Of a DNA stretch of 64,000 bases, positions 1 to 64,000 are shown in pieces (the first letter of the stretch is position 1; each line of letters starts with the position of its first letter). The translations under genes were made by a program, and so were the position numbers. Location of the stretch: the NCBI GenBank assembly GCA_002269645.1, contig NIVC01001592.1, forward strand, positions 62,001 to 126,000, written 5' to 3'. This DNA comes from Macrostomum lignano. Taxonomy: Eukaryota. Below the pieces are notes generated by a model. It did not search any database. It was not told the origin of the DNA and saw only the letters and a list, made by a program, of their open reading frames with translations.

Positions 1-818
1 CACCCATTGTTACTTGTTTGAGCACACCGATTGTCACCTGTTTGAGCACACCCATTGTCACTTGTTTGAGCACACCCATTGGCACCTGTTTGAGCACACC
101 GATTGTCACTTGTTTGAGCACACCCATTGTTACTTGTTTGAGCACACCCATTGTCATCTGTTTGAGCACACCCAGTGTCACTTGTTTGAGCACACCCATT
201 GGCACTTGTTTGAACACACCCATTGGCACTTGTTTGAGCACACCCATTGTCACCTGTTTGAACACACCCATTGGCACTTGTTTGAGCACACCCATTGGCA
301 CCTGTTTGAGCACACCCATTGTCACCTGTTTGAGCACATCGATTGTAACCTGTTTGAGCACACCCATTGTCATCTGTTTGAGCACACCCAGTGTCACTTG
401 TTTGAGCACACCCATTGGCACTTGTTTGAACACACCCATTGGCACTTGTTTGAGCACACCCATTGTCACCTGTTTGAGCACACCCATTGTCACTTGTTTG
501 AGCACACCCATTGTCACCTGTTTGAGCACACCGATTGTAACCTCTTTGAGCACACCGATTGTAACCTGTTTGAGCACACCCATTGTCATCTGTTTGAGCA
601 CACCCATTGTCACTTGTTTGAGCACACCCATTGTCACCTGTTTGAGCACACCGATTGTAACCTGTTTGAGCACACCGATTGTAACCTGTTTGAGCACACC
701 GATTGTCACTTGTTTGAGCACACCCATTGTCACCTGTTTGAGCACACCGATTGTAACCTGTTTGAGCACACCCATTGTCACTTGTTTGAGCACATCAATT
801 TTCACCTATTTGAGCACA
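1..818. repeat. 24-bp minisatellite (TGTTTGAGCACACCCATTGTCACC), left part; runs off the window edge
   Basis: About 34 tandem units. The same unit family resumes at 9787-10006 on the far side of the transposon, so it was one array before the insertion. Confidence 0.97.
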
Positions 819-1769
819 CCCGTGTGGCCATCCGATCAGGTTTTTCGCCCGGTTTTGCTCTGGCTTGCTATGTTTTTTGCCCCATTTCCAGGCGAAGAAC
901 ATAAACCAGGCGATTTTATCCGGTTTTTCTCTGCCTTTCTAAACCAGGCGAAATTCCGGAGGAAAAACCGTACGAGTGCTCTGGTTTTTTTACCCGGTCC
1001 TTCGCCAGGTTTGGAACCAGTTTAGTTACGCAGGGAAATCCGGAGTAAAAGCGGATGAAATAACATTTCCGCCTGGAATTTTGCCCGGTTCTTTCTCTGG
1101 TTCTTCGACCAGACAAGAGCCGGAGAAAAGAGCTGATGAAAGCCTTTAATTCAGGATTGGGTTGAAAATGGTATGGGAGACACATTGTATAATTGACAAT
1201 TGACATGAAGATTTTCTTGTAATTGTATGTCCTGTAATGTGCTCCTGTTTTGTTCTCTTGCAGTATTTTTTCCGCTCATCTTTATATATATCATATGAGC
1301 GTCTTCGTATGTTACATTACGAGCGTAAACTGAGAATAAAAATATTGTCATTTTAATGCTGTCATCGCACACATTTCTGAAGGCTGCATGCTACTGTGGA
1401 ATTCTAACGTTGATTTCCTCTTTTACAAAAATGTATAAGCAAAGTCCCATCCCTGAATTGGCCCGCTAGGCGTAGCGTACGTAGCAGCCTTTGTTAATAA
1501 AGTTCCATGAATTTCCAGTGCTAGTAATTAAGAAACCTGAAATAATTACAATGGAGCGATCACGACGCGACAGACGATTTTATCAGCGGGCGCGACGACT
1601 GCAACAAAATATTGACGCGGCCTGCGCTGAGTGACTGACCGACCGCGTTCCCCGGTTAGTCGCGCTGTACCTAGTACTTCGCGCAGCAGTAGCACTGTCG
1701 TCGCAGCATCGTCGCAGCTTCTCAGAGGTGCCGAGTCCGTAGACACCGGTGACAGTGAGCCCTCCGAGC

Positions 1770-4166
1770 ATGGTGAGTAGCATCGAGGATCTGCAAAATG
1801 CGGCGCCCCGATATCCGTTGATACAGAAAAACTATCGCGCGTTTCCCACAGACTCCAGTGACGGCAGTGACGCTGAGTCACTTAACTCCAGCGACAGCGA
1901 TGGCCAGGAACAGCCAGTTCTTGATCCCTGGCTACAGCTACCGTGGCACAACGGCGAACCCATCACGGGCACCATTGGTGAAGCTGTGTGTCATATCAAC
2001 GACTGCGCCATTGATCTTGGAATCCCAAGTAAAAAAATAACCAGACTTCTACGTCTTGTGCATTGTCTGGTTCCGGGAAGTCGAATTCCGCGCACTGCAA
2101 GAACTATGTGGCGGACGCTAAAGTCCGCCCAGAGTTACATCGGCTCCGCAAAATGCGTCACTGTGTGCAACGAGTGCTACGTAAACTACCGAGGAGACTG
2201 CAGTCAAAACGGTGGACATTGCAGTGACTGCGGATCAATGAGAGTCGCAAACTTCTGGGTTTTCAACATTAGAAAGCAGATCCGAACTTACATAGAGTCA
2301 TGTGGACTGCTGCATAATTTGACTTTTCCTTCCGACTTCAATCCGCACGAAGACACCATCCATTTCTACAACAGTCTGCACCTGTACAGACAGTTTCGGG
2401 AGTCGATAAACCTAGTTGCTAAGAGCGACCTCTCGTATACTCTGAGCTCTGATGGGTTTCCAGCACGGTCAACCAGCAAGGTAGAGGTGTGTCCTGTCTA
2501 CTTAAGCATCAACGAGGTTCACGATCATGTCAAGTTGCGCTATGTCATAATCTGTGGGCTCTGGGCTGCTAAGACCAAAGTGAGTTCAGCGGCTTTCCTT
2601 CCGGTGGTCGTCGACGCGCTGATTTCTTTACGCATCCGGGGCGTAACGTACACTGACGCTGATGGAGTTCAGCGTACGATACGCTTCCATGCGTTGCTAG
2701 CAATGTTTGACTCACCGGCTCGTGCAGATGCGCTCCGCATGCGACGATGCACGGCTATCTACGGCTGCGAGAAGTGCTACATTGCTACGCGTCTTCATCC
2801 TTCAGGCTCTGGGCGTGTCTTCGACGTCGGCTTAACGCCAGCAATGCAGAATGCTGCTCGACGTCTAGGTTGTCTGCAAACTGTCCTGCGGAGCATGGCA
2901 GATACGCGCAGATTAGTGGAGCAACACCTAGCAGGTGCTCGGCACCAGAACACAGACACATTGGGTGTCCGAGGCCACTCTCCGTTAGGACGCCTCCCGG
3001 GCTTTGACTTCATGCGCGGATGTCCGCCGTGTTACCTCCACCAGCTGCACCTAGGTCTGGTCCGGATGATAATGTACCAATTATTCCTGGTGCAGGCCGA
3101 GAAGCCGGACCGAGGAGAAACTAACTGTCCGGACCTGCACCGGCTTCAACGTCAGGTCGATGAGCCGCTGCTCCGCATCCGGCTGCCCATCAACGTCCAA
3201 CGCCATGAAGTGCGTCCACTGAGTGACCTCCGCAATTTCCGAGGGCACGAGTTTGAAATGTGGCTGATGGCCTACGACCCCCTCGTTTTGGAAGCCGTCC
3301 TACCACCCGCCCACTACCAGCATCTGTTACTTCTTTCCGCTGCAGCGTTCTGGATGACTGCCGATTATGCGCCTCTGTCTGAGTTGCGGCACGTAGAGAT
3401 TGCATTGCGCCACTTCCACGACAAACTGTATAGGTTGTACTCCTTAAGAGCACTAACCTATAATGCTCATCAGGTGTGCTGCCACATGCTGACATACGTC
3501 CATCTGGCCGGCTCTGCGCACCGCCTATCGGCTGGAATTTTCGAAAGCACGCACTTGCGCCTGCAAAAACGCCTGCATGGGACGCGGCGCACCGACGTCG
3601 AGCTGGTTGGCGCCGTGGAGCGCCACATCGGCACCATCCAAGCGCGAGCGCGACTGATAGGGCACGGGGATCAGCAAGACGAAGAGGAATTATTCCGTCG
3701 AACAGAAGTACTCACCCTTCCAGATGTCGTGCTTCGTCGACCGAAACGCTGGCAAGTCGGATGGCACAGTGCCACTCTGAAATCCGGTTGGACAATACGA
3801 ATTTTCACTCCCGGATGTCAGGATGCGGCAGGCTTCGTGGCCATCGAAGGTGACACTACGACGGATTTCCGATTCTGCCGAGTGCAAACCATCGAATGTC
3901 AAGGTGAGCAGGTTAGGCTCGGACTGCTCGTACTGCCAGTTCTCGCGGCCGTCGACCCGCTGGAGGAACTAGCACAGGTTGCCACAACGTCACCTAATCG
4001 AGGCTGTCGACTCGCGCACTTCCGAGTATTCGCATGCGATCCCTTCGGCGACTTGAGCTACCTCGGCGACCCGATTCATGTGGGGCTGCCACAGTTTCGT
4101 GGCGTTTGTGTCGTCACCGACACAAAAGTAGCTCTGCTGGCCCATCCGCAGTTGGGCTATTCGTAG
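1770..4166 (+). CDS. CACTA/EnSpm (Tnp2/Transposase_21-like) DDE transposase
   Basis: Uninterrupted ORF (track start is GTG at 1749; first ATG 1770). Motifs: CNEC..CSDC zinc-binding, LSSDGFP..S...V.PVYLSINE (first D), MFDSPAR (second D), CEKC, HQLHLG, YNAHQVCCH and GIFES (E). These fit the CxxC / H(3-4)H signature of CMC transposases. Confidence 0.88.
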   Translation: MVSSIEDLQNAAPRYPLIQKNYRAFPTDSSDGSDAESLNSSDSDGQEQPVLDPWLQLPWHNGEPITGTIGEAVCHINDCAIDLGIPSKKITRLLRLVHCLVPGSRIPRTARTMWRTLKSAQSYIGSAKCVTVCNECYVNYRGDCSQNGGHCSDCGSMRVANFWVFNIRKQIRTYIESCGLLHNLTFPSDFNPHEDTIHFYNSLHLYRQFRESINLVAKSDLSYTLSSDGFPARSTSKVEVCPVYLSINEVHDHVKLRYVIICGLWAAKTKVSSAAFLPVVVDALISLRIRGVTYTDADGVQRTIRFHALLAMFDSPARADALRMRRCTAIYGCEKCYIATRLHPSGSGRVFDVGLTPAMQNAARRLGCLQTVLRSMADTRRLVEQHLAGARHQNTDTLGVRGHSPLGRLPGFDFMRGCPPCYLHQLHLGLVRMIMYQLFLVQAEKPDRGETNCPDLHRLQRQVDEPLLRIRLPINVQRHEVRPLSDLRNFRGHEFEMWLMAYDPLVLEAVLPPAHYQHLLLLSAAAFWMTADYAPLSELRHVEIALRHFHDKLYRLYSLRALTYNAHQVCCHMLTYVHLAGSAHRLSAGIFESTHLRLQKRLHGTRRTDVELVGAVERHIGTIQARARLIGHGDQQDEEELFRRTEVLTLPDVVLRRPKRWQVGWHSATLKSGWTIRIFTPGCQDAAGFVAIEGDTTTDFRFCRVQTIECQGEQVRLGLLVLPVLAAVDPLEELAQVATTSPNRGCRLAHFRVFACDPFGDLSYLGDPIHVGLPQFRGVCVVTDTKVALLAHPQLGYS

Positions 4167-5365
4167 AGTCTGCTGGCGTCCGTGGCAATGGGATAACTGA
4201 TTGACAGGCTGGGATAACTGATTAACAGGCTAGGATAACTGATTGCCAGCATAAAACGTATTTTCCTTTCGTTTTTTCCTTACTTTACGATTGGCAAAAA
4301 AATTATCAAATTTCTATTATATTTTTTAACAAACTGTAGTAGTCGTTCTAATTGTTTGCGATTTTGTAAAAATGTATATATATGCACGTAATAGTAGATG
4401 CAATTGAACCAAAAAATTGAGCCCGGTTTCCAGAAGCATCTGGATGAGATGCTTTATGAGTCATATGTAGCTTATTTACGTGTTACTTCTGTATACTATA
4501 TTCACTTCATTTTTTGTTGCGTTCATATGCATAAGAATAAGAATATTCTTATAGGTGGTCAAAGTCTGCTGGCGTCCGTGGCAACCCGCCAAAAAATTCG
4601 GTTGAGAATCAACTGAACCAACATATTTCAGATGATTCCGGGTAAAGAATCAGCCGAATTTAATGGAAGGAATCTGCCAATTTAGGAATCAGCTTAAATA
4701 TGACGATTCCACTTAAGGAATCAGCTAAATGTAGCTAAAGGAATCAACCCACCTATAGGAAGGAAACTGTCAATACAGGGAATCAGCGCAGTCAGATGTT
4801 TCTAGGACAAGAATCACTCTGGGAATCAATTCAACTGCTGTTCTACTTTTGTCTTGCATAGTGATTTTTCTCCCACATGTTTCATTCATGGAATGTATTA
4901 AACAAATACAATGCTGAATATTCTACAAATTTTCTTGTACTTAAATGGCTTTTAACGATTTTCTGCTTTCTGGGTTGCATGCCAGCTAAGATTACGCCCT
5001 GCACATTAGTGATTCCTGTTGCCTGTTTTAGTAAAAACAAAAACGACGTCTTATTTTTCCCGATACATGTAAAAGAAACTACTTGTAAAAGTAGCTGCAC
5101 AGTAAATTTTTCGGGTCTCAAAGTGGTTAGTGTGCTAGGGTTGGGGATGCATCCGACACTGCTAAAGGACATTACTTTTTTAATACAATCACCTTATGGG
5201 AATGGGATAACTGATTGACAGGCTGGGATAACTGATTGACAGGCTAGGATAACTGATTGACAGCATAAAACGTATTTTCCTTTCGTTTTTTCCTTACTTT
5301 ACGATTGGCAAAAAAATAATCAAATTTCTAAACCCTTTTCAGACTGAACCCATTGGATTTAAATC

Positions 5366-5863
5366 ATGTCGGATCGCCCCATAATTGACTGGCCAAAACT
5401 TTTCGACCGAATGATCGCTGACGGGGATGCCCGGGCCAACGTCGACTGCGATGACGGCAGCGACACCACAATCGGTGGTCACTCTCCCGGCCCGCCACCA
5501 ACGTCGACTCAGGCTGCGTCCCAGTCTCTGCTTACTGCTTCTACAGCCTTTACTTGGCCGCTGCATGACGGTCCCAAGGCTAACGTCGACTCCGATGACG
5601 GCAGCGACACCACAATCGGTGGTCACTCTCCCGGCCCGCCACCAACGTCGACTCAGGCTGCGTCCCAGTCTCTGCTTACTGCTTCTACAGCCTTTACTTG
5701 GCCGCTGCATGACGGTCCCAAGGCCAACGTCACTCCGATGACGGTAGCGACACCACAATCGGTGGTCACTCTCCCGGCCCGCCACCAACGTCGACCCGCG
5801 CGCGAGCCACTGCTGAGTCCAAGTATACGTGGGACTACAACCGGCTGCTCCACCGTCATTTGA
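5366..5863 (+). CDS. Transposon accessory ORF with an internal 144-bp (48-aa) tandem duplication; probably frameshifted
   Basis: ATG-initiated ORF inside the element. It has two full 48-aa repeats and a third that lacks one G near 5731 (AACGTCACTCC versus AACGTCGACTCC). Function unknown. Confidence 0.4.
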   Translation: MSDRPIIDWPKLFDRMIADGDARANVDCDDGSDTTIGGHSPGPPPTSTQAASQSLLTASTAFTWPLHDGPKANVDSDDGSDTTIGGHSPGPPPTSTQAASQSLLTASTAFTWPLHDGPKANVTPMTVATPQSVVTLPARHQRRPAREPLLSPSIRGTTTGCSTVI

Positions 5864-6178
5864 GTCGAGGCGTTGGGACGAGCGACGCCTACTACCTGCG
5901 CAAACTTGCCCGGACTGCGCCTCATGGTACGCGGAGCTGTCGCCGACTAGCCGAGCACGCCGCTTAGCGCTGCACGGCCGCCACCGACACAGGCGGATCG
6001 TGCAAGCGCCAAACTTCTTCGCGATCGAAATGCCGCCATCACCACCGCCCGTACCGTTGGATCAATTGAAAGTGAGGAAGCGGCGTCGAAGGCCGCTTCG
6101 GGGTCTGTCACCGAGACCCCGCACTGAATACGTGACTACTGCGATTGATGGACTGGAGACTGCCTCAATTGATGGATT

Positions 6179-6468
6179 GATGACATTGAGATGATGACGA
6201 CATTGAGATGATGACGACATTGAGATGATGATGACATTGAGATGATGACGACATTGAGATGATGACGACATTGAGATGATGATGACATTGAGATGATGAC
6301 GAAATTGAGATGATGACGACATTGAGATGATGATGACATTGAGATGATGACGACATCGAGATGATGACGAAATTGAGATGATGACGACATTGAGATGATG
6401 ATGACATTGAGATGATGACGACATTGAGATGATGACGAAATTGAGATGATGACGACATTGAGATGATG
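6179..6468. repeat. 17-bp minisatellite (CATTGAGATGATGACGA) inside the transposon
   Basis: About 17 near-identical units. Confidence 0.95.
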
Positions 6469-6718
6469 GACGTTAGACATGTACGTTTGTATGTATACCA
6501 GCATATGCTGATAAATACACAAGGCCTTGTTGCCGGCTCAATTTGTACGAACTTTTTGATTGAGGAGGAAACCTCAATCTTCAACCTCAACCTTAATTGT
6601 TACTCTTGAGTCCAGGCCTAGTTAAAGTAACGTACGAGTACAATTACATTTCACCCATGTGAACACAGAACACAGTATTGACACAAAAAACTCACCTTTT
6701 TCAGCTGCTCTAATTTTA

Positions 6719-8600
6719 ATGGGCACAGGAAAGAAGACTACTGCCGTAGTCGGCAAGTCGAAATCAAATTCCACGTCCACTTCAAAGTCGAAGTCGAAGC
6801 CGACCTCCAAATCAGCTCCAACAAAGGCGCCGTCGAGTGAGTCCGGTGGAAAGAAGCGCAAAGCTGTGACTGATGACGATGAGTCATTGAGTCAATTTCT
6901 CGGTCGTACTGCCGAGAAATCACGTCGACTGCAGGATCCGCTATTGTCAGCCATCGAAGATACTGACACCATGTCTGTTGCACAGACTTCGGGCCCTTCT
7001 TCGTCTGCTGTCGCAGAGGGCACCCAACGGAATGACGTTTTCATACAGCATGACATGGTGCCCTACGAACGTGAAGCGGTACCGCGATTCTTTATTTTTA
7101 AGTACTCCAACTATTTCGAAAAAACAGACGTTGTCAGCACGCGCGATGACATGTGGGACGCAAACGCGAGTCGCCGAGTAACGTCGATGTCGGCAGCGAA
7201 GTCTTAATTGTCGTCGCTAAGGCGAACAGGACGGCCGCGAAAAAATGGCTCGGGACACTAGTACGTGGGCCGTTCGCTTCCAGAAGCATCGCGACAGGCA
7301 CAGCGGTCCTAGGAAACGTACACGCTCAGCCATCGGAACTTCCACGTGCCTGTGCATCCTGCCGGACGTTTGCTATAGAGAACGAGCGACAGTCGTCGCT
7401 TATAGACACCCTGCGTGAGTGCCATCAATTGTTGGTCGTTACTTCTGCACTTTCAGGTCGGGTATAGTGCCTTCTTTGTTTGAACCACCGCATACTTTTC
7501 TAGGGAGCCAGTTACAGCACAGCACAGTTGAAGAAACGAATCAGCGAGAGAGCGTCCGACTATTAACGGAGCAGCTTCGTGTCGCGAATCGTATGGAGCG
7601 GACGCTTTTACGCCAACTGGAGGACGAGCAGCATCGTAACGTGCTGCTGGTCAGCAGCATGCAGCAGTGCAACTCGCTGCTTATTCAGGGGTCAGAGCTG
7701 CTTTCCCAGAATGCCCGCCAAGTCTCTCAGCCGGCCCGCTCGAGTACAAAAGCTGCATCTGACACCAATGACGCCGATGGCGGTGATGACGGCGACGCCA
7801 GCGATTCCAGGCAGGACGCCATGTCCTTCACTGTAACGCAGAGCTTGTCCGCAGCGCAGACGCGCGCTCTGAAAGATGCCTGCGACGCCGCCACGCCGAA
7901 CGTTGACCTAACAGCTGCTTCTCTTGTGCCATTCTCTGAGCAGCAGGGCTTCGTTAAGGTAGCTTTGAATAAGCGGCACGATGCGGAAGATCGGCTAGAA
8001 GCCTACAAAAAAGTGCCAGCCAAACAGGATGGCGAGGACGCAAAACTTACTGCACTCCGAAAGTCTGTGACGCTGTCAGTTCTCCGAGCTGCCCTGCGTG
8101 CCGTCTTCACGGACAGGGAGTTCGCCTGCTGCACACTGTCCGGGCGCAAGGCGCATCAGGCCACATCTTCACCCGCAAACCCGGGAAAATTGGCTGCAGT
8201 ACGTGTGTGGCTCGCGAACGCCGGGGTGCAGTGCACTGCCGACAGTCTAAGTCAGGCGTTCACGCAATGCACTGCGACTGCGCGGCAGAGACTGGAACTC
8301 CCAACGCGCTCCGCCCCTCCCCCCCCCCAGCGGAAGCAGCCGAAACCGCCAAAGCCGAAGGCCAAAACAGTCGTCATAATAGACTCCGCTGACTCTGCTC
8401 AGAGCCGCGAGGTCTGTCAGCCAACCCTCTCGAATATAACAGCTGCATCTGACGCCAATGACGCCGATGACGGCGATAACGCCGGAGATGCCAGAGAGGT
8501 CGAAATGCGGCATCTGGAGGGGGACGACGATCAGAGCGCCATGGACGGCACAGTCAGCTGCGGCGACTTTCTGAACATACTTTTGGCCAGTCAGAAGTGA
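6719..8600 (+). CDS. Transposon accessory gene: low-complexity N-terminus, coiled coil and probable BEN domain (spliced and/or frameshifted)
   Basis: Built from ORF segments 6659-7207, 7153-7467 and 7419-8600. A frame-compatible intron 7415-7503 (GTGAGT...TTTTCTAG) joins the last two; the first join is unresolved. LRAVFTDREFACCTLSGRK...NPGKLAAVRVWL...AFTQCTATARQR matches the BEN pattern by eye. AATAAA follows at ~8677. Confidence 0.58.
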
Positions 8601-8900
8601 TTTTAAATTCCCGCATTTATGCGCCTAGATGACTAGCGACTATGCGCCTACTGACTGTATTCTACAACATCTTTGGAATAAAAAAAAACAGAGGAGTATA
8701 TTGATCTTGTAGGTGATTTGGAACAGTTTGATGAATTGCAAGATGGAACGTTACATAGTTTGTATTAACACTGACTGTCAATTGTCTTACTTCTTTACTC
8801 TTCACGGTATCCGTTGACAGAAGCGCACTGTAGATGTTTTACTAAGACGGCACTACATATTTCCGAGAGTAGACACAATTCGATAGGGATGCAGGGTTTT

Positions 8901-9500
8901 TCGTCCGGTTTGATCGTCGTGTCGCTTTCGTTAGGTTTTAGTCTGATTTTGCTACGGATATTCGTCCGGTTGGGTCGTCGTGTCGCTTTCGTTAGGTTTT
9001 AGTCTGATTTTGCTACGGATATTCGTCCGGTTTGATCGTCGTGTCGCTTTCGTTAGGTTTTAGTCTGATTTTGCTACGGATATTCGTCCGGTTGGGTCGT
9101 CGTGTCGCTTTCGTTAGGTTTTAGTCTGATTTTGCTACGGATATTCGTCCGATTGGGTCGTCGTGTCGCTTTCGTTAGGTTTTAGTCTGATTTTGCTACG
9201 GATATTCGTCCGGTTGGGTCGTCGTGTCGCTTTCGTTAGGTTTTAGTCTGATTTTGCTACGGATATTCGTCCGGTTGGGTCGTCGTGTCGCTTTCGTTAG
9301 GTTTTAGTCTGATTTTGCTACGGATATTCGTCCGGTTGGGTCGTCGTGTCGCTTTCGTTAGGTTTTAGTCTGATTTTGCTACGGATATTCGTCCGGTTGG
9401 GTCGTCGTGTCGCTTTCGTTAGGTTTTAGTCTGATTTTGCTACGGATATTCGTCCGGTTGGGTCGTCGTGTCGCTTTCGTTAGGTTTTAGTCTGATTTTG
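8901..9500. repeat. 61-bp subterminal tandem array of the CACTA element
   Basis: About 10 nearly identical copies of CGGATATTCGTCCGGTTGGGTCGTCGTGTCGCTTTCGTTAGGTTTTAGTCTGATTTTGCTA, ending ~250 bp before the right TIR. Confidence 0.96.
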
Positions 9501-9786
9501 CCCCGGTTATTTGCCGGGTTCTGCTATTGCACTTTCATCCGGCCATTTGTCGGGTTTTATTCAGGGTACTCATCAGTTTGAGTAGCCGAAGAGAAACCCG
9601 AGAAAATACCTGATGTCCTCTACGAAATTCCTGACGAACAACCAGACGAAACTGCCGTCTTCGTCCGTTTTCGAGACCACTTTCCCGAGGATTTTCGGGT
9701 TTTTAGATAGGAAAAAATGTACTACAAACCGGGCAAAAATCCCGATCGCCTACCGGGCGAAAAACCTGATCAGATGGCTACACGGG

Positions 9787-10006
9787 CACCCATTGTCACC
9801 TGTTTGAGCACACCCAGCCTCATCAGTTTGAGCACATTTAGCGTCCCCCTGTTTGAGCACGCCCAGCCTCATCGGTTTGAGCACACCCAGCCTCACCTGT
9901 TTGAGCACACCCAGCCTCATCGGTTTGAGCACACCCAGCCTCACCTGTTTGAGCACACCCAGCCTCATCGGTTTGAGCACACCCAGCCTCACCTGTTTGA
10001 GCACGC
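9787..10006. repeat. 24-bp minisatellite, right part of the array split by the transposon
   Basis: Same TTTGAGCACACCC core as 1-818, here with a CAGCCTCA variant. Confidence 0.93.
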
Positions 10007-10029
10007 CCTGTCTAGCCGGCTCTCCGTAC

Positions 10030-13000
10030 CAATAGAACGCTGGCCAGCCGGTATTGACAACGCCAAAGGCGGTTTTCATCGGCGCCAGCTGAGGCGCCCC
10101 GCCCCAGCCCAGCAGGTGCACATGAAAATTGGCGCCAGGCAGCCTCACTAACAGCCTGGTCGTGTGCGGCCCCGGCTCCGAATCCGGCGAGTAGATTACG
10201 GACACAGAAACCCGCCTGCAGCCGGGCGGAAACTCCACCTGCCTGAGCCAGGACGGCTCCAAGCGGAAGTTGGGATGGCGCAGCTCGAGGCGGGCGATGA
10301 TTGGCGCGGCGGTGGCTGGCAGAGGGGCGGCAGACTGCGGAAAGCATGATGCATAAATACGGAATAGAAAGCTGGAGTGCACACGAAAGTTGGCGGTTAA
10401 AGATAGTAAAAATGCCGCAAACATGAAAATGTGTTTAATGTAGCTCGCATAAAATTTTTAAAATACATTCTTGTGTTACGAAAATAGTACAGATTTTGTA
10501 GCAATAAAAACAAGTCGCAAACAATATAAGGAACAAAGAGTTAAATAATAGAACAAAGAGTCAAAGAACAAAGGAACAGTCAAAGAACAAAGATTCAAAA
10601 AAGAACAAAGAGTCAAGAAATAGAACAGGGGCTAGGAATAGAAAGAGTCAATGAATACAACACAGTCAATAAAAATAAAAAGAGTCAATGAATAAAAGAG
10701 TCAAGGAACAGAACCAAGAGTCAAGGAATCGAACAAAGAGTCAAGGAATACAACAAAGAGTCAAGGAGTAGAACAAAGAGTCAAGGAATAGAACAAAGAG
10801 TCAAGGAGTAGAACAAAGAGTCAAGGAATAGAACAAAGAGTCAACATGAACGAAACTCAATACTGAAAGGAAAAAGAAATTGAAAGGAAAATAAAAACCT
10901 TTTTAACCAGCTCTGCTCACCTGCTGAGGCACCAGCACCAGGTGTTGCGTGTGCCCCGTATCCATAGCAACGCCGGGCCAAACCAGGCGATTAACAGTGG
11001 CAGCCAGCGGCGGCGGCTCGCTGTTGGCGCTGCCGGAGTCGAGGCTGCCGGCATCGACGCTGCGCCGGCAGGAATTCAGCAGCGAGTCGGTGGCAACAGG
11101 CGGCAAGGCCACCAGCGGAGCAGTCAGCAGATCTCGATGGTCCGGCGGCAGGCGGATGGACAAGCGGCCTGTGACCGGCGGAGGCCGGCCACGGCTGTCG
11201 AAGGCGGCGGCGGCGGCGGCGGCGGAGTCACCCAGGCGTCGTCGGCGGCAGACGAGGCGCAGCGGGGCCAGGCTGTGGCCGGGCACCGTCAAGCGAATGG
11301 CGCGACCGTCGCCTTGGACTTCGGCGACGTCGGCGGCCGATTCAGCCGATTCGAAAGCAAACTTGACGTCGTCATCGGCAGCCTGACTGTCGCAGGTGAG
11401 CAGCGCCAGAACGGTGGCCGGCTCCGGGCTGAGGTTCTGCAGCTGGACAAGCCGGCTTTGGCTCATCTGCTGCTGCTGCTGCTTGACCGGCAAGTCGGAC
11501 TGCGGCGGGTCAAAGGTCACCTGGGGGGGGTGTCCAAACAGTAACAATTGCGCTTGTAACGATTAGTAGCTGAACAATAGGGACAATACCCCAAATCACA
11601 CAATGACAATACCCCAAATCACACAATGACAATACCCCAAATCACACACAATCACTCAGTGACAATACCCCAAATCACACAAAATCACACAATGACAATA
11701 CCCAAATCACACAATGACAATACCCCAAATCACACTGACAATACCCCAAATCACACAATGACAATATCCCAAATCACACAGTGACAATACCCCAAATCAC
11801 ACAATGACAATGATACCAGCAAAGAATTCAGCCACAGACAAAGACAAGCCACATGTTCATGGCGAACTCACCTGGCCACCACTAGGCGTGACCAGTCGCA
11901 GGCCGATGCCACCAGCCTCCAAGCTGACAGTCCTACTACAGCCGGGCAAAGCCGATGCCCCAGAAGCCACCTGCACCAGCACCTCGGCCAGATAGAAGCC
12001 GCTCCGCCTTGGCGCAAATTTCACCAACACTGGCTTGGAGCAGCGAGCATCCAGACTGAGCCGGGGCGTCAGCGCAAACGGGATCTGGTCGGTTGCTAGG
12101 GTGACAAATCGATTGCCAACCTGCTCAGCGCAATAGGCTAAGCTGATTGACAGCTCAACTCGCCAGTCGCAGCAGCTGGTGAGGCTGAGCTCGGCTGTAT
12201 GGCAGGAGCCAACCGGGACCTGGTCAGGCAGGGCCAGCCGGTTGGGGCACAGGAACGGGGCGCTGCCGGCGCTGCTGAGACGTTGGAGAATCGGACAGGT
12301 CAAGTTTCAGTTAATTCAGTATGCCAGATATACTAAGTATCAATATTACACATTCTGCTGACTCCTCAAGCGCAGAAGAGGAGTCAGCCCCCAAACATGC
12401 TAGATATATTGGCATAGTAGCCGCTGAAAGCATGCACAACATCGGCACCAACCCAGCATTAAGCGCCGCTAGATATATTGGCATAGTAGCCGCTGAAAGC
12501 ATGCACAACATCGGCACCAACCCAGCATTAAGCGCCGCTAGATATATTGGCATAGTAGCCGCTGAAAGCATGCACAACATCGGCACCAACCCAGCATTAA
12601 GCGCCGCTAGATATATTGGCATAGTAGCCGCTGAAAGCATGCACAACATCGGCACCAACCCAGCATTAAGCGCCGCTAGATATATTGGCATAGTAGCCGC
12701 TGAAAGCATGCACAACATCGGCACCAACCCAGCATTAAGCGCCGCTAGATATATTGGCATAGTAGCCGCTGAAAGCATGCACAACATCGGCACCAACCCA
12801 GCATTAAGCGCCGCTAGATATATTGGCATAGTAGCCGCTGAAAGCATGCACAACATCGGCACCAACCCAGCATTAAGCGCCGCTAGATATATTGGCATAG
12901 TAGCCGCTGAAAGCATGCACAACATCGGCACCAACCCAGCATTAAGCGCCGCTAGATATATTGGCATAGTAGCCGCTGAAAGCATGCACAACATCGGCAC

Positions 13001-14482
13001 CAACCCAGCATTAAGTGCCGCTAGATATATTGGCATAGTAGCCGCTGAAAGCATGCACAACATCGGCACCAACCCAGCATTAAGCGCCGCTAGATATATT
13101 GGCATAGTAGCCGCTGAAAGCATGCACAACATCGGCACCAACCCAGCATTAAGCGCCGCTAGATATATTGGCATAGTAGCCGCTGAAAGCATGCACAACA
13201 TCGGCACCAACCCAGCATTAAGCGCCGCTAGATATATTGGCATAGTAGCCGCTGAAAGCATGCACATCGGCACCAACCCAGCATTAAGCGCCGACTTCTG
13301 CTGACTCTGCAGCAGCGCCGCCGGCCTAGGAATAGGAGTAGACCGCATGAAGGACTCCTTCAAATTGAAGCTCGGCTCCCCGGCGGTGGCGTCCAGCAGC
13401 AGAGTGGACACCGGCGGCACCGGCCGTCTGGGGGTTGGCTGCGGCATGCTGTTCTCCTTCTCTGCAGTGGAAGCCACTGCCGCCGCGGACCGGCCCTTGT
13501 TTCTGTGCAGCTCCCTGGCCAGGTGCATCGCACGCTCGGCTCGTGTCGAAGAGTTCGCGTCGCCAAATGCCGACGAAGCAGCCGACGTTGCGACGACTGT
13601 CGATGCCGGAGCTGCTGCCGACGCTGCCGACGCAGGCGCTGCGCCCGCAGCAGACGACGGCCCGGTAGACAGTCGATCAACGGCGCCAAGGATGGCGCTC
13701 AGTTCAAACACAGACGTCTGCAGCTGAGACTGACAGCCAGTCTCTGTCACTTTGGTTCTACTCTCCTCATCTCCGTACTCATCGTTGCCATCCCGATCTT
13801 CATCTGCACAGCGGCTGTCCGGCTGCTGCTGCTGCTGCTGCGGAGTCTCCGGATCGAACTCTTCCTCTCGGATGAAGCTGAGATCGCCTCGGCTAACCAA
13901 AGCAGCCGATGCAGACTGAAGCCGCTGCATAGCCGCCACCAGCTCCGGCTGGCTGCTGGCCTTCTCAGCAAACAGCCGGTCCAGCTCCGAGCAGCCGCTG
14001 CGGCCGCCCGACAGGTCGCTGATCTGCAGCTGTTGAATTGACCGAAGGTCCTCCATCAGCGTGTCCGAGGCGTTAGCCAGCAGCTGGTTCTGATCCACTG
14101 GCCCGGCCAGTTTGTCCGCCTCCTCGTTCTCCATGTTGCTCAGCAGGCTTAGAAATCTTGACGGATTAGCGGCGAAGCAGTCGAATGCGCCTCGGCTGCC
14201 GCCGCATCCGCCACCGCTGCGACTTCTGCGCATCGCTTCCGGTTCGGCAGCGTCTTCCGCCACGTCGTTCGGGGCAGCGGCTAGACAGTCCAGATCGACT
14301 TCGTCGGCAAGAGCGCCATAGTCGTTCGCGTCGTCATCATCGGCAGCTGAGCCGACAAAGTCGGGCAGGCCGGCCAACCAGTCGTTGACCTTCAACGATG
14401 GCGGACGACGACGAGGCACCGACGAAAAGTCGGAGTCCGCCGATGCAGAGCCGCCTCTCTGCTGCTTCTGCTGCTGGTCTGA
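10030..14482 (-). CDS. CEP192: CEP192/SPD-2-like centrosomal protein (partial; further 3' exons lie left of the window)
   Basis: Exons ~14482-13300 (donor uncertain), ~12274-11872, 11520-10921 and 10334-~10030. The last two internal junctions are canonical GT-AG, phase 0. A long acidic disordered N-terminus is followed by ASH/Ig-like beta segments. LLGWGGAPQL and VVNTG resemble the LSGYGG..NL and VRNTG motifs of the SPD-2 domain. Confidence 0.7.
10531..10845. repeat. 20-bp intronic minisatellite (GAACAAAGAGTCAAGGAATA)
   Basis: Degenerate to near-perfect units within CEP192 intron 10335-10920. Confidence 0.88.
11582..11810. repeat. 23-bp intronic minisatellite (GACAATACCCCAAATCACACAAT)
   Basis: About 9-10 units within CEP192 intron 11521-11871. 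Confidence 0.9.
12400..13292. repeat. 69-bp tandem array, about 13 copies, at the end of the large CEP192 exon
   Basis: Period 69 (for example CCGCTGAAAG at 12421 and 12490), nearly invariant. It is open in the CEP192 frame but probably intronic. Confidence 0.96.
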
Positions 14483-14586
14483 CTGCAAAAAATACAGAAA
14501 ATTAGGTCAGGCGGCTGATGTCTTTTTAAGATCTGGGGCTTGATTTCTAGAATTTGCCTGTAGGATAAGTAGAATTTTTGTTTATA

Positions 14587-15236
14587 GAGGTTTGGAGTTC
14601 GATTCCTGCAGAGTGGCAAGATAGGTACCCTGTGGAGGTTTGGAGTTCGATTCCTGCAGAGTGGCGAGATAGGTACCCTGTGGAGGTTTGGAGTTCGATT
14701 CCTGTAGAGTGGCAGATTTGATACTCTTTAGAGGTTTGGAGTTCGATTCCTGCAGAGTGGCAAGATAGGTACCCTGTGGAGGTTTGGAGTTCGATTCCTG
14801 CAGAGTGGCGAGATAGGTACCCTGTGGAGGTTTGGAGTTCGATTCCTGTAGAGTGGCGGATTTGATACTCTTTAGAGGTTTGGAGTTCGATTCCTGCAGA
14901 GTGGCAAGATAGGTACCCTGTGGAGGTTTGGAGTTCGATTCCTGTAGAGTGGCGGATTTGATACTCTTTAGAGGTTTGGAGTTCGATTCCTGCAGAGTGG
15001 CAAGATAGGTACCCTGTGGAGGTTTGGAGTTCGATTCCTGTAGAGTGGCGGATTTGATACTCTTTAGAGGTTTGGAGTTCGATTCCTGTAGAGTGGCGGA
15101 TTTGATACTCTTTAGAGGTTTGGAGTTCGATTCCTGCAGAGTGGCAGATTTGATACTCTTTAGAGGTTTGGAGTTCGATAGCAAGATAGGTACCCTGTGG
15201 AGGTTTGGAGTTCGATTCATGCAGAGTGGCGGGATT
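14587..15236. repeat. 48-bp tandem array with two alternating unit types
   Basis: 14 units share GAGGTTTGGAGTTCGAT, followed by either a GCAAGATAGGTACCCTGTG-type or a GCGGATTTGATACTCTTTA-type tail. Confidence 0.95.
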
Positions 15237-15771
15237 GGCAACCTGTTTCTAGTTACTCTTTTCAGAAATAAAAAATTAAATATCTCTAATAATCGTATTA
15301 GGAAAACGATTTTTATGTGAATCTTAAAAATATTTGTAAAATCAGTTAATTTTTACATTTTTGGCTATCTAAAATAAAAGCATTACAGAAAAAATCATTC
15401 TGTATACAAAATTGCCGTAGACCAAGGTCACGTGACCCTAATTGAGCGCATTCAAAATTGACAGATAAGGCACAGGATTTGGCACTTGAAGATAAAAATC
15501 GATAGGCAAAATAGAGCATGATATCACATGACGCAAATGGGGGTGGAAAACACCAAGGTTTATAAAAACGTAAAGACAAAATCTGCTATGAAATGTCTGA
15601 CAAGAGCAACAGCAAACCAAATATTTCGTAATCGCCTTTCTAATCGCCAGGCATGTACACTCTCTGCGCCTTGGGGCTGGTCTTTTGGCCAATATATTTT
15701 ACAACTTTTATCGTTAAATTTCTCTAGCCAAATCCTTGTATTTCTACTTTCAGTAGCCGATCTCTCCATAG

Positions 15772-18700
15772 TCATCCAAATAACTCACTCTCAGTCAGCC
15801 AATCTGACGGCACCCACCGACCCGACGTCTCCGCATCCTTCAGAGCGGCCAACAGTCGCTGGACAGCCAAGTCAGCATTGCTGGCAGCATTCAGCGAGAG
15901 GTCGCACAGCGGCCTGTACACCTTAAACAGGTCCTCGGCGGCCGCTGGTCCGCAGCAGTAGGCTATCAGCGGCTTGTAGCGAGGGCAGCGCAGTCGCGGA
16001 ATTGTCTCGCATTGGCAAGTCAGCACAGCCGTCTTGGAGTTGGCCGATGCGGTTGAGACCGCTCTGTCCAGTGCGTCGGCACGAAGGCCGCTTGACTGCT
16101 CCAGCAGCTCGCCAGCCAGATGGGCCCGGCGAAGCTCCTCGCGTAATCTTCGACCGCCGCTGCTGCCGTTAGTAGCGACGGCAACAGCTATGAATCTGTC
16201 AGGCAGCCGATCGATAAGCCGACGCTGAAGGCGACTGCGACTGGAGCCCGAGGGGCCGGCGAGGACCAGACAGACTACTGGCTGCGGCCGGGCGCGGGAC
16301 ACCAGCTCGTAGTACCGACTGGCTGGAGCCTGCGGCTGCTGGCGTCTGGCAACTGCCGCGGCGGGAAACTGATTGGCCGAAGCTGAACGGGCCAGGGCTG
16401 CTGACGACGCTCGACGGATGTTGCTGGTAGCTGCAACTGCGAGGGGGATCTGACGGCATGCTGCGACGGGAATTCTGAGCAACTCTGGTTGGAAACTGGC
16501 TTTTCTGGCATCCTGCAGACTGCCGCTGCGGCTACCTCTGATCCTGCAGACTGCCGCTGCTGCTACCTCTGATCCTGCAGACTGCCGCTAACACCAACTC
16601 TGATCCTGCAGACTGCCACTACCACCAACTCTGATCCTGCAGACTGCCGCTAACACCAACTCTGATCCTGCAGACTGCCGCTAACACCAAATCTGATCCT
16701 ACAGACTGCCGCTAACACCAACTCTGATCCTGCAGACTGCCGCTAACACCAACTCTGATCCTACAGACTGCCGCTAACACCAACTCTGATCCTGCAGACT
16801 GCCGCTAACACCAACTCTGATCCTGCAGACTGCCGCTAACACCAACTCTGATCCTACAGACTGCCGCTAACACCAACTCTGATCCTGCAGACTGCCGCTA
16901 ACACCAACTCTGATCCTGCAGACTGCCGCTAACACCAACTCTGATCATGCAGACTGCCGCTACTACTACTACCTCAGATCCTACAACAGCGGAGCCCCTT
17001 AGCCTTACACGCATTCGAGGCGGACATCCGTGGCGGAGCGCTCAACCTTCGGTTCCCGTCGTCCATCGATCGGACAGTCTGCAAGGACGGCACCAGACCC
17101 CAGGCAGCATGGCCGCTTCCAGCGCCTTCACTAACCGGCCGAGCCAGCCAGTATTCGGTGCCTCCTGCGCTATCCAGTTCGCCAGCAAGCAACACTTGAA
17201 GGATGTCGCCGCATGTGACTTGCAAACCCTTCGGCGGCTGCTGGTCCTCTTTGTGACGCGACACAAACCGACGCCGACGCTGTGCCAGCCGACTGTCCAG
17301 GTCGGGTTTGTAGTCGAAACAGGCGCGAATGTACTGGCGCGTGGCGCCGCCGCTCCTCTGCTGTCGGGATTTTGCAACGGGTGGAGTCAGCAGGCCGAAG
17401 GTGACGGTGCCGCTTAGCTGGCGAAGCATCCGACGCAGAGCTTCTGGCGTGTCAACAGGCTGCTCATTGACTTCAACGATCAAGTCGCCGGCTTGAAGGA
17501 CGCCCTGTCGGTCTAGCTGGCCGCCTGGTTGGATCTCCTCGACTGCCAGCAGCCAGCAGCGACCGCCGGGCAGGCCGGGGACCTTCACCCGGCTGGTTGT
17601 GAGGCCCAGGCACTCGCCGAAGCCTTTGTAAATGCTCACCTGGCCAGGGGAGGGCCGTTTGTCTATTGTGTGCTTCTTTGCGGCTCAATTCGGGGATCTG
17701 GGAGGCTGGCCTAGCAACTGAGTATCTGGGAGACTGGGCCAGCAACTGACACTCTAATAGGTTGGCCCAGCAACTGAGGATCTGGGAGGCTGGCCCAGCA
17801 ACTGAGGATCTGGGAGGCTGGCCCAGCAACTGAGGATCTGGGAGGCTGGACCAACAACTGAGAATCTGGGAGGCTGGCCCAGACACTGAGGATCTGGGAG
17901 GCTGGCCCAGACACTGAGGATCTGGGAGGCTGGCCCAGACACTGAGGATCTAGGAGGCTGGCCCAGCAACTGAGGATCTGGGAGGCTGGCCTAGCAACTG
18001 AGGATCTGGGAGGCTGGCCCAGACACTGAGGATCTAGGAGGCTGGCCCAGCAACTTTGGATCTGGGAGGCTGGCCTAGCAACTGAGGATCTGGGAGGCTG
18101 GCCCAGACACTGAGGATCTGGGAGGCTGGCCCAGCAACTGAGGATCTGGGAGGCTGGCCCAGACACTGAGGATCTAGGAGGCTGGCCCAGCAACTTTGGA
18201 TCTGGGAGGCTGGCCCAGCAACTGAGGATCTGGGAGGCTGGCCCAGACACTGAGGATCTGGGAGGCTGGCCCAGCAACTGAAGATCTGGGAGGCTGGCCC
18301 AGCAACTGAGGATCTGGGAGGCTGGCCCAGCAACTGACACTCTGGGAGGCTGGCCCATACACTGAGGATCTGGGAGGCTGGCCCAGCAACTGACACTCTG
18401 GGAGGCTGGCCCATACACTGAGGATCTGGGAGGCTGGCTCAGCAACTGACACTCTGGGAGGCTGGCCCATACACTGAGGATCTGGGAGGCCTCACCTGAC
18501 GATCCGCAACAAGAAACGCGTCCCCTGAGGACAGTCTCTCCTCCGTAGTCGACAGCGCTGAAGAAGCGTCCAGCGCAGCGCTGCCTGTCACCGAGGACAC
18601 GGTCATGGACACCGAAGCGGTGGTCGGGGCCGCGGACGCGCTGGAGCCAGGAGGCGGCAGACCAGCATAGCTGACCCGTTTCACCTTGGCCGGCTGCGCT

Positions 18701-19909
18701 CTCGGCTGCCTCAGCTGTACACCAGACGTAGAGCCGCTTCCACCGGCTTCGACAGTGGGAGGAGAGACGTCAGCAGCGGCATCAGTAGCCGCGGCCAGAG
18801 AGTCGAAAGCAACAAAAAAACTGGCCAGCAACCGCGAGGACAATAAATTATTCAATTCTGCCGCGTCCGAATTTAATCCAGCCTTGATTAGCGACACCTG
18901 GCGAACGGTGCGTTTGCTTTTAATATAACTTATAGTAGTAGTGTACGAGAGGGTTCTTCTTGATTCACACTACCGTCGCTTGCATTCTAAATTACCCATC
19001 CTTTTGTTAATAATTAATACTTTAGTGCCAGAGGCGCCAGCACCAGAGGCGCCAGCACCAGAGGCGCCAGAACCAGAGGCGCCAGCACCAGAGGCGCCAG
19101 CACCAGAGGCGCCAGCACCAGAGGCGCCAGCACCAGAGGCGCCAGCACCAGAGGCGCCAGCACCAGAGGCGCCAGCACCAGAGGCGCCAGCACCAGAGGC
19201 GCCAGCACCAGAGGCGCCAGCACCAGAGGCGCCAGCACCAGAGGCGCCAGCACCAGAGGCGCCAGCACCAGAGGCGCCAGAACCAGAGGCGCCAGCACCA
19301 GAGGCGCCAGCACCAGAGGCGCCAGCACCAGAGGCGCCAGCACCAGAGGCGCCAGCACCAGAGGCGCCAGAACCAGAGGCGCCAGCACCAGAGGCGCCAG
19401 CACCAGAGGCGCCAGCACCAGAGGCGCCAACACCAGAGGCGCCAGCACCAGAGGCGCCAGCACCAGAGGCGCCAGCACCAGAGGCGCCAACACCAGAGGC
19501 GCCAGCACCAGAGGCGCCAGCACCAGAGGCGCCAACACCAGAGGCGCCAGCACCATCACCATTGGTTACCATTCATCAATACCTGAACATCGCGCACAAG
19601 GAACAATACAGATGCAGAGTATGCAGATCTAGTTGCTGCAGCAGCCGCGCCAATTGTAGGCAAAGCTTCTAGAAGGACAACAAGCTGACAGCAATGAGCA
19701 ATGGCGCCAGCAGGAGACAGGAGACTGTCTAGAAACTGAAGCTCGCAGGCCCGAATGCCTGGCAGATGGGCTAAATTGGCATGAACAACCGATAGAGGCA
19801 ACAAATGATCATTATGACCACTGCATGGGTGAGTGCTGAAACTGCTGCTGTAGTTGTTGTTGCTGTTATTGCTGCTACTGGAAGCAAAGTCTGACAGTTC
19901 TTTATCCAT
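15772..19909 (-). CDS. MAGUK p55-subfamily (MPP/Stardust/PALS-like) scaffold: L27-PDZ-SH3-GuK
   Basis: Exons 19909-19583, 18897-18496, 17639-~17009 and ~16512-15772; the last junction is uncertain. Domains: L27-like LNNLLSSRLLASFFVAFDSLA; PDZ KGFGECLGLT...GDLIVEVN; SH3 YIRACFDYKP...GDILQV...YWLAR; GuK LVLAGPSG...LLE...YKPLIAY. Confidence 0.85.
16511..16975. repeat. 31-bp intronic minisatellite (CTGATCCTGCAGACTGCCGCTAACACCAACT)
   Basis: About 15 units filling the MAGUK intron between the SH3 and GuK exons. Confidence 0.95.
17695..18490. repeat. 28-bp intronic minisatellite (CCCAGCAACTGAGGATCTGGGAGGCTGG)
   Basis: About 28 units beginning immediately after the GTGAG donor at 18495. Confidence 0.95.
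19027..19555. repeat. 15-bp intronic minisatellite (CCAGAGGCGCCAGCA)
   Basis: About 35 units within MAGUK intron 18898-19582. Confidence 0.96.
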
Positions 19910-20503
19910 TTATGTTTTGAGTGCTAGAAAAAAATCAGTGGCAATACTGGTTGATTCACTGCCCAAAATTAATGTAGTTGTTAGTTTATATCAACAAAAG
20001 ACATCAAAACAGAACCAGATAGTGCTTAGTTTAGTTAGTTATTTAATATTCATTTTGAGTTCAATAATACACAAAAATAAAGTTTGATCTGAGTTCAGAA
20101 TATCAATTAATATATATATACTTTTATATACACATAGTTTTTAAGAAAAGCATTTGCAAAATATTTTAGTATGATGTATATCCGGAGTGTCCTTGGTATT
20201 CTGGTCTCTTACTACTAAGGATCTATAACAACTTTGGTTACCAATGTGAGAGCCATCTAACTGAGATAGTAGATTTGACTAACTTTTTCTGATGATGCAA
20301 TCACTTGGTGTTAACTTACTGATGGTTGTATTTGGTGTTCACAATCTTGAGATGTTGTCTTACAAAAGAAAAAATATAAGGGACATGTCCCAAAAAAGCT
20401 CAATTACTTTGAGTTTATGGTAGGTTCTAATTATTTGGGTGAAAGTGAACCAAAGGTTCAACCTATTGTAAGGAAGGGGTTGGTTGTCAATTTATGTTTA
20501 GTA

Positions 20504-20935
20504 GGCTCATTCCATTACTGAATTGACAGAAAAAAATATGTTATGACCATAATGTTACGACCATAAGGCTGCCTTTTCTTTTGTATCTTTGTTGCCTTTT
20601 TGAGTTTATATATTCTACAAAAAGAGTATGATTACTAAAGATGTTCTGAGTCAAATATTAAAAAATGTATTGCAAAATATCAAAAATAAAAATGTTATAA
20701 GACTTTTACCTTTTAGTTTCTATATGTCAAAAATCCTGTTGTTACGACCATAAGTGCCATTCAAGGTTTAATAGCATCTATAATAATGATGATATCTACA
20801 TGAAACTCTATAAAAATATTTTTGACAAAATTATATTTCATTTAAAATATTGGTTTAGTATATTCTATTATTATATTTCATTTTATAAGTAAAAATAGTC
20901 TGTCATGTTACGACCATGCTTATATGGAATGAGCC
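20504..20935. mobile_element. MITE, 432 bp, with 12-bp TIR GGCTCATTCCAT
   Basis: TIRs at 20504-20515 and 20924-20935. A second, left-truncated copy lies at ~56110-56520. Confidence 0.75.
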
Positions 20936-21126
20936 AATAGGATAATTTATCAGGCTTGGCAATAAGGTTAGGTGGAAATACTATCTGTTCAAATCAAAAG
21001 CAACTTCTAAGCAATATGAGCTAGAGCATGAACAAGTGGGCAAGGAAAGGCAAGTTTCTTGCTTGGTTTTAATATTGGTTTATATAGCATTTTTAGTTGT
21101 TTGCATTGAGCATAATCTAGGTGGTA

Positions 21127-21300
21127 CATACATTAGCAACCTCAAAAATTTGGTCAGCCGTATGACTTAGTTTTAACAAAAATGCAACATAGTTTTTGGC
21201 CAAAAATGTGACTTTTACATGTAAAAGAAGCCCTAAAGCCCTTTGGCTGCCAAATTGGTCAGCCAAATTGGCCGACTTGGCTGACTGTTGCACATGTATG
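21127..21300. mobile_element. hAT-type MITE, family A, short CpG-decayed copy
   Basis: 8-bp TSD AGGTGGTA (21119-21126 / 21301-21308). TIR CATACAT..GCAAC. Homologous to 40897-41194. Confidence 0.85.
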
Positions 21301-22709
21301 AGGTGGTACATGAAAACTTTTCATTGGCTAATATAATATTGGGGTCATGTCCTTAGCTTTTGCTCTTAGCTCCTAGGCTATAGAAAAAGAAAGGGGCTAT
21401 ATATCAATTTACCAAATATAGTTATTAAGCTATTGGCTATGCAATATATAGATCAGATATAGGCCTAGATAAGTTATATTCTATTTTGTATACCATTTAA
21501 ATTTTAAGTATTTATCAAAAAGTGTAGATGCCCTTATTTAAAATTAGGATGACTTTTTTTCATTAAGCTAAAATTTTAACTTGATAGGATACCATTGAGT
21601 GTATGACTATAATGAAGATTATGCAAAGTTATTACTAAAATGCATAATCAAAAGTTTATACCAATATATACTTAGCTTTTTCTAGTCAATCTAATAAACT
21701 TATGCTAAGTAGAATTATTATTCTAACTATATAAACTTGCAACAACCAGCCTACATTTATGCTAGAAATTTTTTGGTCTATATTATATGATCTCTAAAGT
21801 CTAATAGGCTATGCCAAGATGGAATTCTTGCTTGGGGGTAAGAAAAATGTGCATACATTTTTGGAGCAGCGCGCAAGTGCGCATGCCAGCTCTAAAAATA
21901 AGTCATAATGCGGATCATGGCCCATGCACAAAAAATGAAATTTCATTTTTCTAGTTTTTGAATTCTATGCCAATGTAAATTAAAAAATTGTATTTTAAGT
22001 GTAAAGTAGCTTATATACTATATTTTTTAGAGAAAATATTCTTTCAAAATTATAAGAGTTTTACTAAACTTTAAAGTAACTGTTTTTGCTAAAAACTATT
22101 ATTCTTTGTTTTACTTTTATTTTGAAATTTTCTGGCATAAAAACAACCTTCTGGACTATGAAAAGTAGGAGAACTTGAGCATACATATGCCACATGGCAT
22201 ATTACCATGTTGAATGCATGTAAAAGACAAATCCTGTCTGTAATTCTGTGGCAAACAGCTTCTTGCGCAAGTGCATATGATGGAGCGCGCACACACTTCT
22301 TTAAAAGTGTGCAAGTAGGCTCCTTTTCAATGCGCAAGTGTGCACAAATTGACAAGCAGTTAAGCGCACACAAATGCATAACAACTTTTGTGCAAGAATT
22401 CCATCCTAGCCAATAGGCCTTTGAATAATATCCATAAGCCCAATCTCAAAGTATATATAGTTAGGCCTATAGTTAGGCCTATATACAATATAGTTTATAT
22501 ATATATAGTTTGTATATTATATAAACTATAAATAGGCCTAGCAAGATGGTTATTTTTATAGTCAAAACTTAAAACAAATACTATCTAAATGAAGTAACAA
22601 ACTTGCTATGCAAATACAAAGATATTTAAATTTAAAAAATAAAGAAACACATTATTAATAAATTTGATAATAATTTCTAAGGGTTTTGTCATACAGTCAT
22701 AGTAGCTTT

Positions 22710-23064
22710 TTTATTAGAGGCAGGGGGTTGTATGCACCCTGGCGCACTATAGGCGACATAGGCACACAACCGGCGAGAGGCATTACTGCCCATTCCACCG
22801 ACTCTCCTGAGCAGGCATACAAGCGCGCAGATATGTTACGCAGGCACACACTCACACAGGAGTGTACAGCGGCCCTAACTTTATCAATTGTTAGGCATGT
22901 ACATTTCATTGCGCCTTGGGGGGTTGGCTCTCAAGGCCGTTAATTGCACAGGCGAGCCAAGCCAAAATTCCAATTTAGCCCCAAATTAATATGGCTGCAC
23001 TTGGAATCGAGCCTGGGTTGCGGCACACCAGAGCAGCTGCGCTACTGCTGGGCTACGGCCCCCC
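22710..23064 (-). mobile_element. tRNA-derived SINE, family 1
   Basis: Minus-strand head GGGGCCGTAGCCCAGCAG (A box) ... GGCTCGATTCC (B box). The body shares CCAAGGCGCA and GCCTGCG..GCGCGCTTGTAT..CAGGA with the 36 kb copy. Confidence 0.6.
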
Positions 23065-24675
23065 TGTCATAGTAGCTTACTTTAAGTAATTTGTAATTGT
23101 TAACTATTACAATCTAATTCAACTGAAATTTCTTCCACATTACCATAAAAATAGCCATTTTGCTTCCTACCTATGGTGACTAGGCCTAAAAAAATAACAG
23201 TTGCTATTTATATAGTTACATTAAGTAAAGACCATAGGCACAGATAGTGTTGTATATATGAATGTGTTAACCATAAAAATAACAATTTTGTTATTTATAT
23301 GATCACCATAACAATAAAAACTACCAAAAATTATTTATTTTTACTTTAAAATAATAATAATAAAAATACCATGCCCAACACCATGACACATTTTAATTAG
23401 GCCTAATATTAGGCCTATTGTAAGATACTTATTAACCTCACTTAAAAAAAATTTTATTGTACTATGTTTTAATATATTGTAGTTCTATTTCCTCATGCCT
23501 AAAAACAACAATCTGTGTATAGGCCTACATTAACTTGTGTATTTAAACCCATTAAATAAAAATATGTCTTATCCTTGAAAATTAGTCAAATGAAATAGTA
23601 AAGCTTTAGGCTTTAGTTCAATGATATATTTAGGTTAGGCCTAGCATTAGGCCCAGGAATACCACCAATACATGTCATAGGCATATAGCTCATACACACA
23701 TACATAGGCCTAGTCATAGTCATAGGCCAGGCCCCTAACTAAGCCTAGGGTAGGGCTAGCGGCTAGGCGGGCTAGGTAGGCCACATACTTAGAGAGCATG
23801 ACCATGATGAGCATCTATAAATAAGATAGGTAGGTCTACTTATTACTCTAAAAAAATTGTTACTTTAAATATAGCTAGGGGCCTAGCTCTGATTTCTTGG
23901 TCAAGGAATAGATAAAGACTTTTTGACAGATTTATATCGAACGAACGCCTAAGCCTAATTAATTATGTATAAATGTAATTAGCAATGAGAAAATAAGCGT
24001 GATTTTCTTAGAAGCTTCGTTTGAAAATATTCTTTCGTTATAGCAAGCTTGCGTTGTCACTCAACAACGCTTTGTTTTTTATTCTAACTTTTGCGTTCAA
24101 ATTTACTTTGTTTGCAATCAGCTTTAAATGTCACATGGTTCTGAACTGATAATCCGGTTAATTCTGTATTATAATGTTTTGACTCTCTGTATAATTAACA
24201 CATTCCGAGGGGCCCCGAACTTACATGTAACTGTGGTGGGCTGCTTTCCTTATGCATAACCTTTTTTAGTTTCTAGCATGTAACGATACTTGGAGAGTTG
24301 CTTGCATGAAATGTACATTTGCATAATATTAGACTAGAAAACACTATAGAAAAGCGAAATAATTATGCGACATAATTTGATCAGCCGACGTCCGGACCGC
24401 GGACCTATTAAAATAGCTGAAAAAGCACTGCAAATTTACTTTTACTTTATACAGGTCCTTCCTACCACACTGTCACAATTTATCGTTTCTTGCACGTGTC
24501 CATATAATATCAGGACAGGTGTAATCAATTATTATTAATTTCATTTCTCATTTTCATACATGTACATGTACATACAGTGTGTTCTGGTTGTTCGATCTTT
24601 TAACTCTCAGCAAAAGAGCTCGTTGAATTGGACCCTTCGCATAATACTTTGTAATTGGATGTAAATGATCGCCAC

Positions 24676-25515
24676 AGGCAATCAATCGATCATTGGCGCC
24701 ACAGGCACTCGATCGTTGGCGCCACAGGCACTCGATCGGTGCCGCAGGCACTCGATCATTGGTTCCGCAGGCACTCGATCGTTGGCGCCACAGGCACTCG
24801 ATCGGTGCCGCAGGCACTCGATCATTGGCTCCGCAGGCACTCGATCGTTGGCGCCACAGGCACTCGATCGGTGCCGCAGGCACTCGATCATTGGCTCCGC
24901 AGGCACTCGATCATTGGCGCCACAGGCACTCGATCGGTGCCGCAGGCACTCGATCATTGGCTCCGCAGACACTCGATCGTTGGCGCCACAGGCACTCGAT
25001 CATTGGCTCCGCAGGCACTCGATCCTTGGCTCCGCAGGCACTCGATCGTTGGCGCCACAGGCACTCGATCGGTGCCGCAGGCACTCGATCATTGGCTCCG
25101 CAGGCACTCGATCGTTGGCGCCACAGGCACTCGATCGGTGCCGCAGGCACTCGATCATTGGCTCCGCAGGCACTCGATCATTGGCGCCACAGGCACTCGA
25201 TCATTGGCGCCACAGGCACTCGATAATTGGCACCACAGGCACTCGATCATTGGCGCTACAGGCACTCCATCGGCGCCACAGGCTCTCGATCGGCGCCACA
25301 GGCACTCGATCATTGGCTCCGCAGGCACTCGATCATTGGCTCCGCAGGCACTCGATCGTTGGCGCCACAGGCACTCGATCATTGGCTCCGCAGGCACTCG
25401 ATCGTTGGCGCCACAGGCACTCGATCATTGGCACCACAGGCACTCGATAAATTGGCGCCGGAGGCACTCAATCGGCGCCACAGGCACTCAATCATTGGCG
25501 ACACAGGCACTCATT
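24676..25515. repeat. 20/23-bp minisatellite with 66-bp higher-order structure
   Basis: Units are GGCACTCGATC followed by GTTGGCGCCACA, GGTGCCGCA or ATTGGCTCCGCA, repeated as triplets. Confidence 0.93.
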
Positions 25516-25664
25516 TTGGTGCCGCGGGTGCTACAGCTGTGTACGAGCGTATATGCCTTGGGTGTATATGTAGCGCCCTGAAACAAAAATATTGATTTCC
25601 TCCACGGGTCGATCACAAGGTGGGGTTGGGGGAAAAAGCATTGTCATGTCTATTGCTTTTACTG

Positions 25665-26729
25665 AGCGACGCGCAGCGGGCCAGCGTGCGCCGCGTTGAC
25701 TTGCTGTTCGAGCGAATCCGTCAGCGTCCAGGTCTCGGCGTTGTACAACAGGACGGTCTCGACCACCGCCTGGAACAGCGCCGACCTCTGGCGATCAGGC
25801 AGGGCCTCGGAATGCAGGACCGCCCTCACAGAGCGAAAGGCAGCCCAAGCGAGCCGCAGATCTTCGCGGACGTCAGGTGCCAGACCGCCGAGGTAGACTA
25901 ACTGCTGACAGCGCAGCGCGGAAGCTCCGTTACCTGCCCGTCAGCGCCTCAGCAGAAAATTGCGGCCTCGATGTCGCCCGGCACGCAGACCACAACGGTC
26001 TTCTTTGTGTTGACCACCAGGCCGACGCTCGCTGCAGCGCTAACCAGCTTGTCCAGCTGGCGCTGGGCGCCCTCTGCGGTCGAGGACAGCAGGGCGAGGT
26101 CATCAGCGTAGCCAAGCACGCTGAGACGTTTCTCCGGTTGAAGTCGACCCACGCGTCGCCACAGTAGGAAGCCGTCTTCGTCGGTAGGAAGAGCAGTTCG
26201 TAGCACCCAGTCAAGCACCAGGACGAACAGGAACGGCGCTAGAGTGTCCCCCTGGAGCACACCGGAGGATGTCTCGAAGGAGTCCGACAGCCGTCCGGCG
26301 TCATCACAGCTGCTCTGGTAGCACAGTACAACGCCATTATGGCTATCTACAACGCCATCTACAACGCCAACGCCGCCTTTAAGATCAGCGACGAGCGGAT
26401 CACTAACGCGGCACTCTATCACCGCGCCGGCCAAGTGCCCGTTTAAGTGAACTGCTGCGACTTCGGCGACTCCAGCTGGCAGGCGACATCATCCGCGCCG
26501 AGTCCTACTGCCCGCAGCCGGTGCAGGAGGTGCTGCTGCTAACGGTGCAGGCACCCTACCGGCGCGGCCAGGCCCGAACTCGGCGTTTCGTCGACTGCCT
26601 GCTGGCCGACGCTGGCGCCCCGGACTCTGCCGGCGGTGCGGTCTTTGTTCGCGCCCAGGCTCTGAAGCGTGCGCTGTAACGCTGCATTTTTCCACCTGAC
26701 AGCGTATTTTGTTGTTGTTGTTGTTGTTG
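25665..26729. mobile_element. 5'-truncated, 5'-inverted RTE-like non-LTR retrotransposon
   Basis: The minus-strand RT piece (GVLQGDTLAPFLF, GYADDL, TVLLYNAETW) is joined to a plus-strand 3' end with a (GTT)n tail. 8-bp TSD TTTTACTG at 25657-25664 and 26730-26737. Confidence 0.85.
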
Positions 26730-28434
26730 TTTTACTGGGGGAGGGCGTGTCCCCCTGTCCCCGACCTGTGGCGACGGCGGCGACGACGACCCTGGATCAA
26801 CGCTTAAATATGATGTACGTGCAACTCAATGCCACTAGGAACACTTCGTTATATAAGGACCTTAGTAGTCCTTGGTGCAACTATGCTCAGCAACATGTTA
26901 CAATTTCACCCAGAAACCATGCAGTGCAGGCAAAAAGTTTCAGCTTTAATCCAACATTTAATCTCTAGCTTTAATCTCTAGCCATAACTCTCCACTTTCC
27001 TCACCAGACTAAACTGGGGCCTGGAGCCAGACTAAAATTGCATCAACCCATGCACGTACATGTACAGTTGAGACGTGCTTGAACATGCTGCTGAATGTAG
27101 CTTTTTTAGATAAACTACATCATCATGCAGACGTGTGCGTTCTCTGTCGTTTGAAATTCAAAAAGCACTAGATGTACTCGTATAAACTGATTTTAGCGTT
27201 TCGGAGTATCAGTCTGCGCCCCGCAAGGGGGACCGCGGTGATGGCTAAATGCGTCACAAGTAAATTGATTTTTTAATGGATAGAGAAAATTAGCCAATAG
27301 AAAAATGGAAAAATGGATTTTGATTATTTCACCATCTTCAAGAGATACGGAATCAATTATTGAATTCACTCTGTCTGATTGCGTGACAATAAACGTTTTA
27401 GTTGAAGAAGGTGTAGTAGGGCATTATTTTAGGAACGGGAAATTTTGTGGGTTTAAATATGCTTTTACCCTACTATCAGTAGTTTCAACCCGGGAAAATA
27501 ATTAGAGCGGGGTTAAGTGGATAAAATTGGGGTTCCTTTAGAACTACAGAGCAGTTGGGCTCTCGGGAAAGAAAACTCGGACCTTCGTTGGAGTGTCTTC
27601 TCCTGTTTAAACTTAGAGATTTCACGAAGAAGTGGTAAGGAAAGGGAAATATAAGGGTTAGGCTTGCACAAGAGGAGTCTTGCCTCTAATTATTGGGAAT
27701 CTTGCCCAACGCACAACGGGAATAAAATTAGGGAATTAATGTAAAACAAAATAACCTTTTGTACGCATTCTCTTTATTATTAAAATATTTCCAACTGTTA
27801 ACTATAATCTTTGGTGTCCTGACTCACTTCTTTAATCTAAAATACTAGAATTAGGGAAAGCAGGAAACCTGGTGGCAGCGAAACTACCAAATCTCAAATC
27901 AGTACAGCAGATAATCCACTCATAATCCTTAGCAATAAGAACCAGTAACCTAAACCGCGAGGTACACGCCCATTCCAATTGGTGGCAGCTTAGAGGATTA
28001 GAATACCCGAGAAGCGCATACACTAGACTGGAGCTTAGGATTAGAAAAGGGATTAACGGATTAACTCCTATGTGCTGAAATTAGAACTAAAACTAACACA
28101 AATTTACTAATTAAGGTTCTAAATTAGAGAATTAATGTACATAGTCAGTTGATCTAAGATTGTCTGATCTCAGATTAACGGATTAACGGATTAGGAACGG
28201 ATTAACGCTCCTGAAAGGAATTTTAACTTAGTTTCTTCGCTAGAAGATTAGTAAAGTCTCAATTAAGACCAGAAGTAAGGCGGAAGTAATAAAATTAGAG
28301 TCACTGCTGTTTTATTAACTAAAGTCTTACCATTAGGCAATTTAGCAGCTAAATTCGGAGTCTTGCCAATTTACTGACCAAAATTATTAAACCAGAAGCG
28401 TTAATTCTAAAATCCAACCTAAAATTAAACTAAT

Positions 28435-29478
28435 ATGGAAGCTAATGACGTAGTAGAAGCACTGGCTGAAGGCATTAGAGACAGGCTAGACATTAGGAAA
28501 CATATTAGGATCCAAAAGTACACGCCTAATCAGGATATAGACGTGTGGATTCAGGCTTTCGAGCAGAGGTGTATCGCAGATGAGATACCCCCAGCTGAGT
28601 GGAAGAATGAGTTGCTGTCTAACCTAGATGTTCAGTCAGCGTTCGCTATCGTGACAAGGCTAAACTTAGACCCTAATCTAGCATACGCAAACTTTAAGGA
28701 CAGACTAATTGAGCGATTCACGCATGTAGGTAGTGCTCAAGAAGCTAGGGAAGAGTTCCGTAGTAGGTTCCAGTGCAAAACTGAGAGCACTGATGACTAC
28801 GCTGAGAAGCTAACAGAGCTAGCATGCAGGGCGTTTCCCCATCTAACTAACGATCAGAGACAGGAAGAGGTGGTGGAACAGTTCATTAGAGGTGTTAGGG
28901 TTGCCCCAGAGACTAGAGAGAAGCTACTGCTAGCTCAGGTAAACTCGCTTCAAGAGACACGTCGAGTCTTGCGACGTATCGAAATGGCGTACGCTATGTC
29001 TCGCCGAGGTAGAGACCCGCAGCAGTGTAAGGCAACTGGAGGAGAAGAAGCTGAGAATGGCTTGAAGGAATTAGTCCGCAAACAGGGTGAGGCGCTAGAG
29101 ACCCAGCAGAAGGTGCTTCAGGAGTTACTCCGACACCACCAGAGTGTTGAGCAAAAGGTCAAGCAGCAGCAGCCGTCAGGTCAGCAGCAGCAAGGCCAGA
29201 ATCAGCAGAGGCGTCCCCCAGTGAAGTGCAACAGGTGTGGCAAGCTAGGTCACATAGCTAAGAATTGTAGACAGCCACATCCGCAGAACCAGCTTAGGTA
29301 CCCGGCTCAGCAGCAAATGCAGTATCAGCAGCCGCAGTATCAGCAGCCGCAGTATCAGCAGCCGATGTACCCACAGCAGCAGATGCAGCCGCAGTACCCG
29401 CAGCCGCAATACCCTCAGCAGCAGAATTCGGGAAACGGAATAGACGGAAGCGTCGGAGGCAACGCTTTCCAGCAGTAG
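28435..29478 (+). CDS. gag: Gag with CCHC zinc knuckle
   Basis: 347 aa; capsid-like region, CNRCGKLGHIAKNC knuckle and Q/P-rich tail. Confidence 0.93.
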   Translation: MEANDVVEALAEGIRDRLDIRKHIRIQKYTPNQDIDVWIQAFEQRCIADEIPPAEWKNELLSNLDVQSAFAIVTRLNLDPNLAYANFKDRLIERFTHVGSAQEAREEFRSRFQCKTESTDDYAEKLTELACRAFPHLTNDQRQEEVVEQFIRGVRVAPETREKLLLAQVNSLQETRRVLRRIEMAYAMSRRGRDPQQCKATGGEEAENGLKELVRKQGEALETQQKVLQELLRHHQSVEQKVKQQQPSGQQQQGQNQQRRPPVKCNRCGKLGHIAKNCRQPHPQNQLRYPAQQQMQYQQPQYQQPQYQQPMYPQQQMQPQYPQPQYPQQQNSGNGIDGSVGGNAFQQ

Positions 29479-32400
29479 ATCCCTCACAGTCTGTAGCCTC
29501 ACAACCTGTAAATAGCAGCGATACTTTTTCTGTAAATAGTGAATTGAATTCTTCAGTGTATAACAGTAGGCATGCGCAAACATTTAATCAATCATTTAAT
29601 CAACCAAACATTTATTCTCAGCACTTTTCAAACGCACCACAACAGCAACCCTATTCTAGCAAGCAGCAGCTAAAACAACCAAAATTAACTGAACAAACTA
29701 AAAAACAAAGTTATGATCCGTACATCACTGGCAGCATTTTAAATAAGGAAATAGTTTATCTATTAGACACTGGCAGTAATAGAAATATCTTAGGACGCGA
29801 AACCTGGAAGCATCTTTTCACTGGCAAGAATAGGCATCTAATTAAGCATTGGGACAATAGAATTGTTTCTTTTATGGAAGAGCCTATTCCAATTAAGGGT
29901 TTCGTAGTTATTAAGGCAACATTTGGCGATTTCGAAGAAGAAGTTGAGTTTCTCTTATGTGACGCAGATGTAGACAATGTAATAGGTGTGACGTTTGTCC
30001 AAAAATATTGTAATACCATTGACTTCGATGCAGGAATGCTAACCATGAAACAAGGAACTAGAATTCCGCTTCGATCAACCAGAGCTAAGCCTCAGGTTAG
30101 GAGAATCTATGTCGCAGAAAAAACGACAGTTTCAGCCAATAGTTCAGGATTAGTCAAGGTCAGATTAGCAGCAGGTAGTGAAACTAATTTCGGAGTGCCA
30201 TCAGTTGTTGAGCCACTCAGATCAGGATTGAAGACTAGAACAGAGAAAGTAACTGTAGTGCCAAGTTTAGTAACTCTAAGACAAGGGGAAGCTTATTTAG
30301 AAGTAATTAACACCAGTTCACAGGAAGCTAAAGTACCAGCATCAGCATTAGTTGGGATGGCTAAACCACTCTTAGCTAGCGAGCTTAACTATCTGAAGGA
30401 ACAGCCAGAAGAGGAGCAGAATAAGAGCACGCAGTCTTGCGGAAGCAGAGAAAAGATCAGTCAAGTGCAGGAGAAGTCAGAAGACTGGATTAGTGAAATC
30501 AACATAGGAACTGAACTGACTCAGGAACAGAGACAAAAGGTGATCGAGGTCGTCAAGGAACATTCAGCAGCTTTCTCGCAGCACGAGTTAGACTTAGGCA
30601 GAACGCATTTAGTCACACATGAAATTATCTTGAAGGATAACAACCCAGTTCAGATACCAGCTAGGAAAATTCCACCTCATTGGATCAAGGAGGTAGATGA
30701 ACAGTTAGATCTCATGTTGGCTAGAGGCATAATTAGGCCTAGTTACTCGCAGTACTCGACTCCATTAGTCATAGTACCTAAGAAAGACGGTTCGCTTAGA
30801 TTAGTTAACGACTATCGAGCACTAAACAATAAATCGGAGTACTTTCCGTATCCAATAACTAATATCAATGAAACATTTTCATGTCTCCATGGAGCCAGTC
30901 AATTCTCTACGTTAGATCTATTTTCGGGATATTATCAGATAGCTCTTAGGGAAGAAGATAAGTGCAAGACTAGCTTTCCAACTTTACATCGAGGCTCGTT
31001 TGAGTACGAAGTATTGCCAATGGGACTGCAAGGAGCTCCAGGAACTTTTCAAAGGTGCATGAACTTAGTTCTTAAGGACATTGCACAGAAGTTCGCCATA
31101 GCTTACTTAGACGATGTAATAGTTTATAGTGCAGACTTTGAATCGCATTTAGAACACCTGAAAGAAGTGCTCAAGAGACTAATACAAGCTAACATGAAAC
31201 TAAAGGCTAAGAAATGTCACCTTTTCAAATCAGAATTACAATATCTAGGACACGTCATAGGCAAAGCAGGAATTAAGAGAGATGCGTCGAAATTAGAATC
31301 AATTAGGAACTGGCCGAAACCTAAATCTGTGACAGAGCTTCGAAGTTTTCTCGGACTCTGTAATTACTATAGAAAATTCGTTAGAGATTTTGCCGAGGTA
31401 GCAGCACCACTCTGTGAGCTAACGAAGAAGAACATCAAATGTATCCAGGACAAATGGACCAGGATCCATGATGAATGCTTCGAGTTGTTGAAGGAACGGA
31501 TGTGTTCCGAAGAAGTGCTTGCTTACCCAGAGTTCAATACAGACCCCCAAGTTTATTTTGTGTTAGACACTGATGCATCAAATGTCAGAATTGGGGCGGT
31601 CTTGAATCAAGTTCAGAGCGACGGCATAGAAAGACCGATCGCGTATTATAGTCGGAAGATGAGGCAGTCAGAAACTAGATATCCGATTACGAGGAAGGAG
31701 CTTCTAGCGATTGTTGACTCGCTGAAGTATTTTAGATTTTACCTCGTAGGAAAACATTTTAAGGTGCGCACTGATCACAATGCCCTAACCTGGTTGCTTC
31801 GCCAAACCGAACAGACAGGCATTTTAGGTCGTTGGATCGAAAGACTTTCCGAATTTGATTTTGAGATAGAACATAGGAGTGGCCCTAAACATGTGAATGC
31901 TGACGCTCTATCCAGGATCCCTGATCCTCAACCGGAAGAGATGTCCCCACATGCCAGGTCGCTAAGCTGTAGGGCAACTGTGAATACAGACCCAGCATCA
32001 GCTTTTACTGTCAGCTCAGGCAATTCCGCGTTCGCTGAAACCTGTAGCTCGAGCAGTGGAGTTCCGTCATGCTGTTCGTCACAAGACACTGTCACGAACC
32101 GACACAATACTCCGATCTTTAGTAGCAGTAGGCTAGACAATAGACAGGGACAGGAGCCTAAAACCGGAAATCCGCCTGCATGCAATGCCCTGCTCAGTGA
32201 CTATCTCCGTAGCCCAGTTCGCCGTGACCAATTGATCGCAGCACAGCTAGCCGATCCGGCGGTAGGCTTTGTTAGAAATTTAATTGAGAATGACTCGCCT
32301 AAACCGACATTGCAAGAACGACTAGAGTTAACCCACGACTGTAGGAACCTCTTAGGTTACTACGAGTTGCTCATAATTGAGGACGGTGTACTCAAAGTAG

Positions 32401-34094
32401 ACTTATCTATGGGGCAGACTGATCCAAAGGTAGTGTTGCCCAAGTCTCTGGATAGTGAAGTCTTTCACCAATTCCATGATTCACCGTTAGCGGGACACCT
32501 AGGTCGAGATAAAACTTATCAGAGAATTAAAATTCGATTTTGGAGGCCAGGATTAGCAACAGCAGTCGAACGCTACGTAGCCAAATGTAAATCATGCCTA
32601 GAAAGCAAAACTAGACGAAGAATTAAGGCACCAATTCAGAACTATCCTGTAGTCGAACCATTCGGTAGATTGCACATAGATCTAATAGGACCTATTGGCC
32701 AAACTAGCAAATCAGGAAACAAATATGTACTTTCAGTCATAGACAGCACTAGCAAATTTCCATTCGCATTCGCAATTAGGAATCAGAAGGCTAAAACAGT
32801 TATCAAAATTCTACAAGAACGAGTTTTCGCTGATTTTGGGATTCCACAATGGATTCACACAGACCAGGGAACACAGTTCACTGGTAGGGCCTTTAAGAAA
32901 TTTTTAGACCTCTATGGCATTAGACACACTCGAACAACTAGTTATCATCCGCAGAGCAATGGCTTAGTAGAAAACCTTAATAAGCAGATTAAATCAATTC
33001 TCACCTGTTTACTGGAGAAGGAGCATTCCAACTGGGACGTTCTGTTGCCAGGTTGCATAACAGCTCTGAGAACCAGCACGCACACTGCCACAGGATTTAG
33101 TCCGCACTATTTAGTCTTTGGACGAGAGGCCAGAATGCCCTGTGACAATGAGCTGAATGAGCCAAAGCAGTTCCAGGATTTGCCATCTTATGTCCAGGAT
33201 CATCAGCAGAATCTGCAGGAAGGCCAAGAACTAGCAAGAAAGAGATTAAAATTAGTGCAACAAAACCGTGAGCAGGAGTACTCTAATAAGCCTAAGCCGA
33301 AGACATTGCCTGTAGGAAGCTTAGTATTTATTAATAATCCAGTAATTGCTAACACAGAGGCTAACAAATTTCACAGAAAACAAAGGGCAGTTTACGAAAT
33401 TGTAGAACAATTATCAGAAGTAGTCTTTAAGATTAGACCAGTCACCAAAAATAAGAAGGCTAGAAAGGAAGAACTTATTATGCATAGGGATAATTTAATG
33501 AAAGTACCGCAAGCAGATTATCCGGAAGAAGAAGCGAGTACTAAGCCAAAAGAGCAGAGGAAACAATACAATAGGGAACAGTTAGCTAATAGTCAGCCGA
33601 ATGTGTACAATGACTCAGAAAGTGAAGACGAGTACGAGGACGCAGTGCAGTTTATGCCAGTGCAGCATCAAAATAATGAGCAGTTTATGCCAGTACAACA
33701 TCAAAATAATGAGCAGTTTATGCCAGTACAGCATCAAAATAATGAGCAGTTTATGCCAGTACAACATCAAAATAATGAGCAGTTTATGCCAGTACAACAT
33801 CAAAATAATGAGCAGTTTATGCCAGTGCAAAATCAAAATAATGTGCAGTCAGCGCCAAATCAACAAGTGCAGCATCAAAATAATAATCAAAATAATTCAG
33901 TAGGTGTACAAGGAGTTATGCCGGTACAATTAAATAATAACAATAATAATCTAGGGATTAATTTAGAAGCTAGGCCAGCTAGAGAGCGTCATGCTCCAGA
34001 TAGATTAACTGTCAGGCCAAACCAGAAAAGTTATGTACAGAGGATAGCGGAGTTGTTTAACCCATTTAACCTCTTGCAGCCGAAATCTCAATAA
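29430..34094 (+). CDS. pol: Pol polyprotein (protease, RT, RNase H, integrase) in the -1 frame relative to gag
   Basis: LLDTGS protease; YLDD RT; DTDAS..ELLAI..RTDH RNase H; H..H..C..C plus D..D..E integrase. The frame is stop-free back to the GGGAAAC heptamer at 29430 (the track start at 29544 is a TTG). Confidence 0.93.
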   Translation, partial: GKRNRRKRRRQRFPAVDPSQSVASQPVNSSDTFSVNSELNSSVYNSRHAQTFNQSFNQPNIYSQHFSNAPQQQPYSSKQQLKQPKLTEQTKKQSYDPYITGSILNKEIVYLLDTGSNRNILGRETWKHLFTGKNRHLIKHWDNRIVSFMEEPIPIKGFVVIKATFGDFEEEVEFLLCDADVDNVIGVTFVQKYCNTIDFDAGMLTMKQGTRIPLRSTRAKPQVRRIYVAEKTTVSANSSGLVKVRLAAGSETNFGVPSVVEPLRSGLKTRTEKVTVVPSLVTLRQGEAYLEVINTSSQEAKVPASALVGMAKPLLASELNYLKEQPEEEQNKSTQSCGSREKISQVQEKSEDWISEINIGTELTQEQRQKVIEVVKEHSAAFSQHELDLGRTHLVTHEIILKDNNPVQIPARKIPPHWIKEVDEQLDLMLARGIIRPSYSQYSTPLVIVPKKDGSLRLVNDYRALNNKSEYFPYPITNINETFSCLHGASQFSTLDLFSGYYQIALREEDKCKTSFPTLHRGSFEYEVLPMGLQGAPGTFQRCMNLVLKDIAQKFAIAYLDDVIVYSADFESHLEHLKEVLKRLIQANMKLKAKKCHLFKSELQYLGHVIGKAGIKRDASKLESIRNWPKPKSVTELRSFLGLCNYYRKFVRDFAEVAAPLCELTKKNIKCIQDKWTRIHDECFELLKERMCSEEVLAYPEFNTDPQVYFVLDTDASNVRIGAVLNQVQSDGIERPIAYYSRKMRQSETRYPITRKELLAIVDSLKYFRFYLVGKHFKVRTDHNALTWLLRQTEQTGILGRWIERLSEFDFEIEHRSGPKHVNADALSRIPDPQPEEMSPHARSLSCRATVNTDPASAFTVSSGNSAFAETCSSSSGVPSCCSSQDTVTNRHNTPIFSSSRLDNRQGQEPKTGNPPACNALLSDYLRSPVRRDQLIAAQLADPAVGFVRNLIENDSPKPTLQERLELTHDCRNLLGYYELLIIEDGVLKVDLSMGQTDPKVVLPKSLDSEVFHQFHDSPLAGHLGRDKTYQRIKIRFWRPGLATAVERYVAKCKSCLESKTRRRIKAPIQNYPVVEPFGRLHIDLIGPIGQTSKSGNKYVLSVIDSTSKFPFAFAIRNQKAKTVIKILQERVFADFGIPQWIHTDQGTQFTGRAFKKFLDLYGIRHTRTTSYHPQSNGLVENLNKQIKSILTCLLEKEHSNWDVLLPGCITALRTSTHTATGFSPHYLVFGREARMPCDNELNEPKQFQDLPSYVQDHQQNLQEGQELARKRLKLVQQNREQEYSNKPKPKTLPVGSLVFINNPVIANTEANKFHRKQRAVYEIVEQLSEVVFKIRPVTKNKKARKEELIMHRDNLMKVPQADYPEEEASTKPKEQRKQYNREQLANSQPNVYNDSESEDEYEDAVQFMPVQHQNNEQFMPVQHQNNEQFMPVQHQNNEQFMPVQHQNNEQFMPVQHQNNEQFMPVQNQNNVQSAPNQQVQHQNNNQNNSVGVQGVMPVQLNNNNNNLGINLEARPARERHAPDRLTVRPNQKSYVQRIAELFNPFNLLQPKSQ

Positions 34095-34097
34095 ATC

Positions 34098-34820
34098 ATG
34101 GCCGAAGCCCCTCTTCGGGTGTATCCAAGGAAACGCATCTATGGCCAAGGAAGAAGACAGGAGCAAGATGAGAATGAGCCCCCGCGAATTAGGGCCGTAC
34201 AATTGGCAGAGCGAGGAGAAGAACATAAGAGGCGGAAATTAGAGCAACCGGAAGAGGGCGGTGAGCCCGAAGGAAAACTGGTCGTGGACATAGACTTGGA
34301 AGAGTTGGAAAGGGAGACGGAAAGAGAGGAAGAAGCGTTCCGAGAGGAGATGGCCAGATTCATGGAAGAGGTGCGACAGTATGAGGAAGGAAGCCAGCAG
34401 GAAGATGGATTAGAGGAAGAAGAAGAGCAACAGCAACCAGCAGAGGAGCCAGCCGAGCCGCAAGTAGACCCAGAGGAGCAAAAGAGGAAGTTTCGACGCT
34501 GCCGCCGGGCCCTCAAGAAGTACATACTAAGGACGGGTAAGACCGGTATGTTCGAAACCGAATTACCCGAGGCCTGCGCGTGTTTCTTAACGACAGCAAC
34601 CAAGGAGGAGGCAATTAAGTGCTACGAAATAGCCTGTACCTATTGCCTTCAGTATGCGGAAAGTAACGCACGCGGCCCCTTCAGTATGAGCGTCACCATG
34701 GAGCAACTAGAGTTCTTGGCGGGAAAATTCGACCCGGAGCGCCAAATGATCCCGGTCAACGGCTTATTGTATGCATCGGCGCAAAACACTAATAATCTTC
34801 GGCCTGTACACGACATCTAA
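34098..34820 (+). CDS. Third ORF of the Gypsy element, 240 aa, acidic and hydrophilic, function unknown
   Basis: ATG lies 3 nt after the pol stop and inside the LTR boundaries. Basic NLS-like patches (PRKR, HKRRK), Glu-rich middle and Cys-containing C-terminal domain. No signal peptide or TM helix is evident. Confidence 0.75.
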   Translation: MAEAPLRVYPRKRIYGQGRRQEQDENEPPRIRAVQLAERGEEHKRRKLEQPEEGGEPEGKLVVDIDLEELERETEREEEAFREEMARFMEEVRQYEEGSQQEDGLEEEEEQQQPAEEPAEPQVDPEEQKRKFRRCRRALKKYILRTGKTGMFETELPEACACFLTTATKEEAIKCYEIACTYCLQYAESNARGPFSMSVTMEQLEFLAGKFDPERQMIPVNGLLYASAQNTNNLRPVHDI

Positions 34821-36079
34821 CTAGAGTAATCGAACTGCATTTTACTATATATTGGCTATTTTTACCATCTCTTGGGACAAATTGCATTAAATCGCTGCCT
34901 TGCTTTAATCATAGCACTTCCTTTTTTTTTACACAAGGACCTGTCCACATTTTACGTTGCGTGCAGTTTTCTAATTTTGATATGTCTACATGTCATTCTT
35001 AATAGTGCCAACATGACTCAATCCGATGCTAATAAGACACACACCACTTATGCTTATATCTTGTTGTTGTAGTGTGCTGAAAATTTTTTTTCTCTTTGTT
35101 TTGTTTTAGCAATATAGCAATATGCAACTTAATATCAATAATTCATTATATATCCTGCATTGTACTCTAATTGTCTAGGAATTCATGTTTACGCATTACA
35201 TTTTCATATTCATAATAGTTGCTTACTTAATCCCTATATTCAGTACATCGCTGATAAGCGCACTAATACTTATTACGTAACTAAAATTTTGAAAATAAAT
35301 ATAATCATCAATGTACAAAAGGGGGTTTTGCACATTTGTTTAGCGAGGGGGAGGTGTAGTAGGGCATTATTTTAGGAACGGGAAATTTTGTGGGTTTAAA
35401 TATGCTTTTACCCTACTATCAGTAGTTTCAACCCGGGAAAATAATTAGAGCGGGGTTAAGTGGATAAAATTGGGGTTCCTTTAGAACTACAGAGCAGTTG
35501 GGCTCTCGGGAAAGAAAACTCGGACCTTCGTTGGAGTGTCTTCTCCTGTTTAAACTTAGAGATTTCACGAAGAAGTGGTAAGGAAAGGGAAATATAAGGG
35601 TTAGGCTTGCACAAGAGGAGTCTTGCCTCTAATTATTGGGAATCTTGCCCAACGCACAACGGGAATAAAATTAGGGAATTAATGTAAAACAAAATAACCT
35701 TTTGTACGCATTCTCTTTATTATTAAAATATTTCCAACTGTTAACTATAATCTTTGGTGTCCTGACTCACTTCTTTAATCTAAAATACTAGAATTAGGGA
35801 AAGCAGGAAACCTGGTGGCAGCGAAACTACCAAATCTCAAATCAGTACAGCAGATAATCCACTCATAATCCTTAGCAATAGAAACCAGTAGCTTAGCCGC
35901 GGTTACACGCCCATTCCAAAGGATTATCACAGTTTGCAGTTTTTTTAAAAGCTTTTGTGTTGCTGAATTTCTATATAACAAAATTAGGCATAAGCAACAG
36001 TTATATTTTCTCCCCCGTAATTTACGAATTCAGGAACATCTCTCAATTTCAAGTGCCATTTCCTATCGAGCAAGGGACA

Positions 36080-36413
36080 GAGTATAGCTCAGCGGTAAAC
36101 TCGTCCGACTCCCGACCACGACCGCGATTCGATTCCGCGGTGCCCGACGGCATTCATTTCGGGCTTTGTTTTTGAAAATTGGCTCTGAGGGTTTGTCGTA
36201 CGATTCACCCCCGTGATGGCCAAGGCGCAGAGAGAGTGCATGCGCCTGACGATTTGAAAGCGTGTGTATAAGTGAGTGCGAGCCTGCGAACAGATTGGCG
36301 CGCTTGTATATGTTCAGGAGTCAGCGGTATGGTCAGAATTGCGGGACGATGTCGCCAAAAGGCGTTGCTTCAGGGCATCCACAGGCTTCTTGGGAATGAT
36401 AATAATAATAATA
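36080..36413 (+). mobile_element. tRNA-derived SINE, family 1, with (ATA)n tail
   Basis: TAGCTCAGCGG A box and GATTCGATTCC B box; body similar to 22710-23064; AAT-repeat tail. Confidence 0.65.
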
Positions 36414-36417
36414 CTAA

Positions 36418-36858
36418 CAACAACAACAAAATACGCTGTCAAGATGGCAAAAGTCAGCGTCACAGGGTGCGCTTCATGGCTTGGGCGCGAACAAAGGCCG
36501 CGCCACCGGCAGTGTCCGGGGCGCCGGCGTCAGCCAGCAGACAGTCGACATAACGCCGAGTTCGCACTTGACCTCGCCGGTAGGGTGCCTGCAGCGTGAG
36601 CAGCAGCACCTCCTGCACCGGCTGTGGGCAGTACGACTCAGCGCGGATGAGATGGCCTGCGAGCTTGGACGTGGCAGGCCAGCGCGGCGATAGAGTGCCG
36701 CGTTGGTGACTCGCTCGACGCTGATGTTGAAGGCGGCGCGCAGCAGGCCAGCGTGCACCGCATCGACTTGCTGTTCGAGTGAGTCCGTCAGCGTCCAGGT
36801 CTCGGCATTGTACAGCAGGACGGTCTCGATTACCGCCTGGAACAGCGCCGCCCTCGCA
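36418..36858 (-). mobile_element. 3' fragment of the same RTE-like LINE family
   Basis: Highly similar to pieces of 25665-26729 but collinear. (AAC)n tail on the plus strand. 11-bp TSD AATAATACTAA at 36407-36417 and 36859-36869. Confidence 0.87.
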
Positions 36859-37386
36859 AATAATACTAAGCAAAACTAAAAATATCCTAAACGAACCTCT
36901 CAAGACTTCAAAAGAGCTCCCGAAAGACTTGGATGCGCAAGAGCCAACATACGTCGAAATAGAAGCTTTAAATATTAGTATGTCGAAATATCCTAGAAAC
37001 CTTGAATCTTTTGTTAAGATCAACTCTTAAAAATCTAAACTGTCTCCGAACTGGGGAATATGAATTTCCGTATTCCTCTCACAGCTACCCCAATGCTTCA
37101 AGGCATTAAACGCCTTTTTTGGTAATTGATTTCAACTTGTTGATCGTGGTAAGGGGGGCAATAGCTTGAATTAAAAAGGTAAAGGAAGGCCTAGGCTTTT
37201 ACCAGGGTTAGATAGAATAGCTTTTTGTTTGCTTTTCGGTTGCTTTAGCGACGGATTGCAGAAAGCTATAGCTGCTTCTATCTAATTGTCGGGCTCTATT
37301 TATAATGCCTGACAATCGCGCACGGAATCTAAGAGACTGATCTCCTGATCGTACAACTCATACAAGACACATATTGGGGTAAGTTA

Positions 37387-38020
<634 letters not shown>

Positions 38021-38034
38021 CGCTCGTTACAGTC

Positions 38035-39045
38035 ATGCCTCCTGCCAGGCTGTGGCTACTGGCAGTCACTGCTGTGAACCTGGCGGCTCTGGCCAGGTGC
38101 CAAGCTCAAACCAGCGATCAGGTTTTTCGGCAAGCCGATGTGCTCTGCGCCCCGGACGATTACCCGTCCGCGATCGCTCGCCTCACCGTCTACTCGGAGA
38201 CTCACTGCGCCATCATCGCCTCGGAGGAGGCCAACACTGGTGTTCTGGTGGCGCAGTTCAACAAGGCCACTCTCACCTGCTCCGTCTTCAAGTACCAGTC
38301 CATCTGTCAAAATCTTGTGCCCGGAGAACTAACCGACTGTGTGGTGTTCTTTAGGTTTCCCATCGACCTGGGGCAGCTGAACCCGAAGCTCAACAATGTG
38401 TGGCTGGGCGACCCCGTGACTCGATTGGAGAACCTGGTGTGCCAGGCGTTCGAGGACGCCAACAGGCTGATGCCATTCGACATTGAGTGGTCCAGCGAGG
38501 GCGCCGTTTTCGACGGTCTTTCGTCCCACGCCGTGTTGAACCAGTCCAGCCTGAACTTCTCTGCCGGTGCCACCTGGCTGATAAGATTCAAGCGCCTGCC
38601 CCAGACTCAGCCCATTCTGGAGTTCTTTCCCTGCAACGACTCGAGTATGGTTTCATGGAAAGGCATCCACATGGTCGAGTGGGATGCGCCCAGGAAGATG
38701 TACGTCCGCGCCAACCGGATCACGGGCAGCCCGCTGCCCTACTTGTACTCGGCCATCGACCAGCTGTCCGGCGACCCGAACGAGTGGCTGAATCTTGGCT
38801 TCACCACAGTCGGTGGCTCCTACAAGTTCTTTGTGATGAACGCCTTCCTGCCGCCCAACATGATTTGGCCGTTCGATGACAACGACTTTTGCTCCGTGCA
38901 GAACGGCAACCTCTGCCTGTACCTGGGTAAGCGAGTGAACCAACCGGCTGACCAGTTCTTCAAGGGCACCGTGAGGGCGGTGGCCTTCGCCAGCGGGAGC
39001 CTCACGGAGCAGGAGATTCGCGAATTCTTCGACCTCGTTCAGTGA
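38035..39045 (+). CDS. Secreted protein with a C-terminal concanavalin-A/LamG-like beta-sandwich domain
   Basis: Intronless 336-aa ORF with a hydrophobic N-terminal signal peptide and Cys-containing N-domain. FDGLSS..., W..(L)GFT and FKG.....AF....LTEQEI are LamG-like motifs. TTACAG acceptor 2 nt before the ATG; AATAAA at ~39057. Confidence 0.72.
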   Translation: MPPARLWLLAVTAVNLAALARCQAQTSDQVFRQADVLCAPDDYPSAIARLTVYSETHCAIIASEEANTGVLVAQFNKATLTCSVFKYQSICQNLVPGELTDCVVFFRFPIDLGQLNPKLNNVWLGDPVTRLENLVCQAFEDANRLMPFDIEWSSEGAVFDGLSSHAVLNQSSLNFSAGATWLIRFKRLPQTQPILEFFPCNDSSMVSWKGIHMVEWDAPRKMYVRANRITGSPLPYLYSAIDQLSGDPNEWLNLGFTTVGGSYKFFVMNAFLPPNMIWPFDDNDFCSVQNGNLCLYLGKRVNQPADQFFKGTVRAVAFASGSLTEQEIREFFDLVQ

Positions 39046-40665
39046 TCGACAGCGATAATAAAATGACGACTGGGCTTCAATGTCACCAAGCGATTTTTTC
39101 TAGCCAAGCGTTCACAATTACTATCGTAATAATTTTGACTAAAAGCTTTTTGACGTTAGATTTAGAGGCAGCGAAATGTATTCAAATTGTGGTTTAACTG
39201 GAATTAAAAAATCTGCAATAAATTGGTCATGAGTAAAGTTTTCTTCTTTGAACAAAATCGTCTATACTAAATTATTACATGTATACTAATATACATGTTA
39301 ATTATAAGGCGCCGGTTGTCCAATGCGAAATGAAATTTACATGTAGACTTGATACAAAGGTTAAACATAAATATGGTAATTAATGAGTCGAGTGACATCA
39401 TCTGAAAACATATCGGACGATGTCAACTTGGGGGTCCTTCATGCGCGCTCTCAGGGCCATAGGGCCTACTTCTCGAAGAAGAGCAGCAGCAACAAGATCC
39501 GGCCACTGCATGCGTCCGACCGGGATTCCTAGAGCTTCTCTTTTTTTTAGTCACCGCTTTCTCGTCGGATCTTCTGGAATATCCTGCACAACCTTCTTGC
39601 TGCAGCTGATGCATAAAATTGGACACGAGAGACTTTCTAACTCGTCAGAAATCTATTCCAGAAATATTACATATAATACTACAATGTACATGTGAGACAC
39701 GAAGAGGTGTTCGGGTTTCCCGAAAGGTGTTCAGGATCGGGGTCAACCCCGAACCAAAAAATGGATAAATTTTGCATGGTTGGCCAGTCGGTAATAAAGC
39801 CTAGGGGTATAATATACATGTAGGCTGATAAAATTTATATTAAATGAATAAGTCGATTGGCATTAATTGATTTTTGGTCGTGTCAACAACTGTACAGCGA
39901 TTATGACGTGTACAGATAAAAAAAAGTTTTTTTAAGAATGTCAAATAAAATGCGTTATTTTACATGTTGACATTCAATGTGATTCTGCGATATTGGGTTC
40001 ATGCAAGCATGTAATAAAAAATGAGTAGGTTGATTTAAGATCGTCAAAAAACAAAAACATTATAAATAAAGTTAGATTGACTTTTTATATATTATCTTTA
40101 CCTTTCTAGAACACTGCGCGAAATGAATGCAAGCAAGTTGTTATACCTAACAACATTAGTTAATCAAATTTTAAACAGCTAAAATTTCCGAGAACTTAAC
40201 AATTAATTAAGTAAAGGATACTTAACTTAAGGATAAGTTAAGTTAAGGATACTGATAGTAAAATCCAGTAGTATCTACTACGGCGGTAAATTAATAACTA
40301 CCCTCCCTTCTACGCTAGGTCTAGGCTTGCATAGTTATGTATTGGTAATGCCTTTTTAAAATTAATTGTATGCCTAACCCTACTATTCGATTTTCCATTC
40401 TTAAATCTTTCTGTGTTAAAAGTTAATTTGCATTTGCACCCAATTTCCATTTCCATTGATCTTTCAGCCACTTTTTCAACCAGGCATAGACAGTGACAGC
40501 ACGTGAATAACATTGAAAAAGCTGAAATTATAATGAACACAACAGTTTCATATTTGTTGGGTACAAGTACAAGTTGCAGCAACAATTTTTTGCTATTTGG
40601 CAATAATGACTTTTTAGTTTTGTACATTTTCAATTTTTGCCTGCTGTGGCAACAAATATATTTGC

Positions 40666-40834
40666 TAGTGGCGGATCCAGAAGGGGGTGGGGTGCAGCTG
40701 CCCCCTCTTTTGACATGGCTGAACTTGCATATAAGGGGGTAGGTGGGGGTATAGCAATTTTGGGCTTTTTTGGGCCAACCCAAAAGTTGGGCAAAAATCT
40801 ATCCCCTACTTTAAGAATTCTAGATCCACCACTG
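40666..40834. mobile_element. hAT-type MITE, family B, 169 bp
   Basis: TIR (T/C)AGTGG(C/T)GGATC. 8-bp TSD ATATTTGC at 40658-40665 and 40835-40842. Confidence 0.85.
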
Positions 40835-40896
40835 ATATTTGCAACAATTAACTTTGATTTGAGTGATAGAAAAAATATTTCATTGTTGCCTACCTG

Positions 40897-41194
40897 CACA
40901 CATGCGCAACCTCCAAAATTCGGTCGGCCGTGCGACTTAGTTTTAACAAAAATGCGACGTAGTTTTTGGCCAAAAATGCGACTTGCATGTAAAAAAAACC
41001 GTAAAGCAAAATTAACGCAACTTTGGGTAAACGGCAGGAGTAACTATGACTCTCTTATTAAGCCAAAATGCCTCGTCAGCTACTTAGTACCACTACTTGG
41101 GTGTTTTTCGGGTGGGCATTTTTGCGACTTCCTTGGTTGGTCGCCAAATCGGTCGGCCGGATCGGCCGACTCGGCCGACTGTTGCGCATGTATG
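40897..41194. mobile_element. hAT-type MITE, family A, long copy carrying a 28S rRNA segment
   Basis: TIR CA(C/T)ACATGCGCAAC. 8-bp TSD CCTACCTG at 40889-40896 and 41195-41202. Confidence 0.87.
41025..41088 (+). pseudogene. 28S (LSU) rRNA fragment, helix 69-71 region
   Basis: GGGTAAACGGCAGGAGTAACTATGACTCTCTTATTAAGCCAAAATGCCTCGTCAGCTACTTAGT versus the conserved eukaryotic GGGTAAACGGCGGGAGTAACTATGACTCTCTTAAGGTAGCCAAATGCCTCGTCATCTAATTAGT (recalled, not searched). Confidence 0.85.
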
Positions 41195-42608
41195 CCTACC
41201 TGGCTACCTATAATATATGGCTATGCCTATACCTTGCATTTGGTTTGCAGGGGTGCAGGCCTAACATACCAGTACTTTATTTGTATCACAAAATTATATT
41301 TTATATTATAAATTTTATATTTAAATAATGTCAAAAATGTAAGCAAGGCAGCTATATAAACTTACCTTAGTTTATATTAAAAAGTTTATATGTATGTATA
41401 ATATAATAGTAGGCCCTAGGCCTAAATAGAGGCCAAATTGCTAGCAAATCTAATTTCTAAAGAAGTGCGTATTTAATTTTTTTCAACTAATGAATACCAA
41501 AGCATAGGTCTATTTATTGACATTGTAATAGGAAACACATTTATTTAGTGACACAAATCTAATTTATAAACACAGCACAACTTGTTAGGTAGACAGTGAT
41601 ACAATCAGTAGATAGTATATAAGTACATAGGTAAGTAGATCAGGTGGTATGTAGCAAGCCAGTTAATGATATCCTGTGGCTGGCCATTAGGTTAGCTAGT
41701 TTATGCATTGTAAAATCCATATTACAAAGCTTCTAGGCCTTATGTAACTGCCATGGGAGCACAATAAAAGTTGGCAGAGATGGATGTCTAGCCATCTAGT
41801 TATTACAAGTGATGATCAAGGATTTGATCAGATGATCTAAAACTATAATTAAACTGAATAGTTTCATGTTATTAAATGTGTCTCCCATCACAATAAACAC
41901 CTGGTTTTTTATTAAAAATTTTATGCCATTGGCATAATAGCATCAAAATTGTTAGGCCTATGCCATTTTCAATTTCAACATGCCACTGCCATTGGCATAA
42001 AAGGTAAAATAGCACTTTGTGAGCCTATATTAGTATTTCCTTTCAGATTCACATGCATGGGAATGATAATAGCTTGTCAGTTTGGCAACTAGCAGGTATG
42101 TCATTGGCATCTAATGTGGCAATGGCATAATAGCAAAAAAATTGTTATGCCAACATCAAAATCATTATGCCATTTTTAATTTTGACATGTCATGGCATGC
42201 CTAATATAAAAAAAACCTAGATAAATATACTTTGGCATTCATTTAAGTTGAAAAATAATTAAAAATGCACTTCTTTACAATTGCCAAATTGCCAATCATG
42301 TTATATGCATACTAGATAAAAAACAAAGGCTTAAACCATTTTTACATTAGTAAACAAAGTAAGAATGGCTTTATTTGCATCTATTTGATCATCAAGACAA
42401 CTTGCTTTATACAAAAATGTATCTATCATAGCAAACATACTTATATAAACAAAATATAACTAACTTTAATAAATAGTTAAAAATAATTCAACCCTATTGG
42501 AATAAATTTATATAACCTGCAGACATATGACACAGGGTCTAAAATTGTAGCTCAAAAATTTGATGTGACACAGAACATGGTAACTTTTGCATTGAATATA
42601 GGTGTAGT

Positions 42609-42671
42609 ACTAATTAGATGATGAGGCATTTAGCTTTATTAAGACAGTCATAGTTACTCCTGCCATTTACC
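42609..42671 (-). pseudogene. Second 28S rRNA helix 69-71 fragment, inverted and more CpG-decayed
   Basis: Reverse complement reads GGTAAATGGCAGGAGTAACTATGACTGTCTTAATAAAGCTAAATGCCTCATCATCTAATTAGT. Confidence 0.8.
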
Positions 42672-44259
42672 TAAAACCTGCACCATGTTGCAACACGCCC
42701 TAGCCCCAAAGCAATACTAGAAAATTCCAAAATTGCAATGGATGGTCAGACAGCAGAGATGCCTTTGTCCACTTATTCTAATATGGTAATTAAAATAATA
42801 CATGTTTTGACTAAAATTGTTAATTTAAATTGTTCTATTTATTTATATCTGGCTTTAGTCTTTACATGTTCTAGAAGCATTTGGAGTGTTTGTTTATAAT
42901 CATTTAGGATCATATACAGAGGATCTAGGCCAAATATGTATTTAGGCCAAAATGTTATTTTTTATTTCATTCATACTATATATATACTAAGTATATACCA
43001 CTTTCTTTGACTACTTTGAGTCTTAACCAAAGTATATGAATATTCTTAACTGAGAATTAACTGAAAAAAAGAACTGAGAACTTAGGGAAACTGAGAATCA
43101 TGACTCATGATCTTCTTTGGACTAGAAGTATTGTAGATCCCAATGCCAAAATCCTATGATCTTAGCAGAAATTATGATCCTTATCTTCCTTCTTAATCTT
43201 AAAAAATCATCTTATCTAACCTTTCTATATTCTTATAATATAATCAAAATCTTTCTTTATGCTTATAATATAGTCAGTTGTGATCTTGATCCCACTTTTA
43301 TAATCCTAAATTCAAGGATTCTATCCAAAATTGAAATCCTAATCTTAGCCAATCCCAAATATATTGACCCAATACTAAACTTCTAATATATACCCAAAGA
43401 GAATAGTATGCCATCCTTAGGCATTTATTAATATAAACTATATTCTATTATATTAGATAGCAATTATGTTTTTACATTATTAGAAAATAAAAGTATTAAA
43501 ATGAATTTGAAATATATATAGAAGTATAAAATTATTTAATGATACAAAATCAAAGACAATTGAAAGGAATTGTAGAAATTTTTATTGCTTTTGTATATAA
43601 TATGAATGTTTAAATATTTTGTCTCTCTTAGGCTTTATTAAATTTTGCTATTTCAATTTTTCAGACCTTTAGTTTTTATTTTAATCTCCCATTAAAAAGT
43701 ATACAGCTATTTTTTAATTGCATATTATAGTGCATCTTATTCATGTATGTTAGACATAGCCATTGTATATTTAGCTAATTTGATTTCACTAGGGGGCCTA
43801 GCTATTTTTTATTTATAATAGCTAGGCCTATAATTGTAAGTATATATATAATATAATATTCAACAATATTCACATTTAATATTCATAATACAATATGCTA
43901 TCAATTATTAAAAGCTAAATGCCATCCATTATGCCAATTGTTGAGCACATACTTGTACAAGTGTGTTTATACTCAGACACACATAGGGTGTGCAGCAGTC
44001 CTGACTTTCAAATCAATAGGAATGTACACTCTGAGCCTTGGGGGGGGGCTTATGCACGTGAATCTCATGACAACTCACTGGTTAATTTTCATACACAAGC
44101 TCAAAATAAAATATGGTGGCACATAGAATTGAACCAAAGGGGATAGATGCAAAGACTAGGTGCAAAGAATCTAACATCTGCAGCTCAAGTGGTTTCTATA
44201 GTAATTCTTCTTCCACAAAAAACTGTTCCATGTGCATGTGTGTGGGAACTACTCTTCTG

Positions 44260-44960
44260 TTGCGACAGAACAGTATCCAATGAAAATGGTACCTAGGACA
44301 AGAAGTGTCCCAGAGTCACTTGTGTCACCCCAGAGTTGGTTCAGAGTCGTTGCAGGTAACACAGGTAAAATCGGAGAGAAGTGGCTCTAAACAGCTTTAA
44401 AAATATGAGATGTTACAGTAAAAGTTGGCAAAAATCTCATCAAAGACAGAGTCGCCTTTAAGGACCTGGTTCGCATTGCTTCTATTAGCTCTGCGGGTCC
44501 ACTGCGGGTCCAAGATTGCTCAAATCAATGTTCCATCAATGTTCAAATCAGAATTTCAAAACATTTCATAGATGGTAGTGTGAACCAGCCTTAAGAGTCT
44601 ATTTGATAAGACGTTTTATTGCCTGCGACTCTAGGGCGACGCAAGTCACTCTGGGACACTTCTTCTGTTGCCATAGAGTAGAGTCGTGTCTGAGGCGTGC
44701 CTGAGTCGCTGTAGAATCACTGAGTCGCGTCAAAATCACATCTGCGTCACTTTATGGTCGATTTTTGGACGACTTTTCGCGACTCTTATACGATTCTGCA
44801 ACTCTCGTGATGCGTTCGTGACTCAACAGTCACCTCTCCGTCGCATCAGACGTCTTTGAGTCGTTAAAAAGTCACAAAAGTCTCCCCAGAAGTCCCCCTA
44901 GAGTTACTAGTGAGGCGTTTGAAATGACTTTAGCGATTCTTGTCACAGTGTCACGGTAAC
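44260..44960. repeat. GAGTC/GACTC-rich dispersed repeat with internal inverted repeats; related inverted copy at ~48940-49290
   Basis: AGAAGTGTCCCAGAGTCACTTG at ~44261 is nearly inverted at ~44642. GCAGGTAACACAGGTA is shared in reverse orientation with ~49220-49240. Confidence 0.55.
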
Positions 44961-45034
44961 GTTTTCAACGGAATAGCATGGCATTTATGTTTCAATTTTC
45001 TAGCGTAAAGAAGACCGATTGCGAATTTTGTATA

Positions 45035-45653
45035 TACTCAGCAACAGCTAAACCCCCCCCCCCCACTCACGCTGTCACACGGCCTAAAAGTTTTGTATGC
45101 CATCGGTGACTCAGAAATGTGTGAAGGCTGCCGCCGCCAGACGCGAGCGCAAAGTGCAGCATGGGGGATTTGGGGAGGGGGTGGCGCAACTCAACCCACT
45201 GGTGGCTGCATTGCTGCAAAGTTTCTGCCATTTGCTACGACAACCTTTGGCGGCCAGCAGAACTGCATGCTTCAAGACGACAACGCTGCGCCACATCGAG
45301 CAGCACACGTGCAGCTGCTGAAGGAGCAGCTCGGCATTCGCACATTGAACTGGCCGTCAAAGTCTCCAGACATGAACCCCATCGAGCATGTCTGGGACTT
45401 TGTAAAGGAAGAGTTCAGCAGGATGCCCCACAGAATGCTGAACAGTTGCGACTGGCGGTGCTGAATGCCTGGCAGCAGCTGCCCCAAGAGTTCATCAACC
45501 GGCTGGTGATCAGGATGCCACGACGAGTCACGGCACTTTTGCATGCTCGTGGTTCCTACACACGATACTGAGACTAGAATTAAAGACATTGCTTAACTTT
45601 TGTGCCCGTGTGACAGCGTGAGTTGGGGGGGGGGGTTTAGCTGTTGCTGAGTA
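45035..45653 (+). mobile_element. Internally deleted Tc1/mariner element
   Basis: About 60-bp TIRs (TACTCAGCAACAGCTAAACCCCC...) flanked by TA. Frameshifted transposase C-terminus QDDNAAPH...WPSKSPDMNPIEHVW (DD34E type). Confidence 0.9.
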
Positions 45654-46984
45654 TATATTCTGTTCCCTGGGTATCCAACATACTAGATAGCTCGTATTGT
45701 GCTCATGAGTTTGCTCTGCCAAACCTGAATCAACGAGTCTTTTTTCTCTTGCATCTTAAGATAGATGATGTCGCGAATTTCTTAGTTCATCTGCACTTCT
45801 CTCTATTCACTCTGTTTTCTCTCCATCTCTGTCTGGTTCAATCTTGTTATCCTTATCTCTGTCCTTCCTGGTGGGAAGCTCTCTTTGTCCAATTTAGAAG
45901 CTAAAAATCGCAACCCGGTTTATTGATAATTCAGTTTCAGTAGTAATGTGACCTTCGGTCAGACAGTCACGGTACAAGCACATTTTACGAACAAAAAATA
46001 ATGCACAATAGCAAGCAGAGATCAACAAAGCCTAGTTACTTTGCACCTGTTCTACTCGTTATGTACAGGCTCTGCTCATTGTTTGTCTGCATCTTGGCTC
46101 TATTAGGTGGAACTGTCTTTCTAAAACACTTATTAAAATGCTCCGAAACCTCTCCTGCACCGTTGGCGCAGGGTGGGGCCATCTGTCTAAATAGTCTCCA
46201 AAGTTTGCCTGCCAAAATTCCATCTGCCTATAGCTTTAATTTGATCTTGGTTGCGAGCTGACTAGGCAGAGTACGAGATGCAAGAGGCAGTGCGTGGGCT
46301 GGGGGGGGGGTTGGTGTACCCGAGCTGCACATACTGTGCGATAATAGCTCGAGCACTTAGCGGCTTCTAAATACTTGAGCAGACGACACACCCCAGCACT
46401 GTGCAAACAGTACTGAACAATACTGGGCTGGCCTCAGAGTAAGCGAGAGCTGAGAAAATAATATTGGCCTATGCGTGCCGTGCTCTTAAATTTAATTGAG
46501 CTGCTCTGACAGCTGCTCATCGCTCTGGCTGTGAGCTTAGCAGACTTTCAGTGGGGTGCTTATCAACTGATTATGGTTGCTCAGTTTTTCTCTGATAGAC
46601 TGACAGACTTCTCTTATCTGGTCATTTTGTGATTCGTTACTTATCAGGGACTAACAGGTAAGACTGCTCACCTTTCATGAAGTCAAAGTGACGCGACTGC
46701 ATGATTTATTAAGAAATTCTTCTCGACAATATCTTAGTAAAAGTGCATACGTGCTTACCACTTATCAGTTATTGCATGAGCTTTTATGGAAGACACACAA
46801 CAAACCACTCGACTAAGAAGCTTGATCATTGACTGGCTAATTTATAAACACGTTTTAAACAGTTACGTTTTATTTCGCGTCTGAAAAGCTACTTTTCTGT
46901 AACCTTTGATTACTAGATAACTGACTGCTTGGATAGATACTTGTTGATAGAGTTGCATTTGAGTAGTTACTAGATGGAAGAGTA

Positions 46985-48395
46985 GAAAAGAGAGGGAGCT
47001 AAGAAGAGAAGAGGGGGGGAAAGAGAATGAAAGAGAGGGGAACTGAGAACGAAAGAGAGGGGAATTGAGAATGAAAGAGAGGCGAACTGAAAAGGAAAGA
47101 GATGGGAATTGAGAATGAAAGAGAGGGGAACTGAGAAGGAAAGAGAGGGGAATTGAGAATGAAAGAGAGGGGAACTGAGAAGGAAAGAGAGGGGAATTGA
47201 GAATGAAAGAGAGGGGAACTGAGAAGGAAAGAGAGGGGAATTGAGAAGGAAAGAGAGGCGAACTGAAAGGAAAGAGATGGGAATTGAGAATGAAAGAGAG
47301 GGGAACTGAGAAGGAAAGAGAGGGGAATTGAGAATGAAAGAGAGGGGAACTGAGAAGGAAAGAGAGGGGAATTGAGAATGAAAGAGAGGGGAACTGAGAA
47401 GGAAAGAGAGGGGAATTGAGAAGGAAAGAGAGGCGAACTGAAAAGGAAAGAGATGGGAATTGAGAATGAAAGAGAGGGGAACTGAGAAGGAAAGAGAGGG
47501 GAATTGAGAATGAAAGAGAGGGGAACTGAGAAGGAAAGAGAGGGGAATTGAGAATGAAAGAGAGGGGAACTGAGAAGGAAAGAGAGGGGAATTGAGAAGG
47601 AAAGAGAGGCGAACTGAAAAGGAAAGAGATGGGAATTGAGAATGAAAGAGAGGGGAACTGAGAAGGAAAGAGAGGGGAATTGAGAATGAAAGAGAGGGGA
47701 ACTGAGAAGGAAAGAGAGGGGAATTGAGAAGGAAAGAGAGGCGAACTGAAAAGGAAAGAGATGGGAATTGAGAATGAAAGAGAGGGGAACTGAGAAGGAA
47801 AGAGAGGGGAATTGAGAATGAAAGAGAGGGGAACTGAGAAGGAAAGAGAGGGGAATTGAGAAGGAAAGAGAGGCGAACTGAAAAGGAAAGAGATGGGAAT
47901 TGAGAATGAAAGAGAGGGGAACTGAGAAGGAAAGAGAGGGAATTGAGAATGAAAGAGAGGGGAACTGAGAAGGAAAGAGATGGTAATTGAGAATGAAAGA
48001 GAGGGGAACTGAGAAGGAAAGAGATGGGAATTGAGAATGAAAGAGAGGGGAACTGAAAAGGAGAGGGGAATTGAGAATGAAAGAGAGGGAAAATGAGAAT
48101 GATAGAGAGGAGAAATGAGAATGAAAGAGAGGGGAAATGAGAAGGAAAGAGAGGGGAAATGAGAATGAAAGAGAGGGGAATTGAGAATGAAAGAGAGGGG
48201 AAATGAGAATGAAAGAGAGGGAAAATGAGAATGGATGAGAGAGGAAATGAGAATGAAAGAGAGGGGAACCGAGAATGAAAGAGAGGGGAAATGAGAATGG
48301 ATAAGAGGGGAAATGAGAATGATAGAAAGGGAAAATGAGAATGAAAGAGGGAAATGAGAATGATAGAGAGGGGAAATGAGAATGATAGAGAGGGA
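46985..48395. repeat. Purine-rich 22-bp minisatellite (GAAAGAGAGGGGAA(C/T)TGAGAA(G/T))
   Basis: About 1.4 kb, with the plus strand overwhelmingly A/G. Probably in a CEP164 5'UTR intron (donor GTAAGA at 46658, acceptor ending at 48476). Confidence 0.95.
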
Positions 48396-48562
48396 AGGGG
48401 GAGAGAGAAAGGAAGTCATTAAAAGAGGCTATATTAGTATAACCATACAGTGCGTCTCACCTGCCTTTTTCTTCAGCCCCGAACAGCCTGCCAACAACCC
48501 AGCAGAATTCAGTCTAACAGCAAGCAGACGCAGGCGAGGGCTTCAACGGTTCCGCCTTCCTC

Positions 48563-51500
48563 ATGCCTGTCGCGGGCTCCTCGGCGGCGATGCAGAAGCC
48601 GCCCCGCTACATCGACGAAGGCGAAGAACAAGCTGACGACGACGACGAGGAGGAGGACGACGATAGCGGCGAGGAGGACGGCGAGGAGACTGACGAGGAG
48701 ACCACCCAGCTGGTGCTGGAGGAGGTGGTTGAAGACTATCAGCCAACTGAGGAGGAGCTGCTGGATTATGCGCGAACAATCGGCATCGATCCGGATAGGG
48801 AGCCGCAGCTGATGCACCTGGCCAAGGAGGGTCTGGTGGCGCCTCTACCGCCCGACTGGCGTCCTGTTCAGGTGTGTGCTGCATGCTTCAATAATGGAAG
48901 TCTCTTCATTTTCACCAAAATATCAATCTAATTGAAAAATCTCCAACTCTGGGGCGACTCTTGTGATCATTGTTATGGTGCTTAACTTTCTACTAACTCA
49001 GTAGGATAGTTAGAGTGCAATTAGAGTTCAAAAGGTGACGCACTAACGATTCTACAGTGACGCTGAAGCGCTTATTCTGCGACTTGTTAGCGACTGGAGA
49101 ACGTACAAATGCACTTCAAACACAACTCAGTACTACAGCGAACTCTTTGACGACTTTTTGGCGACTTGTACAGCACATCTTGTCGTCTCAGAGTCGTCCA
49201 GAGTCAATTCTTTCCTATTCTACCTGTGTTACCTGCAAACGGTTCTGGGGCGGCACAAGTGACTCTGTAGCGCTTCTTGGTCTAGACTCTAGGTACCGCT
49301 TGATTCGAACCCGAACTTGCTTTCCTCACCCTCGAACCCAACCCTTCGCTATCGGCAGGACCTGTCCAAGTCCAATGAGGCCATCTACTATTTCAACTTT
49401 GTCACCGGCCAGTCCAGCTGGGAGCATCCGTGCGATGAGCACTACCGAGCTCTTGTCCGAGCTGAGCGAATCCGCCTCCGCCTTGGCGGCAGCGGCGGAC
49501 CGCTGGCCGACTCTGTCGACGCCGATGTTGCCGATGACGACGACGACGGCTCGGCGGCGGACGCTGCGGCCAATCAGCCGTTAAGCAGCCGGCTCAGCCT
49601 GATGCGGCCGCACGAGTTCGCGGCTAGAGAGTACGTTGAGACCGACGAATCGGACGGTGGCGGAGGCCGCGGCGTCAGTCACTCGGCCGCCGGGCGGGGC
49701 GACGGCGCTCCGTCTGGATCGTCCGCCAGTTCCTCATCGACGGACATTCCGCGACCGAAAGCGGCAGCAGCGGATGAGGATGAGGAAGGCTCGGCCGGAG
49801 AAGACTTCTTCCGGGTAGACAAGGAGGCCTCGGCGCGCATCGAGATGTACCAGCAGCAGCACGACTTCGACAGTCCCGCGAATAGCCTGCGGCTGAGCAA
49901 CAATCAGGAGCAGCGGCTCTCAACCGATCTTGACGGCAGCGTCAGCGGCTTCTCGCCGAGGAAGCCGCCATTTCCAGTCGAGCCTGCGCCGTTGAAAACT
50001 CCGCGCGCGGCGGCGGGCGCTACAACGCCGCGAACTCCGCTGGAGCCCGGTCTGGTTGCCGAGCGGCCCGAGGCCGAGGCGGCAGCTGAAGCAGCTGCCG
50101 CCGGCGAACGGCGCCTGAAAGAGCTGCGCAATCGTCTCGAAGCGGAGCTGGAGGCGGCTGAGCAGCGGCACGCGCTCAGGCTGGAGTGCCTCCGCCAGGA
50201 GCTCGAGGACGAGTCGGCTAAACGGCGTCAGGAAGCGGAGCGGCGCTGCCAAGCCGAGCTGGCCGGCATTGAAGCGGCAGCGAAGCAGCGGCGAGCGGCG
50301 GCGACCGGGGCAGCGGACAGAGCCGAAGCGGCGGCCCAGGAGGCGGAAGGGCGGAAATCGGCAGCTGTAGCGGCGGCCGCTGAGGCGGAGCGACGTCAGG
50401 CGGCAGTCGAAGCTGCCACTGCGGCTGCGGAGCGGCAAAAAGCGGCAGCCGAGGCTGAGGCGGCGGACGCCGAGAAAGGACGCGAACTGTCGCTGTCGGC
50501 CCTGACAGAGGCGGAGCAGCGTCGGGCAACTCTCGAAGCGGAGTTGCGCGCTCTGTCGGCGCAGCGTAGCGCGGCGCGCGCAGAATTAGAGAAGCTGACT
50601 GCTGAACGAGCTGAGCTGCTTGAAGCAAAGTCGGCGATGGAGGCGGAATTGGCGGCCGCCAAGGATGCAGCGGCGGCTTCGGCGTCGGCAGCGCGTCGAC
50701 TGGAGGAGGAGGAAACAGCGGCAGCGGCAGCGGCAGCAGCGGAGCCAGACGAGTCGGATTCATTGTGTCGAGCTCGCGAATTTCTACGACGTCAGACGGC
50801 TCCGACAAGTGGCGGCTGGAGCGGCGGCAACGGCTTGCGCCGGCTGGCCATCCAGCAGCAGCGGTCGCCAGAGCGGCCCGTTGCGGCGCCGCACCGGCAG
50901 AGGCGGGTGAAAATCCGCGGCGCCGCCGACGGGGCAGCCTCGGCCGGGGCCTCGGATCCGCTGGGCTTCGCCACGCCGACTGGCAACGGTCGGCACCGGG
51001 GAACCGGCGGCTTCATGGACATCGATTGGCAGTCCTTGGCTAATAAGTCGCGCAGCCTGCCAGCGCTGGCTGTTGACGATTCCAACGATGAGTATGATGA
51101 GGCCAGTAGCGGTGCTGAGGACGCCAGCCTGAACGACTTGAGCAACGGTGGCGGCTTTCGGGAAGCAGCATTTCAGTGAGTTTATTGCGGTTCACTATTC
51201 CTTGATTGACCAGTTAGTTCCATTTCTCATGTACACATATCAGAGATTGCCTGATGAATAGTAGCTAGACAAGAAGTTGTGTGCAATCTGTTGGAGTTTT
51301 GTGCAATCGGTTGGAGCTTTGTGTGCAATCGATTGGAGCTTTGTGTGCAATCTGTTGGAATTTTGTGTGCAATCTGTTGGAGTTTTGTGTGCAATCGGTT
51401 GGAGTTGTGTGCAATCGGTTGGAGCTTTGTGTGCAATCGGTTGGAGCTTTGTGTGCAATCGGTTGGAGATTTGTGTGCAATCGGTTGGAGCTTTGTGTGC

Positions 51501-52693
51501 AATCGGTTGGAGCTTTGTGTGCAATCGGTTGGAGCTTTGTGTGCAATCGGTTGGAGCTTTGTGTGCAATCGGTTGGAGCTTTGTGTGCAATCGGTTGGAG
51601 CTTTGTGTGCAATCGGTTGGAGTTTTGTGTGCAATCTGTTGGAGTTTTGTGTGCAATCTGTTGGAGTTTTGTGTGCAATCTGTTGGAGTTTTGTGTGCAA
51701 TCGGTTGGAGCTTTGTGTGCAATCGGTTGGAGTTTTGTGTGCAATCGGTTGGAGCTTTGTGTGCAATCGATTGGAGATTTGTGTGCAATCGATTGGAGAT
51801 TTGTGTGCAATCTGTTGAAGTTTTGTGTGCAATCTGTTGGAGTTTTGTGTGCAATCTGTTGGAGTTTTGTGTGCAATCTGTTGGAGTTTTGTGTGCAATC
51901 TGTTGGAGTTTTGTGTGCAATCGGTTGGAGTTTTGTGTGCAATCGTCAATCGGACTGAGAATCTGAGGACAAATTCGGCCGCTAGTTTTGGGTGCTCACT
52001 GCTGCTGCATATTTCTTAACGTCAGCCTTCACTCCCCTCCCCCCTCCCCCTACGCTACGAACATTCAGCGATCGACAATCCAGCCGCAGGCGCGATCGAG
52101 TCCCGCACCACTCCCATCATCAGCTGGCCGCCGATCAGGGCAACAACAGCAGCAGCGGCGGCCACCGACAGCCGAGTCGGCAGCGCCGCGGCAGCCGCAG
52201 TCACCGCCTGAATCACCAGCAGCAGCCGCCGCCACAAAGTCCAAATCCCATCCATTCGTCTGCCGACATTCTGAGCTCATTGAATCGGCTCAACAGCGAT
52301 GTTGAACGGATCATGGGCTTAGTCTCTATGCAGCAGCAGCCGCCGCAGGCGCCCCCGCCTGCTTTGCAGCAGCCTTCGCCGCTGCTTTTGCCAACTTCAT
52401 TTGATTGGCGACTGGCTAGAAAGCCGACCGTCACCACGACGACAATGATGGACTCTCGGCTGCTGCTGGTGTCGACTCCGCCAACTCCGGCGTCGCCGTC
52501 GTCTTTAAACACACCTCGTACGCCTCCGCCGCCGTCTTCGCTGGCGTCGCCTTTGGCCGCGTTCTCCGTGACGCCCGGCATGTCAACTGAGGACAAGCTG
52601 GCCAGGCACAGGGCCTGGCTTAATCGCTTTAGCCGCTCTAATGGCCATCCGGCCACTGGGGTGAGACAGCCGCCGCCTCCGCATCAGACCTGA
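48563..52693 (+). CDS. CEP164: CEP164 centriole distal appendage protein
   Basis: Exons 48563-48871, 49359-51175 and 52069-52693, with compatible phases. [43 protein letters not shown] and [22 protein letters not shown] match the CEP164 N-terminal/WW region, followed by a coiled coil. Confidence 0.92.
51277..51945. repeat. 22-bp intronic minisatellite (GTGTGCAATCGGTTGGAGCTTT)
   Basis: About 30 units in CEP164 intron 51176-52068. Confidence 0.96.
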
Positions 52694-52696
52694 CTA

Positions 52697-53065
52697 TACA
52701 CTGTTCTGAGTACCTGACCATGGACTGCTCTGAGTACCTGACCATGGACTGCTCTGAGTACCTGACCATGGACTGCTCTGAGTACCTGACCATAGACTGC
52801 TCTGAGTGCCTGCCCATAGACTGCTCTGAGTACCTGACCATAGACTGCTCTGAGTGCCTGACCATAGACTGTTCTGAGTACCTGACGATAGACTGCTCTG
52901 AGTACCTGACCATAGACTGCTCTGAGTACCTGACCATAGACTGCTCTGAGTACCTGACCATAGACTGCTCTGAGTACCTGACCATAGACTGCTCTGAGTG
53001 CCTGCCCATAGACTGCTCTGAGTACCTGACCATAGACTGCTCTGAATACCTGACCATAGACTGCT
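52697..53065. repeat. 24-bp minisatellite (ACTGCTCTGAGTACCTGACCATAG)
   Basis: About 15 units starting right after the putative CEP164 stop codon. Confidence 0.95.
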
Positions 53066-54749
53066 TCGTGTAGGTATCGGTATCTTGTATAATTACCTGA
53101 CATTAGACTAAAAACCACAATATATATTAGGAGGCAGGACCGAACAGTCTTTGATAAACTAACTGCCTCAGTGTCTTACGGTAGTACCGTAGAAGCGTGG
53201 ACCTTCTTGGTGCCCTGATCTTTCTCTACCTAAAAATGAATCATCTGAGTTTGTTTGCACTTAATTTAATTTTGAATATAACTCCAGTTGCCAATCGCCA
53301 TAGGTAAATATGCGTACCTAACTAAGGCATGTATTTGTCTGTATTTTTTATCTACTTTAATTTGGTTCCGTCCGTGCGAATCACCGTCTTTCAACTAGTA
53401 GCTGTTATTATGTTGTAGAAATAAGTGTGTTTTGTTAATATACAAGTCAATGAGTAGCTGGTACATTAATTAAATTTGCGTGTACATTCTGTTTTCTAAC
53501 TGTAAATTTTCATTCATTTAGATTTCTACTTTATATTTGTGTACTGCTAAAATAGATTGCTACGAATACTCGCGTGCTGCTATCACGAATTACAAGCGTA
53601 TTTTTTTGTTACAAAAAACCTTAGAATTTAAATTCGATGATTCATTCATTCCGGATGTGGCGTCGTATTATTAAGAAAAAACAGCTAGTCAAGAGATTAT
53701 TCTATTCGTATAAAATTTATCACGCGAGTGCACTTGGATATCTCTTGTTAATTTTGCTCAATTCACACTTTTTGTTGCCTTTGCCCAATGTACCTTCAAA
53801 TGGATTAATATTTATTTTTCGCTTAAGTGAGTTTTTATTGTGTCAAACAGGAATATTGTAAAACTAGTACTATAGGCTTTGTTTTATAGCGGAGGATAAA
53901 CCATTCGCTAATTGTGCTGGCCGCCACCTTAGTCATCATCAGTAGCTAATTTTGCTTCGAAATCTACTTTCCGTATAAAAGGGTCTCATTTATGTCGATA
54001 GAGCCGCACTTTTGAGAGCCTTTCATACCAAATCTTAATTTTTTGCAGGCCAATTAACTGCTGTGCAAGTTCTCAATACAATTATTGTATCGAAATAAAA
54101 CTGAGTTTTCTCGCGCATTGTGATCCTCATTTTTGAATGGTCTATCGGACCTCTTCAGGCTGCGGCTTGTGCCTTGTCATTAAAATGAATTGTAATTTGT
54201 CTGGTTATTTCCTTTAACGACATCTAGTCATTACTCATTAGAAACATTCAGCTACTGATGACAACTTTAAATGGGAAGTGAATATGATAGTCAACAATTA
54301 GTGGAAATATCTTTGACTCCGAAAACTGTATAACTTTACAACTGTCGTTGGACTCGTTGTTAATTACAAACATTAATGTCATGATTATTAATGCATAATG
54401 TAGAAAAAAACGGATTAATGTCAGCTCAAGCTCAGCCTAAAGTTTCTAGTAGAATGCATTATGTAACACTATGTATAATGGTTTATTTAAGTATTCAATT
54501 TATATATTGAGTATTCAGCTGATAGAATTTAATTCTTTGGCAGCGAAAAATATTTTGTTAGTTTGTGCTGTTTTATCGATCTTGAAAATTCTAGGAAACG
54601 AATACTCTGATCTGCATGCTGCCCCCCGCCCCTCCCAAGACCTTACAGTTACAGACCACAGTAATCTAAGGGTTAGTGACCAGGTACTGTGTAAAAAGGC
54701 TGGGTTGGGCCAGTTGGGTTATAAAGTCTTCATTCTTTTAATATTTTAA

Positions 54750-54977
54750 GTTAAATACTCTGCATTGCTTCAGTTTATCCAGCTCAGTTGTAAAATGGGT
54801 ACCAGCATTAGCTAGGGTAATTGAGGGTGTCAGGGTGTGTGTGTGGCGACCCCCCAGTCCTTGGACTAAACAGTCATACGCAGCCTTCAGACTTGCTGCG
54901 CAATAGTTGCAGCTGAGTTGTCGGTTGCACATCTAGCACATTTAGGCCCAGGGCAAGTGTAATCAGTTATTATTATT
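54750..54977 (+). mobile_element. SINE family 2, partial copy
   Basis: Shares TAAAATGGGTA, AGTCCTTGGACTAAA, GCAGCCTTCAGA, TTGCACATCT and the (TTA)n tail with 60083-60396. Confidence 0.7.
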
Positions 54978-56109
54978 GACTAGGCCTAGGCCTATTTGCA
55001 GGGCCTAGGCCTACTACTTGCTAAGCCTTCTTGCTACTTGACTAATCTATTTCTAATCCTGCATTTCTTGTCTCTTATCTGCCCATAAGAATATATCTAA
55101 TAAAACCAGAAAATGCAGAATAAGCATCTAGCCAAAACCTTTATAATAGGCCTACTATCTGCAAAGTTAGGCCTAGCCTTATGCTTAAAATGCATGCATT
55201 TTATTTATTTTCCTAGAAAAAATTTATAGGAATTTCGAGTTCACCTAATATAAAAAGCTGGTTGATAATTGGAAAAGTTTATAATATTGGCTTTGCTTTT
55301 TCTAATGACCTTAGATGTTAGAACTGACATTTTTTCTAGTTTAAATATAAAACCTTGTTTTTGAATATTAATTTTCAATTAACTTTTTGCTTTTGTATAA
55401 GGAAGATAATAAGCTTACAAAACATTTTGGCATCCTCTTGATAGAAACCAGATATATATTTAAATTCAAAAAAATTTTCTATATAAAGAATTTATATTAG
55501 CATTTTTTTATTTTAAGTTTGCTTTTTTCCATATTGTCTCATTGGTTTTTTTCATTTGATTTGCAACAAACTCACTTTTTTCATAGGCAATTTTTATTTG
55601 TCTGGTAAACTGATGAATAGCAATGTGATTATTCATCCAATTACTAGATAAATTGCCATATTTCACAGTTCGTCTAGTTAATATTGGATAAATAGACATT
55701 TTGGGCCCATTCCATATAAGATGGACATATTTGGAAAATAGAAAAAAAGTCAATATTTTTGCTTGTCATTGCCTTATCAGCCAATTTTTTTACCAAATCT
55801 TTTTTGTATGTCTAAGAATCAAGACTTAGAATAAGAATCTAACAATCTAACAATCTAAGAATAAATAAAAGATAAAATGTTGGATTAGGCCTAGCATGTT
55901 ATCAATTGGCAAAAAATTATTTTTTGTAAAAAAATTGGACATTTCCTAAGCAAAAGACATCATTAAGTTTATGTACCTTTTAAAAACAAATAGAAAACTT
56001 TAGAAGGTTAAAACAAACTATATATAAAATTATAGTACTTGCATCATCAGATAAAAAAACATTAGCAACCATATAATCTATTATATTTTTAATATATTAG
56101 TACTTCAAA

Positions 56110-56520
56110 GTTACTGATTGACAGAAAAAAATATGTTACAACCATAATGTTACGACCATAAGGCTGCCTTTTCTTTTGTATCTTTGTTGCCTTTTTGAGT
56201 TTATATATTCTAATAAAAGAGTATGACTTCTAAAGATGTTCTTAGTCAAATTTAAAAAAATTATTGCAAAATATCAAAAATGAAAAATGTTATAAGACTT
56301 TTACCTTTTTAGTTTCTATATGTAAAAAATCCTGTTACGACCATAAGTGCCATTCCAGGTTTAATAGCATCTATACTAATGATGATATCTATATAAAACT
56401 TTATAAACATATTCTTGACAAAATAATCTTTCATTCGAAATATTGGTTTAGTATATTCTATTATTAGATTCCATTTTATAAGTAAAAATAGTCTGTCATG
56501 TTTAGTTAAATGGAATGGCC
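56110..56520. mobile_element. Second copy of the 20504-20935 MITE
   Basis: Long near-identical blocks (ATGTTACGACCATAAGGCTGCCTTTTCTTTTGTATC...) and right terminus TGGAATGGCC. Confidence 0.8.
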
Positions 56521-57625
56521 CTTTGTTATTTGTCTAATTAAATTGGTAATATTAGTTATATCAATTTTTACAATAAATAGATCAATAGGCCCTGTTTTAA
56601 GACTTTAAAAATTACTTTTTAAATCTTGATTATTATGTTGTTATACTAGTAGTATACATCTTACACTGCAATTAGTTTTTCACTTGAATTCTTTGCAAAC
56701 ATGAAAGAAATTTGTTAAACAAGTATAGGCCTAATTTTGTATATATGTGCTTTGCTTATATTAGTACCAGACTCCGGATAGTATACATGTACGCCGGAAT
56801 TTTCTGGTGTACAGAGGGACCTAAATTACACATTGATGTACAACTTGGCATACAAAGGCACCTGGCGTGCCCTCTTGGTATATAGCTTGGCATATAGAGA
56901 TTGCCAAGACCAGCAGGTGGGACCAAAAGTTCCGAGTCCCAACAATCAATCTGCATTATTAGTATACAAAAATGATTAAGTTTGCATTTGGCATAGTTTC
57001 CATGTACATAGTTACAGTAGCTAAATTTTGATCAGAAAGAATAGCCGGCCCTTTACAAAAAAATTGGAAGACTAAATTTAAAAAACTGGGTGAAACTTTT
57101 CCAAGAAAGTAAAAGTAAAACAAAAATAGTTAAAATGAACTAGTTCTCTACAGTTTAGTAAAAAAGATTTTTAGTTTTAACATATAGGTTGTTTGAATAT
57201 TAAAATTTTGCAAGCTTTTAATATTAGTTGTAATTTGTAATTTTTATTTTGGCATATTTTTGTATGCGATACAAAGTTCGTTGGTATACATTGGCATGCA
57301 TGAGCTACGTAAGCAATTTTCATTCTGGCGTACAGTGGTACACAATCCTAACCCTGGTATTAGTATAACAAAATATTAATTAGGATATAAGAAAACTTAG
57401 AAAAGGTCCTAAAAATTCAAAATATTTATCACTATATAGACACTTGTATTAGCAATTTAACTGGATAAATAACAAAATGGTTATTTGTCTGGTAACTAAA
57501 AGAATAACCACTGCCTTTTATTCTGTCACTAGATAAATATCAATTGCTTTTTTCATTTGCCTTTTGCATGCATATTAGCATATCATGGGACCTTCATTAT
57601 TGAAGTCACTATTAGTAGTAGATAT

Positions 57626-58912
57626 CACTATCCTTAACCTACCTCCGCTTCACCTATTTATTAGGGCGGAGGCTATGAAGTCTGCCTCCCGGCTTATCAG
57701 AGATAAAACGTTAAATAACGCGCCCTCTGGCTTTATGCCAATGAAAACATTAATCCCGCATATGGACTTTGTCCGCCGCGACCTTAACAACATCCACATG
57801 GACCTGGGCAATGTGGATAGCCGACCTCCCGCCCTCAACATCAGGAGGGGCTTCAAGACCGCCATCCCTGGCCGAGACAACATTCCGCTGGATGTCGGTG
57901 TGAACCGGCGCAGCCAGGGCATTCACTGCTTCACCGACGGCTCGCTGTTCAACGGCCGCGCTGGAGCGGGTATTGCCATTTTCCACGAGGGTAAGATGCT
58001 TCTCCAGGAAAGTCTGCACCTCGGTGAGAACACCTCAGTTTTCCAAGCTGAAATTTGCGCCATTGAGCAGTGTGCCCAGCAACTGTTTCAGGCGAACATT
58101 AATAATTTTGACATTAATTTCTACACTGATAGCCAAGCTGCTATTAAGGCCTTAACCACTGAGAATATCTCCGCTGCTACAGTATCTCAATGCCACCGCA
58201 GTGTGCAATCTCTCTCAGTCCTTAACAGGATTAGAATTATCTGGACACCTGGTCACAGCAACATCCTGGGCAACGAGCTCGCGGACTCTCTCGCCAAGGA
58301 GGGCAGCAACCCAGACGGCAACCACCGTCTGATGAGGCTACCCACCCCCAGGTCGCAAGTCACCCGCCATATCAACAGGTGGCTCCATCAGCAGCACCAG
58401 CTCCACTGGAACAGCTGCACCGAGTACAGGCAGAGCCGCTCTGCCATGCCTAACCTGAACAGGAAAGTCTCTGATTATCTGATTTCGCTTAACAGAACCG
58501 ACCTCAGGGAGATGTGCATGGTCCTAACCGGCCACGGATTCTTCCAGAGACATATATCGTTGCAAACCGGTTGCCCTCCCACCTGTCCCTTCTGTGGCAT
58601 AGGAGAGGAGACCGCGGAGCATCACGTCACCTTCTGCCCTTACTTCAACAAGGCGCGGCACAAATACCTCGGCCACCCCCAGCGGATGGACGAGCTGACC
58701 ACCGCGGACAATATCCGAGACCTCCGCGCCTTCGTCCGGGACTCCGGCCGGATGAGGGTCGCCGATGCCTCCACTGCGGACCTGCCGACTACTGGCGGGG
58801 ACTGGGCGCACCCCCAAGGCTAATCCTTGTGCTCTTTTACCTTGGGGTTGCGATAGGGGCCTCGCGGCCTATTCGCGGCGCCTGCGCCCCCCGTCAGTAG
58901 TAAGTAAGTAAG
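57626..58912 (+). mobile_element. 5'-truncated RNase H-bearing non-LTR retrotransposon (I/R1/LOA group)
   Basis: RNase H FTDGS..FQAE..YTDSQ..W.PGH..GNELAD; C-terminal LTGHG and CPFC..E...H...C knuckle; (TAAG)n tail. 13-bp TSD TAGTAGTAGATAT at 57613-57625 and 58913-58925. Confidence 0.9.
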
Positions 58913-59035
58913 TAGTAGTAGATATTATAAGCCTATTTTTACTATATTTTATAGCATATCACTGGTTGTTGTAACCAGTGCTCATTCAATTATATTTTGT
59001 TTTCTGCCTATTGGTCTTCGCCCTGCCCTATGGAC

Positions 59036-59679
59036 TAGTGTTCTGCCGAAAGGAGGGTCCATGTACCATAGCCGTAGCCGTAAGCAAAACTACGGCTTAC
59101 TCTAATTCTCTGTATTCTGTAGCCATAGGGACCCCAAAATTACCATATTCCCATAGTTCCCATAGTCATAGCCATAGTTTTAACAAAAAGTCTAAAAAAC
59201 AAAATATTTTGAATCAAGAAGATAACCTAGTGCTTAAACAACTGCAAATTAAATTAGAAAATAAAAGAAACACTTAATTGTCTTTGTAAGATTATATTTC
59301 ATCTTTTTTCAAAGCAACAATACTTAGTCGTTATTGAAAGTACTAATGCTAAACTTTTTCACATTAATAAAAATTAGAGTTTGCTAGTGTTTTATTGTAC
59401 TTTTTTTAGGTATATTATATAAGTTTCTAGGTTGATAATACAGTTTACTAAAAGTATCTTTGTTTTACTCTACCTGTTTCTAATATTTTTTCAATTTTTA
59501 ACATTAATAACTACAGCTACGGGAATCTATGGAATGTAACAGCAACTACCATATTTCCGTAGTTGTAGCCGTAAGAGCAGCTAGCTACCATAGGCATATC
59601 CATAGGTGCCATAGGCACCTATTTTACCATATTTGCCATAGGATCCTGTAGCCGTAGCTACAGCTATGGCGGAACACTA
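59036..59679. mobile_element. hAT-type non-autonomous element, family C, 644 bp
   Basis: TIR TAGTGTTC(T/C)GCC. 8-bp TSD CTATGGAC at 59028-59035 and 59680-59687. Subterminal GTAGCC/CCATAG repeats. Confidence 0.85.
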
Positions 59680-60082
59680 CTATGGACTATCAACCTCCTA
59701 TTACTCTGTACATACAAAATCCTACTCACTAGCTACATATGTTTCATTGACAAATAATTTATAAATTCCCTTACTCACACCTTTGGTTTCAAACAATACA
59801 TCTGACAATGCACATTGGTGTGCAAAACACATCAAAAAACCACATTTTCATTTTTGGATTTCTTTTTATAGCATATTGTTGCAACTAAGTTGAAAAAAAT
59901 TAATTACAACTAGTTTTTTAATATAGTTTTTTATTAAAATGTAATTAGTTATATTAATAATTAAATTTTGCTTTTCCATTGTAACACTACAACATATGCT
60001 TTTTATAAAAGTAAACCTAGTTTAAACCTATGCTGTATATTAATGATAAGGCCAATTTTATTTATGTTTAGTAATATTGTCA

Positions 60083-60356
60083 GGGATTGTAGCCTACTGG
60101 ATAGAGCATTAGACTTGTGACTTGAAAGTCAATTCTCGATCCCACCTAGAAAAATTTGTGTCCTTGAGCAAAACAAATTAACTATATTGCTTTAGTTCAC
60201 ATAGCTTTATAATGGGTATTAGTTGTAGCTGGGATATATATGGCAACCCTCTAGTCCTTGGACTAAATAGCCATATGCAGCCTTCAGATGTGCTATGTAA
60301 TAGCTATAGCTAAGCTATTTATTGCACATCTGACCCATTTAGGGCAGTTGTAATCG

Positions 60357-60396
<40 letters not shown>
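60083..60396 (+). mobile_element. tRNA-headed SINE family 2 with conserved-core-like middle and (ATT)n tail
   Basis: TAGCCTACTGG A box, degenerate TCGATCCC B box, GTGTCCTTGAGCAA...TAATGGGTA central motif and a 13-unit ATT tail. Confidence 0.72.
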
Positions 60397-60397
<1 letters not shown>

Positions 60398-61050
60398 TTT
60401 TTGCAATAATAAAACTATATAATAAAAGTCACTACAATATTTTTATTATAAATAAAACTTGACTTTTATATCTTTCCTATTTTAGTTTTTTTAGACAATA
60501 GTTATGGCAAAGCAAGTCTTTTATAATAGTATAAAGTGTATTCTAAAATAAAATATTAGGCCCTATTATGATAATACGTAAAATTTTGTGTTTGTGTTTT
60601 AATATCTAATAAAATGTTTGTTGTGTTTTAAATGATAAAAAGATGAGAATCCATGTTTCTTTTTTATTTAGCTATAAAATACATGTTAGGGCCTAAAAAT
60701 ATTTGTGTCATTCTAAGAGCATTTATACACAGGTTAGAACTAATGCAAATCATATGCACTCATATAGAGTCTAGCAAATCTTGGCTATTCTTGGTCATGG
60801 AGGTTGGGAACTAATTTGGTTATGAATAGGGCAGAACTCTTGTAAGTATAGCATCTTAGTGATTGTGCATTGGCTTGCCTTGAATACATGTAATAAAATA
60901 TGAGCCATAGAAGCCATAGAATATGAGCCATAAAAATATTTATCACTGAGATATTACTTTTTTGGTCCGTTTAATCCTTTAGAATTCCTATAAAATATTA
61001 TAAATTTCAGGCTTCAAACTACCCGAAATATTTTTGCAAGCAGAATTGCT

Positions 61051-63277
61051 ATGCCAGGTTTGATTGGCCACATTTGTCGCAGAAGCAGAGTCTGCAACAC
61101 TGCTTTCATTCGATTCTGTTCATCTACTACTGCTAGTAATGAATCGGCGCCTACAGCAGTCTATGCCAGTCTTGTTGCCAAGGGCCACCTGCGCCAGGAC
61201 TCGCATCAGCTGATGGTGCTTGAACCGCTGGACCGTCTGCATGCGGAACTACTGACCAGCGGTCATCTGCTGACTGCACCGTCAGCAGCAGCATCTTCAG
61301 CAGCTGCCGGATCTGCCGGCTTGATGTCGCGGCTGATGCAGCGATGGACAGCCAAGTCAGCTCCGCAGCCAAGTTTGGCTGGTCCACGCGGCCTCTATAT
61401 TTATGGCGGCGTTGGCGGCGGCAAAAGCATGCTAATGGACTTGTTTTTCAACTGCTGTTCAGGTTCTGGTGGCGAGCCAAGCTCTGCCGTGCTTGCCAAG
61501 CGTAGATTGCATTTCCACGCATTCATGACCGAAGTGCACCAGATGATTCATCGGTTCAAGCAGGCGGACAAGTCTGTTAAGGTGACAAATTGCTGGCATT
61601 TTCTGTTTAAAAGGACCTGGCTTCTTTCCACTGCTGGTTCCTAATTGACCTTCATTGGGTTGGGCCGCTGTGCTCCAGGGTCCTCTATTGGGTTGGGCCG
61701 CTGTGCTCCGGGGTCCTTCATTGGGTTGGGCCGCTGTGCTCCAGGGTCCTTCATTGGGTTGGGCCGCTGTGCTCCAGGGTCCTTCATTGAGTTGGGCCGC
61801 TGTGCTCCAGGGTCCTTCATTGGGTTGGGCCGCTGTGCTCCAGGGTCCTTCATTGGGTTGGGCCGCTGTGCTCCTAGGTCCCTCATTGGGTTGTGCCGCT
61901 GGCTCCCTAGGGTCTTTGATTGGTTAGGCCGCTGGTTTCCCAGGGTCCTACAATAGGCCGCTGGTTCTCCAGGGTCTTACTCCTACAATAGGCCGCTGGT
62001 TCCCTAGGGTCCTACAATATGCCGCTGGTTCCCTAGGGTCCTACAATGAGCTGCTGGTTTCCTAGGGTCCTACAATATGCCGCTGGTTCCCTAGGGTCCT
62101 ACAATAGGCCGCTGGTTCCCTAGGGTCCTACAATATGCCGCTGGTTCCCTAGGGTCCTACAATATGCCGCTGGTTCCCTAGGGTCCTACAATAGGCCGCT
62201 GGTTCCCTAGGGTCCTACAATAAGCTGCTGCCTGCTGGTTTCCTAGGGTCCTACAATAGGCCGCTGGTTTCCTAGGGTCCTACAATAAGCTGCTGCCTGC
62301 TGGTTTCCTAGGGTCCTACAATAGGCCGCTGGTTCCCTAGGGTCCTACAATAAGCTGCTGCCTGCTGGTTTCCTAGGGTCCTACAATAGGCCGCTGGTTT
62401 CCTAGGGTCCTACAATAGGCCGCTGGTTCCCTAGGGTCCTACAATAAGCTGCTGCCTGCTGGTTTCCTAGGGTCCTACAGTATGGGCCGCTGGTTCCCCA
62501 GGGTCCTACAATATGGGCCGCTGTTGGGTGACGAATCGTAGGACCCTGGGTAATCAGCTGACGCTGGTTCCCCAGGGTCCTACACTGACCAGATACAGCC
62601 GCAACCCGTCATGCACCGCAGGGCGCCTACGACCCCATCGGGCCAGTGGCTGCCGACATCGCCAGCCGGACCCGCCTGCTCTGCCTGGACGAATTCCAAG
62701 TGACGGACATCGCCGACGCGATGATTCTGAAACGCCTGTTCACCGTGCTGTTCGCCTCCGGCCTGGTGCTGGTGGCCTCGTCAAACCGGGCCCCGGACGA
62801 CCTGTACAAGAACGGGCTTCAGCGGGTGAACTTCCTGCCATTCATACCCATTCTGAAGCGGCACTGCGGCATTGTGGAACTCGGCTCCGGGGTGGATTAT
62901 CGCAGACTGGCCCGGGACAAAGACGCTGCTGCTGGCTCTAGCGGCTCCATGCGTACCTACTTTCTATCTGGCGATGCCGATTCTAGCGTTGCCATGGAGA
63001 CGCTTTGGAAGCGATTGTGCTCGGCCGAGGCGGGCCCGGCCGGGCCGACCCGTCTGCGCGTGTTTGGCCGAGACGTCAGCTTTGACAAGTGCAAAGGCGG
63101 CCTGCTGTGGGCGAGCTTTGATCAGCTGTGCTGCCAGCCGCTGGCGGCCGCCGACTATGTGGCCGTGTGCCAGCGCTTCCACTGCCTGTTTCTGCACGGC
63201 GTTCCAGTGCTGTCGCTGCAGAACCGGAGCGCTATGCGGAGGTTTATTACCCTGATAGATACTATCTATGATAATAG
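61051..63277 (+). CDS. AFG1L: AFG1-like mitochondrial ATPase (LACE1), partial
   Basis: Exons 61051-61581 and 62622-63277 joined in phase 0; next donor GTGAGG at 63278. Walker [26 protein letters not shown], Walker [16 protein letters not shown]-like [16 protein letters not shown] and [12 protein letters not shown]. Confidence 0.95.
61650..62520. repeat. Two adjacent related minisatellites (33-bp, then 29-bp) filling AFG1L intron 1
   Basis: TTCATTGGGTTGGGCCGCTGTGCTCCAGGGTCC about 8 times, then TACAATAGGCCGCTGGTTCCCTAGGGTCC about 18 times. Both share GGCCGCTG..AGGGTCC. Confidence 0.93.
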
Positions 63278-63324
63278 GTGAGGATTAATTTCACTTTGTC
63301 GCTTTCGGGTCTTTATTGACGCTT

Positions 63325-64000
63325 TTATGGTGTGGCGCTTTGTAGATTTTGGCGCTTCTGTGGTGTGGCGCTTTGTAGATTTTGGCGCTTCTGTGGTGTG
63401 GCGCTTTGTAGATTTTGGCGCTTTTGTGGTGTGGCGCTTTTGTGTAGATTTTGGCGCTTTTGTGGTGTGTCGCTTTGTAGATTTTGGCGCTTTTGTGGTG
63501 TGGCGCTTTGTAGATTTTGGCGCTTCTGTGGTGTGGCGCTTTGTAGATTTTGGCGCTTTTGTGGTGTGGCGCTTTTGTGTAGATTTTGGCGCTTTTGTGG
63601 TGTGTCGCTTTGTAGATTTTGGCGCTTTTGTGGTGTGGCGCTTTGTAGATTTTGGCGTTTTTGTGGTGTGGCGCTTTGTAGATTTTGGCGTTTTTGTGGT
63701 GTGGCGCTTTGTAGATTTTGGCGTTTTTGTGGTGTGGCGCTTTGTAGATTTTGGCGTTTTTGTGGTGTGGCGCTTTTGTGTAGATTTTGGCGCTTTTGTG
63801 GTGTGTCGCTTTGTAGATTTTGGCGCTTTTGTGGTGTGGCGCTTTGTAGATTTTGGCGTTTTTGTGGTGTGGCGCTTTGTAGATTTTGGCGTTTTTGTGG
63901 TGTGGCGCTTTGTAGATTTTGGCGTTTTTGTGGTGTGGCGCTTTGTAGATTTTGGCGCTTTTGTGTAGATTTTGGCGCTTCTGTGGTGTGGCGCTTTGTT
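63325..64000. repeat. 33-bp intronic minisatellite (TTTGTGGTGTGGCGCTTTGTAGATTTTGGCGC(T))
   Basis: About 20 units, running off the right edge. Confidence 0.96.

Follow-up and report, generated by a model that had tools for sequence, protein, structure and literature searches.

The Ty3/Gypsy retrotransposon of Macrostomum lignano described here carries behind pol a third gene, ORF3, which is almost certainly real and not an env. Its C-terminal domain belongs to a domain family, new here, that extends across a large Gypsy clade, and the gene together with its UTR is a cassette swappable among near-identical element backbones. ORF3 is likely read from a short mRNA of its own, which would start at a splice acceptor at 34080 and end at an AATAAA.

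The element and its third gene

The window, a stretch of 64,000 nucleotides from contig NIVC01001592.1, contains an intact, young Ty3/Gypsy element with LTRs, a 4-bp target duplication, a primer-binding site and a polypurine tract. Domains of gag and then of RT, RNase H and integrase were detected in it, which places it in Ty3/Gypsy, and the best matches of its RT are Ty3 structures. The two LTRs are 98.6% identical, and every difference lies within the last ~45 nt. We take the primer-binding site to be of the tRNA-Leu type. The features are as follows (a slash marks a putative splice point).

27412..27977, + strand: 5' LTR (TG...CA), target-site duplication AAGG directly upstream
27871..27888, + strand: PBS-like hairpin motif GGTGGCAGC-N-CTACC, retained in the U5 of different families
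27980..27989, + strand: primer-binding site
28275..28280, + strand: candidate cis donor GAA/GTAAGG in the leader; TATA box and acceptor enclose five GTRAG sites, this one included
28435..29478, + strand: gag (Retrotrans_gag, CCHC knuckle), by domain match
29298..34094, + strand: pol frame (RT, RNase H, integrase), -1 relative to gag, by domain matches
29430-29436, + strand: slippery heptamer GGGAAAC in gag, by sequence
33268..33273, + strand: second, weak donor candidate C/GTGAGC within integrase, in both backbones
34056..34061, + strand: conserved branch-point-like TTTAAC, by locus comparison
34074..34080, + strand: putative splice acceptor TTGCAG/C, fitting the host trans-splice motif YTNCAG (PMC8629364, accessible text)
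34098..34820, + strand: ORF3, 240 aa, by open frame, homologues and selection
34227..34238, + strand: basic NLS-like KRRK (aa 44-47), a sequence motif
34278..34298, + strand: SUMO-interacting-motif-like LVVDIDL (aa 61-67) with acidic flank, a sequence motif
34296..34391, + strand: acidic amphipathic helix (aa 67-98, net charge -9), by AlphaFold and sequence
34470..34787, + strand: five-helix C-domain (aa 125-230), first helix basic (net +9), by AlphaFold and profile match
34821..35354, + strand: U-rich 3' UTR, of which the first 350-500 nt move with the ORF3 allele, by locus comparison
35294..35299, + strand: conserved AATAAA 5' of the polypurine tract, candidate poly(A) signal for an ORF3 mRNA, by locus comparison
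35345..35354, + strand: polypurine tract, by sequence
35355..35918, + strand: 3' LTR, AAGG directly downstream

A search of the genome (G000) gave 145 ORF3 matches, counted as matches and not as copies, with identity down to about 35%. Sixty ten-kb stretches were taken from the genome and picked to cover this range; since they were picked for ORF3 diversity, the sampled loci are not independent. Between alleles, the C-domain has pN of 0.19-0.20 against pS of 0.77-0.91, the mark of purifying selection. For the integrase of the two backbones pN is 0.034 at a pS of 0.77, and for ORF3 of the same pair it is 0.40 at 0.77. By these substitution counts ORF3 evolves faster than integrase and yet is clearly constrained. 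The original prediction of a non-env third gene was to fall if the ORF proved unconserved, or if it matched a known env or a captured host fragment without selection; conservation and selection were found, and neither kind of match appeared in the searches made. The purifying selection speaks against capture of a host gene fragment, as does the absence, in our searches, of a homologue outside the elements.

The protein has no hydrophobic segment (the top 19-residue Kyte-Doolittle mean is 0.54) and no N-glycosylation sequon, in agreement with the earlier statement that it lacks a signal peptide or membrane segment. Across seven alleles the highest mean is 0.50-0.65 and the N-terminus is basic-acidic, so that the signal peptide and transmembrane segment of an env are both missing. 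Likeness to viral fusogens was not detected by Pfam or Foldseek at E 0.001, an absence that does not exclude it. No homologue of ORF3 was found in 5.8 billion proteins. A profile of 17 ORF3 sequences had three matches among 1.84 billion representatives, the only strong one being a chimeric gene model of the element's own locus; the other two are unrelated repeat proteins. Pfam gave nothing significant for ORF3 or for the domains of the sister and distant families discussed below, PDB sequences gave no match at E below 0.05, and an Atlas search returned no result for ORF3 and no usable match for P0004.

The env genes of errantiviruses and retroviruses follow pol, have an acceptor just before the ATG, are expressed from a spliced subgenomic RNA and swap alleles. 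ORF3 resembles them in position, acceptor and allele swapping. It differs in lacking a signal peptide, a membrane segment and sequons, and the AATAAA before the polypurine tract suggests another 3' end. Third ORFs other than env have been described from both rotifers and plants (PMC5408684 and PMC7264820, in their accessible parts), so the kind is already known. Those of bdelloid rotifer LTR elements likewise occupy the env position and are described as typically spliced (PMC5408684), but they are recognisable family-specific enzymes or membrane proteins, whereas ORF3 has an unassigned helical domain with many alleles inside a single family. For M. lignano, PMC12801592 names the clusters Mag, CsRN1, Gmr1/Osvaldo and Mdg3, with only counts in its supplement 1, and the accessible part of its text makes no mention of orf3 or splicing. 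We found no description of the ORF3 domain, of an allelic cassette or of a trans-spliced retroelement gene in the literature searched; subscription literature and Repbase may hold one.

Acceptor, 3' end and route of expression

The original prediction placed a strong acceptor AG at 34078-34079, 18 nt ahead of the ORF3 ATG at 34098, and pointed out that TAA ATC ATG keeps the pol frame, along with GTAAGG at 28275 and an ORF of 240 aa; all of these are present. Among the 758 sense-strand AGs in the element, 34079 is the sole one with YTNCAG, no other AG within 20 nt and a YTRAY branch motif, according to a filter of our own that was set knowing this site. The sequence YTNCAG/C lies ahead of the ORF3 ATG in 46 of 49 family loci; two of the three exceptions are mis-picked ATGs, and the third reads CTAACAG. 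In sister families, whose integrase core is 64-68% identical to that of the window's family, a single YTNCAG/C occurs at the equivalent place past the integrase tail motif (18 of 20 loci), with the ATG 7-30 nt downstream. The acceptor there sits in pol phase 2, as opposed to phase 0 here, and constraint on the pol protein is therefore no explanation for its retention. The expression of ORF3 probably uses the 34080 acceptor. It is also at 34080 that identity between alleles drops, from 94-98% to 70-78%. The branch point first proposed, at 34065-34070 inside the sequence string then quoted, did not survive comparison, being absent in all 14 second-backbone loci; the motif conserved among the loci, as assessed by eye from their sequences, is the TTTAAC at 34056-34061.

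ORF3 could instead be translated, whatever its function, directly from the genomic RNA, either by ribosomes that reinitiate once they have terminated at the pol stop or by readthrough. All of the contigs seen are unspliced, and the distance from stop to ATG is only 1-6 nt in 33 loci (2 nt in 18, 4 nt in nine, 3 nt in three, and 1, 5 and 6 nt once each), with eight more loci outside this count as irregular or without a pol end. Readthrough, which the original prediction offered as an alternative, fits only the four of the 33 loci in which ORF3 is in frame, and for that reason we reject it as the mechanism of the family. Reinitiation leaves unexplained the acceptor in two reading phases, the fused families that have no stop, and the AATAAA. 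We regard expression without splicing as very improbable.

Of 48 loci, which represent only a handful of lineages, 38 have an AATAAA at a distance of 49-66 nt ahead of the 3' LTR, and none has one at -400 to -100; in two further loci it is overlapped with ATTAAA. It likely marks a separate 3' end for ORF3 mRNA. Together, the acceptor in both families and the AATAAA make a stand-alone ORF3 mRNA likely. This mRNA would run from 34080, through spliced-leader trans-splicing or cis-splicing, to the AATAAA ahead of the polypurine tract. Without that tract and the 3' repeat, it would not be reverse transcribed.

No donor common to the families was found in the leader or LTR, and the GTAAGG at 28275 has no conserved equivalent in the sister families. 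Within the window's family, GAA/GTAAGG at this position is a candidate that could work as a cis donor. The C/GTRAGC sites 5' of the acceptor were considered as a shared donor and rejected, as their positions are non-homologous across families; they may be mere Arg-Glu/Lys codons. Because no donor is conserved, spliced-leader trans-splicing rivals cis-splicing. In the host, trans-splicing affects about 30% of the genes, and YTNCAG ranks first among the acceptor motifs of these genes (PMC8629364, accessible text), which makes trans-splicing at least as likely as cis-splicing. The motif can be borne by cis acceptors as well; ORF3 has it as spliced-leader trans-spliced genes do, and the window's family also has upstream GTRAG sites. 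We infer that ORF3 is spliced; trans-splicing may well be the type, cis-splicing is possible, and other routes are unlikely. That a retroelement might express a downstream gene through spliced-leader trans-splicing can be tested directly here.

Four runs presumed to be RNA, in the form of assembled contigs of mixed copies, were also searched. There was no junction to 34080 among the 15 of 18 joints listed and no leader sequence at the acceptor among the 24 of 88 loose ends listed, and contigs of X1 and X10 run unspliced across the acceptor; assembled contigs lose rare forms, and the RNA nature of these runs is only guessed. No spliced DNA copy starting at 34080 was found among 40 scored matches (47 candidates). 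The acceptor of the junction originally predicted at 34080 is conserved in the locus comparison; the junction itself was not seen among these joints.

Related families and exchangeable alleles

In the sister families a domain occupies the same place after pol, fused in frame to pol in 14 of 18 loci; on the RT plus integrase tree, fused states are interspersed with split ones. Comparison of this domain with the window's C-domain gave P 0.02, with 17 of 100 shuffles equally good, and homology between the two is unsupported. A profile of the sister domain had one match, from this species. More distant families have an ORF 200-540 nt after pol that ends in a helical domain (17 of 20 loci). This domain matches the window's C-domain in register (hhalign 86%, E 5e-6; E 3e-4 in a second run, with 0 of 200 block shuffles as good), and the alignment indicates that the C-domain is homologous to the ORF3s of the distant families. 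A TATA lies 72-106 nt before the distant ORF3 ATG in 6 of 15 loci, with CCAAT boxes visible upstream, and YTNCAG precedes the ORF in 3 of 15; the window's family has no TATA within 900 nt of ORF3. The ORF3 clade has three apparent modes of expression, namely an acceptor, an acceptor with pol fusion, and an internal promoter.

The fusions and their alternation on the tree, like the NLS-like and SIM-like motifs described below, would suit a C-terminal integrase appendage that acts fused or in trans and carries the integration complex to the nucleus or to SUMO-marked chromatin. However, the fused families retain the acceptor and an internal ATG, which suggests that a free form is selected, and the families with established domain homology are all split from pol. 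Alleles also exchange freely on an unchanged integrase, and Foldseek matches to the LEDGF domain were non-significant (E 2.7-5). A role as integrase partner is unlikely.

Copies that are 96-100% identical to the window across gag and pol hold ORF3 DNA that is only about 68-74% identical, with a proximal UTR that cannot be aligned. The divergence starts at the first base past the AG and stops 25-130 nt short of the LTR. Single-linkage clustering at 85% DNA identity of the 32 loci, out of 61, that have all three regions gave one RT lineage, two of integrase, nine of the ORF3 N-part and 12 of the C-domain. All 53 domain-bearing loci fall into 21 C-domain lineages, a figure inflated by old decayed copies. 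Five allele classes include copies whose LTR pairs are at least 99.3% identical. The sister families have the same pattern, with integrase DNA 99% identical and the domain 51-75% identical in amino acids.

Silent sites are saturated, which points to old alleles reshuffled by recombination and not to recent fast change. The alleles may have been moved onto common backbones by template switching, and may be retained since rare versions would elude host recognition. The polyploid history of the host could account for some of the lineages. What preserves many old versions of a single gene while the backbone stays uniform is a testable question. One possible answer is that ORF3 is a factor of self-recognition or exclusion, with alleles acting among competing elements to block or exclude copies that bear a different allele, and diversity arising from conflict of element with element. 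Many old alleles do co-exist on one backbone, several of them recently active, but neither a paired second gene nor an allele-matched target was found, and mosaic alleles with open frames exist (L034, L043); we consider this answer improbable. The LTR type is independent of the allele: L042 has LTRs 98-99% like those of the window and another allele, and L031 has the same allele and LTRs of 91-92%. This counts against allele-specific binding of the LTR.

Possible functions of the ORF3 protein

AlphaFold models a disordered N-part, an acidic helix at 67-98 and a confident C-domain of five helices (pLDDT 90.8, pTM 0.83). A fold search with the C-domain gave no Foldseek match at E 0.001. The best VIA Z was 6.5, within background, with cullin repeats, AppA SCHIC and eIF2B-epsilon tied, which we read as a common helical arrangement. 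The cysteine-rich C-domain noted at first is not a trait of the family: one Cys is invariant in 16 C-domains, and the L057 allele has a single Cys. A zinc finger was considered and rejected, as the cysteines are not conserved. The NLS-like basic motifs were found again, as KRRK at aa 44-47 and other basic clusters, and the N-parts are rich in Arg and in RS/SP.

Of 16 family proteins, 12 have a SIM-like psi-psi-D-psi motif at one aligned position, with a shuffle rate of 0.01-0.12 for each; most sister ORF3s have VIDLT, FIDLT, YIDLT or IINLD. According to the accessible text of PMC3901395, the SUMO-interacting motif of PIAS1 has VIDLT as its core. At the level of motifs, ORF3 has such a core (psi-psi-D-psi or VIDLT) in a disordered region with an acidic flank. 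The window's motif differs from canonical VIDLT, the L099 group is without it, and Pol frames totalling 18,236 aa also contain xIDLT five times. Acidic FxxLL-like helices are present as EFLRMLLD in the second backbone and as DFLKALLD at the N-terminus of a distant ORF3; we take both to resemble activation motifs.

SUMO has a role in transposon silencing. We tentatively favour a nuclear regulator that would activate transcription of the element or counter its silencing, that is, a transactivator or an anti-silencing factor. The protein would be imported into the nucleus, where aa 61-67 may bind SUMO, the acidic helix may contact a co-activator and the basic first helix of the C-domain may contact nucleic acid. 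Of the reading first put forward, the non-env nature, the selection, the conserved acceptor and the anatomy of a nuclear factor stand; readthrough, the chosen branch point and family-wide cysteine richness do not. Few regulatory proteins are known for animal LTR retrotransposons, and M. lignano, for which transgenesis and LTR reporters exist, permits a test of whether a Gypsy element codes for a transactivator or anti-silencer that binds SUMO. A fuller scheme, in which a host-style operon uses the spliced-leader machinery and an early poly(A) site to release the mRNA of a hypervariable cassette, coding for an anti-silencing factor that binds SUMO, represents a new fold family and has dozens of old alleles held by an arms race with the host, is rather unlikely as a whole.

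In foamy virus, Tas/Bel1 (PMC517496, accessible text) is likewise a nuclear regulator whose additional gene lies towards the 3' end, with its own transcription unit and an acidic activation region; ORF3 resembles Tas in acidic region and NLS at the motif level only, and its distant homologues have an internal TATA promoter. Unlike Tas, ORF3 is in a Ty3/Gypsy element without env and has an acceptor instead of a TATA, and no sequence or fold link between the two was found. On the favoured reading, ORF3 would work like Tas without belonging to that family.

A second orphan nuclear Gypsy protein with a spliced mRNA, an NLS, and structured domains joined by flexible linkers is CERV of the C. elegans element Cer1 (accessible text of PMC10309623). 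It is a precedent for an RNA regulator, like Rev or CERV, that binds the unspliced genomic RNA, shields it from a strong acceptor and an early poly(A) site and aids its export. The genomic RNA of our element must indeed bypass a conserved acceptor and a conserved AATAAA, the Arg-rich and RS/SP-rich N-parts would be suitable, and the proximal UTR moves with the allele as a protein-RNA pair would. This linkage equally follows, however, from recombination that requires homology, and apart from a terminal hairpin no conserved element was found in the ORF3 UTR. The need for such a regulator would be lower in the distant homologues with TATA promoters, where the acceptor is mostly absent. The described domains of CERV also differ: it has 517 aa, shares exons with gag, and has three domains and a conserved Cys loop, whereas ORF3 follows pol, with a single helical domain and without a conserved cluster of Cys. 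A regulator of RNA is unlikely.

Returning to the nuclear regulator, a further parallel is VANC of the Arabidopsis VANDAL transposons, a fast-diversifying, element-encoded accessory factor against silencing (PMC12859917, accessible text). VANDALs are DNA transposons, and VANC co-evolves with its target DNA, unlike ORF3, whose allele is not tracked by LTR type.

Mosaic backbones and LTR ends

The family to which the window's Gypsy element belongs is mosaic outside ORF3 too. The second backbone, found at loci L047-L059 and L083-L087, has 92-95% DNA identity to the window in the RT and RNase H regions, 78-80% in integrase, and about 84% in gag. The pol tail contains a 45-nt tandem repeat of the FMPVQHQNNEQ type (window 33650-33850), which differs in length among copies.

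The differences between the 5' and 3' LTRs of the window's element are all clustered at the U5 end (27933-27977 versus 35875-35918), and each of these two U5 ends is similar to those of other copies. The pattern looks like the result of recombination rather than of age. A PBS-like hairpin motif in U5, listed below with other features of the window, is conserved in the window's family and in the sister families, and some sister-family LTRs contain full PBS duplicates near the LTR end.

Features in and around the element (window coordinates)
1770-4166: 798-aa ORF, transposase-like in appearance (labelled by eye)
26474-26697 and 36442-36665: inverted arms, 224 nt, 85% complementary, on either side of the Gypsy element at a distance
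27871-27888 (5' LTR) and 35814-35831 (3' LTR): U5 hairpin resembling a PBS, with the motif GGTGGCAGC-N2-9-CTACC
45031-45657: small element with 59-nt inverted ends (labelled by eye)
57585-58823: non-LTR element ORF resembling RNase H (labelled by eye)

Antisense joint over pol

In contigs assembled from three sequencing runs (X5, X6, and X10), which are only guessed to be RNA, we identified a minus-strand joint with canonical GT..AG ends, antisense to pol (window 29506-33004). The loose ends linked to this joint match an inverted-repeat element of about 350 bp with an 8-bp duplication. Because this element occurs at only one of the 41 loci compared, L065, a spliced antisense transcript probably crosses the L065 copy.

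ORF3 motifs and the adjoining 3' region

Most sister-family ORF3s (L091-L110 frames) have TQT-like motifs directly N-terminal to the helical domain, which resemble LC8 dynein-light-chain sites; no such motif is present in the window's ORF3 protein. The ORF3 N-termini of L105 (sister family) and L134 (distant family) have an LSLSASDE motif in common, a possible link between the two groups.

Downstream of ORF3, a short hairpin, TG/TACAAA-GGGG-TTTGCA, lies between AATAAA and the polypurine tract (window 35311-35335), and is kept in every aligned allele except one interrupted copy. The public gene model P0001 fuses the N-terminal half of ORF3 (34164-34500) to the adjoining host ORF (38035-39045), a fusion that is probably an annotation artefact.
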